Positions 1-64,000 of a stretch of DNA of 64,000 nucleotides are shown here, one piece after another. Source of the stretch: Diplonema japonicum. Taxonomy: Eukaryota; Protista; Euglenozoa: Diplonemea. Both the position numbers and the translations under genes were made by a program. Under the pieces are notes generated by a model that did not search any database, was not told the origin of the DNA, and saw only the letters and a list, made by a program, of their open reading frames with translations. How positions within the stretch are numbered: position 1 is the first letter of the stretch; every line of letters begins with the position of its first letter. The stretch spans positions 434,001 through 498,000 of the forward strand of contig OZ025656.1 in the NCBI GenBank assembly GCA_964019335.1, given 5' to 3'.

Positions 1-1596
1 CACAGGGTCGGCAGTGCGAAAGCTGCTGCAATACGTGCTTCACAATGGGTCACTCCTTTCGTTAAGCGCCACCAGGGACCACACGGCTTCATGTTCACCA
101 ATTCCACGGGATACCAATTGCAACCCACTGTGGTCCCTATCTCCCAAGCAACGCCCACCCCGACACCCCCGAATGTTCTTGCACTGGCTCCCACCCCTCC
201 ACGGTCCTCACCTAAGTTGAAGTTCATTCTTCGTGGTCTTGATGTGCGGCATGAAATGGAGAGTACTGCGCCGCCCCTTGCTATCAAAACCAGAAAGTCC
301 TTGAAGCCGAATATGATGTCGCTCCTTACCAAGGCCGGCAAGACGGACAATAAGCTCGAAATACAGCAGCCTGACGAGGAAGAGGATGAGGACTTCATCC
401 ACAGACTGCTCGAGTCGGTAGAGGACACAATGGACGAGGGAAGCTACAACACCATTAAGGAGACCTTCAACTCGGTGTTCGAACCGCGGGTGGCGAAAGC
501 GGACGAGGCGGCGGAAAATGCACCGAATCCCATGAACAGCGTGGTGCTCCCCGAAGTGAACTCAGCGGAGGAGTGGGAACTGATGGAGAAGATGCTCATC
601 GAAGCCGGGGAAACTCTACCTTTCAATTTGATCGATTCTGTGACAGGGCTCATATTCAACACACCCTCATGCATCAAGGGACACATGCATGCTGTCTATG
701 ACCATGAAACCATCGTCGAGGCGGAAGACCTGCTAGTGGCGGGTGTTCAACCTGGCGACGTGGCGAGATTCCCCGACACTTGGAAACACCCAACACAAGG
801 CACAGCACTGCTTACCATTATCAAAGCGGAGTGGATGGTCCACAGTGCTTGCCAGCACGACATAGATGAAATGAAGCTAAAGGAAGTCGACAGGTGGAAG
901 GCACCGAAACGAGGGAGACTCCACACACTGTTAACCTCACAATGGGAAACCCGAAAAGAAGCCTTAGCCGTAGCAGAGGACATTGCCGTTATGCTGCTTG
1001 GGATAGTAGAGACCGTGATGGACGATAAGTACAGAAGCCTGATGGTAGCGTCGCTTAAGGGAGGCAGGAAGTGGCACGACGTGGCTGTACAGCTTAACGT
1101 CACGGCACAGCTTTACAGGGTTTGCAATGACTTGTCGGAGCAGGTGAGTGACATTGCAGATGAACAAGCTAATCTAGCGAAGAGGATCGAAAAGCTGAAG
1201 ATCCGCGAGGTGTTCGAATCGGCAGCAACGGAACATGGTGCTGCGGTCGTACGCACGGCATTAAAGAAAAGATGGCATGGGCTTCACACGAAAGCTCAAA
1301 CCCTCCGTTTCGTTGCCCTACAAAAGCAGAAGGATCACCTGGCCGCAAAGCAGCGTCTTAACGATCTCTGGAACGAAGGCAAAGGCGTCGCTAGGTACGG
1401 CCCCCCAGGAACGCCCGTGGTGTTCAAATCAAAACCCAACCCAAGCTTCATCAATGAAATGCTTGAAAGCGTTCCTTTGCCTGTAAAACCCGTCGGGCTC
1501 CTCCTCCCGTGGGGAAAGAAAAAGCGAGACCGTGCATTGAAGAGCCACCTTACGGCGGTCACTACGATGCTGACCGCACCCCCTCCACGAAAGTAA
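1..1596 (+). CDS. 5'-truncated hypothetical protein with coiled-coil C-terminal half
   Basis: Frame is open from base 1 through the 91..1596 ORF; coding-like composition; no recognisable family motif. Confidence 0.7.
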   Translation, partial: HRVGSAKAAAIRASQWVTPFVKRHQGPHGFMFTNSTGYQLQPTVVPISQATPTPTPPNVLALAPTPPRSSPKLKFILRGLDVRHEMESTAPPLAIKTRKSLKPNMMSLLTKAGKTDNKLEIQQPDEEEDEDFIHRLLESVEDTMDEGSYNTIKETFNSVFEPRVAKADEAAENAPNPMNSVVLPEVNSAEEWELMEKMLIEAGETLPFNLIDSVTGLIFNTPSCIKGHMHAVYDHETIVEAEDLLVAGVQPGDVARFPDTWKHPTQGTALLTIIKAEWMVHSACQHDIDEMKLKEVDRWKAPKRGRLHTLLTSQWETRKEALAVAEDIAVMLLGIVETVMDDKYRSLMVASLKGGRKWHDVAVQLNVTAQLYRVCNDLSEQVSDIADEQANLAKRIEKLKIREVFESAATEHGAAVVRTALKKRWHGLHTKAQTLRFVALQKQKDHLAAKQRLNDLWNEGKGVARYGPPGTPVVFKSKPNPSFINEMLESVPLPVKPVGLLLPWGKKKRDRALKSHLTAVTTMLTAPPPRK

Positions 1597-1697
1597 TAAC
1601 AAAAAAAATTTTTTTTTCTTACCCTCCCCTTTTTTATATTTCATCACAACGTGGGGGAAAGAAAAAAAGAAGGCGTAATAAAAAAAAAAAGAAAATA

Positions 1698-2957
1698 ATG
1701 CCCCCCACGAAATGGACACAAAACACCACAGCAGAACCCAGAAGGGGTTTGCGTGAAATCAACCCGAATACGGTGGATACACATCACGGTGAGATAAAGC
1801 GGAAACCCCTTCCAGAAGGAATGGACAGAACGGAGACGAGCATTGTCGAGGAAGGCATGGAAATACCGACGCCCCTGCCGCGGTGCGCGTACGGGTACAA
1901 CATCAAAGAACAAGACCGGAGCGAAACAACACAACAGGACGAGAAGAAACAACGACTCCCTCTGAACCTCCCTCACGTGAGCAAAACACACATTAAAATC
2001 GGATCGGCGGTCGGTATAATCTGCATAACACTGGCAATATTCGGCATCGTGGCGGTAGTGGCGGTGGCGAGAAACGACCCTCAAGACCCAGTGTGCTATA
2101 CAGGCCTTAGATACCGATTGGTACGCGACGCCACCCACGAGAATTTAACGGGGATCCTCTCCCTGTCTGTCAGAGATCAAAACACAATCGTAATCTGCAG
2201 AGATGACGAAACAGTGATTTCAACAGTCGAAATCGACCCCTCCACACACGACGTCACCATGCAAAACCCGATCGATCCACATCAGGTATCAAAATATTTC
2301 TACAATCCGGTGGACGCTGCTTCCGATGGGTCAACAACATGGATCTCGGATGCACGAATGCATATGGTAGTTGGGGTTAACACAGAGCATCGAAGCGGGG
2401 TGGCTTTGTCACTGGGGAGGTTTGGCCAGTCAGGGGGTGATGATGCCTCCTTCAACGCACCCATCAGTTCTGCTATCGATTCAGATATATTGCTCGTCTT
2501 GGATTCTGGAAACAGCAGGGTCAAAATGTACAATAAAACAACCGGAAAATTCTTGAAATCGATATCCGATCCATCCTTTGGCAATGGTCGTTCTATCGCT
2601 TCCCACAACGGTGTTTTTTACGCAGCGTGCCGTGATGGGATTCACGTTTACGATTATGTGAATGGAACAAAGCAAGGCGTGTTCGACTTACGTTACCCGG
2701 ACGCTCCGTTGGATTCGCTTAGAAACTCTTTGAAAAACTGGTATTGGAAGGATGATGTTTCTTCAGTTTCGGTGACGCCGACAGAGCACTTGCTGACGTC
2801 GGAAGGGGGGCAGGTTTACCTTCGCTCGCTGTCCGGAGACCTGATTTGTAGATTCGGATCCGCGAGAAACCCAACATCTGCGGTCATGTTGAAGGACCAA
2901 CGGATCCTGATGTCTGAGAAAGGAAGGATACAAGTATATTCCTTGTCTAGATCGTAG
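1698..2957 (+). CDS. Single-pass membrane protein with NHL-like beta-propeller domain
   Basis: ATG 1698 after an A-rich leader; TM IGSAVGIICITLAIFGIVAVVAVA; NHL-like repeats (GRFGQSGGDDASFNAP, LLVLDSGNSRVKMY). Confidence 0.65.
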   Translation: MPPTKWTQNTTAEPRRGLREINPNTVDTHHGEIKRKPLPEGMDRTETSIVEEGMEIPTPLPRCAYGYNIKEQDRSETTQQDEKKQRLPLNLPHVSKTHIKIGSAVGIICITLAIFGIVAVVAVARNDPQDPVCYTGLRYRLVRDATHENLTGILSLSVRDQNTIVICRDDETVISTVEIDPSTHDVTMQNPIDPHQVSKYFYNPVDAASDGSTTWISDARMHMVVGVNTEHRSGVALSLGRFGQSGGDDASFNAPISSAIDSDILLVLDSGNSRVKMYNKTTGKFLKSISDPSFGNGRSIASHNGVFYAACRDGIHVYDYVNGTKQGVFDLRYPDAPLDSLRNSLKNWYWKDDVSSVSVTPTEHLLTSEGGQVYLRSLSGDLICRFGSARNPTSAVMLKDQRILMSEKGRIQVYSLSRS

Positions 2958-2968
2958 AATTTGTTAAA

Positions 2969-3004
<36 letters not shown>

Positions 3005-3095
3005 GTGAGTTCAAAAAAAAGGGGGGGAAGAAGGGGAAAAAAAAAAAAAAAAAAAAAAAAAAAGGGAAAAGAAAAAAAAAAAGCGAGAGAGAGAG

Positions 3096-3655
3096 ATGGG
3101 TAACAACCACTCGTTCAGCGCCGAGGAATTGGAGGAATTACAGAAGGGGACCTCATTCACGCAAGAGCAGATTATCAAGTTGCATAAAAGGTTTAGAAAG
3201 TTGGATACCAACGGGGACGGGGAGATTTCCTGGGACGAGTTCGAATCTATACCACATCTGCAGCAAAATCCATTACTAGGACGGTATTTTTTTTTTTTTT
3301 TTTTTTGAGGGAGAGGAAAAAAAAAAATCAGGGTGCTCACGATCTTCGACACCAACAAGGACCGCAGTGTTAATTTCCGAGAGTTCGTCAAGGCCCTGGC
3401 TATTTTCTCAAATGACTGTGCAAAGGAGGAGAAGCTCAACTTCACCTACAAAATGTACGACATAGATGGCGACAACAGAATCAGCAATAGGGATCTTTTC
3501 CAGACATTACAAGTATTTGAAAGAAGGGGAAATAATAATAAAAAAAAAAAAAAAAAAAAAAATCCAGATTATGGTTGGTACAAACTTGTCTGACATCCAG
3601 TTGCAGCAGATTGTCGATAAGACTTTCATTGAAGCAGACGAAAACAGGTGTAAAC

Positions 3656-3687
<32 letters not shown>

Positions 3688-3777
3688 TTGCGTAGGGACG
3701 GGTACATCGATTTCAATGAATTTGTGAAAATAGTCGAGGCGAGTGACTTCGGGGACAAGCTCACACTTCAGTTCTAG
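3096..3777 (+). CDS. CNB1: Calcineurin B regulatory subunit (4 exons; introns 3284-3331, 3513-3567, 3648-3695)
   Basis: MGNN myristoylation start; four EF-hands (DTNGDGEIS, DTNKDRSVN, DIDGDNRIS, DENRDGYID); MVGTNLSDIQLQQIVDKT signature; GT-AG introns restore the frame. Confidence 0.93.
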
Positions 3778-4202
3778 TAGAGGATGTGGGGGGGGTTTTT
3801 TTTTAAAGAAAAAAAGAAAAGAAATATTCACACTCACATTTCCCCTCCCCACCCCTACTTCGCTTACCTTTTTTATGGGAGTGTTGAATGGAAGATAGGG
3901 GGAGAGAGAGGGAGGGAGGGGGGAGAGAGAGGGAGGGGGGAGAGAGAGCAAGTGTACGACTGTAGATATATATATATTTTTTTTTTAAAACTTGGCTGGA
4001 ATGCCAAAAAAGAATTTGAAAAAAAAGGGGGGGGATACCCCAATGTTTTTGCCGATTTCCCCATTTTTTTTTCACCCTGCTGTGTGTACACCGTTTGCTT
4101 CTTTTTTTTTTCCGTTAAAACATTAACAAAAAACTCTTACAATAATAAAAGAGTTTCTCCCCCCCCCCGTTTTTTTTTAGTAAAAAGATAACAAGGGAAC
4201 GG

Positions 4203-4238
<36 letters not shown>

Positions 4239-5050
4239 TGTCAAAGAAAATTCTTTTTGCTTTTATAAGCCCTTTTTCATGGATTTCACAAAAAAAAAAG
4301 AACTAGGATCCTTAGGCCTAAGGAAGGGTTGACAAGATATCGAATTGTTTATTGCGAAAGCGGTATAATGGGGGGAGAGAGGAATGGAGCGAAAGGAAAA
4401 GGTTGTGCGAACAACTGCCCCATTGTGTGTCTTTTTTTTAACTATTATCTCCCCCCCCCTTTTTTCTGCAAGCACTCTGAGTCTCCAGTTTCCCCTCCCT
4501 TTTTTTCATGTATGTTCAACAAGCCCTCCTCCCCCCCTTTTTTTTTTGCAAGAAAGAGTCTTTTGACTTGTCTACGGGTTATAAATTGACTACCGCAACG
4601 GCCAGTTCCTCGTTCCCTTTTTCCTTCCTTAGAGGAATCTTTTTTTTTTTTCTTTCGCCTTCCTATTTACCTATTTTCGGTGCCTGTACAAGCACGGAAG
4701 GAGGGAAAAAAAAGGAAAACCCCCCGCCCAACACTCCTTCCCCCCCTTCGCATTTTTTTTTTTTTTTTTTTTTTTTTTTGGCCAACCCTTGTTATTACAT
4801 AATACCTTCCCGTTCCTCTTATCCAGGGCCCAGCAAAAAAAAAAAAAAAAAAGAAGAAAAAAAAAAGAAAACAGGGAAAAAAAAAACCCCCCCTTGCTTC
4901 CCAAAGATGGTTTTTTTTTTTTTTTTTTTTTTTTTTTTCCCCATCCTTTTTTTTTTTTTATAGTTCACTTTTTTTTTTCTCTCTAAGTTATGCTTCCCCA
5001 TTCTTAAAGTTTAAAAAGAAAAAAAAAAAAACAGGGAGGGGGTGGGGATA

Positions 5051-7887
5051 ATGGCTGTACCCACGAGATCGGTGTTGGTGGTGGGACACAGAGACAGCAA
5101 TGCATTTGAGTTGCTGGGGACTTTGACAGCGAAGAAGAAGAGCCTTACCCTACCATGCCTTCACAGGGTGAAGATAGAGTCAGCTGACGGGATCCTCCAT
5201 GCCGACCTGCAGCTCTGGATGCGCATGGACCCCAACTCCCCATCCCAAGGAGAACCTGACACCCACGACGCTGTAGTAGTTGTTTACGACGCCTTTAAAA
5301 AAAACACCTGCGACATCTTGCAAAACGAATGGAAAGAGAAAATCGCCTCATTTGAAAGCCCTAAGGTGCTTGTTGCCACTGGGCTTGAAGAAGGTGTCGA
5401 GCACTTCATATCTGAAGAAAGCAGCGACTCAAACGCGGAGGATCCTAAAATATTTTCCGCAAGTTCTGCCGAGGCACTTTCAGCCGACTTGGGTGTCGTG
5501 GCTTGCTTCGAGCTCAGCAACAGGCTCACACACAGAGTACGCGAGGTCTTCTCCCACGTCCTTCGCTCGGCCATCGATCCGATGAATTCAAAAAAAGACA
5601 TCAGTGAGGATGACATCCGCGATACACGTAACTTGTTGCTCTCCCAGTTGCGTGATAAAAACATTGGAGTTCCTCTCGAAAAGCCGAAGCGTGTCAAGTC
5701 TGCAGAAGAAGCCCAACAAGCCAAAACTGTCCTTCAAGCCCTTGGCGCGGAGCAAACATGGAAACCCCATAAATCGCGGAACGGACGGACGTATTGGAAA
5801 AACACCAAAACGGGCGAGAAAGTCCGGAAAAAAAAAGAGTTCCCGCCCGACTTCGACGGCGAGACCACACAGGAGGAACGTGAAAAAGTTGTGAAAAAAA
5901 AGCTCGAGCACGAGATCGACAAAACACGGTCAAAGCACATCAAAGAGACCGACAAGGAGAGGATAGAACGCATCGCACAAATTGAAGGGAAGAACAGAGA
6001 TGAGTTCGAGTCGGTCATGATGGAGCTCATCGAGACACGCGACGAGCTTAAACAAGAAGTCGAGAAAAAACAAGAGGAGTACAAGTCGATACGTCAAATG
6101 GAAGAGGATAACGGCGTCAGGAGTCACAAGATACAAGACTATGCTTACCTACGAGTCCGCAAGGAGGGCATCATCCAGAAACGTGTCAAGGAAGACATCG
6201 AACACGAAAGGAAGATGGCGGAGCTCCAAGAAGAGCTCGACACACTGGAGAACACGGACCGCGTGAAGCCCATCACCACTGAGAAGTTCGACGCCGTTGC
6301 TAAGTATGTTGATCCCCCCCCCCCCCCCCCCCCCCTATTTCATAACATTTGCAGCGAGAACCGTAGATACCAGCAGACACTCAAAGCAATCCTAGAGGAA
6401 GCAAGGATGATGAAGAATGAAATTAAGAAGGTCGAGAAAGCGTATGAAAAACACACCGCCGGCACAACACATTCCGCAGGTCACGCGAAATGCTTGCCAA
6501 AACCGACACCGAGGAGTTGGGTTGTATGAAAGGTGAGTCGAAGATCCAGAAGATGCGCAACGATCACACAAAACTTCGAGAGACGACATCGGCACTGAGA
6601 AGGGAAAAAGACTTTCTGACCAACGAGCTCATGATGCAGAAGGGGACAGAGGCCGCCCACGCAACACAGCTTCGCGAATGGAAGCGAGAGAAGAAAGCAC
6701 TGACGAACATGATCAGCGAGATCGACGAGAGGATCACACAGCAAGAGGTCCCTATCGCAGAGTACTTGGAAGAAGAAAAGAAGAGGGCCAGGCTCAGGGG
6801 CGGGCCTTTGATACTTGACGAAGAAGACGAAGCACACTGGAAGGCAAGGAAACCCAAAGCGGGAGATTATCGAGCACCTTCTGACAAACAACTGATGCTA
6901 CGGCTGAAGAACGAACACGACAGGCTGTTGCTAGAGTACCAGTTCCTCTGCAGCGACTTGATGGAGAAAGCGACATCCAGCGACGAGGCGTTCGCTGTCT
7001 TGCAGAACTCAGTCGACAGCTACGTAGCAAGCGAACAGACCAAGACGGACGTGTATCAAGCAGTGTCGGAAAATCTGCACAAATTGCTTCTCTTGTTACA
7101 GGACTTGCTGACGACCCGGACACGCGCCCTTCGCAGGCTGGAGTCGAAGGAGAACAAGGTGGGCGACCAGCTCCTCGCTATCGAAAACGCCATGCAAGGC
7201 TTCGTCACCCAGGAACGCTCCGGAGTGGTGTCAGCCGACCTCAAGGACAAGATCGCAAGGACGAGAAGATTGCTCTACAAAAAAACATCTGAAATGGAAA
7301 AGATAACATTACTACGGAAAGAACAGTGCAAGGCGCTCAAGGCCATCTCGAAACAGAAGGAAAAGGTGGTCCGTCGTGTCAGAGAGTCTGCAAACACAGC
7401 AGAGGAGGAAGAAGAAGGCGCCGAGCTGCTTATCAGCGACTGCAGAGAGCTCATCACAGCCGTTGAAGTCCCGAACACAGTAAGGCGCCTGGACACGCAA
7501 TGTAGAACGTTTCTTAGTAAAGCGCTTACCGGTTTGCACACAGAAACGCAGGGTTTGCTTGTCAAGAAATGTTCCGGAAGAAAACCGTTGATGCCTTTCA
7601 AAGGAGGCACTTCAGTAATCTCGCAACGCCCCAACCTCCCTCAAGAGTCCAAGGACAAGGCTTCTGTTTTGAAATCCACGTCTTTGTCGCGAAAACCGTT
7701 CTCTTCCCCCGCTACCAACACCACAACCACCGCCAAGGGAATCAGGCCTTCAAGAACATCCAAAGCTGGACCCGCGCTTTCCTCTGCGAAAGTGCAGTAT
7801 GACCAGTTGGTTGACTCTCTGAAGAAGGAGTTCGGGATGCCACACGAAGGGGGCAAACACACCGGGACTTGGAAGAAAACGTGGTGA
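5051..7887 (+). CDS. Degenerate small-GTPase-like domain + WW domain + long coiled coil (introns 6304-6354, 6442-6479)
   Basis: Ras/Rho-like strand order (VLVVGH, LQLW, AVVVVYD, KVLVAT, CFELS, VREVF) without GKS/T; WW-like WKPHKSRNGRTYWKNTKTGE; a 38-nt GT-AG intron joins the 5042 and 6490 ORFs in frame. Confidence 0.7.
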
Positions 7888-8445
7888 AGTGGAGTTCTTC
7901 GAGAAAAAAAAAGGGGGGGGGGGGGGGGGAACAAAGTTTTACTTTTTTTATATACACAGAATTAGAATATTTCCCATTCACCCTTTTTTCCCCACCAACG
8001 ATTCTAAAGCTACAGTACGCCAGTGCCCTTCAACAGCGCTCTGATCTTGCGGCAGCATTTTCGTCAGAAAATCCAGCCATACTACATCCCAGAGCCTATG
8101 GCGACTTGTGTGACGCACTCTACGACATAAGGAATGGGACCAGCAACCTCCTGCAGCACACCAGGTTTCACGCCCAAGCTGCTGAAGAGATACGACGGGT
8201 CTAAGGCACTAGATGAGTTGGCTGTCGTTAGGCGATCCTGTCACATACTGCAGGTTCCCTTCAAAGATACCCTTTTTCTTTTTTAGGAAAGGGGCTTTTT
8301 GTTTTTTTTTTTTTTTTTGTTTTTTGCTTAGACAATTTGTTATGGTGTAGTAATGTTAGTAATTGTTAGAACGGATTTTAATATATTATATTCTTTTTTG
8401 TATTTTTTTTTTTCTTCTTTGTTTCACGCTTTCTCATCACAGGAA

Positions 8446-8937
8446 ATGAAACTTACTGAACAGGAAATGGTAGGGAAGGGGCTGTCAGTGGGTGACGTGA
8501 CAGCACAATGCAGCCAGAGGTCACCTTCAACCTCTTCAAGCGATACCTGCGATAATAAAGAACACGAAGAACTAGAGGATCTGTATGAAGGCGAACGGTT
8601 AGGAAAGTCGCCCGTAAGCACACCAGCCTACATTATAACCTTCTTAGGCATTGCTACTTTTGCTGTTCTCTCTTACATCACGAGTAATGGAGTGAATTGG
8701 GAGTCCATCGTCATTCTGAAGTTCAGCAGCATAGGACTCGGCCTTGCTGCGGGAGGTTACATCGCACTGCGAAAGTACCGAGAGAACGTACTCGATAAGG
8801 AGTGGGAACAGCTGCAACGGAAACAGCTCATATTGAAGAGAAAGAAACAAATGGAAGGTGCAGCTCCGCACGGGCAACGCTCTATGTCGAAGAAGCCATC
8901 TCGCATGAGGAGCATGAGATTGATAGCGAAACGATAG
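8446..8937 (+). CDS. Small two-TM hypothetical membrane protein
   Basis: ATG follows a polypyrimidine tract and CACAG; two hydrophobic segments then a basic tail. Confidence 0.6.
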   Translation: MKLTEQEMVGKGLSVGDVTAQCSQRSPSTSSSDTCDNKEHEELEDLYEGERLGKSPVSTPAYIITFLGIATFAVLSYITSNGVNWESIVILKFSSIGLGLAAGGYIALRKYRENVLDKEWEQLQRKQLILKRKKQMEGAAPHGQRSMSKKPSRMRSMRLIAKR

Positions 8938-9077
8938 TTTGCTTTACAGCAACGGGGAATGGAAAAAAAAAAAAAAATCTTTTTTTTTAATTTTTTGACT
9001 TGTAACTCCCCCCCCCCCCCCCCCCCTTCCCACTGTCGCAGCAAAAAAAAGAAGAAAAAAAAAGAAGAAAAAAAGTA

Positions 9078-10058
9078 ATGGAGGCCATCATGAAAAACAT
9101 GAGCAGGCTCGCCTTTGGCGTCAGCGGGTTGGGATTCGTGGCATCGCAGTGCACATTCGTAATATACCCCGGTGAGGCAGCGATTATCTATGACAGGCTG
9201 CAGGGTGTTCAGCATGACGTGAAGAAGGAGGGTTTCCACTTCAAGGTATTTATTAAAAATCTTTAAAAAAAAAAAAAAAAACATGTTTTTCCAGGTGCCG
9301 TACCTTCACTACCCTAAAGTTTACGACATCAAGCTGAGACCTGCGGTTATCGAGACAATGACGGGGACGAAGGATCTGCAGAAGGTGAACATCAAGCTTC
9401 GAGTGTTGTTCCAGCCCAACATCGAGAACCTCGGCCGGCTGTATGAAACCCTCGGTTTGGATTACAACGAGAGGGTGCTTCCTTCCATTGGTATAAAAAA
9501 TTGGGGGAAGATAGGGGGAAACAAAAAAAAAAAAAAAAAAGAAAAACCACAGCAAATGAAATCATGAAGGCTGTTGTCGCAGGGTACAACGCTGAGGAGC
9601 TGGTCGTGAAGCGTGAGATGGTGTCGCAAGAGATCAAGAAGACGATCACAGCGAAAGCTTTCAACGATTTCAACATTGTGCTGAGAGATATTTCTCTTAT
9701 GGACATCAGTTTCGGGACGGAGTTCATGCAGGCTGTGGAGGCGAAGCAGGTCGCGCAACAGGAGGCTCAGAAATTCCAGTGGATCGTTCTGAGGAACGAA
9801 CAAGAAAAGCTCGCCGCCATCACCCGAGCTGAGGGTGAGGCCACTGCCGCCAAGATGATCTCCGATGCTGTTGACACTGCGGGTCCTGGGTTGGTATGTT
9901 TCCAATGACAATTTAAGGGGGGGAAGAAAAAAAAAAAAAAAAAGGTTGAGCTCCGTAAAATCGAAGCCGCAAAGGAAATCGCGCAAAATCTCGCCAATTC
10001 TAACAATGTTCAGTACATCCCCGCCAACAACAATGTCATGATGGGGGTCAGGGCGTGA
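9078..10058 (+). CDS. PHB: Prohibitin (SPFH family), 4 exons
   Basis: TGTKDLQKVNIKLRVLFQP, LGLDYNERVLPSI, AVEAKQVAQQEA, RAEGEA, ELRKIEAAKEIA; three GT-AG introns. Confidence 0.95.
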
Positions 10059-10444
10059 AAAAGCAAAATATTTATTTAAAAAAAAAGAAATGGGCGTTGG
10101 TTTTAAAAAAAAGAAGAAGTGTTTGGAAAAGATGTGCTGGAAGAAGAAGGGGGGGGGGGGGGGGGGAGAAGAATACGCATGCGTGATCGCATGGAGCTAT
10201 TTTCTTTTTTGTATTTTTTTGGGGGGGGGAAGATTTTCAAAAAGAAAGGAGAGGGAGAAAGAAAGGAAAAGACGTCTTTCCTCCCCCTCTTTTTTTTCTT
10301 TCTTCCCCCCCACACTCTTTTTTACATTTTTATCTGGTAGTGTCATAACGATTTTTTTCTGTTTTATTTACCTCTATTTCCCCTCCTTCAAGCCCAACAT
10401 AAGAAAGAGGAGAAAAAAAAAAGAGGAAAAAAGAAAAAAACAAT

Positions 10445-12463
10445 ATGGACCCATTTCTCTGTAGCTGTTTAGCAGGCAGCCTTACTGATGCCATAGAGTT
10501 TGTGGAAGAAACTGGGGTTAAAGAGAACCTAGTAAAACAAGACGAGAAAGGCAGGAATGGGTTCTGGCTGGCAGCGTCGATGGGGAACTATGAGGTATTG
10601 AAGTATTTGGTGGAACAAGGCGAGAGGGCGGGCATGCCTGGAAGCAAAGGCTACAACAAGAAGGACAAGTGCAAGATGACGCCGCTGCATGGAGCAGTGT
10701 GCAGCTTATGCTCTCTAAGGTCTCGTACAGTGGACACTGAAGCAGTCCTTGACGAAGTAATACGGGGGAAGCTTTCTCAGCTTTACGCAGACGAGTTCGA
10801 CGTGATAGAAGAACCGTTCTTGGCAAGCATCGAGCTGCTGCTTTACTGCATCCAAAAACGAGATACACCTGCCTCCCTTGCCCAGCACACCTCCAGCCTC
10901 GACAGTCTCAACGTCATCAGTGTAGCAGCACGCCACGGCCATCTCCGCTGTCTTCACATGCTGCTCTTCTCCCAACTCCCTCTCCACAGCAAGGTCTACC
11001 TCAAAAGGCATCGGATTGACGGGGTGGTCACTGCTCTCTGCCCGCCTCCTGGAGCTCTGTGTGGGTGGCCTGGCGAAGCTGTCATTAGTTTTATAAAAGA
11101 GGGTGGTGAGTGTACTGAGCGTGTTGACCTTCTTGCTATGGATGTGCTGCCCCTCGATGGCTTCCTTGACATCCATGGCAGGAGAAATGCACTCTGGCAA
11201 GCCGCAGCCTCGGGACACACCGATGTAGTGCGGGCCCTCCTCCTCGCAGGGAGCAGCGTGCTGGGCGATCCTCCAGACCACTCGCCCCTCTTCGTGGCGT
11301 GCGACAATGGCCACGCCGACACAGCGCTTCTCATCCACGACAATGGCGGCTTGCTGAACTTAGTCGACAAGCAGCACCTTCCACTCCTCCTAGAAGACGC
11401 GCCCTGCGCCATCGCAGACATCCTCACTCCCACTGCGCAGAAACACCGAATAGAAATCTCTACAGCAGCGCACTCAAGGGTCAAAAGGGTAATCCGAGCA
11501 CTCTCCGAACGCCACAACACACCCCGCCACGTGGTGTCGTCCTGCATCTGGGGACCTTGGGAGAGGTGTGTGGACAGCGTGCAAGCGTTGTACTGCGTGT
11601 TGGCTGCTGATGAAAAGAAGGATCACATGAAAGCGATACACGAGGTGCTTGGAAAGGATGTGTCAAAGAGGGACCTGGAGGTGTTGTTTCCCGACAACTG
11701 CTTCCCTTTGGAGCAAGAGGACTGGGCGGCCATTACACAGCTCGTGCTGACAATACTGTTTGAGGACATGTCGTGCAGGGACGCGTTGGTGGTCTTCGGT
11801 GACGTGGCGGCGTGGGAAAAGTTCGGAGAGAAGGTGCTGCCGAAAATGGTGAAGCACGCAGTGCTGCTGAGCGTGCGGAAATGCACTTCTGTGGAAAAGC
11901 CTGCTGTAGAGGTCTATGATCCTACGAACCGAAGCTTTGCACCGTCACGGGGGCACCAGGTGCTGGTGATGTCGGCTTGTTTGTTCGCCATCTCTGCTCT
12001 GACGATAGTACGGTGCTGCGACAGTGTGCGTGAGGTGGGCGACGAAGTTATCGTGCTGCGTGCTGTGCCGCTCGCCGAGCACATCCCTGTGGGCACGAGG
12101 GGCACCGTGAGCAGCATCGTGCAGCTGGAGAAGAAGCTAGAAGCAGGAGTTGTCTTTGCGGACCCTGAGTATGCTTCCTACTTCTATCCCTCTGACAATC
12201 TGAAGCTCATACAACGCGAGGCATGGAAGAGCAGACCGCAGCAGGTAGAGAGCATCTTGCGCGCGCCCTCCCTCATCCCCTCCCTTCCGAGTGGCCACCT
12301 TACATCCTATGTACTTGCGTTATCCGCTGCTGTTCTTGGTACCCCTACGTACGCACAAATCATTGAACGCGTTGCGTCCCTCCCTTGTGCTCGCCCGCCT
12401 GCGCCACCCTCATCCCCCTTGCACCACAAAGAGCAACCATGCCCCTGCTGCGTCCTGCAGTGA
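10445..12463 (+). CDS. Ankyrin-repeat protein with C-terminal CAAX motif
   Basis: Ankyrin motifs (GRNGFWLAASMGNYEVLKYLVE, NALWQAAASGHTDVVRALL, SPLFVACDNGH); ends CPCCVLQ. Confidence 0.8.
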   Translation: MDPFLCSCLAGSLTDAIEFVEETGVKENLVKQDEKGRNGFWLAASMGNYEVLKYLVEQGERAGMPGSKGYNKKDKCKMTPLHGAVCSLCSLRSRTVDTEAVLDEVIRGKLSQLYADEFDVIEEPFLASIELLLYCIQKRDTPASLAQHTSSLDSLNVISVAARHGHLRCLHMLLFSQLPLHSKVYLKRHRIDGVVTALCPPPGALCGWPGEAVISFIKEGGECTERVDLLAMDVLPLDGFLDIHGRRNALWQAAASGHTDVVRALLLAGSSVLGDPPDHSPLFVACDNGHADTALLIHDNGGLLNLVDKQHLPLLLEDAPCAIADILTPTAQKHRIEISTAAHSRVKRVIRALSERHNTPRHVVSSCIWGPWERCVDSVQALYCVLAADEKKDHMKAIHEVLGKDVSKRDLEVLFPDNCFPLEQEDWAAITQLVLTILFEDMSCRDALVVFGDVAAWEKFGEKVLPKMVKHAVLLSVRKCTSVEKPAVEVYDPTNRSFAPSRGHQVLVMSACLFAISALTIVRCCDSVREVGDEVIVLRAVPLAEHIPVGTRGTVSSIVQLEKKLEAGVVFADPEYASYFYPSDNLKLIQREAWKSRPQQVESILRAPSLIPSLPSGHLTSYVLALSAAVLGTPTYAQIIERVASLPCARPPAPPSSPLHHKEQPCPCCVLQ

Positions 12464-12601
12464 TTGTGACTTCCGTCACATGACATGAAAGCAGAAGAAG
12501 CAGAAGGAAAAACACACGCACGAGAATTCTAGTATTACCACTACCACGTTGCCAGCAACCCCATCAGTGTTTACGTTTTTAAAAAAAAAAAAGAATATAA
12601 A

Positions 12602-12954
12602 ATGTCCGGTGTCGCTGATGGTGTCATGTGCCCCCACTGCAAGTCCTTCCAGTACTACTACTGCACGAACTGCCCTGGTAACAAGGTGTGTGTTCTTTTT
12701 TGCTTTTTTTTTCTTTCTTTTATTTTCTTTCTAAGAGAAATGAACAATGACAGGTTGCCTACTGCGCTGCGCACAACACGCAGGCGAAGAACAAGCACCC
12801 TCTTCACGTGAAGGTCTTCGAGGGTACCTCGCAGAAGTGTGTGAAGTGCAACAACAACTACTGCATTAAACCTGCAAGCTGTGCCCAGGTTCAGGAGTTT
12901 GAGAAGAAACAGGCCACACTCTACCAGGGCCGCATGGACGAGGGTACCCGTTAG
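12602..12954 (+). CDS. 94-aa Cys/His-rich putative zinc-binding protein, tandem copy 1 (intron 12686-12753)
   Basis: Spliced product MSGVADGVMCPHCKSFQYYYCTNCPGNK/VAYCAAHNTQAKNKHPLHVKVFEGTSQKCVKCNNNYCIKPASCAQVQEFEKKQATLYQGRMDEGTR; exons conserved across five copies while introns diverge. Confidence 0.88.
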
Positions 12955-13198
12955 GTTGCTGTTGGACGATCGTGTTCCTACTGCACAGCTTTGTTTCTTT
13001 CCGTTCACCCCTGAAGAAGAAATCATTCTTTGCTCACTGACGTTAACCTTTTTCCCTTTCCCTCCCTACTTCCTTTTCTTTTTGATTTCTTTTTCCCCTC
13101 CGTAATTGGTGAGGCTGGTTATGTTTTTATCTTTTGTTCAGAAAGCTCTAAGATCACCACAGCTCCTAAAAGCCTTTTAAAAAAAAAAAACTATAAAA

Positions 13199-13529
13199 AT
13201 GTCCGGTGTCGCTGATGGTGTCATGTGCCCCCACTGCAAGTCCTTCCAGTACTACTACTGCACGAACTGCCCCGGTAACAAGGTATGTGTTTTTTTTTTT
13301 TTTGTTTTTGTTTTTGAAGCAATGACAGGTTGCCTACTGCGCTGCGCACAACACGCAGGCGAAGAACAAGCACCCTCTTCACGTGAAGGTCTTCGAGGGT
13401 ACCTCGCAGAAGTGTGTGAAGTGCAACAACAACTACTGCATTAAACCCGCAAGCTGTGCCCAGGTTCAGGAGTTTGAGAAGAAACAGGCCACACTCTACC
13501 AGGGCCGCATGGACGAGGGTACCCGTTAG
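13199..13529 (+). CDS. 94-aa Cys/His-rich protein, tandem copy 2 (intron 13283-13328)
   Basis: Near-identical exons to copy 1; same intron position. Confidence 0.88.
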
Positions 13530-13733
13530 GTCCAACCAAATTATAAGACCCCCTTTTTTTTTTCTTCTCCCTTATCTCTCTCTCCCTTATATTTTACTTA
13601 CAACCCCTCCTCTTTCAGGTGCGGCGAAAAAATAAGAGAAAAAAGCAACCAATTACTTTTTTTTTATATCTTATAAACCCTGTTTGTCTATATATTTTCC
13701 AGTTATATTTAAATAAATAAAAAAAAAACTAAA

Positions 13734-14084
13734 ATGTCCGGTGTCGCTGATGGTGTCATGTGCCCCCACTGCAAGTCCTTCCAGTACTACTACTGCACGA
13801 ACTGCCCTGGTAACAAGGTGTGTTCTTTTTTGCTTTTTTTTTTCTTCCTTTTTTTTTCTTTCTAAGAGAATGAATAATGACAGGTTGCCTACTGCGCTGC
13901 GCACAACACGCAGGCGAAGAACAAGCACCCTCTTCACGTGAAGGTCTTCGAGGGTACCTCTCAGAAGTGTGTGAAGTGCAACAACAACTACTGCATTAAA
14001 CCTGCAAGCTGTGCCCAGGTTCAGGAGTTTGAGAAGAAGCAGGCCACACTCTACCAGGGCCGCATGGACGAGGGTACCCGTTAG
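13734..14084 (+). CDS. 94-aa Cys/His-rich protein, tandem copy 3 (intron 13818-13883)
   Basis: Near-identical exons to copy 1; same intron position. Confidence 0.88.
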
Positions 14085-14292
14085 GCAATAAGCAAAGGGT
14101 CCCTGAAGCAAACGATGCAACTTCCTCTCTCTGCATGTAGCGAGCAGGCAAGATGCCTGATCTCCGTGGGCAACAGACCTTTCACTAGGCAGTGTCATGC
14201 TAAATAAATAAATATTTACCTGCAGCTAAACCTGTTCCCACTTACTCAGCAACCTCTTCTTGTCTTCAAACCCCTTCAAAAAAAAAACTAAA

Positions 14293-14621
14293 ATGTCCGG
14301 TGTCGCTGATGGTGTCATGTGCCCCCACTGCAAGTCCTTCCAGTACTACTACTGCACGAACTGCCCTGGTAACAAGGTGTGTGAAAATGAAATATCCACT
14401 AAATATGTGAACAATGACAGGTTGCCTACTGCGCTGCGCACAACACGCAGGCGAAGAACAAGCACCCTCTTCACGTGAAGGTCTTCGAGGGTACCTCGCA
14501 GAAGTGTGTGAAGTGCGGCAACAACTACTGCATTAAACCCGCAAGCTGTGCCCAGGTTCAGGAGTTTGAGAAGAAGCAGTCCACACTCTACCAGGGCCGC
14601 ATGGACGAGGGTACCCGTTAG
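14293..14621 (+). CDS. 94-aa Cys/His-rich protein, tandem copy 4 (intron 14377-14420)
   Basis: Near-identical exons; variants KCGNNY and KKQST. Confidence 0.88.
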
Positions 14622-15066
14622 GTTGCTGAACTTGTCTGCATCAGAAAAGAAAGAAAAAAAAAATGATTGATGAAAACAAAAAAAAAATTAAAAATTACAT
14701 TTCCTTTTTTTTACTCCGGTTTCGCTACCCCCTCCCCCCCCCCCCCCCCCCCTGATTGATTGAGATTGGTTTAGCTGTTGCAGTGTTTATGAAGGGCTGA
14801 TTAGCCCGTTCAACCGCCTGTCTTCACTGCTAAAAAGCTTTCCATTGGGTTTTAATTATAGCTTTTTTTTTGCGGTGGATTTTTTTTTTTATTCCTCTCT
14901 TGCGCAGGCTCACACGGGTTGGGTGGGCTTTGCAATCCGTTCGGAATTACCTTTCCAAGACGCTTTTTTTTTTATTCTCTTTTCTTTTATTTTTTTTTCT
15001 TACTTTCTTCTCACCAATGTACACAGCATTTGTCTTTAAAACCTTTTAAAAAAAAAAACTATAAAA

Positions 15067-15390
15067 ATGTCCGGTGTCGCTGATGGTGTCATGTGCCCCC
15101 ACTGCAAGTCCTTCCAGTACTACTACTGCACGAACTGCCCCGGTAACAAGGTGTGTTCTTTTTTTTTTTTCTTTTTAAAGCAATGACAGGTTGCCTACTG
15201 CGCTGCGCACAACACGCAGGCGAAGAACAAGCACCCTCTTCACGTGAAGGTCTTCGAGGGTACCTCGCAGAAGTGTGTGAAGTGCGGCAACAACTACTGC
15301 ATTAAACCTGCAAGCTGTGCCCAGGTTCAGGAGCACGAAAAGAAGCAGTCCACACTCTACCAGGGCCGCATGGACGAGGGTACCCGTTAG
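15067..15390 (+). CDS. 94-aa Cys/His-rich protein, tandem copy 5 (intron 15151-15189)
   Basis: Near-identical exons; variants KCGNNY and QEHEKKQST. Confidence 0.88.
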
Positions 15391-15860
15391 GTTACTGTTG
15401 TGACAGTGAAGGAGATGCCATAAGGCGTCTTTGTTGCGACGGGAAAGAAAAAAAAAAAAAAGATGTAAAACGAAAAACAAGAGGAGCGGTTGGCGTGACA
15501 ACAAGGAATGAAGGAAACGGAGGGCGAAGAAAAAAGTGTATTTTTTATTTGCCCCACCCCGTTCTGTCATCCTCCACACTTGTGCAGAAAAACCCCGCCA
15601 AAAATACCCCCCCCGTTTTGTTTTGTTTATGACTTCCGGTTCATTTATCTATTACCCCCACCACCCATTCCTTTTTTTTTAAAAAAAGTTATTGCTCTCC
15701 CTTTTTTATTTTATTTTTTTACCCCAAGGTTCCATTTTCTTTTATTATTACCCCCACCCACCCACCCGTTTCCCCTTCCGTAAAGGTAAAGGCGTTTTTT
15801 TATTGAAAAAAAAAAAATTTTTTTTTGTGACCACACCGGTGTTTTTTATATATTATTCTC

Positions 15861-16060
15861 NNNNNNNNNNNNNNNNNNNNNNNNNNNNNNNNNNNNNNNN
15901 NNNNNNNNNNNNNNNNNNNNNNNNNNNNNNNNNNNNNNNNNNNNNNNNNNNNNNNNNNNNNNNNNNNNNNNNNNNNNNNNNNNNNNNNNNNNNNNNNNNN
16001 NNNNNNNNNNNNNNNNNNNNNNNNNNNNNNNNNNNNNNNNNNNNNNNNNNNNNNNNNNNN
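15861..16060. other. Assembly gap (200 N)
   Basis: Run of N. Confidence 1.
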
Positions 16061-17619
16061 CCCAAAAATGAGGCCAATTGACACTTTCAATATTTCTCTA
16101 AGTACTTTTTCCCAAAGAAAAAAAATTCTACAACTTTCCCGGCCCAGGTTAGGAAAGAAAACACCCCAGAAAATGGGAAAGTGAGTGTTACTAGTACCCA
16201 GAAAATTCAGTCCTAGGGGCAAAAATGGGTTTTTTCACTTTGCACAAATTTAGTAAAAGAGGAGTGACAAAAATGGATGCTTTTAAACTTGCTGTTGAGA
16301 AGCTAGGGGTAAAAAAAAATGGTATTCGGACCGAGAAAGGGTAAATGGGAACACCACGGCGATCAGGACACTCGCCACAGAGGTTTTTGAGAAGCTCAGT
16401 GGCAACGACTGTGCTGCACTAGTTTGTGGCGTAGTGTGTAAAAGGGAACTTCTAGCGGCACTTCTGCTATCATTTTCTGGTTGATTTAGTAGCCAACAAG
16501 ACACCACACGGCGCCAATTGGTCAGAGGCATGAGGCTTGACCACATCACACATGATGAAATAAGGGCAGCTGGCCTTACTGTTGGAAAAGTCTTGTTCCA
16601 CAGTAGCATGGGCACAGAAAAAAATAAAGAAAAAAATGGAGTGGATACTCTGGACTGACGGTGGGCGTCACTTTCGTGCAAAGGAATTTTGCTACTTTGT
16701 TCTTTTTGGTCTTCGTTATGTATATCCCGATCGGACGTTTTCCCTGTGGTTTCTGGGGGAGAAACACGGCAAAAACAACAGGGACAGCCACTTTGGTGTG
16801 CTCTCTCGTGTTTGGTTTTGGGTGCCTCGTTCCACAACAATTAAAACTGTGGAACAAATAGCTAACATCACCAATACGATACGGTGCGCCGTGCATGTAG
16901 TTACTGATGTCTTTGGCCCGTACAAAAAGAAAATTCTTGAGTTTCCGGATTTTACAGGTGCATATGAGCTCAGGAGCACACCGGAGGGTGTACTTGCTAC
17001 GTGTGCGTCCACGAGCTAGAAAGAACTAAAGTACATCATCAAAGAACTCGATGCAGACAGGGCAGAGAAAAGGCCCCCAGTCTATGAATCTTGTGATGAG
17101 TATGAGGACGTTCCTGATAGCCTTCCCGGACTTGAAAAACGAGAAAGAATAGTAACCAAATTACAAAAATACTAGACTTTGCGGGACACCCCATGACAAG
17201 CCCAAAGCACCAAGTACACCTACGAATGAGCCTCTTAAAACCCCCCAAAATGCGGTAGAAGGCCTAATAGTATGAAAAAGAAACGAGGTCGCCCACTCAG
17301 CAGCAGCACATCTCAGCCGCAGAAGACTAGGAAATGAAGGTTTCCACTTCCAACATCATTTCAGCCACCTTCTAGCAGTGAGTTCCGCTATTTCTTGCTA
17401 TTGAAAGCATACTCTCTGACTTTACCAAAACCACTAAAACCCGATTTTTACCCTAAGACTGAATTTTTCATAGGTCAAAATAGCACCCTTGAGCGATTTC
17501 TGACCCGGGTTCTTTCCTAATATGGGCCGGGAAATATGGAGAATTTTTTTTAAAGGGGGCGGCATGCCCGAAAGTGTCAATTGGCCTCATTTTGGGGGGG
17601 GGGGTTTTGAAATCGACCC
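16061..17619 (+). mobile_element. Degenerate TIR DNA transposon, Sola-like; left terminus lost in the gap
   Basis: CCCAAAAATGAGGCCAATTGACACTTT at 16061 is inverted at 17571-17597; imperfect inverted similarity runs ~170 bp (16061-16234 vs 17436-17597); internal transposase remnant. Confidence 0.8.
16329..17019 (+). pseudogene. Disrupted DDD/E transposase remnant
   Basis: WTDGGRHFR...WFLGEKHGKNNRDSHFG resembles the Sola-type SDG..(Q/H)FK...HGK..D motif; upstream part has stops and frameshifts. Confidence 0.6.
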
Positions 17620-17693
17620 ATATATTGTACTTTCCACAGCCTCTCAATACTCAAGACACAGGTTTAATAGGGAAAGAAAAGATAATAGCGAAT

Positions 17694-19142
17694 ATGCAGT
17701 CGCCAATGGCACCGTCGACCTGGTCCAACTCCGACCTGAAGGAGTGCATGTGCTGGAGCTCATTCTTGAACAACTGGTGTCAAGGCAAGTGGATGAACCA
17801 GTGTGACGACTACTGGCTCACCTACTCATCCTACGTCATCATCGCCCTGTTCGGGGCTGGGCTGATCCTTGTGGGGGCCATTGCCTACTACATCCTCAGG
17901 TGTCTTGTGTGCTGCTGCACTTGCTGCAAGGGGCTGACAGAGGGCGTATCGAATATTGTGCTGATGTCTTACCGAGTGGGGATCCTTCTGTGCTTCATCA
18001 CACTGGTGGTCACTGTCGGGGTGTCGAGCCACTACAGAGCTGACGATGTGCACGATGGGCTGCAGTCTGTGAACACCTCGTTCACTACACAGACAAACGC
18101 GCTCCGTGCTGTGACCTCGCTGTACATGAACACAACCTACGACCTCCTGGAGGAGGTGGGCTACCCCAATGGTTCCGTCCCCCCCACCATCACCACTGCC
18201 ATCACCACCGTGAACCACAACGTGGACCACTGGATGCACAATGTGAACACCGCTCAGGACGATGTGATGTCGCACCTGTGGCTCCTCGACATGTTCCTGT
18301 GGCCCTCCCTCATCACCACCGCCCTCCTCCTTGTCTTCAACATGCTGGGGTTCCACCGCATCGTCCCTGAGTTCATGATCTTCTTCGTCTTCGTCACGGC
18401 CCTCTCCGCCTTCTTCCTGCAGTTCACGGCTGGCTTCTTCCGGAAGGCCTCCGTCGACCTGTGCGATGACTACTTCCCAGTGGTGGGGTCGCTGATGGAG
18501 ATCATCGACAGCAAGATCGGCGGCTGCAACGAGGAGGGCAGGCTCGGAGGCATCATCACCAGCACTGTGTTCATCCAGGACAGCTACATCACCGAGTCGT
18601 GCAAGGCGGCCAACGTGTCTGTCGGGCTGCTGTGCTCGAAGTACTTCACGTGCGACACATGCGACACGTTGGACGGTGTGGCCAGTGTGCTTGCGAACGG
18701 ATCTGTTCTGACGGACGGGGCGAGCCTTGGGTGTGTGGGGTGCAGCATCTCGCAGTGTGCCGAGAAGTGCACCGACAGTGAGGCGAAGACCCTCTCCTCT
18801 GAGGCTGTTCAGAAGGATTCCCATGTGAGGGGGGGACTGGCAACCCTGAAGAAGGAGGTGTACCCTGTGGCGGACTGCTCGTACTTTAAAAACATGCTTA
18901 CTGCGGTGAAGCCCTCGATCTGCGGGGACTTTGAACCCTCAACAGAAGACTACTTCAACACTGTGGGTGTGGCTGGGGTGTTTGTGATGTTTGTCTTCAT
19001 CCTTGCGACCCTTGGCAACGTCATGTTCCTGAAGGAGGACGTGCCGGCTGTGAATGAGGTACAAGTGGTGGAGGCCGCTGTACCTGCAGAATACTACCCT
19101 GTTACCCTTACGAAGACCCTCCCTAACGACGAAACTATTTAA
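17694..19142 (+). CDS. Tweety/prominin-like 5-TM membrane protein, copy A (482 aa, intronless)
   Basis: Five hydrophobic segments; Cys cluster after TM1 (CLVCCCTCC); two large loops, the second Cys-rich (VDLCDD, CVGCSISQCAEKC). The upstream ORF extension overlaps the transposon end. Confidence 0.7.
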   Translation: MQSPMAPSTWSNSDLKECMCWSSFLNNWCQGKWMNQCDDYWLTYSSYVIIALFGAGLILVGAIAYYILRCLVCCCTCCKGLTEGVSNIVLMSYRVGILLCFITLVVTVGVSSHYRADDVHDGLQSVNTSFTTQTNALRAVTSLYMNTTYDLLEEVGYPNGSVPPTITTAITTVNHNVDHWMHNVNTAQDDVMSHLWLLDMFLWPSLITTALLLVFNMLGFHRIVPEFMIFFVFVTALSAFFLQFTAGFFRKASVDLCDDYFPVVGSLMEIIDSKIGGCNEEGRLGGIITSTVFIQDSYITESCKAANVSVGLLCSKYFTCDTCDTLDGVASVLANGSVLTDGASLGCVGCSISQCAEKCTDSEAKTLSSEAVQKDSHVRGGLATLKKEVYPVADCSYFKNMLTAVKPSICGDFEPSTEDYFNTVGVAGVFVMFVFILATLGNVMFLKEDVPAVNEVQVVEAAVPAEYYPVTLTKTLPNDETI

Positions 19143-20311
19143 AGATAATGCGATGCTTCCATTACACATTCGTCTTTACGGCAGTGATGTGTTCCTCTAT
19201 TCGTTCTCACGGACCACAGGCTGTTGTTTCGCTTTTAAAAAAAATTTTTTTTTGATACAAACTCTTAACTCTCTACTGTGCTCCGCTGTCTGGTGAGTTG
19301 CAGACAACGTTGCTTTTGTTTCCTGGGCGGTATTATGTTGACCTCCTTAATCCTTTGTGAATGTGTATGAGCCCTTCCGACGAGGGGTTTGCCACTTACT
19401 CATTGGCAACCTCTTGCAAATTTATCCAGACCTTTACTGTGAATGCGATGCATTCAAAAAGATTTTTGATGACAATGTGCCCCCATATTCCACTCCTCTC
19501 TTCCGTGTTCTTGAATTCGAATAAGCTTTTTGTTTACTATTTACGTGCCTTTGTTTAAGGTACCCCAAGGGGGTCGTTTCGAAAAAGAAAAAAAGACAGA
19601 ACAATCGGAATCTCCTCCATCTCGTTTTCTTTTTTTTTTCCCCCTTCTTTTTTTTTTTTAATAGCTTTGCCATATCCAAATACGGGGAAAAAAAAAAAAA
19701 GAAAATAGAAATTTTTTGTTTCTTTACAATTATGCTCAAACTAGCTCCTTTTATCTATTTATTTGTCCCGGAAGGGATTCTTTTTTTTTTTTTTTTGATT
19801 TTTTCGGGTATTCTGGGTAAAATGAAACAAAAAATGAAAAAGAGGGAGGGAGGGTAAAAGAGAATACAACAGCCATTAAATCCTGAGAAGTGCGCTCTTT
19901 TCCCTGTTTTTTTAAAATTATATACTCGTTTTTTCTGTTTTTCTTTTTTCTTTTGTCCGGAATACCTCACCACAAAATATATATCACAGTAACGTGATGT
20001 GGTGCATATAAATTTAACCTGCAGCAACACACCTCTATGCAGTTGTTATGGCTGAAAGGTTTTGAAAGAAAGCAAGAAACAACGAAGAAGAAGAAGAATA
20101 CTATGTTTTCTTTCCCTTTCGCTTTCCTCTCTTTCTCCTATTCCAGTACTGATCCTTCTTGTGATTTTGTACTTTCCTTTTGTTTGTTTCCCCCCCCCCT
20201 TTTTTTTTACCTCTCCTTATCATAGTTAAAGTTTTTTTTTCTCCTTCCTTCGCCATGCTACCAGTAATACATATTCGCGAAAGGTTCAAAAGAAGAAGAA
20301 AAAAACACATT

Positions 20312-21757
20312 ATGCAGTCGCCAATGGCACCGTCGACCTGGTCCAACTCCGACCTGAAGGAGTGCATGTGCTGGAGCTCATTCTTGAACAACTGGTGTCA
20401 AGGCAAGTGGATGAACCAGTGTGACGACTACTGGCTCACCTACTCATCCTACGTCATCATCGCACTGTTCGGGGCTGGGCTGATCCTTGTGGGGGCCATT
20501 GCCTACTACATCCTCAGGTGTCTTGTGTGCTGTAAGAAGTTGTGCTGCAAGGGGCTGACAGAGGGCGTATCAAATATTGTGCTGATGTCTTACCGAGTGG
20601 GGATCCTTCTGTGCTTCATCACACTGGTGGTCACTGTCGGGGTGTCGAGCCACTACAGAGCTGACGATGTGCACGATGGGCTGCAGTCTGTGAACACCTC
20701 GTTCACTACACAGACAAACGCGCTCCGTGCTGTGACCTCCCTGTACATGAACACAACCTACGACCTCCTGGAGGAGGTGGGCTACCCCAGTGGTTCCGTC
20801 CCCTTTAACATCACCACTGCCATCACCACCGTGAACCACAACGTGGACCACTGGATGCACAATGTGAACACCGCTCAGGACGATGTGATGTCGCACCTGT
20901 GGCTCCTCGACATGTTCCTGTGGCCCTCCCTCATCACCACCGCCCTCCTCCTTGTCTTCAACATGCTGGGGTTCCACCGCATCGTCCCTGAGTTCATGAT
21001 CTTCTTCGTCTTCGTCACGGCCCTCTCCGCCTTCTTCCTGCAGTTCACGGCTGGCTTCTTCCGGAAGGCCTCCGTCGACCTGTGCGATGACTACTTCCCA
21101 GTGGTGGGGTCGCTGATGGAGATCATCGACAGCAAGATCGGCGGCTGCAACGAGGAGGGCAGGCTCGGAGGCATCATCACCAGCACTGTGTTCATCCAGG
21201 ACAGCTACATCACCGAGTCGTGCAAGGCGGCCAACGTGTCTGTCGGGCTGCTGTGCTCGAAGTACTTCACGTGCGACACATGCGACACGTTGGACGGTGT
21301 GGCCAGTGTGCTTGCGAACGGATCTGTTCTGACGGACGGGGCGAGCCTTGGGTGTGTGGGGTGCAGCATCTCGCAGTGTGCCGAGAAGTGCACCGACAGT
21401 GAGGCGAAGACCCTCTCCTCTGAGGCTGTTCAGAAGGATTCCCATGTGAGGGGGGGACTGGCAACCCTGAAGAAGGAGGTGTACCCTGTGGCGGACTGCT
21501 CGTACTTTAGAAACATGCTTACTGCGGTGAAGCCCTCGATCTGCGGGGACTTTGAACCCTCAACAGAAGACTACTTCAACACTGTGGGTGTGGCTGGGGT
21601 GTTTGTGATGTTTGTCTTCATCCTTGCGACCCTTGGCAACTACATGTTCCTGAAGGAGGAGCAGCAGACCCAAGTACAGGATGACGTGATGCCCAATGAG
21701 CCCTTAGAAGATGCTCACTCTGTCGAGAAGGCCCTGCCTGATGACCACACTGTGTGA
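20312..21757 (+). CDS. Tweety/prominin-like 5-TM membrane protein, copy B (481 aa, intronless)
   Basis: Near-identical to copy A over ~1.3 kb; different C-terminal tail. Confidence 0.7.
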   Translation: MQSPMAPSTWSNSDLKECMCWSSFLNNWCQGKWMNQCDDYWLTYSSYVIIALFGAGLILVGAIAYYILRCLVCCKKLCCKGLTEGVSNIVLMSYRVGILLCFITLVVTVGVSSHYRADDVHDGLQSVNTSFTTQTNALRAVTSLYMNTTYDLLEEVGYPSGSVPFNITTAITTVNHNVDHWMHNVNTAQDDVMSHLWLLDMFLWPSLITTALLLVFNMLGFHRIVPEFMIFFVFVTALSAFFLQFTAGFFRKASVDLCDDYFPVVGSLMEIIDSKIGGCNEEGRLGGIITSTVFIQDSYITESCKAANVSVGLLCSKYFTCDTCDTLDGVASVLANGSVLTDGASLGCVGCSISQCAEKCTDSEAKTLSSEAVQKDSHVRGGLATLKKEVYPVADCSYFRNMLTAVKPSICGDFEPSTEDYFNTVGVAGVFVMFVFILATLGNYMFLKEEQQTQVQDDVMPNEPLEDAHSVEKALPDDHTV

Positions 21758-22320
21758 GCCTCCTTCGGTGCTAAATGTTTACCTATTCGTATTTTGTTTT
21801 AACAGCAATCGGACTACCTGCTGTCAAGCAGTTAGTCCATTTAATAGACCCCAAATACAGTACTACCCTCCTACTTGCTCCGCCTTCAGACGAAGGCGTT
21901 TACCTTTTGTTTCCCGTTTATCGCATGCAAGCATGAAATTCTGTTATCAAATTGAATTATACGGACTGACAACTGCCCAAGGGGAACCAAACCAGAAAAA
22001 AGCTAAATTTAGCAAGAAGCTGCGATTCCCCCCGTTTTCCATTCTTTTTTTTATTTTACAGATTTTGTCTGCATGCTTTTTACTCTGTTTCCCCCCCCCC
22101 CCCCCCCCCCCTTCTTTTTTTTCCCATTTTTTCTCTTTTGTACTGCCACCTAGTAGTCAAAAAAAGAATAACTACTCCGCCACCGGTGATATCATGCCAA
22201 GTAACATGATTCGATGGAGCCACTATAAATTCTGAAATCCGTTGAAACCCGTTGTTTCCCCTCTCTCTGTTCGGTTCTTCCCCCCCTCTCTCTTATTTAA
22301 CAAAAACCTTCTCACAGGAA

Positions 22321-25300
22321 ATGAATGGGCGGCATTCAGTTCGTAGTGGTATCCACTCACCCAGAGGTCTGAGCTCTCCCAGAAGACAGTTCCCCGGACA
22401 GGAAAGAAGGGAACCCCAAATAGAAAAGGTCCTGCAGCGAGTGAAGGTGCAAGATGACGCCGTCGCAGAAATGCAGAAGAGGATGGACGCCATGAAGCTG
22501 ACAATGATGGACTTTCAGGTGATCCTAACGAGCCACGAGAAGGAGGTAGAGGGGCTGTGGGCGAGGGGGGTTCCTGCGACACCCATGATAAACGATGCGC
22601 ACGAGCTACTGGAGTTGAAGAGGCAAGTCGCCCTTCTAACTGAAAGAGTAGAGGTGGCTGAGTGCAGGAACCTCAAACCCGTACCTGAGAGCCTTCAGGC
22701 ATCGACGATGGAATTGTTGTTTAACCAAAACCGAGAGTTCATGGACGAGCTTGACTTGAAGCTTAAGGTGACGCAAGACGCATCACTTAGAGAGTCGGAC
22801 AGGGTCGAGTCACAGCTTGCTGCAATCAGAGAAGCCCTACAGCTCGGCGACAAACAGCAAGACATAGACCTCCGAGCAAGCGAATCAAAGATCACACGTA
22901 ACCTCCACAGCATACAGAACGAAACGCACGCATTGTGGTCGTGTCTCGCCTCTTCTCTCGCCTCGCCCAACGTTCCCATTGATTCCCTCGGCGACGGTTC
23001 CATCGTGTCTAAGGTAGGCGGCGTGAGGGACGCCATCTTCAACGTTATCACCGCACAGCTCAGCCAAGCCGTCGAGACGATGCGCAGGGAGGCAGATGAT
23101 CGCTCGAAGTACCACGACTCCAGCCTTAAGAAAATGCAGATGATAGTCGACCGCAACGGCACCTTAGTGGAGAACGTCGCCACTGAGATGAAGGAAGCAC
23201 CCGCATCGCTGATGGTGCAGAACGACACGATGGGCATGATCGACGCAGTGAAAAGGCACGTGGAGCACCAGATGTCCGACCTCACGACAAAGATCACATC
23301 GCAGCAGCTTGGTGTTGTGGACATCGACAGGAGGCTGACCGATAAAATACAAGGGCTGGGGGACGCCTTCTCGCAGATGGAAGCCGTTGTTGGTAAGCTG
23401 AACGACGACGCACGACTCGAGCAGAACAGCATTCAGGACATCATGTCGCAGATAGCAGGGGTGCGCGAAGAACAGGTACGCTCCAGCGACGATGCCAGAA
23501 ACTCGTCGTTGGCCTTCCAAGAGCAGTGCAACGACGTCTTGCAGCGACACATTGCAGAGGTACGGGAACGTCTCGTGCAACAACAACAGGACACTAAGGC
23601 ACAGCTGCACATTGCAGGCGAGAAGGCACTCGCCGCGAATCGGCTCTCCGAGGCAGTGAGGGCTCAGATGGACGACCTGTCGAGTGCTCAGAAGAGAGTC
23701 CAGTCCGAGATGCATGAGCTTGAACTGCACAGAAAGGAAGACCTGCGACGCATCCAACAGCACACAACCGACGCCGTAACACGCGTGCAGCAGTTGACAT
23801 CAGCTGACCTGCACAGGCTTCAGAAGGAGACGACACAAGAATTGCAACGCTACGAGGATGCTGCCAGCAGTTTGTACCGCACGGTGGAGGAACTGCGGGG
23901 AGTGCAGCAGAGGACCCTAGAGGAGTACCACAGACAAGGGGACGAACAAGCAATGGTGCATGCAAAATTCCAGCAACAGCTTACGGAGGTCAACAGCGTG
24001 TTAAAGGAGCAGCTGCAGTCTGAGAGCGACAGGCTGCAAGGCCAGCTGCGCACAGAGTCGCAGACGCTGAACGACCAGATGGTACGCATGAAGACGGACA
24101 TGGGTGAGCGGGTAGGTGCGACTGAGCGGCGTCTCGGAGAGACTGAGAGTGCAATTGACTCTTTCAGGGGGAGGCTCAGGTCACTGGAGATGAACGACAC
24201 AGGGAAGCTTGACAAGGCGTTCGAGGAACTGAAGCAGCGCACAGCGCATATCGATGCAAAGGTGCACACACTGGATAACTGGAGGAGCGAGGCCATATCG
24301 AAGATCGGGAGCCTCGAGGGGAGAATAGCAGATGCAGGCAACGCAGCTCAGCTGACAGTAATGGGGAGGAAGCTCGACGAGGTGGAGCGGGGCTTGAACC
24401 TTGCAAGAGGGTCCGAGAAGGAGGAGTTGCGCAGGGCAATTAAGAGTGACGTAGAGAAGTCGAACACACTGCTTGAGGGGAGGGTCGACAAGCGGGTGGA
24501 CAGCCTGGCGATGCAGGTGCAGGACCATGATAACATCATCAACCAAGTTAGGAGGGACATCAGTGACAACCAAGCGCTCATTGGCCGCAACACAGAGAGC
24601 ATCGCTCGCGTGGACACCAACACCCAGGCGTTGATGAAGAAGCTGAGAGACAATATCACAAAGGAACTGCAGCCGATGATCGAGGGCTGCAACAAGCAGA
24701 TCAAAACAACGGCCGGTGTTGTGAGCGACCTGCAGACCACAGTGGACGAGCTAGAGGAGCTCATCAAGACACGCGAGGCGGAGACAGAGAAGGCAACAGC
24801 ACAGTTCGACGAGCTAAAGGTATAGACACCCTCACCCTCCCCCACCTGTCATGAACACGCCATAACAGGATGACATGCGCAAGCAGCTGATGGACTACGT
24901 CTCGAAGATGAGTGAGATGGAAAAGCTCTTCCAAGCGATCAGGAATGAGTTTGACATTCATAAGGTAAAAAGTCGATGAGAGTTACAAAAAAAAAAGAAA
25001 ATTAAATCAGAGCGACTTGAACAGCAACACTGCCGAAGATGAAAAGAGAGCCAGAGAGCTGCAGCAGATGCTGTACAGGGAGTGCGACAATATGAAGAAA
25101 ACCTTCGAGGATATGTTTGACAAGATGAGGGCAGACCTTGCATCGAACTCCGAAGAGGACGAAAGACGAGCGATGGAAATGCAGAGAATAGTCACGACAT
25201 ACTCTGATGAGTTCAAACAGATGAGGGTATGATTTATTTTTTTTTGAAAAAAAGAATGTTTTACAGACTGATTTGGAGAAGAACCAAGATGACGATTTGA

Positions 25301-25677
25301 AGCGAGAGCAGTATTTCCAGCAGATGGTGGATGAACTAGTGGCTGATGTAGAGCAGAAGAACAAGCAGTCTGTGAAGGAGATGGAGCAAATTCACATGGC
25401 TGCAAATGACTTGTTCCAGGAAATGCAGCAACAGTTCGGTGTGTGGAGGGACCGTGTGGCACAGAGTGAGCAGACACTGCAGAAACTTGACGGGTATGGC
25501 AAAAGATTTTCGGGAAAAAAGAAAAAAAAAAAAAATAGAATGCTCCACCAATCTATCAATGAAAATCGTAACACGCTCAACGGCTATGGTGAGAAGATCG
25601 ATAAGCTCGAGATCGATCTCCAAACACAGGTTAGGAGAGCCAACCGTGAACTCGAGAGGCTCGGCAGCGGTGATTAA
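22321..25677 (+). CDS. Large coiled-coil protein (5 exons)
   Basis: Heptad-rich Q/E/L sequence; four short GT-AG introns join the 22252, 25017 and 25273 ORFs. Confidence 0.75.
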
Positions 25678-25966
25678 ATGTAAGAAGAAAAGCGAATTTA
25701 TTTAGAGTTTCCCCTTTCTTCTTTTTGCAACGATATAAATCAAAAATTTAGAGGGGGCATGTGTCCCCCCCCCTCAAAAAATGTTAGATCTTTTTTATAC
25801 TCATTTTTGTATTTTAACAACCCCTCCTCTGTTACACGCACAAAAAATTTCTGTTTATTGACTTTTTTATTTTCTCCCCTTTCACGTGTTGTAGTTTATA
25901 ATTATCCTTTTTTTTTTTTCCTGTTGTTCTTCTCATCTCCCTTCCCCATGATTTCTTTTTCTGTTG

Positions 25967-25997
<31 letters not shown>

Positions 25998-26245
25998 TTA
26001 TAAATTATTCGTGTTTCTGGACCCCATCTCGACATCTGCGGGGGTATAGAGGACCTCGGCGTGCCCAGGCCAATTTTGCACTATTTAAATACCCGAACCG
26101 ATTAAAATACCCGATTGGTATCGGTATAACGTGCAGGCTATGTAAATATTTTTTAATTAGAAGTTCACCAAAAACCCCCCGTAAAGGGAAGGAAGAAAAA
26201 AAAAAAGAGAAAAAAAAGAAGAAAAAATAATGCATCGGGTAGAGG

Positions 26246-29200
26246 ATGCCAGCTCAAACGGATTTTTGTGAATCGTCCCGGGTGTGGTCGGGAAAATGTA
26301 CTTATAAAATAGGCGACGATGCCTTGCAAGGACAGTACGGTGTGTTGGAAATATTCATAGGGGGCTTGGAGGTTGCTGTGGAGGCCACGCAGTCATCATT
26401 CTCGTTGATTAACGATGTGAATTTCGAAGAAACGATCCGTGACGAAGCAAACAACAAAACAAGGATACCCTTCAAAGGCCTGGTGCAGGTTGATTGTGAC
26501 TTGGAACGGAGCATCGCGGTTGAAAGTTCGGGGTTGGGGGTCATCATTTTCTACGACATCAGCGACCAACGGGTTAAAGGCCTTCGAAGATTGGTTAACT
26601 TCTTCATTACACGATCATCAGGTGGAGAGGGTAAACCACAGCATGAAAAACTTCTCTCAAGTCGGACGGAGATCGATCTCATCTCCGCCTTTGAGTTCGA
26701 GGAGTACATGGCAATTCTCCAGAAGACCTTCAACATTACCATGCCGCAGAGCATTGGGCAGCTGTATCACCTCCGCAATGTGTGTTCCTCCTACGCAAGC
26801 GAACCTTGTGACGTTTATCTCGTGTCGCCTTACCTCTGCTTCGACAGTGACGAAAAGAAAGTTGTCAACCTCAACACAATTGCGACTTTGAAGGTTCGCA
26901 AGAATAGGATAACCGTGAAGTTTTTAGATGGGCGGGAGAAGCTGGAGCTCAAAATAGATGCCGATAACAGTGATTCGTTCTTCAAGTCTTTGAAGGAGGC
27001 TTGGCTGATGACGTGCTATGCGGAGTGTTCAAATTTGAAGAATAAAGTGGTGGGGAGTACAAACGACCTGTTGCATGTACTCAAACGGCTGTATCTGCAC
27101 TTCGACTCCCTCGATGCTGACAATAATGGTTTCGTGAAGAAGAAGCACTTCCAGTCCGCTATGCAGCCCCTCCTCCAAAGCAGCGAGTTCTCCAACTATA
27201 TCTTCCGTGCCCTCGCCGATGAAGAGCGGGAACTCATGAACTTCGTGACCTTCCTCTCTGGCATGGGCGAAACCATTCTCGGCGACACGGCTGATAAACT
27301 GAACTTTAGCTTCAAACTCTTCGACGTTAACCAAGACGGTCACATCGACCTCACCGAGTTCACAGAAGCCCTCCGTCTCTTCCACTCTCTTGGGAATTTC
27401 AAACTCCCGAAAAACGAGACTCTCGAGGAGTTCGCTGCCCGGCTTTTCAACCAAGAGCTGGGGCCCCGCAGCAGCTCGATTTCTGTGCGGTCTCCCATCA
27501 ACCAGCCCTTCGCCATGTCTTTCAAGGAGTACAAAGCTTGCCTTCTTCACAACGAAGAGCTGCACCTCGCCTCGGAGTCCCTTGCCAACTTCGCCCAACA
27601 CCACACCCACACAGACGCGCTGTACAAACGAGCAAAGGACAAGTTCATCTTGTTCGGGAATCGCGATTGGGAGCTGGCTTCACGCATCTTGCACGGCATC
27701 ACACGGTCCGTGATCAACGCGCACGAGTGCGATGTGAAAAAGGTAAAAGAATGGATCGCAAATCCTAGCACGGGGACGCCAGCACAACTTGACGAGTGGT
27801 TGCAGAAGGAAAAGTCTGCTAAGAGCTGTTTTGTAATGGGCAAGGAGGGCTACAATGAGGCAACATGTACATGTTCTCTGAAGCCGTCACTGCCTGCGTT
27901 CACAGACTATGCACCGCAGATCTTCAGGCTGCTGCGGAGGCAGTACGGGTTGGACAAGACAGCCTACTTGAGGTCTCTCGGCATCGACATCATGGTATTC
28001 AACCTGCTGTTCGGGAACCTCTGCACGCTAAAGCAGATGTCCTCGTCCAGCCTCAGCGGGTCCATCTTCTTCGTCTCCCACGACGAGCGGTTCATCGTCA
28101 AGTCCCTCCCCAGTGACGAGTTCAACACCTTCCGCAAGATGCTCCCCCAGTATTTCAAGCACATGACCGCTAACCCCGACTCTCTCATCACAAGGTTCTG
28201 CGGGCTGTATTCCGCAAATCTGAATGGCAAGAAAATCAGGATCGTTGCTATGGCGCATGTCTTCACGCCGTCGCCTGGGAAGGAGATCAAGCAGGTCTAC
28301 GACCTCAAGGGGAGCACTGTGAACAGGTCAGTGAAAGTGGTATGCATTTTATAATAGTACCACACCACTCAACAGAAAGACAATACTGTGGCAATGAAGG
28401 ACCTCAATCTGAACAGGTGCATAGAGCTAAGGTGGGACTGGCGGCAGAGGCTGCTGTGGCAGATGAACATCGATGCCTTATTTTTAGAGAGCCAAGGGTT
28501 GATTGATTATTCGTTCCTGCTGGGGATCGACAGTTCGAGGAGGAGAGCAGAGTTGCCGATGAAGAGTACTGTGGCGAACAGGAACCTCAAAGCGCTGAAG
28601 ACGAGCGAGAAGATGGCCACGCACACCGGGTGCACGTGTGTACCCAATGTGAAATTGACTGAACCCTTGACTGCCATCGACCATATTGACAGCTCGAAGG
28701 ACTCCGTCCCTAGCAATTTGCAGGGCTGCAACGCGTTCGCTGTGCATGAAGGCGGCGTGTCGACCAGCGACAACACGGAAGTTGTGTACTTCGGCATCAT
28801 CGATATCCTTACGAAGTACGACTGGCAAAAGTGGTCTGAGCACCGCCTGAAGCGATTATGGTATGCCCTCCACCCGACATCACAAGCACATCACAGCCAC
28901 GGGAGAATGAGGATGTCATGCGTGCCCCCCGCCCAATATCGCGCCAGGTTCATCACCTTCATTTCCGAGGTCTTCACCAAACCACAAGGCGATGTCCCCA
29001 TGGTATGCGACAATCAGCAAGAAGCAATATACCCCTACAGCTGAAGCTTCCTGCGAACGTGTCGCCTGGGGGGAGGTTCCGCGCTGTAAGCGAGGCGGGG
29101 CTCTCCGTGGAGCTTGTGGTCTCTGCCCACCCTGACCCCATGATCTGGGTGATTACACGGCCTAAAGGAACGGCACCTGACGAAGAGGGAGAGACAGCCT

Positions 29201-30586
29201 TTGTGAGGAGCAAGTGTCGGCTGGAGGACGTGGTCTTCGGCAATACATTAGACATCAAGACGATTGACAGGTCGAATGCCCAGAAGGAGAAAGAGCTCAT
29301 TCTCGTGATGCGCACAGACAGGCTCTTTCCGGCAAAGTTCTACTTCAAGATGGACACTGTCTCGAAGTATCGTTTCCTCGCTTCGTCGTGGAACGTACGG
29401 AACCCAGGACACTTCACGCATGCAAGCATCAAGGTGACAGTCGTGCACCTGCACTTCATGAGCAGCACGTGTCTCACTGACTTAACGAACCACATAGCTG
29501 AAATGGGTGAGAATATGTTGATACTTGTTTGCATTACGGTGGAGAAGCAGTTCACTGCAGGCCTGAAGGGGCCTGTTGAACAGCTTGCTCTGAAGCTTTC
29601 GCGGGCGTACCATTTGGAGAGCGTGATATCATGCAAAGAGTGCAAGCTGGCGTTGTTCGTCCCATTCAGTGAACGGGGCATTGTGACGGACTTAAGGTCT
29701 TCCGCAGGCTCGCAAGACGTGCCTGTCTGCGTGATGCTCATGCAGCTAGGGCAGATGCCCATCGCTGTGGTAGCGTCGCCGTGTATGTCGGATCCTAAGG
29801 CGTTCCATAAAGCAGTGCGGTTTATATCTCGTTCGATGCAGGTGGAGGGTAGCATCCTTGAACTCATCCCCGCCACAATATGGTTGACCTTCGAGACTGA
29901 AGACGGCGAAGAGGCAACTTACGCGGATATCGGCGTCTTCAACAGGTTCTGCAAACTGGAGTGCAACGAGAACCTCTTGTACCACGACAGGCAGAACGTG
30001 CTCACTGTCTTTGACGCAAAGACAGCACCCTTGATGAGTGCCACAACCTTTGACATCCAGATGCAGGATGACATTTTCGCGCCCTTTGCGAAGTACACGC
30101 CTGAAACGGGTACTAAGATTGTGTTGCGTGGGCTACGGCTTCAGTGCGAGCTGCCTGATAGATGGCCGAAAGGTGTCACTTTGAATGTGTCAGGCGACTT
30201 CCTTCCGCAGCCAAGCAGCGCTGGGAACGGTTCGTACAATGGAGGATGTTGGTGCTGGCCCGATTTGACGGTGCTACCGCTAGGGACAGAAGGACACAGA
30301 CTGGCGCCACCTGCGCTTATGCGGCAGTTCCTGAGCAAGCGATGTTTGGTGCTGACCATCAACAGCCCGGTTGATGCAACAGCAGACCCGAACGACCAAA
30401 CCACCACGTCATGGGTGTACCACGGGGTCCTGCAGGGGGCCGTGCCTTTGATTGACATCTCGCAACCCTTCTCAGTAGAAATGCATAATTACGGTATGCT
30501 TCCATGGCAATGGACCCGTTTCATACATTCACTTTACAGGACTTCGGAGTCAGTGCACCATGAAGGGCACCATCGCTTTGGTGTAG
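26246..30586 (+). CDS. Multidomain PIP 5-kinase: PH/GRAM-like + EF-hands + PIP5K + SHIP-like C-terminal module (~1406 aa; introns 28340-28375, 29003-29040, 30494-30539)
   Basis: PIP5K motifs FTDYAPQIF, SGSIFFVSHDERFIVKS, YDLKGS, IDYSFLLGI, YFGIIDILTKY; EF-hands DADNNGFV and DVNQDGHIDLTEF; introns join three ORFs in frame. Confidence 0.85.
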
Positions 30587-30676
30587 ACAGTTTTCTCGTA
30601 TTTGTATTAAGTATATTAACCTGTTGAGTGCCATGGTCAAACCGTTCTGACAGAGGTCCACAAATAAGTAATAAAA

Positions 30677-33165
30677 ATGGGGGCAGGTAGTAGTAAGGAG
30701 GAGTTCAATCAGAGGATTCAGAAGCTGATGACGTCGAACGCAGCAGACGTCGATTCGAGCTTCTGGCGGCCGGTGTTCATTACAGAGGCCTCGCTTGATG
30801 AGATACACATGCTGCTGAAGCTAGACGAGGTTCGAAGGGTGCGGCTACAGCATCCGCAAAATTTGGCGTTGTTAATGTTTCAGTGTTTGGAGCAGCTCAG
30901 ACACTTCTTGAAAGAAACGAAGAAAGAACAGGTTCTGGATTTTAAGAGCGCGAGTAACAGCCTGCGCATCATCACCAGGTTGATGCCCATCCTGCTTGAA
31001 GAAGTCAAGGAAGGCGACAACAGGGCGGTGAACTTTGTGGAGGAGTTTTTCTGGCAAAACAAAAAACTGTTGCCATCGGACAGGAACGCGAAGTTTACGT
31101 CTATCGCAGGGCAGCCTCTAGAGGGGTCCATCGGGACCGTGCTCATGCAGACCCTCGTCGATATGGCGCACACGCCCAACTTCTGTCTGAACCCCATGGC
31201 TAAGATAGAAATCGACAACAAGCACCCCTCGTACGACCTCATCAACCCCTCACTCCTTTGGTACGGTGGGATCGGCCCAACCAACAACATCCCCTCATGG
31301 GCTGCCCTCGACAGGAACAGGCTCGATGTCGTCACGTGCCTGCTCGCGTGCTGCACGGGGCCCGTCTTCCAAGCTGACCCTCTTGCGAAAGACAAGTTCA
31401 TCGACACGCTTGCGCGTGACGCTGCAGACCTTCCTACTTTTACTTACTCGCTGCTGAACTGCATTGTGCCTTATAACCCGACGGGCACACTGCCCTACTC
31501 TTCTTACATGACTGACACCAAAGAGCCGCTCATGAATGTGGCTATACACCTGTTGCTCGTTATCCTTGACAACGGGTACTTGTGCAGAGCGTTCCCAGAC
31601 TCCAAGGAACAAGCGCCCCCTAAGGGGTACGCTGTCGCTGCGCAGACCAGCGAGAACGTCTTCTGGCGGACAGTGTCGAACATCTCGTGTGAGCATGACA
31701 TGGCGTCGCTCTTCAACGGGCTGGTGAAGCTGCTTGGCAACCCCCTGGATGCCAAGTCCACGTGGCTCCCCGGGTCGCAAAAGTCGCTTGACAACGCACA
31801 GGAAGTACTGGGGCTGGTGTGGAAGATGCTAGACTGCAACGTGGTGTTTAGGAAGTTCGTGTGCAAAGAAATGCAGATTGCCAAACTGGTGGTCCCGCTG
31901 CTGTACCTGATGTGGTTGGCGAAGACGTCGAGAGAGAAGGTGGCTGCACTGCAAGTGGCCCTGTGGATCATGCTACTGCTGTCGGGCGAGAGGGACTTCG
32001 GTGTCAGCTTGAACGAGACGATAACAACGATGCCCCCGAAGCTCCCCCTGCCGGTGTTCGGTGGCTCGTACATCGATCTCGTTGTTATTGTGTTCCAGCA
32101 ACTGATCCAGTCTGGCGTGGAATGGGTTAGGATATCAACCGACGGCTTCCTCACAGTGATCGCAAACTTATCACCCTACGCGAAGTCGCTGTGCATGGTG
32201 TCCGCGACAAAGCTTCTCAACCTCTTCGAAGCCATCTCAGGGCCGAGGTTCCTGAACAGCTCGGAGGAAAACTGGAAATGCTTGTCGCTGCTCCTCCAGG
32301 CCTTTAATAACCTGATCCAATATCAGTATGAAGGCAACACACCGCTTATCTATGCCATCTTGAGGAGGCAGACAGCGTTTGAATTGCTGGCGGAGAGCTT
32401 GAAAGGGGCGGGGCCCAATGCCATCACTGCAGAGTGGAGGACACAGGTCCCGATTTCAACGGTGATGCGAATGCTTAGCGTGCTGTTCCCGGAAGTGCAG
32501 AGGTTTTGTGAGGAGAGGTCCGCAGCGGAGCCGGAAATGTTGGGATTCCTGCAGAAAACAACATTGGTGGGGCTGCTTCCTCAACCACACTCCATTCTCA
32601 TCCGATCGTACTTCGCCACACCTCATATTTACTCATACATCACTGTCTGGGCATGGGGGCTGTTGTACAACAAGCACCAGCTCCCTCAGATGTTTATCGC
32701 GCAGAGCATCAAGCTCTTCCCTATTTACACTGAAGTTGGTGATGGGAAGTTGCAACCTGTTGTCAAGGATAAGCCGGAAGTGAAGACTCCGCAACTTGTT
32801 TCTCAGGAAACCCAAGAAGCTGTTAAACAACCACCGAAAGCGACCCCTAAAAGCCAGACACCCCCACCCCGTAATGAACCTATGAAAGGTTACTCGGCGC
32901 CGCCCAGTGCTGCAAAACCTGTTGAGGAACAGAAAGAGCAGATGGAAGGTGCTGCTTCGTCACCGCCAACTACGGATTCACAGTTGCATAAGAAGCTTGC
33001 CGAACTGCAGGTACAAAGTTCAGTTTTTTTTTTTTTTTTTAATTGAAATTTTATTTAATACAGGATTTAAGAAATTCTCAATCGTCGATCCAGCGTCAGA
33101 TCAGGGACAGGCAAGAACGGATACAGTCAGCAATGGCGAGGTCGCAGGGTGGCGTGGTCCTGTGA
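30677..33165 (+). CDS. HID1: HID1/Dymeclin-family protein (intron 33011-33063)
   Basis: MG myristoylation start; LLLSGERDFGVSLN, NLSPYAKSLCMVSATKLLNLFE, FNNLIQYQYEGNTPLIYAILR, LQKTTLVGLLPQPHSILIR. Confidence 0.9.
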
Positions 33166-33343
33166 TCTTTTTTTTTTTTTTAAAAAGAAATGAATCTTTT
33201 TTTTTTTCCCCTTTAAGTATCGTTTCCCCACCCTTTTTTTTTTCTCTTTTTTCCATCCCCCTTTTTTTAAAAGAGGCAACGAAACAAGATGAGAGAGAGA
33301 AAAAAACAAAGAACATGGCAATTTTTTTTTTATCGCGCACGGG

Positions 33344-33375
<32 letters not shown>

Positions 33376-33848
33376 GTTTCTAATGAAAGAATTAAGGAAA
33401 AGAACATGATGGTGAAAAACAGCAACGGGGATAGGAAAAGTGTAGTTTTTTTTTTCTTTTCTTTCTTTTCTGAGTTTTATTTTGTTTTTCTTCTTTTATT
33501 TTACTTTATTTCTTTCGAAAACCTAGCTGTTCTTCTTCTTTATATCTCCTCTTCCCATTTCATTCTTCTTCCAATAGATCTCACAGCTTCGCACGATCTT
33601 TTTTTTTCTTCATTCCCCCCCCTCCCCTTCTTTTTTTCACAAAAGAACTTTAAAAAAGAAAAAGAACAGGCGAGTTACTTCAGTGCGCAACGGTTCCAAG
33701 CTTTTTACCTAAAATAAAAAGAGATATTATTATTTTTTTTTTTTCGTTTTCTTTTTTTCTTTTGAATAACTAAAAAAATAAAATAAAAAGGGGGAAGGAC
33801 CATCGTTTCCCTCACACTCCCCTCTCAAAAAAAAAAAAAAAAAAAAAT

Positions 33849-34503
33849 ATGGAAAAACAAATAAAACGAAAGGTCCCATTAGCAGTTGCTGTTCTAGTCC
33901 TGATATGGTGGGCGTTTCGGGTAGAAGATGGACACAACAAAGAAGGCGGAGATTTAATAGAAGAAATTGAAATGCGAGACAAAATGGACCACACACCTCT
34001 ACGTCTAATCTCCATAAGAGAAGCACACACAAAGGGAAAGGTACACAGAGGTGTTTGGGTGTTTGTGACAGACAGCCGGAAAAGAATGTTTTTCATAAAA
34101 CGCGCGGCCCACATGAAAACGTGTCCTTCAGCGTGGGTGACAATAGGTGAGCATTGCCAACCATCGGAAACATGGAAGCAGACTGCTCTCCGCGGTCTAC
34201 GAGAAGAGCTTGGCTGGACAAACCCTCAGGAGGGCGTCACACAAGTCGGGCCCCCATTCTTGTTCAACAACACGTATACCAACGGGAAGGTCGACAAGCA
34301 GTGGACGGTGATCTTCCACACCACAGTGCAGGCAGACAACATACCCGCCTACACCCTGTCAAAGGAAGAGATCTCGGATTCAGTTTGGATGGACCCCGAG
34401 GAGTTCATGAGGGAACGGTTGAGCGAAGCCACGCCACAGTGCGACGCTTACACACAACGAATGGTTTTCGAACATGGTGTGAGGCAGGTCATGCACGTAA
34501 TGT

Positions 34504-34505
<2 letters not shown>
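33849..34505 (+). CDS. Nudix hydrolase (IDI/YfcD-like) with N-terminal signal anchor
   Basis: Nudix box GEHCQPSETWKQTALRGLREELG; HRGVWVFV; N-terminal hydrophobic segment. Confidence 0.8.
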
Positions 34506-34539
<34 letters not shown>

Positions 34540-34598
34540 GGAAAATTGAAAAAAAAAAAAAAAAAAAAAAAAGGTACACGAAGGGGGGGGAAAAAAAA

Positions 34599-35159
34599 AT
34601 GTCGAAAAAAGGCAAAGGGAAGCAGAAGGAAAAATCCGAGGACGACCAGCTACGCGAAGCTGACGAGGCGCTGGTGGACCTCGGGAAGGAAATCTGGCAG
34701 CTCGAACGCCGGTTGGTGATTGAGGCCGAGAAGTACCAGCGGTACAGGCTTGTTCAGCTGGATCTGAAACGAGACATAGCTCAACTAGGGGAACAAATGG
34801 CAAGTGAGGAAAAGCTGACTCAGCACACCCGTGTAGACATGTATAGACAGTACAAAGCCATGCAGCAGGAGCTTTGCCATCGAATAGATCTCCTCCAACA
34901 GACAATAGACAATTTACGAGAAGAACTTGAGACACAACGGAAGACGCTGGAGGCGACCAAGCAAGGGAAGGACGAAATCATCGCGCAAAAGAATAAGGTT
35001 TTCCTCCCCCCTTTTTTTTGTGTCGGAATGCACACACACACACACAGAAAATAAACGAGCAAAAGCAACAAATGGAAAATATGGCCATTGTTTTCGGTAA
35101 TATGCTCAAGGAGACTCTGGAAAACATGAGTCATAGAATGGAGGGGCAGGTAGGAATTT

Positions 35160-35203
<44 letters not shown>

Positions 35204-35226
35204 AGGGAACGAGAGCAGCGAAGTAA
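34599..35226 (+). CDS. DRC12/CCDC153-like flagellar coiled-coil protein (introns 34998-35047, 35150-35205)
   Basis: DMYRQYKAMQQEL and MENMAIVFGNMLKETL motifs; basic N-terminus. Confidence 0.7.
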
Positions 35227-35438
35227 CACAAACAATTTTTATTTTCATGATTTTTTTTTTATCCATTGTATTTTTTTTTTTTTCAAATGATTTTTATTTC
35301 TTATATGTTTATTTTTTTTTTCAGGCCGGGGGGTTGTATAAAAGAAGCAAAAAAAAGGTAAAAGGAATACAATAATTCTTTTATGAAGTGAAAGAAATCG
35401 TTACACTTTGAAGAAAAAAGAAGAAACAAAGAAGAAAA

Positions 35439-37195
35439 ATGCAATTGACAACAAAAGCGTTGATGCTTGTGGGAGTGGCAAGCTTTGTAATGGGAATGGT
35501 CGTGCGGAAGGAGTTCGGAAGTGGGGATACCAATGAAGCCCCGTGTCCGGTGATATCCCGTCCCCCCCCTCCATCTCATTCCTCTCCACCACCACCTCCT
35601 CCTCCGAAGGTGAAGGCAAGTCCTGACCCGTCTCCTGAAGCGAACAGGAAGAATGAAGAAAATACAAAAACTCATGAACCTTGGAACCACCCTGACGATG
35701 TGGTAATGGGTTTGGCACGATATGAGGTAATGGATAAAAAAAAAAAAAATAAAAAAAAACTCTTCAGCATGATTTCTCAGCGTCCCCTTCCTGGCCTGAT
35801 GCGATGAAGATGTTTGTAGGCACTCTGCGGCATGTTGGCTACAAGGGGCGCATCGTGATGTTCGTGCACCCCCTTATGACCTCTGATTCCCCCCCAGCAA
35901 ACCTTCTCGCCACCAAGAAATACCTTCTCTCAAAGAACGTGGAGATTATTGGCGTAGAAACCGCGCCGTGTCAGTTCCCGTTCAAACCGGTGGACATCCA
36001 CCAGGAAATCAGGAAGCTATGCTCCGCTGATTACCCGATGCTTCAGTTAGAATGGGCCCGATTCGCTATCGGCCGCGACTGGCTCAAGAAGAACCCGACG
36101 ACTGGGTGGTCCCTGATGACTGACGTCCGGGACACGTTCTTCCAGCGAACACCCTTCGCGGATCTTGGGTTTGTGTTTTTCAAAAAAAAAAAAAAAAAAA
36201 AAAAAAAACAGCCCCCCAACGGGTAACCAAACATTTGTTTATGAGGAGTACTACGGCGACCCCACGAGGACAATCGCCACAGGGAAGAAGATTGGCATTG
36301 ACACTTCGCATTGGTTCGCTAAGATGGCGACAAAATGCTACGGGAAGGACAACTACGAGGCGTATAAAGGGAAACCCATGCTGTGCTCGGGCCAGATCCT
36401 CGGGACGGGCACCGGCTCCGTCAAAATGTTAGACGGCTACATCGACGAGATGCGCGCTAACGGGAAGAAGAACCCCACCTGCGTCCCCCCGGAACTACCC
36501 GACCAGACCTTGGTATTTACAGAAATAAAGATTATTTTTAAAACTTCCCCCCCAGCTTAACTACATGGTCTATCACAACCAGTTGGATATCACCCCTGTC
36601 CCATATGGGAAAGGGGCTATTATGACCATCGGCGGTGCCTGCACTTCGAACACCGGGAAAAAGGGATTGCGGTATGTTACGATAAAAACAAAGAAGAAAT
36701 AAAAAAATATTTAGAGACCAGCTAGACTTCGACGGGGATGGGTACATCCTCGACTCGAGAGGGAAGCGGGTGCCTGTCGTCCATCAATGGGATCGATGCG
36801 GGAACTGGATGGAGCTCTGGATTCGAAAGTTCGTTGCTTCCTTCGGCGAGCTGCCTCTTGGAGCACGGTGGGAACGAATGGCCTCCGCCGTCAACAACGG
36901 CATCGCGGATTCCGTCCCTGTCGTGAAGGCAGATCTCTCGTCAAACAATTGGGTGGAGTGCGCAGCAGAGAACGAAACGTGTAAGTGCTCCACTTCGGTA
37001 TCCCCGCTATTTTGCAAACCCACCACACCACCCCCGCAGGTGCGCTTCGGAAGCGTCAAAATTGATAAATGGGAAGCCGTCGACCTCAGCGGCAAGCAGC
37101 AGGACGTGTCGTGTCTGAACGAGAACAGCGGTGGTCTTTTCAAAGACCCTGCACCCGGGAAACACAAAATATGCCAATGTAAGCGGAGTTTATAA
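35439..37195 (+). CDS. Type II membrane GT-A glycosyltransferase-like protein with C-terminal Cys-rich lectin-like module (6 exons)
   Basis: Signal anchor and Pro-rich stem; TDVRDTFFQRTPF (DxD-like), LCSGQILG, DQTLLNY, VVHQWDR; C-terminal WVECAAENETC...FKDPAPGKHKICQC. Confidence 0.7.
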
Positions 37196-37325
37196 CCAGA
37201 CCCCCCCTGCTCTGGTCTATTACAATCGCATCTTTAATTGTGCCTCCAGTGCTATTTATATGTTTTGGAAAAAAATAAGATCATTTTTACTTACTACCTT
37301 GCATCGCAGGAATGACAAGACGAAG

Positions 37326-38816
37326 ATGGGCCCGATGCCAGGTGGGACAGTCGTGTTGAAAGATGGATTCCTGAAGGGGAGGGAAGTGAACGATGTGGCA
37401 CGGCGCTTGAAGAGTGGCGGGGTGCGGGAGTTGGTATTGAAGAATGTGCGGGTGATGTCAACGGAGTGGGGGGCACTGTGTACTGGCGTTATGGAGTCAC
37501 ACTGTCTGCACACAATCAAGCTGACTAACACAGTCATGCCTATACGGTACTACCAGACGCTTCAGAAGTGGAGCAAGGGTGCCCTCGGGAGGGCTCTGCT
37601 CATGTCAACTGAATGGGCAGAACAAGTACGCTTGATCCCAAACGTTATCACAGACCCCACAGCATGCACCGCTGCAGTGAAGTATGAAATCGCATCACTC
37701 AAAAGACTGGCCATCACTGTCCCTCCTGATGCTTCGTATCACGAGGCGTGGGCTGCTTTGTCCTTCGGTCTACAACAGTGCAGGGACGAAGGGATCAGAT
37801 ACCTCCACAGCGATACCACGTCACAGACGCTAGGCGCTAAGGGTGTTGCGATGTACCACCACTCAGTGGCGTGTGGCATGACGCAGCAGATGCGGAACGA
37901 CTACTCCTCGGCGTGGATGGATGCAGTTGGGAGATGCCTGAACATCAGGCCAAATTCAAGCTATTTTGCACCCTCGCAGACGTTGCAGAAGATCGCTGAT
38001 ACCGTTGTCTCTGCAACCACGCAGGCGCCCTTCACGGACAGCCTCTCACGCACGCTGATGGATATCAACAAGTACCTCTACGAGGATGTCACGCTTTGCG
38101 TGCACAAGCTGGTCACCCGTGAAATCCTCCCCATCATGCTGGACACTGTGTCCCCCACGCTGCCGTTCAACCTCACTGCGTGGGTGCATCTTGCGGCGTC
38201 GCTTCGGTTTGATGCATTGCACCCACGTGAGACGGAGTATCCTCTCGATGTCATAGCAATCAGCTTGGAGAACGCTGTGAAGCGGATATGCGTGGAGGCC
38301 TCTGAGATTGTTGCTGCTTGGAAGCCCCCCACGCCGCCCACGCTACCTAGCAGGCTTAGTGGAAGCATCCTGTCTGTCACTTCTGTCAGCGACTTGTCGC
38401 TGCCTGAAACGTTACTGTTTGACGACACTGATGAAATGGACAGCGTGCCCGTTGTGAGGGCATTGTTAAATGACAGCAGTCTGACTGACCCGTCAGCACC
38501 GCCGAAACAGTTTGTGATGAAAGCCCCTGCTCCTTCCCCTGCAAAAAAACAAAAGAATGAGAAATCGGAAGAGAACGATACCAAGCCTCGCAGAACGCGG
38601 GGCACACGGGGTACTCACTCCCCCCCGAGACTGCCACTGCGGTTCAAGGTAGGGGACAGAGTGCAGTGCACGGTGGCGAAGAATACGAGATCTGCCGGGA
38701 AGATTGTCGCACTGTGGGAGAACGGTAAACCTTACAAGATAAAGCTGGACAGCGGCGGCGAGGTGTATGCCAACAAAGACACTTCAAAGTGTGTCATCGG
38801 AGAGGCCACCGAGTAA
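37326..38816 (+). CDS. Hypothetical protein with C-terminal SH3/Tudor-like barrel
   Basis: Long ORF; LRFKVGDRVQC...GKIVALWE...PYKIKLDSG; start uncertain. Confidence 0.6.
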   Translation: MGPMPGGTVVLKDGFLKGREVNDVARRLKSGGVRELVLKNVRVMSTEWGALCTGVMESHCLHTIKLTNTVMPIRYYQTLQKWSKGALGRALLMSTEWAEQVRLIPNVITDPTACTAAVKYEIASLKRLAITVPPDASYHEAWAALSFGLQQCRDEGIRYLHSDTTSQTLGAKGVAMYHHSVACGMTQQMRNDYSSAWMDAVGRCLNIRPNSSYFAPSQTLQKIADTVVSATTQAPFTDSLSRTLMDINKYLYEDVTLCVHKLVTREILPIMLDTVSPTLPFNLTAWVHLAASLRFDALHPRETEYPLDVIAISLENAVKRICVEASEIVAAWKPPTPPTLPSRLSGSILSVTSVSDLSLPETLLFDDTDEMDSVPVVRALLNDSSLTDPSAPPKQFVMKAPAPSPAKKQKNEKSEENDTKPRRTRGTRGTHSPPRLPLRFKVGDRVQCTVAKNTRSAGKIVALWENGKPYKIKLDSGGEVYANKDTSKCVIGEATE

Positions 38817-38922
38817 TTACATTTATTTTTTCTTCTTTCTTTTTAGATTTTTTAAGTATTCGTTTTCTCTAAGCGACGCTGCCCACCCAACCCAGCAAGA
38901 AAAAAGGTCGGGTTCCTATACG

Positions 38923-39111
38923 ATGCAAGGCGATGAGGAAGCTCCGCAGCAGCAGTCGGAAATGTACACGGGGAACCATAAGAAGACAGCGTTGATGCAT
39001 GTGATATTCAAGGTGGCGGTCTTTTTTATGTATTTGATGGGGAAGTTAGTGATGAGTAACTTTGTGTTGTGTTTTGTAATAATGGTATGTTGGCAAAGGG
39101 AAAAAGTAGGA

Positions 39112-39152
<41 letters not shown>

Positions 39153-39630
39153 AGCTTCTGTTGTCCGCTGCAGATTTCTGGGTGGTGAAGAATGTTACGG
39201 GTAGGGTACTGGTGGGGCTGAGGTGGTGGAACATGGTGAGAGAAAACGGGGAAAGCGAGTGGGTGTTCGAGAGCGTGAGCGACAGGAAGCAAGTTCACGC
39301 TGTCGATTCCACCTTCTTCTGGGCTGTCCTGTTTGGATACGTTCTGCTGTGGCTGGGTGTCGCCTTCTTCAACATGTTCGACCCGAAATGGCTTGTCGCA
39401 ATATTGGTTCCCTTGTCATGCTCGGTATGAGGGGACTAGAAAAAAAAAAAAAAAAGAAAAAAAAAACTAAAATCCAGGTAACTAACGCGTACGGCTACGC
39501 AAAATGCAGAAAAGACTGGAAAAAACAAGGCGCTAGTCTCGTCATGAAACATGCCCAAGAAAACCCCGAAATGGCTATGTCCGCCATGACAACAGTAGCT
39601 GGTGCCGCTGCAAGTGCGCCGCAAGTATGA
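38923..39630 (+). CDS. TVP23: Golgi membrane protein TVP23/FAM18 (3 exons)
   Basis: ADFWVVKNVTGRVLVGLRWWN...SEWVFES, DSTFFW, NAYGYAKC. Confidence 0.93.
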
Positions 39631-39842
39631 TGCTATTGGGAACAAAAAGGAAAACACAATCTTACTCAGGCCGCTCCCCCACCGTCTCAAAACTGGGGCA
39701 ACACGCAGTAACAGAGAGGGGGACCCATTCGCATCTCTTTCTGATACAACCTATCCTTCCTCGTAGTGTAGAAGACAGGGATGATTCTTCTGTGTTGCCC
39801 CCTTCTTTTTTCCCTGCTCCTCTAACCAACCAGCAGGCTAAT

Positions 39843-41378
39843 ATGTTGGAGCGTTTGAAGGAGCTCGTGGATGGGCTGTCAGAATCCATTGTCTTCGGCA
39901 GCACGGGCTTTGTGGAGCTGTACGGCCCGATCGCTTCGGGGAAAACAACTGTGACGCAGAATGTTATAGAGGCTGTGCGCAGGGAGGGTGTAGAGGTGCT
40001 GGAAGTTGAGTGTTCGGACAGCAACATGCTGTGGAGCAGCGTGCGGTCTGCCTTCATTGCCATGGTGCCTGTCGCACAGGGCCACGTCTACGACCATGAC
40101 GTGCCGCAACTCCCTGACCCGGAGCAGGAGGGCATCCTTGACATCCGCGTTTGCACCTTTGCCGAGGCGCTACACCTTTCAGCAGCTACACCTGAGTGCT
40201 GTGGGTTTTCATGGGACGGGCCTTATGAACTAAAAGACGATCCCACGGCGACGGAAGAGTTTACTTTTCTAAAAAAAGGGGTCCGGCAACACAACGTGGA
40301 GATGGAAAGTGGCAGTGGACCATGCATGGCTAGGAAGCTGATGGATCTTTCTGCCCCCAGCGCCAATGGTATCTGGACAACGCCGGAGCTGAGCGCTCAG
40401 ATCAGCGTCACAAGAGAACTAAAGCGGAGGTGGCGCAGGACACAAGGGTGCATCGTTGTCGACGACTTGGTGGGGTTGAACCTCAACGACCAGCGCATGA
40501 GACAGGTGTTGAAGACGCTGATGGAGCTTTCCAAGCTGTGTAGGGTGATCGTCAACACGTCTGTCAAAGTAAACTGGTTTGGGTTGCAAACCATCACATT
40601 ACCCCCGATGGCAAACCACGAGCAGAAGGAAGAGGTTATCGCCTCCATCGGCGACACGGGGTGTTCAGCACAGAGCTTATCGGCGCTGGTATCGCTCGTT
40701 GCCGACCCATGGAAGTGCATACCCGACATGCGGTATGAAGTGCTGAAACTGATTCCAAACGTGCGCGAGCTAGAGTCAAAGGGCTTAGGGACGGACTCGA
40801 TGTTGTTCTGGGACTACTTGAAGGAGTGGACGCAAAAAGAGACGTTTAGTGCTGCCAGCGGGGATTTTGTGGAGGACCTTATCATACTGAGCGCTTACCT
40901 GTGTAAGCTACGTCCCATCAAGCTGCAACGGTTGGAGGAGAACACAAATGACAGACGCAGTTCGAAAATGAAAGCGAGAGTGATGAAGGGTTTGATGTCA
41001 GAAAGAGACAAGGTGGAACAATTGAACACCAGCTACACGGTAAAAATTGATAGACTGGTGGTGCAGATGCAAGCTTTGTTGGTACCGTACCATTCAAAGA
41101 AGGAGGAGACGGGGCTGAGCAAGCATTGGTGGCCACCCCACGCGAACACCTTTGACTTGGGGCGGGAACTTCGCTCGTTGCTGCGGAGTCTCCCCGCCAA
41201 CCCAGGCTTCGTCAAGCTCAACAACAAGAATGAGATCGACACCTCCTCCATAAGTTTGGAGAGAGCTCAAAAAATAGCTCTGAGGCTCGGCGTGCCAACC
41301 CCAGAACAAGGCGGCTACGGCCTCCTGTTCCGCAACGGCATGAAACCCATTGCACAGTCTGATCTTGAGCAACTGTGA
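39843..41378 (+). CDS. Divergent ORC5-like AAA+ protein
   Basis: Walker A YGPIASGKT, Walker B CIVVDD; C-terminal LIILSAYL, IDRL and ISLERAQKIA resemble Orc5 winged-helix motifs. Confidence 0.55.
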   Translation: MLERLKELVDGLSESIVFGSTGFVELYGPIASGKTTVTQNVIEAVRREGVEVLEVECSDSNMLWSSVRSAFIAMVPVAQGHVYDHDVPQLPDPEQEGILDIRVCTFAEALHLSAATPECCGFSWDGPYELKDDPTATEEFTFLKKGVRQHNVEMESGSGPCMARKLMDLSAPSANGIWTTPELSAQISVTRELKRRWRRTQGCIVVDDLVGLNLNDQRMRQVLKTLMELSKLCRVIVNTSVKVNWFGLQTITLPPMANHEQKEEVIASIGDTGCSAQSLSALVSLVADPWKCIPDMRYEVLKLIPNVRELESKGLGTDSMLFWDYLKEWTQKETFSAASGDFVEDLIILSAYLCKLRPIKLQRLEENTNDRRSSKMKARVMKGLMSERDKVEQLNTSYTVKIDRLVVQMQALLVPYHSKKEETGLSKHWWPPHANTFDLGRELRSLLRSLPANPGFVKLNNKNEIDTSSISLERAQKIALRLGVPTPEQGGYGLLFRNGMKPIAQSDLEQL

Positions 41379-41757
41379 CCTTTCCTTCATCATGTTCGCC
41401 ACTGCGATGCACTACAGAAGGGTAGCAACACCCGTTAGCGCGGATGACAATTTCGTAAGTCAAGAATTTATGGAGCAACTACTGTCATTTTCTTCTCTTT
41501 TTCGACTGCTGATGCAGAGGGGTTGCGCGTTGACGGCCTATAACCGATATACGTCCACCTTAAAAAACTCTTCTCTTTTTTTTTTTTTTTGTAATTTCTT
41601 TTTGTAATAGATATTAGAATACGTACTGTTAGTGGACCGTTGATACGGTAGTTTAGTGAAATTTATGGAACTTGATGGATTGATGGAACTATTTGCCATA
41701 GCTCATAAACAGCAGGTGGGCTACATGCGGTAGTGGTTGAACAGAAAACCACAGAAG

Positions 41758-43663
41758 ATGGCACGGGTGCTGGACAAAGGGCTTTGGTTCAATTTCAGCA
41801 CCAACGACACAGCAGCGAACGTGCGGACGCAGTTAGATGCCATAGGTGATCTGTTCTACAAGGGACGTGTGCAAGATGCGCCTGTGCCGGACAAGTCCCC
41901 GCTGGGAATGGGGGTGTACGAGTTCGTGCGGAGAGATGGAACCTGGGTGCCTCCCCCTCCTCCCACACTTCCACCATTTACACCGCCTGTTATACCAGCA
42001 TGCAAAATACAGGTACCAACCCAGAGGGCCCAAGTCCCACCCGCTCCTCCGCTTCCACCCACTCCTGTTGTCATCAAGGCATCTGTTGCCTGCTCTGAGT
42101 TCTCGTTGAACCTGTACCTCAGGATGACGAGTATCGAGCGTCTCCGCTACCAACTCCGCTGGGGGCACATTGAGTGCCCTGAGGTGCTGAACCAAGAGGG
42201 GTGGGTCCCGTTTGCTGACACACAGCTCCCTGCCTCGCAAGACAAGCCACGTTTCGTGACTGTCAACAAGCCAAAGCTACTGAGAGACACCACAGAAGGG
42301 ATTGTAAGGTACTGCTGCCCAGGTGACGAACCCACGCTGCGTCCTGTCGACGTGTGGTGCATCACAATAGTAGACCTGCATGAGGCAGGGTACACCCGCG
42401 ACGTGTCTGTTGGGGGGGCGATGGCCACGAACGACTCGCACCAGGAGTGGACGTACGCGTACCCTGTGGACACACGTCTGGTGCCTGAAGGGTGGAACAA
42501 GAAGATACTTACAGACGTGTTGAACGAAGCACCCAACGAGAAGGGAACCCCGACTACAACAAAAGCGTTTGGGCGGCAGTCGAGGTTCGGTGGTGAGGAA
42601 GTGGTGGTGTACGGGTTGGGGCTCACCGAAACAACGAGGATCATCTTCGATTGGCCATACGGAGGGTCCAATGGGTGGTCGGTGACAGCGACACCGGTGG
42701 CTGTGCACTCGCACGCGATGCTAGCAGTGGCACCGCCGATGGCCGACGTCGTAGATGGCGGGAGCATTAAGGTATTTTTGTTGGCGAGCGATTCTGAGGG
42801 CTCGGGCAGGGAGCAAGGTGACGCGTCTTGCTGCTACGAGTGCGAAGACGGGGAACTCGAGACAATGCGAACGAACATCGCAAAACTGCTGCTCCAAAGC
42901 GACGACTACGACTTGTGCCCCTATGACCAAGGACCCGCTGTGATGCCTATTCGCAGCACGCAAAGCATCTCGACTGCGCTTGACAGCTTTTTAATGCACA
43001 TCACACAAGAAGAGCTCGTGCGGCATTTAGAGCAACGGAAAAAGTCAGGACACCTCTTCTCCCTACTAACCTTGACGGATACCGCAGGGCGAAACTTACT
43101 CCACTACTGCTGCAGGCTGGCATGGAAGGATGTGCTGTCTTACTGCCTAGCAAATGGCGGAGGAACGGCTTTGGTATGCTTACTCGACGGCCAACATTCG
43201 AACACAGGGCGCAAGGGATAGCTGGGACTTCATGCCCTTTCACTTCGCGGCTGTGTCCTGCGACAAGGATTTCTTGAAATATCTCGCAGCAGAGATGAGC
43301 GACAGTATGCAACGTGTTGTGTAACACACAAAACGTAGGACTTTGCGAGCTTGTGCAAGACTCTACCCGTGACGGGTCACGTTTGATCGATATGCTACCT
43401 AGCAAGTATGGAAGAGTTAAACATCTCTTTATGCACCGCACAGCGAGATGAAAGATTTTATGGAGGATTTGCTTTACCGAAAGCAACCTAGTCCGGAACG
43501 GGAGGAAAAGCCTAAAAAGAAGAGGAAAAAGAGAGTATGATTAAAATCTCCTATTTTTTTTTCTCTTTTTTATTAAACAACCACACAGCATGCCTGGGAC
43601 CCCTCCAGGGACACCGATGTGGACATCTCCGCCGTCGACGACGAGGGCGCAATAGTGTTGTGA
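41758..43663 (+). CDS. Hypothetical protein with C-terminal ankyrin repeats (5 exons)
   Basis: [12 protein letters not shown] and [12 protein letters not shown]; four short GTATG...AG introns extend the ORF to TGA at 43663. Confidence 0.65.
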
Positions 43664-43788
43664 GTGTTTTATTGAAGCGTCACCTTTTTCTTCTTTTTTT
43701 CCTCTTCGCTTTGATAAAGCTATGGGAATGTGTATTTTTCTTATGTTTAAAATTTTTACAGAAGAGAAAAGACAAACTCCATCCTAAA

Positions 43789-44351
43789 ATGCCCGCCAAG
43801 AACGTCAAGAAGCACACAGCCAATGTGGTGAAGCCCACCAGGCAGGGTAAGAAGGTCGCCAAGAAGGTGTTGAAGCCCAAGGCCACCGCCGTCAAGAAGA
43901 GGAAGGAGAGGTTCATCGTGCAGTTCCACAGGCCGTACACCCTCCGCACCAGCGCCGCGCCCAAGTGCCCCCGCCGTCTGTCCCCTGTGGTGAAGAAGAA
44001 CGACCACTTCTCGATCATCAAGTTCCCCCTTACCACTGAGAGCGCCATGAAGAAGGTATGAATACTCCTCCCATCACCTTCGAACAACCCACAGATCGAG
44101 GACACCAACACCCTCGTCTTCATCGTTGACATCCGCGCCAACAAGGTCCAGATCAAGGAGGCCATGAAGAAGATGTACGACATCAAGGCCGTCAAGGTCA
44201 ACACCCTCATCCGCCCCGACGGTAAGAAGAAGGCTATGGTGTGTTTGTAACAAAGCGTGTCAAAAGAAGGGGGAAAAAAAATCACCCACAGGTGCGCCTT
44301 GACGCCAACCACGACGCTCTTGAGGTGGCCAACAAGATCGGTCTTCTGTAG
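43789..44351 (+). CDS. RPL23A: 60S ribosomal protein L23a (uL23), 3 exons
   Basis: [50 protein letters not shown]. Confidence 0.97.
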
Positions 44352-44506
44352 ATGGGCATGCTGCTAGTCATCATTCATTTTCTCTGATAGTACCTTTTTT
44401 GTTTTTTTTCCGTTTATGTTTGCTGCACATTTGATGTCCGTTTCCCCCCCTCCAGAAGCAAGCGATAACAAAGAAAAAAAAAAGAAAAAAAAAGATGCAA
44501 AGCTAA

Positions 44507-45130
44507 ATGGACTATACAATGGCACACCACGACATGGAGGGTGAGATCGCAGAGTTAGCGGAAAATATTCAGGCGCAGCAGAGGACGCTGGCAAGGTTGC
44601 AAGGGATGTTGGAAGACTTTATCCCAGTGGGGAAGAGGGAGTGGGATCCTTCACCAGCTGGAACGCCTCCACGAAGACGTCCGTCTCCCGAAGCATGGAG
44701 ACAAAGCACGCCAAGGAGGAGAGGAACATCAGCGGGAAGAAGTTTTATGAGCAGCCCCCCTGCAAGGCCAAGGAGCCCATGGAACAAACACACAAGGCTA
44801 GGCGAGGAAAGCCCTAGTCATTACTACACAAAGGTGTTAGAGCCGATGCGACCTGCAGTTATAAGACCAATTGACATAGTTAACCATTTCCCTATAGTCT
44901 CATGGGGGAACCAGTGGAATACAGGCCTACGTTCGCCTTGTAGGTCTTCCCCTAGAAGCCCACGGAAGACACCCCCCCCTGTACAGCGAGCATCTTCGTC
45001 TGATCGTCTTCAGAGGGACAATCAGCTCCTACAGGAGCGGTGCAAGTTGCTTGAAAACCAATTGAAGTTGAAACGGAAGAAAACCGAAACCAGGCCGAGG
45101 TGGAACTCGTACCAACAGCCAGATAATTGA
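44507..45130 (+). CDS. Hypothetical Ser/Pro/Arg-rich protein with terminal coiled coils
   Basis: 207-aa ORF of coding-like composition between homopolymer spacers. Confidence 0.6.
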   Translation: MDYTMAHHDMEGEIAELAENIQAQQRTLARLQGMLEDFIPVGKREWDPSPAGTPPRRRPSPEAWRQSTPRRRGTSAGRSFMSSPPARPRSPWNKHTRLGEESPSHYYTKVLEPMRPAVIRPIDIVNHFPIVSWGNQWNTGLRSPCRSSPRSPRKTPPPVQRASSSDRLQRDNQLLQERCKLLENQLKLKRKKTETRPRWNSYQQPDN

Positions 45131-45408
45131 TTTTATTGTATTTTTTTTTCTTTATATAGACCCCTCCTTTTTTTTTCTTGTAATTTTTTTTTTTTCCCTT
45201 CCGTTTTTCTTTTTTTTTCTTCCTTTTCTCCCCACTTTTTATCCATCACAGGCGAACACGAAGAGGGGACACGTTGGTCCATGGGTTAAAACCCTTTCGT
45301 CTCTAAGAATAGCGAGAAAAGAACAACGGAAAATAAAACGAATATAAATATTTTAAAAAAAGAAAATAAGAGAAGAGAGAAAAAAAAGGGGAAAACAAAG
45401 GGATTATT

Positions 45409-48141
45409 ATGGGGGACACGTCGGCAGAGCCGAAAACCTTGAAGAAAAGCGATGTGAAGTTACATGAGGGCGCGTGCTTCAAGACGTTCTTTAAAAGAAG
45501 CGAGAACTCACGACCGACAAGGCTGGGGAAAGGCCCGGCGGTGAAACTGAGCTTGGGTATCCACAACCTGTTCGGGAAGGTGGGACCGGAGTACAAATAT
45601 AAACTCGAGAATAAGCCAAAACGTTATTTAACACAACCAGCGCAAGGTACATAAAAAAAAAAAAAAAAAAACACAACACAACACAGCCCATACTGCGAAC
45701 AGACGGGACAATGCACAAAAAGATCTAATTGTATACATGGGGGAGCATATAACCGACCCCAACACAAAAACTGAATTCTGGATCCGAAGTTTACTAGGTT
45801 GCGGGACCTTCGGACAGGTGCGGAAAAAAAAAAAAGAAAGAAAGAAAAAAAAAAAAAAGAAAGAAAGAAAGAAAACAAACACTTATCAGGTCGTCCGAGC
45901 CCGAAATGTATCGACAGGTGAGACCGTGGCCATTAAGATAATCAAGAACGAGCACTCATATTACAACCAGTCCCAAATAGAGGTGAAGATGCTGCAACGA
46001 ATTAACGAGAAGTACGCGAATGCCGAGGAAGAGGGTGTACATGTTGTGAAGCTTTTAAGCAGGTTTGACTATGCGGGGCACCTCTGCTTGGTTTTCGAGC
46101 TTCTCAGCGTCAACCTCTTCGAGCTTCTGGAGAGCAACCAATACCGCGGCCTCTCTTTAAACACCGTAAAACCAATCATAACGCAAGTCCTCACCACGCT
46201 CAAGGCCTGCGCCGAGCTTGGCATCGTTCACTGCGATCTTAAACCCGAAAATATCTTGATGGCAAAGCCGCCTCAGACAGATATCAAGCTAATCGACTTC
46301 GGATCTGCCTGTGAAGAAAACAACACCGTCTACACCTACATACAGTCTAGATACTACCGGGCCCCCGAGGTCCTTCTCGGTGTGGAGTACAACGCTATGA
46401 TAGATATGTGGTCTCTGGTATGAGTTTTTTTTTTTTTTTTTTTCCAAATTACATTTTTCAGGGGTGTGTTGCGGCTGAGCTGTTCCTCGGGCTCCCTCTC
46501 CTTCCCGGGTACAATGATTACAATCAGCTGTACAGAATGGTATGGAAGGGGTTTTTTTGATTTTTTTTTTTTCAAAATCATTTTTAGGTTGAAATGGTGG
46601 GTTTCCCTCCTAAGCATCTAATTGAGTCCGGGACGAAGTCCAGCCAGTACTTCAAAAGGTACGTTGATGGCGAAGACGATTCAGGCGATGAAGAACCCCC
46701 GCCGCCACAGCCGGTCCCATCTGGGAAGCGAGCACCGCCACCGGCCCCGAAGATTTACCCTTCACACGGGTACAAAATAAAAAGCGATTCCGAGTACTAT
46801 GCTGAATCGAGCGATAAAAAACAGCCTTTCAAACGGTATTTTTACTACCACAAGCTGAGTGATATAGTAGCGAAGTACAGCTGGCCGAAGGGGATACAGG
46901 AGTGCAAGGATGAGGAGAAGAAGCTTGCGATGGTCGAGGACGAGCGGAGGAACCGCATGAAGTTCACAGACTTCCTCCACGGGCTTCTCCACACGGACCC
47001 TTTGGAGCGATGGCCTGCCGTTGTCGCCCTGAAACATCCCTTCGTAACCGGCGAGAAATTTGACGGGGCGGGGACATTTCACAACGAATACGCGTTGCCC
47101 GAAATACAAAGAATACGGGAGAAGAAATACGAAAGCAGCAAAGGTGTCCCTATCAGCATCAGCCCAGGCTATCAATTCAACACCGCTTGGGGGGACGCGA
47201 CCTCATCCATCCCCATCGACTCCAAAGGAATGGGCATGCTGTCCCCAGGATACTATCAGAGTTCCGCAACGCCGAACTCATCGTTCGCACAGTCACCCAT
47301 ACCGGTGGGGCTGTCTTTCAACGATTCGTCAATGGCGTTAGGCGTCTCTCCTATGCCGCAACACCTCACCTGCCCAACGAATACCTCTTTTGGAGGTTCT
47401 TTCGCTGCTGCTCAGGGAAGCAGTGCACCTTACCACATGGGTACGCCCACCCTTTCTAGCCATATGGGTGGGATGAGTGGTGCCGCGCCGATACCGATCC
47501 CAACGCAAGAACCCTACCAATCGAGCATGCCTTCATCATTCCCTACTAACTCGTGGACAGGAGGTGCTGACTCGTACAATGGGCAAGGGTTCGGTGGGCA
47601 TGGTGCGTCACCTCCTGTGCAAGCTACGTTAGGAACGTCCCCTTCCCAGCCGTCAATGAGCGCGCCTCGCCAAATGCATCAAAGGAAGGGAGGATACCAA
47701 AGAGGGAAGCCTAAGCAGGATACTCCCCCGCAGCGCAGCACACCTCTCAACGTCCCCATGCATGGATCCTCCCCAGGAGGGTATGGGTCTTCTCCGGGAT
47801 ACCGGCCGCCCTCGTATCCAGGGTCGCAGACGATGGGCAACACACTTCAAAGGACACAGTCGCATGGTACGCCAAACTCTTCTTACTTCCCTCAGAACGC
47901 GATACAGCAGCCGATGATTCCGCTTCATCAACAGCAGGTCTTCCAGCAGCAGAAGCAGATGACCCCGCTGCAGCAGCAACAACAACAACAACAACAACAA
48001 CAACAGCAGCAACAGCAACAGCAACAATTGCAGCAGCAACTACAACATCAACAACAGCAGCAGCAGCAGCAGCAGCAACAATACCATATGTTGCAAGGAC
48101 AGCGAGTTGAGTCGCAAGAATGGCCTCACGAGTGGGATTGA
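45409..48141 (+). CDS. YAK1: YAK1-type DYRK kinase with low-complexity polyQ tail (5 exons)
   Basis: PKRYLTQP...DN..DLIVY N-terminal YAK motif; LGCGTFGQV, HCDLKPENIL, DFGSAC, YTYIQSRYYRAPE. Confidence 0.9.
47971..48081 (+). repeat. Coding CAG/CAA polyglutamine repeat
   Basis: Directly visible trinucleotide run. Confidence 0.95.
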
Positions 48142-48729
48142 AAGAAATGCCGGAAAGAAAAAACAAACGGGAACTTAAGTGAAGGGAGGGGGTGAAACTG
48201 AAAACAAATAATAAAGAAGAGGAAAAAAAAAGAAAAAGAAAAACATACATGCGGGTATAGGGGGTAAATGTTTGGGAAAAGAAGGGACGCGGGGATGTGT
48301 GACAAGTAAAAAAGGTGGGAAAACTAAGAACGGCAAATAGAAGTGTGGCATTTCCCTCTCTATCTCGTCCTTCTCTGTCTCTTTTTTCTCTCTTACAACT
48401 CAACTTATTCTAAGAAGGTTGTAAGAGAAAACCACACGATGGGGGAGGGGGAAGGGGGAATCGGCAGAGAAACCAGTATATTTCGTACTATTCCTCAGCC
48501 TTTTCCTCTTTTGCCCCTCCCCTCTCCCCCCTCCCTTTTTTTTTTGCTTTCCACTTTCTTGTCAGGTTGCTCGTTGGTCGGTTCTGGTTCGTCGTATACT
48601 TTTTTCTGAGTTCCCCCCTGCCCATTTTTTGTTTAAACCAAAATCATAAAAAAAAAGAGGAAAAAAAAAAAAAGAAAAATCAAAACACATAGTAAAAATG
48701 TGCGAGGGGGGGGGGGAAGGATAGAAGAA

Positions 48730-51708
48730 ATGCGACATCAGAACCAACAAGAACTTAGCCGGTCTTCGTTAGGGAACTCTTTTCACGCCCCGTCCCCACC
48801 GGTGATGAAAACCTTGGGGCGCAGGGGAAAGCGGTGCTTTGCAAAACTAGGTGTCGTCCGCCTTGGATTAGAAGAGAAAAGAAACATTCTTGAATCGCCT
48901 GCAAGGCATAAACAATGCCCCGTGATAGACAAAATGCTGCTGCGAGCCTTACTGAACATGTTTAACCATACCGAAGATGATGCGACGCCCATCGCTGGGA
49001 ATGATCTGAAAGCAAGTCTGGTAGATATCACCACACCTCCCGTGCTGACATCGAAACGGTCGGACAACGATGAGTTGTACAAAGTATACTTAACACAGTG
49101 CTCGAGGCACGCTGCAGGGGATTATTCCGACCTGACCGAGAATGGTTTCACTACCTTTCTCCACTCTCTCGGTTGGGAGCCGTTGAACCCAGCGGTTCTC
49201 TCGATGTTCTTTAGCAGAGCCAAACGTCTTGCTTCCACCACTACCTTCACCTACCAAACCTTTGTTATGTGCTTTTTCATGCTTTCCATGATGGCAGACG
49301 ATCCTTCGGTTGTCGCGAACGCTTGTCACGAGGTCATTGTCTACACCGCCTTTGAAAAGATGTTGAAAGGGATCCTGCTTCCCTCCCTCACCACCTCGGA
49401 CTCCAGAGCACCTTCGGACCTTCGCTGGAACACTGGTATCAACAATTTGTTGTTTGTGTACTGGAAGCACATTGACTCTACTTTTAAGAAGTTTTGCTCT
49501 CTAAAGAAACGGAATTTCGAGTACTCTCAGAGGCTTCTCGAGACGCTTAACACACTGATGGATCTCGACGGTTGGCTGGCGTTTGCCACGTCTGTGGACC
49601 TCCACAAGTCCCTCACGCACCAAGAGATGGCGCAGATTGTGAAAGCCGCCCAGTCCTCCGACAAGAGCGACATCATCGACTACGGCATCCCCGCGGACCG
49701 TGCCTTCCTCGGCAGGGTCTGTCTCGACCTCCCTGAGTTTTTTAATGCGCTTTCTCGCTGTGCCCTTCGTATATACACCGCCATGGAGTGTTCTTCCACC
49801 GACAAGGTTCACTCTCTCTTGCACAACATCTACCGCACGCGTGACTTGGACTTCGCCATTCCCCCATCACCGCTGCTCGTTGACATTAGCCCGCACCTGT
49901 GCAGCGTAGACGACTCCTCCACGATGACTATCAAAGGATACCCTTTCTGTGCTAAACGAGGTGTTTACTACCGTTTCTCCGGTCTCGGAACAAACCGTGG
50001 GCACTACAAAGGCAGCGAATCGGTGAACGCTAAGTACCCGCAGTTCCCAAAATCGTTGCGGCATACAAAGCCCCCGCTGGAACGATTGGCGGACATGGAG
50101 GTGTGGCGGCGAACTGTTGTCGACCAACGGAAGAGGGAACGGCTGTGGAACTTGGGGACAACGCGTACGAAAATCGCCGAACCTGAGATCACAACGCAGG
50201 TCCCGTACCGCAAGGTGCTGTCGGTGACGCCGGTCCTGCAGGATGACATCATCATCATGAACCCTGTCTTTACGTACCAAGTAGAAGTGTCGCTGAGCAA
50301 CGACGGCCTGCACTTCTCTCTATCCGACGGGCACTCGTCACAGGTCTCGTTCGTGGAACCGTTGGAGCCATATGTCTTACCCGCAGAACAAGTTTCTCTC
50401 TACCGCACTTTTTTCCAGATATACTGCTCGTACAACGACCCTTACAACGACACGCTCATGACACTGGAGAAGTGGAAATTCTTCAAGACGCACTTCGAGC
50501 TTGTCGAACCGTGCATGCCTGTGTACGCGAACCCCAGAATGCCTTTGAATAGGATGAAGAGGAAGCGGCTGATTGTTGACGAGGACGAACTGAGAACGCT
50601 AGAGGTAGTCATGAGAGAGGAGTTCACGGAGAGGCAGCGTATGGGATGGTTCGGGGTTCTGCCTAGCATCGAAGAAAGATGCGATGAAGGCTTTGACGAA
50701 ACGCAAAAACGTCTAGGGAAACAAAGAAAGGTGCCAGGCGTTGTACACCAACTGGTCCCTGGCAGCGCTGTGCGTAGGGTTTTTGATGACGAAACAGGCA
50801 AGGACAAGATGCACATAGAGGTTATCAGGGTGGAGGTGCACCACCATATCAATCACAATCAGGAGTGCCCTATCTTCGATGAGCTGTCCGTCTTCAACAC
50901 TCGCATCGAGGCAGACGCCGTGTCCTTTACAGGATTCATGTCCGCTCTGGCCAGGGTGTGCGCAGATGTATTCGGCGAAATGAATTGCATCAATTTCCTG
51001 CAAAAGCTCAGTATGTGCAAGCCGCTCCTCCCTCGGATCAGGAAGTCGATCGTTGCAAACATCGGCGACAACATGCCGCGGGTGCTGAAGTGCATCACGC
51101 AACGGTCTGTCAGGTCCTTTGATGTGTTTTTCGGGCAAACGTATCTCGGAAAGTTATCCGAAGGCGCTGGATGGGTGCTGCACAACGGAGTGAGACAGCG
51201 TAACAAATACCTGTCGTGGGACCCTGGGGTGCACCATCTGCAAGATGTGGAAGAAAAGGTTGTTCGGGTGCTGAGCTATGATGATACGGCATATGACCTA
51301 GAGGCCATACTGGTGAGGCTGGTTGGTGAGGGGCTGCTTCTTGCCCCGTCAAGGGGATGTGTTCCTGGCGGGGACATCATGGGAAGGGTTTACGCCGTCT
51401 TCGACGGAAACCTGAATCACCAACTGCGGCCTGTGAAGCGAATCCTCAGAACCGAAATGCACGTCGTTGAAACTTTACGTGCCGTCCGCCTTGCAGGGCA
51501 CATCTGGGAACGCAAAGGCACCATTGGAACCCTTTGGTGGCAGCCCGTCACCGAAGAGGTCCTCCACCCCCAGGCCACCATGGCAGTTTATGGCAAAGAC
51601 CCTACGCTCCACTTCTACAAAATCTTCAGCGCGTTCTCAGCAACACAGACTTTGGCCGAACTGCGAAACGAGCTCGAAAACCTCAATTACACCTTACAAC
51701 TTATTTAG
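48730..51708 (+). CDS. Large hypothetical protein with EF-hand-like helical regions and an IPT/TIG-like domain
   Basis: ~990-aa ORF; PLLVDISP..MTIKG.PF and VEVSLSNDGLHFS resemble IPT/TIG. Confidence 0.6.
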   Translation: MRHQNQQELSRSSLGNSFHAPSPPVMKTLGRRGKRCFAKLGVVRLGLEEKRNILESPARHKQCPVIDKMLLRALLNMFNHTEDDATPIAGNDLKASLVDITTPPVLTSKRSDNDELYKVYLTQCSRHAAGDYSDLTENGFTTFLHSLGWEPLNPAVLSMFFSRAKRLASTTTFTYQTFVMCFFMLSMMADDPSVVANACHEVIVYTAFEKMLKGILLPSLTTSDSRAPSDLRWNTGINNLLFVYWKHIDSTFKKFCSLKKRNFEYSQRLLETLNTLMDLDGWLAFATSVDLHKSLTHQEMAQIVKAAQSSDKSDIIDYGIPADRAFLGRVCLDLPEFFNALSRCALRIYTAMECSSTDKVHSLLHNIYRTRDLDFAIPPSPLLVDISPHLCSVDDSSTMTIKGYPFCAKRGVYYRFSGLGTNRGHYKGSESVNAKYPQFPKSLRHTKPPLERLADMEVWRRTVVDQRKRERLWNLGTTRTKIAEPEITTQVPYRKVLSVTPVLQDDIIIMNPVFTYQVEVSLSNDGLHFSLSDGHSSQVSFVEPLEPYVLPAEQVSLYRTFFQIYCSYNDPYNDTLMTLEKWKFFKTHFELVEPCMPVYANPRMPLNRMKRKRLIVDEDELRTLEVVMREEFTERQRMGWFGVLPSIEERCDEGFDETQKRLGKQRKVPGVVHQLVPGSAVRRVFDDETGKDKMHIEVIRVEVHHHINHNQECPIFDELSVFNTRIEADAVSFTGFMSALARVCADVFGEMNCINFLQKLSMCKPLLPRIRKSIVANIGDNMPRVLKCITQRSVRSFDVFFGQTYLGKLSEGAGWVLHNGVRQRNKYLSWDPGVHHLQDVEEKVVRVLSYDDTAYDLEAILVRLVGEGLLLAPSRGCVPGGDIMGRVYAVFDGNLNHQLRPVKRILRTEMHVVETLRAVRLAGHIWERKGTIGTLWWQPVTEEVLHPQATMAVYGKDPTLHFYKIFSAFSATQTLAELRNELENLNYTLQLI

Positions 51709-51766
51709 ATCTTTTGTGGTATTTTTCTCTTTATGTGCTCCCCCATTCACCGAACCCAGGCATGCA

Positions 51767-52408
51767 ATGTACATCTGCACGTCTTGCGGAGGGAAAGTAG
51801 AAAATCTGCACAATGTAGAGAACACAGGCATGATCTCCCTGTGCAGATGTAATGCTTGCGGTAATGTGGCAGACCCGCTTTGCGAGTTTACATCGATTCT
51901 TGCTTTTGTGGACGTGCTGTTGATGAGAGAAGCAGCGGCGGTGCACCTGCTTTATAATAAATATCGATTGGTGTGGGGAGGGGGAGAAGGGTGGGTCACG
52001 AAGTGGGCGGCTGTGTTGTTGCTCTTTATGGCGGGGTGCCTCAGTGATGGAGATGTGGAGGTGCGTGGGTTTGCGCGAGCGATGTGTCTCAGGTTGTGCT
52101 TTGTCCTAGCTGCCTTCATTATGTCTTACCTGACGAGGCCCTCCACGCATACTATGCTAGAGTGTCTCGTCTTGATGATTTCAACTACTTGGTACACCCT
52201 ACCTCTCTTTGTCACTTTCATCTGGGACTACTCAGATGCCCATCTTACCCTCCCAGCCTCGAGCATCGCTGTTCCCTGCGCGGTACTTCCTTACATCGCT
52301 GTCCCTGTCAGTGCTTACAACCACGCCACCTTCCTGCGCTGCAGGAACCCTCTTCTCACACCCCTCGCAGGCTGCCTTGCGTTGTCCGTTTATACCTTTC
52401 TTCTTTAA
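51767..52408 (+). CDS. ARV1: ARV1-family ER membrane protein
   Basis: MYICTSCG..V..L...ISLCRCNACGNVADPLCE...VDVLL...HLLYN zinc motif followed by TM segments. Confidence 0.85.
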   Translation: MYICTSCGGKVENLHNVENTGMISLCRCNACGNVADPLCEFTSILAFVDVLLMREAAAVHLLYNKYRLVWGGGEGWVTKWAAVLLLFMAGCLSDGDVEVRGFARAMCLRLCFVLAAFIMSYLTRPSTHTMLECLVLMISTTWYTLPLFVTFIWDYSDAHLTLPASSIAVPCAVLPYIAVPVSAYNHATFLRCRNPLLTPLAGCLALSVYTFLL

Positions 52409-52470
52409 CTGAGGTTTAAAACTATTTCTGTCTTCATCCCCCGCCCTCAAAGCCCTCAAACATTTCAGGA

Positions 52471-53009
52471 ATGTTGCTGAGAAGTGTTCGGTGGAACACA
52501 TACCGAAGATGGGCCTCAAGCGGAGCTGTTGAGTACCTGAAGGAGTTGGCTAAGGAAGCAACCCATTTGTCGAAGAAGCTTGAAGAAGGTGATGACACGC
52601 AGGACACCAGGCTGCGGTACAAGAGGATGCAGATGTACTATGATCAGGGTTTGGCGTATTCAAGTCTTCAAAGCGAGGAGCAAGGACTGATGGAGATGCT
52701 GGAAGAAGGGGACAAAGAGCTGATGGAGCTGGCGGAGGACGATCTGAAAGGAGTGCGGGACATGATGAGGGAAGTGGAGAACTCATTCGACGGAGTACTG
52801 GAGATGGTAGATGATGAAGACAAGGCAGATGTGACGTTGGAGCTGAGCGGGGGCGCAGGAGGGCAGGAGGCGGATTTGTTCGCGAAGGAACTCTTCGACG
52901 TGTACAAAGACTACTGCAAGAGGATGGGGTGGCGCTGGGAAGACCTTACAGGTGACGTGGGTGACGACAATCTTTCGGAGCACCATTTGGAACGGGTATG
53001 ATTGCCATG

Positions 53010-53064
<55 letters not shown>

Positions 53065-53764
53065 AGACACTGACAGCACGCGTATCAGGGACAGACGTGT
53101 TCAAGTACTTGAAGTGGGAGTCCGGTGTGCATCGTGTACAGCGCATCCCACAGAGCGAGTCTGGGGGTCGGACCCACACGTCGACAGCGGGTGTCAAGGT
53201 CTTGCCCACTTTCGAGCCGGATGATATAACGGTGAGCTTTCCACGTGAAGACTTTAAATTCACAAGTTCACGCAACACCGGTCCCGGTGGGCAGAGTGTC
53301 AACAGCACGAACACCCTTGCGATCTGGAAGCACATCCCGACAGGAATGGTCATGAAGGAAGGCAGCGGGAGGGACTTGCAAAACAACGCTGCTCTGGGAT
53401 GGGACAAACTGATCGGAAGGCTGTGGGAGTTGGAGAAGGAAGCAGTATGCTAAACAAAGGGGGGAAAAAAGAAAGAACCAAACAGGCTATCTCGAAGAAG
53501 GAGAACACGCGGTCATCTCTCGCCTTCAGTCTTGACAGGCACAACAAAATCAGGACCTACAACTGGTCCAGACAGAATATCGTGGACCACAGGCTTCCCA
53601 ACACTCAAAACACTGTAATGTTGGACGAATTCTATGAAGGGTCAGATCTCGATTTGCTGATCGAGCGGCTGCAGGCACAAGATGTGGCCACCAGACGAGA
53701 CGGGTGGCTCAAGGAAAAGGCTGCTGAGCTTCGAACCCCTCCAGTGACAAACCAGAAAAAATAA
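52471..53764 (+). CDS. Mitochondrial-type (bacterial class I) peptide chain release factor 1 (3 exons)
   Basis: Presequence-like MLLRSVRW; GAGGQEA, ESGVHRVQRIP, HTSTA, GPGGQSVN, KIRTYNW...DHR. Confidence 0.9.
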
Positions 53765-53881
53765 TCATTATTATTGACGTACGATGTCCCCCCCTTTTTT
53801 TTCTTCTTCTTGCTCTACATACGGAAAAGCATCAAAGAGAGGGGAAGGGGGACAAAAGGAGACGAAGGGAGAAAAAAAAAG

Positions 53882-55936
53882 ATGAAGTTCGGACAACAAC
53901 TGCTGAGTGAGTTCAATTTAGAGTGGGGTCTCGACGCCTACGTTGGTTATAAGAGCCTGAAGGAGCTTCTGAAAGATATCAAGGTTTTATAGGGAAGAAG
54001 AAAAAAAGAAGAGGAAAAAAAAAAAAAAAAAACAGGCGAAGAAAACAGATGTGGAGATCTTCTTTAAATCGATACAAGAGGATCTGCAGATGGTGAACTT
54101 GTTTTTCAAAAACCAAGAGACGACGCTGTACGACTCAACGAGGGTTCTGAGAGACACCTCTCAAGAGAAGGTCTCGAAGAAGGACGTGTTCGAGTGTTAC
54201 AACCAGGCCAAGGCGATCCATAGGTACCAGGACCTCAACAAACTCTGTTTCGAGAAAATTATCAAGAAGTTTTTGAAACGAATGGGTCTACGACAGAGAA
54301 AGAAGGACGAAGAGGCTCAGGTAGAGGAGCCCCCAATGTTCTCCAAGAAGCAAGAAACCGAGCTCAGACTCCGCTGCGACGAATTCTTAGAAACCGTGGA
54401 AGACTCTTACTTCCAGAACCCCGAGAAGGTAGATCTTGCGAAGACCATGCAGGACATGGAAGTATGTATCCTCACGCCCCTTCTCATGTCCACACAGATC
54501 GTGTACTCTGAGAGCTTTGCAAACGGCGACGAAATTCTGTCTCAGGATGTTTTGGAGAAGGTCTGGTCGATGGACCACAGGTCGCAGTCCCGTATCATCG
54601 ACTACACTGACGCGCACTACTACAAAGAAAAGCTTAGGAAGCGGGAGGTGTGGAAGGGGATAAAATAAAATAAAATAAAAATACAGCAACATTACGCGTG
54701 CAGAATCCTCTGCGGCAGTACCAACCGATCCCTCGCCAGGAACGTTTCGAGGTGTCTCGGGCACAAGTCCCTCTGCAACGCGAGGGTCGCTACCTTCGCA
54801 AACGGCGAGTGCAACCTCCAGGTTCTTGACAATGTATGGTGATCGAAACGGGGAATATCAAAAAGATCTTTCACCACAGATCCGAGGCGACGACGTCTTC
54901 CTGTTCCAGTCTGCATCCTTCACAGACGAAGTGAGCCTTGCTCATGCGCAGATGGAGCTTCTCCTCTTGGTGCACACCTGCAGGCTTGCCAGCGCTGCAC
55001 GTATCACTGCTGTTATGCCGTACATGGCGTACCAGTCGAAGAAGCAACCGATGAGCGCGTTTGCGCAGATGATCACGAAGATGGGTGTTGATAGGATACT
55101 GACGGTGGACATGCTGTCTGGGCAGATCCAGGGCTACTTCGAGTCGACCCCATTGGACAACGTGAAGGTGCTGATGGAGTTTGTGAAATATTTCAGAGAG
55201 AAGTTCGACAACAAGGTGGAAGACTACGCGTCACAGGTGTGCATCGTGTCGCCACGCTCGACGGCGGTGGACAGGGCAAAAGAGTTCGCGGACGAACTGG
55301 GGTGCGGGCTGGCAACAGTAATCAGACGAAGGAAGGAAGAAGAAGAGGAAGAGAACAAACTGTCATGGAAGTTCAAGGAGGTAAGTGAGATCGTAGGCGA
55401 TGTTAAAGGGAAGATCTGCATCATCTTAAGCTGCATACTGGATGAGGGTGAGAACATGGCAGGCGTCGCTGAAGAGGTTGTGAGTGCGGGAGCCACCGAG
55501 GTCTACGCCGCGGCCGTGCATGGAGTCTTCGCAGGCCAGGCTGTGGAAAGGCTCGACAATGCGCCCATTGAGGAAGTTGTTGTGACCGACACCATTTGTC
55601 AGGATGATCTCATGTCTTCCTTTGCCAAGCTTCGTGTGATTCCTGTTGCGCCTCTCCTTGCGGAGTGCGTCGACAGGATCCACTCCGAAGCCTCCCTTGG
55701 TGGCATGATGAAGGCCAGGAGAAACTACACCCCTGCGGTTTCTCGTCGTGTTTCAGCCATGCCCACCTCCGAGTCACATGACATTCTGTCCCACCTCGAA
55801 GGCGTGGATCTCACAACCCTCACCAAGCTTCAAACCAGCGATGGCCGACTCTCTCCAGTATGTTTGGAACAAAAAAAGATGAGAAAATAAAACAAAAAAA
55901 ATGTAGATCACTACAAAAAGGGGCGCTTTTAAATAA
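53882..55936 (+). CDS. SPX domain fused to a degenerate PRPP synthetase (~610 aa; introns 53984-54035, 54462-54497, 54648-54686, 54834-54879, 55858-55906)
   Basis: SPX motifs MKFG..EW..YVGYKSLK, FF..I..DL..VNLFF, LNKLCFEKIIKKFLK; PRPS motifs FANGE, IRGDDVFLFQS, SAARITAVMPY, QIQGYF, VGDVKGK, HGVFAG, VVVTDTI; five phase-0 GT-AG introns join them in frame. Confidence 0.88.
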
Positions 55937-56630
55937 ATTATGAGGGGCGGCGGGAGTGGGGAGGGGGGAATCACCCCATCCCCACTTTTTTTGTTTTACT
56001 ACTTTTGGGGGCAGATTACAGACAAAAGATATTACGGAAAAACAAAGGGGTTCATAAAAAACATTTTTTATTTTATTTTTTATTATTACGTGTGTTCCAT
56101 AAAGTAGGAGATGTTTCATTAGAAACAAGAGGAGGAGGAGGGGGAGGATACATGCGAAAAGTATGAGGAAGGTAAAAAGAAAAAAAGAAGAAGAAATTAG
56201 ATAGGAATGCCAACGATAGAAAAATGGAAGAAGGAAGGAAAGACCAGCTGGCCGTGTGTGCTTCCAGTCTGGGTTTCCCATCTCACCCTCCCCCCCTTTC
56301 AGGCTGCACGTTCCGTGTGTCGGTGAAAAGAAATTGCCTTTTTTTTTTTTTCCTTGATCATTTCCCCCCTTTTCCCCCTTAACCCATCCTCTGTTCCCAA
56401 TACCCCCTTGGTGAAGGAGAAATCACAAAAACGAAAGAAAAAAATAAAATTGGAGGGGGGGAGGAAACAACTTGTCGCGCAATATGGGGGGGGGGGGGGG
56501 GGGGGGGGCAACACCCCCCCCCCCCCCCCCCTCCGTCCCGTCTTTCTCTTTCCCCCCTCTTTTTATTTTAATATTTTGTTACACAAACAAAAAATGAAAA
56601 CCTCCCAAAAAGGGAAAAACAAAAAAAGAA

Positions 56631-57840
56631 ATGCCCCCCCGGCGAGGTATCTCAAGTGAATGGTTGGGGGTAGTGGTGGGGTTGATGATAATAGCAGTGG
56701 TGTCTATTATAGGCTATCAAAGAAGAGTGGACAATAGGAGCGACAGAGGGGCAACAACAAGGTTCCAGGGCAACGAAGCGATGATCCGCCTGGAAAACAT
56801 GGAAGAAAGAATCGGGTCGCTCCGGGGACAGGTCGGAAGACTAAGCAACCTGGAGACCAAGGTAGCAGACCTCACAAGCGAAATAAGAAAGATCTCAAAA
56901 AAGCTCGACAAATCCGGCGAATCCCTTGAGTCCAATTCTGACCATTCATCCAACACCGGCAGCGATACCCCAGTACCTGATACAACCTTGCAAAACCCTA
57001 TAATAGAGAATATCGAATGCCCAGCATTGTCTCCTTCTGTTCATATGGAAATCCCTTTGGAACACCTTCCGAGGAAGAAGAAAACGACGGTTGCTCAGAA
57101 ATACGATAGGCGGGCAGTGAACTGTAACGGGAAAGGGCTTTGGTCTGCGGTGAGCAAGGAGGATCACTACAAGATCATGCAGCGGATAGGGAAGACCATC
57201 AACGTGAAGAAGAACGACTTGCTGTTCGATTGGGGCAGCGGGTGCGGCCACAAGCTACAATGGTTTGCAAAAGAATTTGAAACATCTGGTCTCGGGGTGG
57301 ACCTGTCGTACAAGTCCCTCCTTTACGCTTGGCAAAATACAACGAAATCCAACAAATTCTGCTACGGCGATGGTTCTAACTTGGAATGGATCCCTGACAA
57401 CACATTCGATGCCGTTTTCTCCTTCGGCTCCATTTTCCATGTCTATAACGAAACTCTAATGTGCAGGTCGTACAGGGAAATGGTACGAATAGCGAAGAAG
57501 GGCGCGAAGATCTTCAACGGTTGGACTGCAGAGGATGAGTTTCCAAACATGGCGGTGTGTGTGTTTTTTTTTTCTTCTTTTTTTTCTTTCTAATGGAATG
57601 ATGTTCTCCTCCAGGTGTTTCATTGCTTCAAAGATATCGACGTTGAAAAAATCGAAGTCATAGAAGAACTCAAAGACCTTTTTAAGGGGATCAAAACATT
57701 CCCAACAAAATACAAAGGGTATGCTGAGGGAAAAAGAATCTAAAAAAAAAAAAAAAAGGTATGGTCACGAAATTGTGAACGGCAAGGCTGAACGGCGGCT
57801 CCTCCGACCCGTCTCGTACACTCATTTAATAACAAAATAA
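56631..57840 (+). CDS. Type II membrane SAM-dependent methyltransferase with coiled-coil stem (3 exons)
   Basis: N-terminal TM; LLFDWGSGCG motif I, GVDLS, FDAVFSFG, EMVRIAKKG. Confidence 0.85.
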
Positions 57841-57841
57841 G

Positions 57842-57880
<39 letters not shown>

Positions 57881-58049
57881 CTTCTCCCCTTTAGAAAGAA
57901 GAAGTGAGCGAAAGCTAGAAATTTTTTATTCCCCCCCACCTCTGTTTTTTTCTTAATTATTTGCCTTTTCCCCTCATCTCCCTTCCGGCATTCTTCACCT
58001 AATTATTAAGGAGTATTACAATAAGAATTATCATCATAAAAATCACAAC

Positions 58050-59694
58050 ATGGATAACAAGAAGCTATTGCTAGGAGGTGCAGGGACTGCTGTCCTTGTG
58101 GGTTGCTGCGTGGCATGGAACAAGAGCAAGCAGGTGAGCGAAGATGAGGAAGGGGAGGAGGAGGCTTTTATCCCTAACGCTGCTGCGTTGGTAGAATTAA
58201 AGAGGAAGGGAGGGAAATCAGAGGAAGAGATCAGGAGAGAAGACGCCCTCATGAAGATCAAGAAAGGGCCCCGCCAAGGGTGTTCTCTACCTGAAGGGTC
58301 AATTGCCAGGATGGCCAATGGGAGCGTCCTTAAGTCTTACGTCCCGATGATCAATGCATGCAAAGCGAGGAAGTTCGCGGAAATGCCCAAAGCAGCCCAG
58401 GGTCCTCCTAGCTCGTATCCTGATGCGAATGAACTGTGGGCCAGCCCAAAAGAGCACGAATACCTCACCACCGCCACCGACGGCACCCGTTGGCAGTGGA
58501 CCAACTTCACCACTTTGGACGAGTCCAGCCAGCTTGTCTCCACACAGCACACCTACTACTCGGAGGCCTACGGCGTCAAGATCATCTTGATCCCCACCCT
58601 GAGGTTGGCTGACCGTAAATTTTTCGACTTCGCGCTCTCCGAGGCCCTCCTTCATGAGGCCGTTGTTATTGTAGAAAGCCTCCATCACGAAACGCGAAAC
58701 AAGACCATCAAGAATGCTGAGGCTGAAATTAAAAAGCGCACCCAGCCGTACACGAGGATGTCAGCACAGAGCGCATTCTCTATCCAGCAGCAGGCGTACT
58801 CAAGGGGCGAAGGTAAGGTGTCACAGGATATCGGTGGGGAGTGTGTGACGCTTGACTACCTGACCACCTGCATCGAGGCACACACGCATTGGCTGCTGGG
58901 CGATGCCGGCCTTAGCGACGCTGAGATGAGCAATGTTGGGGTAACTGTAAACGCTATAGAGACCTTCAGGGCGCTCTGCCACGTGAGGGAGCTTGAGCTT
59001 TTTAACGTCGTCGACCAGTGCCTCGTGGCAGCTGCAACCACCAGCTCCTGGAAGGAAGTGACCGGCCAGCAGAAGGAGGGCGACAAGGTGTTGGTGCTGC
59101 CATGGAACGGGCGTCACTGCTCACGAATTGAAAAGTTCCTGACGAAGCACAGGGGGTTCTCTGTGCTGGATGAGTACAAGCACCGCATTATATTTGAGAA
59201 GGAGCAGGTTATCAAGATGGTGTCGAAGGCCACCACGGAGGATCTTGAGGACGGGAAGGAGAACCAGAAGCTGCTATTGAAGGAAACTAAGCTGCCTGAG
59301 AACCCCCTCGGACCGGCCCCCTCGCACAACTTTGGGGAGTTCGCGAGCATGGTATGTTGAAGGCTTTGAAAACCAACACATGTAGGAAAACTTGAACTAC
59401 CTGAAGGAACTATCGGCAATGAAAGAGAACAACACTGGTGAGTCGCTAGAGATCTTGGTGGAAGCTGGTGCTGATGCACCTGAAAAGAAAGTGGAAGAGG
59501 TAAAGAAGGTGGAAGAGGAGGTGGAAGAGGTAAAGGAGGTGGAGGAGAGTGACAAGGTGGAGGAAACCAAGCCTGAGGAAGCAGAAGCGGAGGAGGAGGT
59601 GGAAGAAGTGGAAGAAATAGAAGAAGTGGAAGAGATCGAAGAAATTGAAGAAGAAGCCACGCAGGAGGAAACTCAGGCACCTGGTTCTGCCTAG
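58050..59694 (+). CDS. N-anchored hypothetical protein with possible TraB/GumN-like fold and Glu-rich tail (intron 59352-59385)
   Basis: N-terminal hydrophobic anchor; IILIPTLR..FF..VIVES and VLVLPWNGRH patterns; EEVEE repeats. Confidence 0.6.
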
Positions 59695-59967
59695 CGCGTT
59701 CTTTTTTTCCCCCCTCCCAGTAGTGTGTGTGATTTTTTACCCCCCCATTTTTACTTTCCCCCACAAGCCTTCATGACCATTTTGATGAAAGTTGCGAAGT
59801 GCTGGATCACAATACCACCTTTCTTCCCCCTCATTTTTTGACTTTTATTTTATATCCCCGACGTTTAATGCTTTTTTCTTTTCTTTTCCTCTTTTCTCCC
59901 CTACCCCTTTTCTTATCTCCTTTTAAGTGATCTGATGATTTGTTTCACCAAAAAAGAAAAGCTTCCG

Positions 59968-60032
59968 AAGCGGGTTAATGGACAGTCACCTTTGCTGTAA
60001 GGTGCTTTGTTGGACGTACTCTCGCAAGATGC
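59968..60032 (+). ncRNA. Single-hairpin AGA-box (H/ACA-like) snoRNA, copy 1
   Basis: GCGGG/CTCGC lower stem, ACAG-CACCTT/AAGGTG-TTGT upper stem, internal pocket, AGA just 3' of the stem; present three times. Confidence 0.75.
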
Positions 60033-60151
60033 ATGCATTGGACCAAATCTCCTTCTGAACTAAACGTGGCGGACGTGTCGCAGATGTAACGAACAGTTCT
60101 CCTTTTCACTTATTCTGACTTTCGTCTACTTCCACTTCTTCGTAAACAAGA

Positions 60152-60216
60152 AAGCGGGTTAATGGACAGCCACCTTTGCTGTAAGGTGTGTTGTTGGACG
60201 TACTCTCGCAAGATGC
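60152..60216 (+). ncRNA. AGA-box snoRNA, copy 2
   Basis: Same 65-nt unit; substitutions confined to the upper stem. Confidence 0.75.
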
Positions 60217-60297
60217 CTTCGGAGATGCCCAAGGAATGAAACAAAAACGAGTGACTTTTTGGATACTTGTTTCCCACTTTTTTTCGAAAACAAAAGA

Positions 60298-60362
60298 AAG
60301 CGGGTTAATGGACAGTCACCTTTGCTGTAAGGTGCTTTGTTGGACGTACTCTCGCAAGATGT
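60298..60362 (+). ncRNA. AGA-box snoRNA, copy 3
   Basis: Identical to copy 1 through the AGA box. Confidence 0.75.
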
Positions 60363-60391
60363 GTTGTACTTTTCGGCCAATATGTAAGAAA

Positions 60392-60461
60392 TGTCAGGAT
60401 GACTTCTACATGTTGGTCGTTGCTTCTTCCTGAATTACTTTTTCGAGGAACATAGCTGACA
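60392..60461 (+). ncRNA. Candidate box C/D snoRNA
   Basis: TGTC-AGGATGA (variant C box), internal CTGA (D'), terminal CTGA-CA; ~70 nt; adjacent to the AGA cluster. Confidence 0.45.
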
Positions 60462-60513
60462 ACACACAGTAGGCTCGCCCCGGAATTCCCCTAAGATCAT
60501 CATCCAGGAATAC

Positions 60514-60933
60514 ATGAGTCATTATGATGCTTTAGGGCTGAGTGAAGGAACAGGGGTAAAGGAGGTGGTGACGGCTTACAGGAAGAAGGTGTTAGAAGCA
60601 CATCCGGACAAAGGAGGAGACCCCGAGACATTCAGCAAAATACAGGTAGCATACGAAGTTCTAGGGAACGAGGAGAAAAAAGCTGACTACGACAAAGAGA
60701 TGTACAGCAAGAAGATGGACTTGGAAAATTGCAGCTCTGAGGTGCACCAGTTGCGAGATGTTCAAAAGACGGAAAACGAGACACGCGACGGGATGGGGTG
60801 GGAGATACCGTGCAGGTGTGGGGGTGTCTTTGAAGTGCTGGAAGACGATTTACAAGCAACGCAAGAGGAAGGGGGCGACAGCATGATCGTGGGCTGCACC
60901 CACTGCTCGCTGCAGGTGGAGATTGTGCTGTGA
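60514..60933 (+). CDS. DPH4: DPH4/DNAJC24 (J domain + CSL zinc finger)
   Basis: HYDALG, HPDK J-domain; CRCGG...CTHCSL. Confidence 0.9.
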   Translation: MSHYDALGLSEGTGVKEVVTAYRKKVLEAHPDKGGDPETFSKIQVAYEVLGNEEKKADYDKEMYSKKMDLENCSSEVHQLRDVQKTENETRDGMGWEIPCRCGGVFEVLEDDLQATQEEGGDSMIVGCTHCSLQVEIVL

Positions 60934-60995
60934 GTAAATTATCATTGTTTAGCAGACATGGCCGGCCAACTTACACGAAGGCATTTACACATAAC

Positions 60996-62669
60996 ATGCA
61001 GCCCATAATCACGGTAGAAATATCAGACGACGAAGTTGATGACGAGAAGTTCAACGACTCCCGGCCAAGCTCGCCGGTTTCAGTCGTGCCTAAGCCTTTG
61101 ATTATCTGCAGCCCGTTCAGCTGGACACCAAAAGACACCACAGGCATAGCGACGCCGGACGAACTAGAAGCAGTGATCCTGCTCGAGCGTGAAGTCGATT
61201 GCGTGGAGCTCGTCATCAAATCGCACTTCTACTGGGAGTGGTGCGAGGTGAAACGGACGCTCATAGGCAGCAACATCTCACTGTCGTGCGATTGCGATAG
61301 CTTTAAGACGGTCATCGAGGAATATGTGCGCGGCTCGGAGCTGGAGTACGATGAGGAGATTGTGAATGAAATCGCAACGACGGCCAAAGCGAACGGGATT
61401 ATGTTTCTAGAACCGTTTCTAAACCTTGTCGACACGCCTTTCCACACACACGAACTGAACGCGTTGTGGGGCAGAAGGTCCCTTGCCTACATCAAATCCA
61501 TAGCACACAGTAAGTATCGCATCTTTGAAGCGTACATTCAAGAAGCCTTCCAGAAGGGCGAGTACAGCCACGACATCGACAGTGCCATCCTGCCTGCCGA
61601 CGTGATCTGGAGCGCCTTCGAGGAAGTTGGCATCACGTTCCTCACTGACTACTACAAAAGCATGCTCTATCACAGGTACGCTTCTTGCAGTGGGCGGACA
61701 GAGCTCAAAATGATGAAAGCTGATTCTCTACTAGCGGCCTTGGAGGTTGTCGGCAGTATCGCAGACATCTGGTTGTGCAGAGAGCTCTTGGGATCTGTCA
61801 CCCATGCTTGCAGCAGGGATCTGCTTATGCAGGTTCAAAGCCTGTCGTTCCCCCCCAGATGCTTGATACAAACTTCTGGTTCACCTGCCAGCAGCCTCGC
61901 CCCTAGCCCGAGCTGCACCCCAAGGAACAGCGCCAACACACAGCCTGCACCAATTACACCGGTTACTGCAGTCACCAACATTTCCTTCATGACGAACGCT
62001 GCCAAGGGGGATGTCTTAGCCGATCCGCTGAGGTACAACCTGAGGCATCGAAAGAACCAAAACCAACACGTGGATGTAATCAGGCAGGCCTGCAAAGCTT
62101 GCGATCCCCAGAACACAGGCCATGTTTCCACTGCGGACATGGCGTCTGCTACTCTGCACATCTTCCTCAGCACGCTGCCCGACACGTGCTTCACTGCGCT
62201 GAGTGTCCTGTACAACGACACAGCAGTGCCCCTCATGATCAACTACGAATCCCTGCTGCACGACATATCCCTTAACGAGATGGCGTACGCTACCCGCTGC
62301 AGGGAGGAACCTATGTTCCACGACGAGTGCTGTCAGCTGCTGTCGTTACTATACAACAAATGGAACCTTCGCGGGCGACCGTCTGTTGTGGACGACAAAA
62401 ACACGAAACTACGCCGTCCTGAAGAGATGCAGCAAAGGATCGCCCAGGTGCTGGGAATCAGAATCCCTGATGATCTGCTGAGCCTCTTTATGTGGCAAAT
62501 CATTGATCCCACCCCAGCACCCCCTAGACTGTACGCCATGCCAACAGTTCTGCCAGACACAGCACGTGAGCTGCGTGAAAAGCTGCGAAAGCCACAGCCC
62601 TTGATAGGGTCGCTCGAGGCCGTGCAGTCCATGCTAGAGGTAATGGACGAGAAGGTGTGGGGTTTTTAA
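60996..62669 (+). CDS. Hypothetical protein with one EF-hand-like motif
   Basis: Long ORF; CDPQNTGHVSTADM; the 3' end may instead splice 62655-62709 and stop at 62715. Confidence 0.6.
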   Translation: MQPIITVEISDDEVDDEKFNDSRPSSPVSVVPKPLIICSPFSWTPKDTTGIATPDELEAVILLEREVDCVELVIKSHFYWEWCEVKRTLIGSNISLSCDCDSFKTVIEEYVRGSELEYDEEIVNEIATTAKANGIMFLEPFLNLVDTPFHTHELNALWGRRSLAYIKSIAHSKYRIFEAYIQEAFQKGEYSHDIDSAILPADVIWSAFEEVGITFLTDYYKSMLYHRYASCSGRTELKMMKADSLLAALEVVGSIADIWLCRELLGSVTHACSRDLLMQVQSLSFPPRCLIQTSGSPASSLAPSPSCTPRNSANTQPAPITPVTAVTNISFMTNAAKGDVLADPLRYNLRHRKNQNQHVDVIRQACKACDPQNTGHVSTADMASATLHIFLSTLPDTCFTALSVLYNDTAVPLMINYESLLHDISLNEMAYATRCREEPMFHDECCQLLSLLYNKWNLRGRPSVVDDKNTKLRRPEEMQQRIAQVLGIRIPDDLLSLFMWQIIDPTPAPPRLYAMPTVLPDTARELREKLRKPQPLIGSLEAVQSMLEVMDEKVWGF

Positions 62670-62742
62670 GTTTGTCTTCATCACTACCCCCCGACACGCA
62701 CTACTTCAGAAATAGGGTTTTTGCAAAGGAAAAGAAAAAGAA

Positions 62743-63347
62743 ATGCTTCGCTTTTTAACCTGTGCACTGCTCTGTGCAGTGTCTGCTGCAGAGGTTGTTG
62801 ATCTGACGTCGCTTAACTTCGACGCCATCGTGGAAGAGGAAAAGCTTGTGCTGGTGAAGTTCTACGCACCGTGGTGCGGGCACTGCAAGAGGCTTGCTCC
62901 GGACTGGGAGAAGCTTGGTGAGGAGGTCAACGCTGACAAGGTAACCATCGCAAAGATCGACTGTACAGAGGTGGGTGATGTGTGCACGAAGTTCGGAGTG
63001 AACGGGTACCCCACCCTGAAGTTCTGGGCCAAGGACTCCAAGACACCCAGCGACTACCCGGGCGGCAGGTCCTTCGATGAGCTGAAGGATTTCATTGATG
63101 AGCAGCTCGGCGGTGGGTGCGGCCCTGACGACAGAGACGCTTGTGACGCCAAAGAGCTTGAGTACATTGACACCTGGAAGGCCAAGGGCTCTGACGCTGC
63201 GAAGGACGTATGTAACCCCATGCACATTCCAACACCCCCTACCCACAGGAACTCCACCGTCTCGAGGCAATGAAGTCCACCCGTGCTCGCACGGCCGACC
63301 AGCTTTCCTGGTACAAAGCCCGAACGAAGCTTCTCAGGAAGCTCTAA
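62743..63347 (+). CDS. Single-domain protein disulfide isomerase with helical C-terminal extension (intron 63208-63248)
   Basis: Signal peptide; VKFYAPWCGHCK, GYPTLK; no KDEL-type end. Confidence 0.9.
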
Positions 63348-63495
63348 ACAGTGTCCCCCCCTCCCCCCCGTTACCCTTATAACGTGAACAATTGGCTTGT
63401 AACGGTCTGTTTTCACATAATCCTCCCCCGCCCACCTTCATGGTAGCTCCCGTAACATCCTCTTGTTCCCCGCCCCATTTTACATATATTCAACG

Positions 63496-64000
63496 ATGAC
63501 AACGATGAGCATGAACCACAGGAAGGGGGGGATGACGAAGAAGATCAGCGATGCGATGGTGGGGCGGATAGCAGGGAAGGTGGAAATGATGGTTCTGAAG
63601 AAGTGTGGGAAGCGTGTCGGGAAGGAGCAGAAGAGGAGGGTGAACGAGGACATCCGCGCGTTACTACAAACGAAGGGCGCGTTGGCGCACAAGGATCTCG
63701 CGAAGATAGCGGCGAGGATTGGAAAAGGGTTTACAGAGGAGTCCATGTTACTACCGCCGGTAAACCTTCCCTCGTCGTCTGACGTGAACACCGCAGTGAG
63801 AAGTGAGGTGGGAATAAATTCGAGTGAGATAGAGTCAATGAAGCCTACCCCGACAAATGTGTCCGAGAGGGATAGAGAATATTGGAGGTCAAGACAATCC
63901 CCCGCAAGCCAGTGGGCGACGGGCATCAGCAACGACATACGTACATTCAAAACGGAACAAGCTGAATACCAAACGAAGCTGCGGAACGCTGCATTGCAAC
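63496..64000 (+). CDS. Hypothetical protein, 3'-truncated by the window
   Basis: MTTMSMNHRKGG... frame open to the end of the window. Confidence 0.55.
   Translation, partial: MTTMSMNHRKGGMTKKISDAMVGRIAGKVEMMVLKKCGKRVGKEQKRRVNEDIRALLQTKGALAHKDLAKIAARIGKGFTEESMLLPPVNLPSSSDVNTAVRSEVGINSSEIESMKPTPTNVSERDREYWRSRQSPASQWATGISNDIRTFKTEQAEYQTKLRNAALQ

What the first reader, a model, noticed from the sequence alone, without database searches (positions are those of the whole stretch)
53882..55936. SPX inositol-pyrophosphate sensor fused to a catalytically degenerate PRPP synthetase: candidate phosphate-sensing regulatory subunit of nucleotide synthesis
Seen: the ORF track splits this locus into three pieces, but five phase-0 GT-AG introns join them into one ~610-aa protein. 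The SPX domain keeps the ligand-binding residues (YKSLK and KIIKKFLK). The PRPS half keeps its fold motifs but has lost the catalytic ones: the YARQD flexible loop is shortened to YMAYQSKKQP, DLH is DML, SPDxGG is SPRSTA, and the ribose-5-P loop DDMxDTxGT is SCILDEGEN. Established: SPX domains bind InsP6/PP-InsPs and are known on VTC, PHO transporters, XPR1, Pho81, Gde1 and NLA. Class I PRPS is Pi-activated and forms complexes with non-catalytic homologues (PRPSAP1/2). Inference: a pseudo-enzyme subunit that co-assembles with active PRPS and couples PP-InsP phosphate signalling to PRPP supply. I do not recall this architecture being described, but could not search.
Basis: partly seen in the sequence, partly recalled or inferred. 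Interest (0 to 1): 0.92.

Follow-up and report, generated by a model that had tools for sequence, protein, structure and literature searches.

The report
SPX-fused dead PRPP synthetase gene
This is a real, expressed six-exon gene of a diplonemid protist that joins a phosphate-signal-sensing SPX domain to a catalytically dead copy of PRPP synthetase, but the same fusion was already described in trypanosomes in 2020, so it is a new member of a known family rather than a new architecture.

Summary
Window 53882-55936 (+) holds six exons joined by five phase-0 GT..AG introns of 36-52 nt. They encode a 610-aa protein. A transcriptome-derived database protein (P0154) matches the exon translations residue for residue. 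Spliced contigs from two further runs cross the SPX-to-PRPS junction. The N-terminal 200 residues are an SPX domain that keeps its ligand-binding Tyr/Lys residues. The rest has a class I PRPP-synthetase fold but has lost the catalytic flexible loop, the DLH histidine, the SPDxGG aspartate and the ribose-5-phosphate loop.

The novelty claim does not hold. A 2020 preprint names this fusion TcPRPS4 in Trypanosoma cruzi, recovers it on a 5-IP7 affinity resin, and calls it unique to Kinetoplastida. A 2026 preprint lists the kinetoplastid members as PRPS pseudoenzymes without mentioning SPX.

What this work adds:
- The diplonemid genes are orthologues and share the same 8-residue loop deletion.
- The gene is under purifying selection (17 synonymous against 2 non-synonymous differences).
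- A euglenid homologue, and a second homologue of unknown source that groups with it, carry SPX on a catalytically intact PRPS.

The idea of a PP-InsP-sensing regulatory subunit is plausible but untested. The scan did not note this gene elsewhere.

The parts
53882..53983 (+). Exon 1 (residues 1-34): start codon and SPX N-terminal helices. Holds the phosphate-binding-cluster residues (MKF..., YVGYKSLK at 53939-53962).
   Evidence: Identical to P0154 residues 1-34. Pfam SPX profile positions 1-33. Aligns to the Gde1 SPX N-terminus 5ijj.
53984..54035 (+). Intron 1: 52 nt, GT..AG, phase 0, A-rich.
   Evidence: Absent from P0154 and skipped by X1 contig 2. Splice sites.
54036..54461 (+). Exon 2 (residues 35-176): SPX long helices, including the lysine surface cluster EKIIKKFLKR at 54252-54281.
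   Evidence: Pfam SPX profile positions 287-333. Aligned to rice SPX2, XPR1 and SYG1 SPX.
54462..54497 (+). Intron 2: 36 nt, GT..AG, phase 0. It has no in-frame stop, so the ORF track reads through it.
   Evidence: Reported as a joint 'skips 36, GT..AG' in X1 and X2. Absent from P0154.
54498..54647 (+). Exon 3 (residues 177-226): the last SPX helices (the SPX fold ends near residue 201, at 54572) and the linker.
   Evidence: Structural alignment of residues 9-201 to fungal XPR1 SPX.
54648..54686 (+). Intron 3: 39 nt, GT..AG, phase 0.
   Evidence: X1 contig 2 and X2 contig 5 run from 54647 directly into exon 4 (table 8). Absent from P0154.
54687..54833 (+). Exon 4 (residues 227-275): start of the PRPS N-terminal domain, including FANGE (54795-54809).
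   Evidence: Pfam Pribosyltran_N profile positions 2-41..
54834..54879 (+). Intron 4: 46 nt, GT..AG, phase 0.
   Evidence: Reported as a joint 'skips 46, GT..AG' in X2..
54880..55857 (+). Exon 5 (residues 276-601): the rest of the PRPS-like fold, carrying the degenerate motifs, followed by most of a roughly 55-residue C-terminal tail. The motifs are the shortened flexible loop (55018-55062), VDML (from 55105), SPRSTA (from 55249), an acidic insert RRRKEEEEEENKLSWKF (55318-55374) and SCILDEGEN (55429-55455).
   Evidence: Pfam Pribosyl_synth 2.9e-25 and Pribosyltran_N profile positions 45-100. phmmer alignment to human PRPS1. Motif table. Coordinates.
55858..55906 (+). Intron 5: 49 nt, GT..AG, phase 0.
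   Evidence: X1 contig 3 joins 55857 to 55907. The loose end of the X2 contig matches the first 17 of its 19 letters to exon 6..
55907..55936 (+). Exon 6 (residues 602-610, ITTKRGAFK) and the TAA stop codon.

Best explanation
Window 53882-55936 (+) is a single expressed nuclear gene of a diplonemid (Euglenozoa). It is the orthologue of the kinetoplastid 'PRPS4' SPX-PRPS protein.

The 610-aa product has four parts:
- an N-terminal SPX domain (residues 1 to about 201) with intact inositol-polyphosphate-binding residues;
- a short linker;
- a class I PRPP-synthetase fold (about 231-553) that cannot make PRPP;
- a C-terminal tail of about 55 residues.

The PRPS fold lacks 8 residues of the catalytic flexible loop, including Arg-Gln-Asp. 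It also lacks the Mg/ATP histidine (DLH is DML), the SPDxGG aspartate, both aspartates of the ribose-5-phosphate loop, and that loop's Thr-x-Gly-Thr phosphate grip.

The most likely function is inferred, not shown. The protein would be a non-catalytic subunit that assembles with the organism's catalytic PRPS paralogues, as PRPSAP1/2 do in mammals. It would make the activity or assembly of the complex depend on PP-InsP, and therefore on cellular phosphate status, through its SPX domain.

The state with a deleted loop is shared by diplonemids and kinetoplastids. A euglenid homologue still has SPX on an intact PRPS. The fusion therefore probably came first and loss of catalysis second.
For: Shown here:
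- One gene and one mRNA: exact match to the transcriptome ORF P0154 and spliced contigs across all five introns.
- Diplonemid origin: the best named relative is Diplonema papillatum KAJ9471364.1, 606 aa, 66% identical over the PRPS half. 21 of the 22 ORFs of 300 aa or more in the window lie on the + strand. The intron lengths fit the published diplonemid medians of 41-42 nt.
- SPX: Pfam 40.6 bits against a cut-off of 27.8. Fold match to XPR1 SPX with Z 16.8 and rmsd 1.9 A over 149 residues, and matches to Vtc4, Gde1 and rice SPX1. The Tyr and Lys cluster residues are kept.
- PRPS fold: AF2 pLDDT 91.2 and pTM 0.89. TM 0.87-0.92 to human and E. coli PRPS. Z 37.8 and rmsd 1.5 A to human PAP39.
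- Loss of catalytic motifs, shared by 9 diplonemid and about 16 kinetoplastid-type sequences.
- These degenerate sequences form one clade with SH-aLRT 99.
- Purifying selection: 17 synonymous against 2 non-synonymous differences from close strains.
- Possible partners: loci L001 and L002 in the same genome carry complete catalytic motif sets.

From papers:
- TcPRPS4 was enriched on a 5-IP7 resin (10.1101/2020.01.09.900860).
- Kinetoplastid members are listed as pseudoenzymes, and PRPS pseudoenzymes in general keep their subunit interfaces (PMC13252144).
- Human PRPS1/2 and PRPSAP1/2 were recovered with an InsP7 bait (cited in PMC8644344).
Against: - No experiment on any member shows association with a catalytic PRPS, an effect of InsP/PP-InsP on PRPP synthesis, or lack of activity. 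The 2020 preprint treats TcPRPS4 as an enzyme.
- I did not test whether the subunit interfaces are conserved in this protein.
- Some ligand-site residues survive: FANGE, the Arg of IRG, the aspartate of the DML motif, one Asp of the ribose-5-phosphate loop, and Arg at the Lys194 and Arg196 positions. Nucleotide binding or an altered chemistry therefore cannot be excluded.
- Kinetoplastid SPX domains have lost one lysine of the surface cluster, so ligand affinity may differ between lineages.
- The tree does not resolve the intact SPX-PRPS pair as sister to the degenerate clade. A single origin is only 'not rejected' (AU p 0.37).
Confidence: 0.6

Rival explanations
1. It is an active PRPP synthetase whose activity is controlled in cis by its own SPX domain. 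This is what the 2020 preprint assumed for TcPRPS4.
For: - It is annotated 'ribose-phosphate pyrophosphokinase' in D. papillatum and Trypanosoma.
- The 2020 preprint assigns it EC 2.7.6.1.
- Homologues with SPX plus fully intact motifs exist (P0160 and P0161), so this mode is plausible for those proteins.
- The FANGE nucleotide-binding stretch is kept.
Against: - The 8-residue deletion removes Arg-Gln-Asp of the catalytic flexible loop.
- His130 becomes Leu, Asp171 becomes Arg, and Asp220/Asp221 become Ser/Cys.
- The Thr-x-Gly-Thr that holds the 5-phosphate of ribose-5-phosphate becomes Glu-Gly-Glu-Asn, which puts acidic residues where a phosphate should bind.
- PMC13252144 classes the kinetoplastid members as pseudoenzymes.
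Confidence: 0.08
2. It is a pseudoenzyme, but it works outside the PRPS complex. For example, the PRPS-like fold could serve as a nucleotide or phosphometabolite sensor, or as a self-assembling scaffold. The SPX domain could then recruit or regulate other partners, as stand-alone plant SPX proteins do with PHR.
For: - SPX domains often act by binding partner proteins, as in the rice SPX1-PHR2 structure 7e40, which is among the fold matches.
- The high pTM of 0.89 suggests that SPX packs on its own PRPS-like domain.
- The substituted 'active-site' residues are themselves conserved within the clade, for example the D-E pair in the former ribose-5-phosphate loop.
- There is a conserved lineage-specific C-terminal tail.
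Against: - Every PRPS pseudoenzyme characterised so far acts within PRPS complexes (PMC12238573 and PMC13252144, as summarised).
- The core fold matches PAP39 at 1.5 A.
- Catalytic paralogues of the same subclass co-occur in the genome.
Confidence: 0.25
3. It is two neighbouring genes, an SPX protein and a PRPS-like protein, separated by spliced-leader trans-splicing at 54687 or 54880. Alternatively, it is a decaying pseudogene.
For: - The organism belongs to a phylum that uses polycistronic transcription and spliced-leader trans-splicing.
- The mechanical ORF list splits the locus.
- The X2 contig has a 2-nt deletion at 55237.
Against: - Single contigs in two runs span exons 1-4 and exons 2-5 with precise GT..AG removal.
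- A complete 610-aa ORF was assembled from RNA.
- The same fused architecture is found in at least 7 diplonemid and many kinetoplastid proteins.
- The ratio of 17 synonymous to 2 non-synonymous differences argues against decay.
Confidence: 0.02

Closest known systems
TcPRPS4 and kinetoplastid SPX-PRPS (Trypanosoma cruzi TcCLB.507809.30; bioRxiv 10.1101/2020.01.09.900860)
   Same: - N-terminal SPX and C-terminal PRPS-like region on one polypeptide.
- Same 8-residue deletion of the catalytic flexible loop and loss of the DTxGT phosphate grip.
- One well-supported clade with the trypanosome sequences (SH-aLRT 99).
   Different: - Only about 30% identical.
- The diplonemid protein lacks the long low-complexity insert that kinetoplastids carry after the KRR position.
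- It starts with the canonical MKFG and keeps all four lysines of K-x-x-K-K-x-x-K, where kinetoplastids have ...KKFxE.
- Its gene has five introns.
- The paper calls the family unique to Kinetoplastida and treats it as an enzyme.
PRPSAP1/2 (PAP39/PAP41), the non-catalytic subunits of the mammalian PRPS complex
   Same: - PRPS fold with degenerate catalytic residues. The fold match to PAP39 (2c4k) has Z 37.8 and rmsd 1.5 A.
- An insertion at the same place, after the KRR position.
- Co-exists with catalytic paralogues.
   Different: - Independent origin: the sequence is closer to catalytic PRPS1 (E 1.8e-43) than to PRPSAP2 (2e-32), and it nests among euglenozoan PRPS.
- PRPSAPs have no SPX or other sensor domain.
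- Association with catalytic subunits is shown for PRPSAP and not for this protein.
SPX fused to catalytically intact PRPS (P0161 of the euglenid Rhabdomonas costata; P0160, source unknown)
   Same: - N-terminal SPX above the Pfam cut-off (40-43 bits) followed directly by a PRPS of the same eukaryotic group.
- A single clade of all SPX-bearing PRPS is not rejected (AU p 0.37).
   Different: All catalytic motifs are intact (SRQDRKT, DLH, SPDAGG, KRR, DDxIDTAGT), so these are probably real enzymes regulated in cis. They are about 36% identical to the diplonemid protein.
Vtc4 (SPX fused to the polyphosphate polymerase domain) and other SPX-effector fusions (XPR1, PHO1, Pho91, Gde1, NLA)
   Same: An N-terminal SPX domain with the same fold and ligand-binding residues, fused to an effector involved in phosphate economy. 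It works like them in the sense of 'SPX sensor plus output module'.
   Different: The output module here is a dead enzyme of nucleotide-precursor synthesis, so any output must go through protein-protein contacts rather than through the module's own catalysis or transport.

Membership tests
SPX domain (Pfam PF03105) | Profile score above the curated gathering threshold | tested here: met
   P0154 scores 40.6 bits against a cut-off of 27.8. Exons 1 and 2 each hit SPX on their own.
SPX domain (Pfam PF03105) | SPX helical fold (N-terminal hairpin plus long helices) | tested here: met
   AF2 model residues 3-201 against XPR1 SPX 8tyu give Z 16.8 and rmsd 1.9 A over 149 residues. Vtc4 5iiq/5ijp, Gde1 5ijj and rice SPX1 7e40 give Z 12-15. 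The top values are above the tool's caution line of about 13 for helical bundles.
SPX domain (Pfam PF03105) | Phosphate-binding cluster (Lys2, Tyr22, Lys26) and lysine surface cluster (K-x-x-K-K-x-x-K) | tested here: met
   MKFG..., YVGYKSLK and EKIIKKFLKR align with the corresponding stretches of Gde1, rice SPX2, XPR1 and SYG1. The residue numbering comes from my knowledge of Wild et al. 2016.
SPX domain (Pfam PF03105) | Binds InsP6 / PP-InsP | not testable with these tools
   Indirect only: the T. cruzi orthologue was enriched on a 5-IP7 resin (10.1101/2020.01.09.900860).
Class I PRPP synthetase, as an active enzyme (EC 2.7.6.1) | Two-domain PRPS fold | tested here: met
   Foldseek TM 0.87-0.92 to human PRPS1 and E. 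coli PRPS. Z 38.4 to 7pn0. Pfam Pribosyltran_N and Pribosyl_synth.
Class I PRPP synthetase, as an active enzyme (EC 2.7.6.1) | Catalytic flexible loop with Arg-Gln-Asp-(Arg/Lys)-Lys | tested here: not met
   The sequence is PYMAYQSKKQ--------PMSAF against PYFAYARQDRKTKPRVPISASCV. There is an 8-residue deletion and no RQD.
Class I PRPP synthetase, as an active enzyme (EC 2.7.6.1) | DLH histidine (His130 in human PRPS1) and SPDxGG aspartate (Asp171) | tested here: not met
   The motifs read VDML and SPRSTA.
Class I PRPP synthetase, as an active enzyme (EC 2.7.6.1) | Ribose-5-phosphate loop DDxxDTxGT | tested here: not met
   The loop reads SCILDEGEN. Only the third Asp is kept.
Kinetoplastid-type SPX-PRPS ('PRPS4') | SPX and PRPS-like region on one polypeptide | tested here: met
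Kinetoplastid-type SPX-PRPS ('PRPS4') | Common descent with the trypanosomatid members | tested here: met
   A clade of 23 degenerate sequences, including Trypanosoma brucei gambiense, T. grayi and T. melophagium, has SH-aLRT 99 on a quick tree. They share the 8-residue deletion.
PRPSAP-type non-catalytic PRPS subunit | Physical association with catalytic PRPS subunits | not testable with these tools
   No multimer prediction and no interaction data were available.
PRPSAP-type non-catalytic PRPS subunit | Orthology with metazoan PRPSAP1/2 | tested here: not met
   phmmer scores are better to catalytic PRPS1 than to PRPSAP1/2. The protein nests within euglenozoan PRPS. PRPSAP itself was not in the tree. 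The resemblance is in mode of action only.

The most novel reading that the evidence does not exclude
SPX-pseudoPRPS would be a PP-InsP-gated regulatory subunit of the PRPS hexamer or filament, conserved across diplonemids and kinetoplastids. It would derive from an SPX-fused active PRPS that still exists in euglenids. That would make it the first case in which the eukaryotic phosphate-status signal is wired directly into nucleotide-precursor synthesis through a dead-enzyme adaptor. It would also give a natural three-step series: plain enzyme, SPX-enzyme, SPX-pseudoenzyme.
Probability: 0.4. Interest if true: 0.7.

Novelty: new member of a known kind. Interest (0 to 1): 0.45.

Why it matters
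PRPP synthesis is activated by phosphate and sits at the entry to nucleotide synthesis. How cells match it to phosphate supply is only partly understood.

An SPX-bearing dead PRPS subunit would be a direct link between PP-InsP signalling and PRPP supply. That link can be tested in genetically tractable organisms (Diplonema papillatum, Trypanosoma brucei).

This report corrects two published statements. The family is not restricted to Kinetoplastida. Its members with the deleted loop are very unlikely to be enzymes.

It also points to a euglenid version with an intact active site as a comparison point.

Tried and rejected
I searched the exons by reference. For whole-protein work I used P0154, a database protein identical to the exon translations.
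- Rfam on the whole window found nothing.
- Paper search for 'SPX domain' plus 'PRPP synthetase' gave 0 hits. The relevant preprint appeared only with the term 'ribose-phosphate pyrophosphokinase'.
- The search for homologous proteins with the SPX part of P0161 (residues 1-215) found only the query itself. The spread of intact SPX-PRPS beyond P0160 and P0161 is therefore unknown.
- Ten other long PRPS-like proteins from the representative search carry no SPX at E <= 0.01. One carries an NTP-transferase domain instead.
- The tree did not resolve where the intact SPX-PRPS pair sits. The AU test neither supports nor rejects a single origin.
- No spliced-leader evidence could be obtained. All runs are kept as contigs, and the X1 contig starts 10 nt upstream of the ATG.
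I could not examine how SPX packs on the PRPS-like domain, or whether the interfaces are conserved.
Full report
**1. The observation**

Reading the region and listing ORFs shows three open pieces on the + strand. Translated by reference, the pieces hit Pfam as follows:
- 53882-53983: SPX, profile positions 1-33.
- 54036-54647: SPX, profile positions 287-333.
- 54687-54827: Pribosyltran_N, positions 2-41.
- 54880-55887: Pribosyltran_N, positions 45-100, plus Pribosyl_synth at 2.9e-25.

The profile positions continue across the proposed splice junctions.

A search of 1.84 billion representatives with the large exon, followed by a word-index search with the best full-length named hit, returned P0154. 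P0154 is a 610-aa 'complete' ORF from a Trinity transcriptome in EukProt. A k-mer mapping places every one of its 610 residues, with no mismatch, on six window exons:

| Exon | Window coordinates |
|---|---|
| 1 | 53882-53983 |
| 2 | 54036-54461 |
| 3 | 54498-54647 |
| 4 | 54687-54833 |
| 5 | 54880-55857 |
| 6 | 55907-55933, then TAA to 55936 |

The five introns are 52, 36, 39, 46 and 49 nt. All are GT..AG and all are phase 0.

Wherever a whole protein was needed I used P0154, a database sequence identical to the exon translations.

**2. Transcript evidence for the fusion**

The look-up of sequencing runs gave runs that carry the full stretch (X3-X8, one organism, library type not on record). 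It also gave two runs, guessed to be RNA, from closely related labelled organisms (X1, X2). Laid on 53700-56100, they show:
- X1 contig 2 covers exon 1, exon 2, exon 3 and the start of exon 4.
- X2 contig 5 covers exons 2, 3, 4 and 5, and ends in a 19-letter loose tail. The first 17 letters are the start of exon 6. The last two differ.
- The joints at 54461/54498 and 54833/54880 are reported as GT..AG skips.
- The joints at 53983/54036 and 54647/54687 are visible in the piece table. The tool masked a few repeat letters there.
- The contigs of X3 and X7 carry the introns.

The result favours one mRNA. A spliced leader could not be seen because only contigs are kept.

**3. What organism this is**

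- The best named relative is 'ribose-phosphate pyrophosphokinase' KAJ9471364.1 of Diplonema papillatum: 606 aa, 66% identical over the PRPS half, with SPX.
- A Hemistasia-labelled sequence is also close.
- 21 of the 22 ORFs of 300 aa or more in the window are on the + strand. This fits euglenozoan polycistronic arrays.
- Introns of about 40 nt match the medians of 41-42 nt published for Diplonema japonicum and Sulcionema specki (PMC12621601).

The window is therefore from a diplonemid that is not D. papillatum. I did not try to name the species.

**4. The two domains**

On P0154, Pfam gives SPX 40.6 bits (cut-off 27.8), Pribosyltran_N 84.9 bits and Pribosyl_synth 87.2 bits. An AlphaFold2 model built on a 72-sequence alignment (A1) has mean pLDDT 91.2 and pTM 0.89.

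Fold matches against solved structures:
- Residues 229-560 match PRPS with Z 38.4 (7pn0). They match human PAP39 with Z 37.8 and rmsd 1.5 A (2c4k).
- Residues 3-201 match the XPR1 SPX domain with Z 16.8 and rmsd 1.9 A over 149 residues (8tyu). They also match Vtc4, Gde1, rice SPX1 and PHO1;H1 SPX domains.

Foldseek gives TM 0.87-0.92 to human PRPS1 and E. coli PRPS.

The SPX ligand residues are in place. MKF... and YVGYKSLK give the Lys2, Tyr22 and Lys26 equivalents. EKIIKKFLKR gives the lysine surface cluster.

**5. Catalytic degeneracy**

The phmmer alignment to human PRPS1 and a family alignment show the following:

| Canonical feature | This protein |
|---|---|
| Flexible loop PYFAYARQDRKTKPRVPISA | PYMAYQSKKQ--------PMSA (8 residues deleted, Arg-Gln-Asp gone) |
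| DLH | DML |
| SPDAGG | SPRSTA |
| DDxxDTxGT | SCILDEGEN |
| Lys194 position | Arg |

The fold elements, FANGE, IRGDD, QIQGYF, the HG of canonical ATHG (AVHG here) and the C-terminal helix are kept. These are the residues established for ATP/Mg binding, ribose-5-phosphate binding and catalysis in class I PRPS. That assignment rests on my knowledge of the B. subtilis and human PRPS1 structures. Loss of activity is a strong inference, but it has not been measured.

**6. The degeneracy is old and maintained**

All nine diplonemid sequences share the loop deletion and the loss of the DTxGT grip. So do all kinetoplastid-type sequences, including Trypanosoma brucei gambiense, T. grayi and T. melophagium.

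P0010 shares the 33 N-terminal residues printed with Angomonas EPY24133.1 as shown in the preprint's table.

On a maximum-likelihood tree of the PRPS region:
- The 23 degenerate sequences form a clade with SH-aLRT 99.
- The diplonemid subclade has SH-aLRT 99.
- The kinetoplastid-type subclade has SH-aLRT 98.

The window and the X1/X2 transcripts differ at 19 exonic sites. Of these, 17 are synonymous and 2 are not. So both halves are under purifying selection.

The same genome has six PRPS-like loci. L001 and L002 carry complete catalytic motif sets.

**7. An intact SPX-PRPS exists**

P0160 (554 aa) and P0161 (538 aa) carry SPX at 42.7 and 40.4 bits, a full-length Pribosyltran_N match, and every catalytic motif. 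P0161's identifier is 'RCo042996'. That format is used in the Rhabdomonas costata genome paper PMC8219788, so P0161 is most likely from that euglenid.

The two sequences form their own clade (SH-aLRT 99) in an unresolved region of the tree. Forcing all 25 SPX-bearing sequences into one clade costs 1.6 log-likelihood units (AU p 0.37). A single fusion event followed by inactivation in the common ancestor of diplonemids and kinetoplastids is therefore compatible with the data. It is not demonstrated.

**8. What is already known**

[quoted passage not shown] It was enriched on an immobilised 5-IP7 analogue from T. cruzi lysates. The preprint calls it conserved in and unique to Kinetoplastida, including Bodo saltans, and assumes it is an enzyme.
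- PMC13252144 catalogues 37 independent PRPS pseudoenzyme events. Its Supplementary Table 4 lists sequences from Angomonas, Bodo, Leishmania and T. congolense whose N-termini are the SPX domain. The word SPX occurs nowhere in the paper or in the supplements as held. The D. papillatum orthologue KAJ9471364.1 appears in the presence table only, not in the held text of the pseudoenzyme table. That file may be truncated.
- An ESM Atlas cluster auto-named 'SPX domain-containing protein' has PF13793, PF14572 and PF03105 and 64 members, mostly Euglenozoa. It is the nearest neighbour of P0154 (score 0.93).
- PMC8644344 cites Furkert et al. 2020 for recovery of human PRPS1/2 and PRPSAP1/2 with an InsP7 bait. 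This is an SPX-independent link between PP-InsP and the PRPS complex.

The architecture is therefore published.

**9. Mechanism**

Shown: one protein, an intact SPX sensor, a dead PRPS fold, purifying selection, and catalytic paralogues in the same genome.

Inferred: the PRPS-like half docks into PRPS oligomers as PRPSAP1/2 do, and SPX occupancy by PP-InsP changes the activity or assembly of the complex. I cannot predict the sign of the effect. Class I PRPS needs phosphate, so positive coupling to phosphate sufficiency is the simplest expectation.

Rivals:
- A cis-regulated active enzyme. This is unlikely given the residue losses.
- A pseudoenzyme acting outside the PRPS complex. This is not excluded.
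- Two genes or a pseudogene. This is refuted.

**10. Verdict**

This is a new member of a known kind: a diplonemid orthologue of kinetoplastid PRPS4.

The remaining value lies in three points:
- The family extends to diplonemids.
- Its members with the deleted loop are very probably pseudoenzymes, not enzymes.
- A euglenid keeps an SPX-fused intact PRPS.

The regulatory-subunit hypothesis is worth a bench test. It is not a new architecture.

Noticed in passing
window 1-64000: 21 of the 22 ORFs of 300 aa or more lie on the + strand. This is a long unidirectional gene array, as expected for euglenozoan polycistronic transcription.
   Followed up: no
window 52471-53764 (+): The gene immediately upstream is split into three ORF pieces. 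The piece at 52998-53453 carries a peptide-release-factor-like GGQ motif (NTGPGGQSVN). A long A-run near 53020-53080 reads as poly-Lys and is probably an intron.
   Followed up: no
window 55237: The spliced X2 contig lacks 2 nt here, inside a GTGTG context, relative to the window and to X1. Taken at face value this would shift the frame in that strain. It is more likely a low-depth assembly error (table 4).
   Followed up: no
G000:C79:261910-262434, C79:390448-390636, C63:260272-260367 (L007, L008, L010): Three further SPX-like matches occur in the same genome, two of them inside long open frames of about 600-650 aa. Other first-stage notes on this genome mention SPX-CCCH and SPX-MAPK fusions. 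Diplonemids may have an unusually wide set of SPX fusions.
   Followed up: no
L004 (G000:C26:256043-259411): This PRPS paralogue has SRQDRK and DLH but APDANG instead of SPDxGG, and no match to the ribose-5-phosphate loop pattern. It resembles the SPX-less diplonemid 'subclass 3' pseudoenzyme listed for D. papillatum in PMC13252144. The genome may hold two different kinds of PRPS pseudoenzyme.
   Followed up: partly
P0050 (594 aa): A PRPS with an N-terminal nucleotidyl-transferase domain (NTP_transferase / MobA-like). This is a different PRPS fusion of unknown source.
   Followed up: no
window 53765-53881 and 55937-56630: The intergenic stretches are rich in homopolymer runs (C/T and A/G tracts). 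Contigs of X3 and X7 break or diverge here (loose ends at 53806-53812 and 53886). The pyrimidine tract upstream of the ATG is a plausible spliced-leader acceptor region.
   Followed up: no
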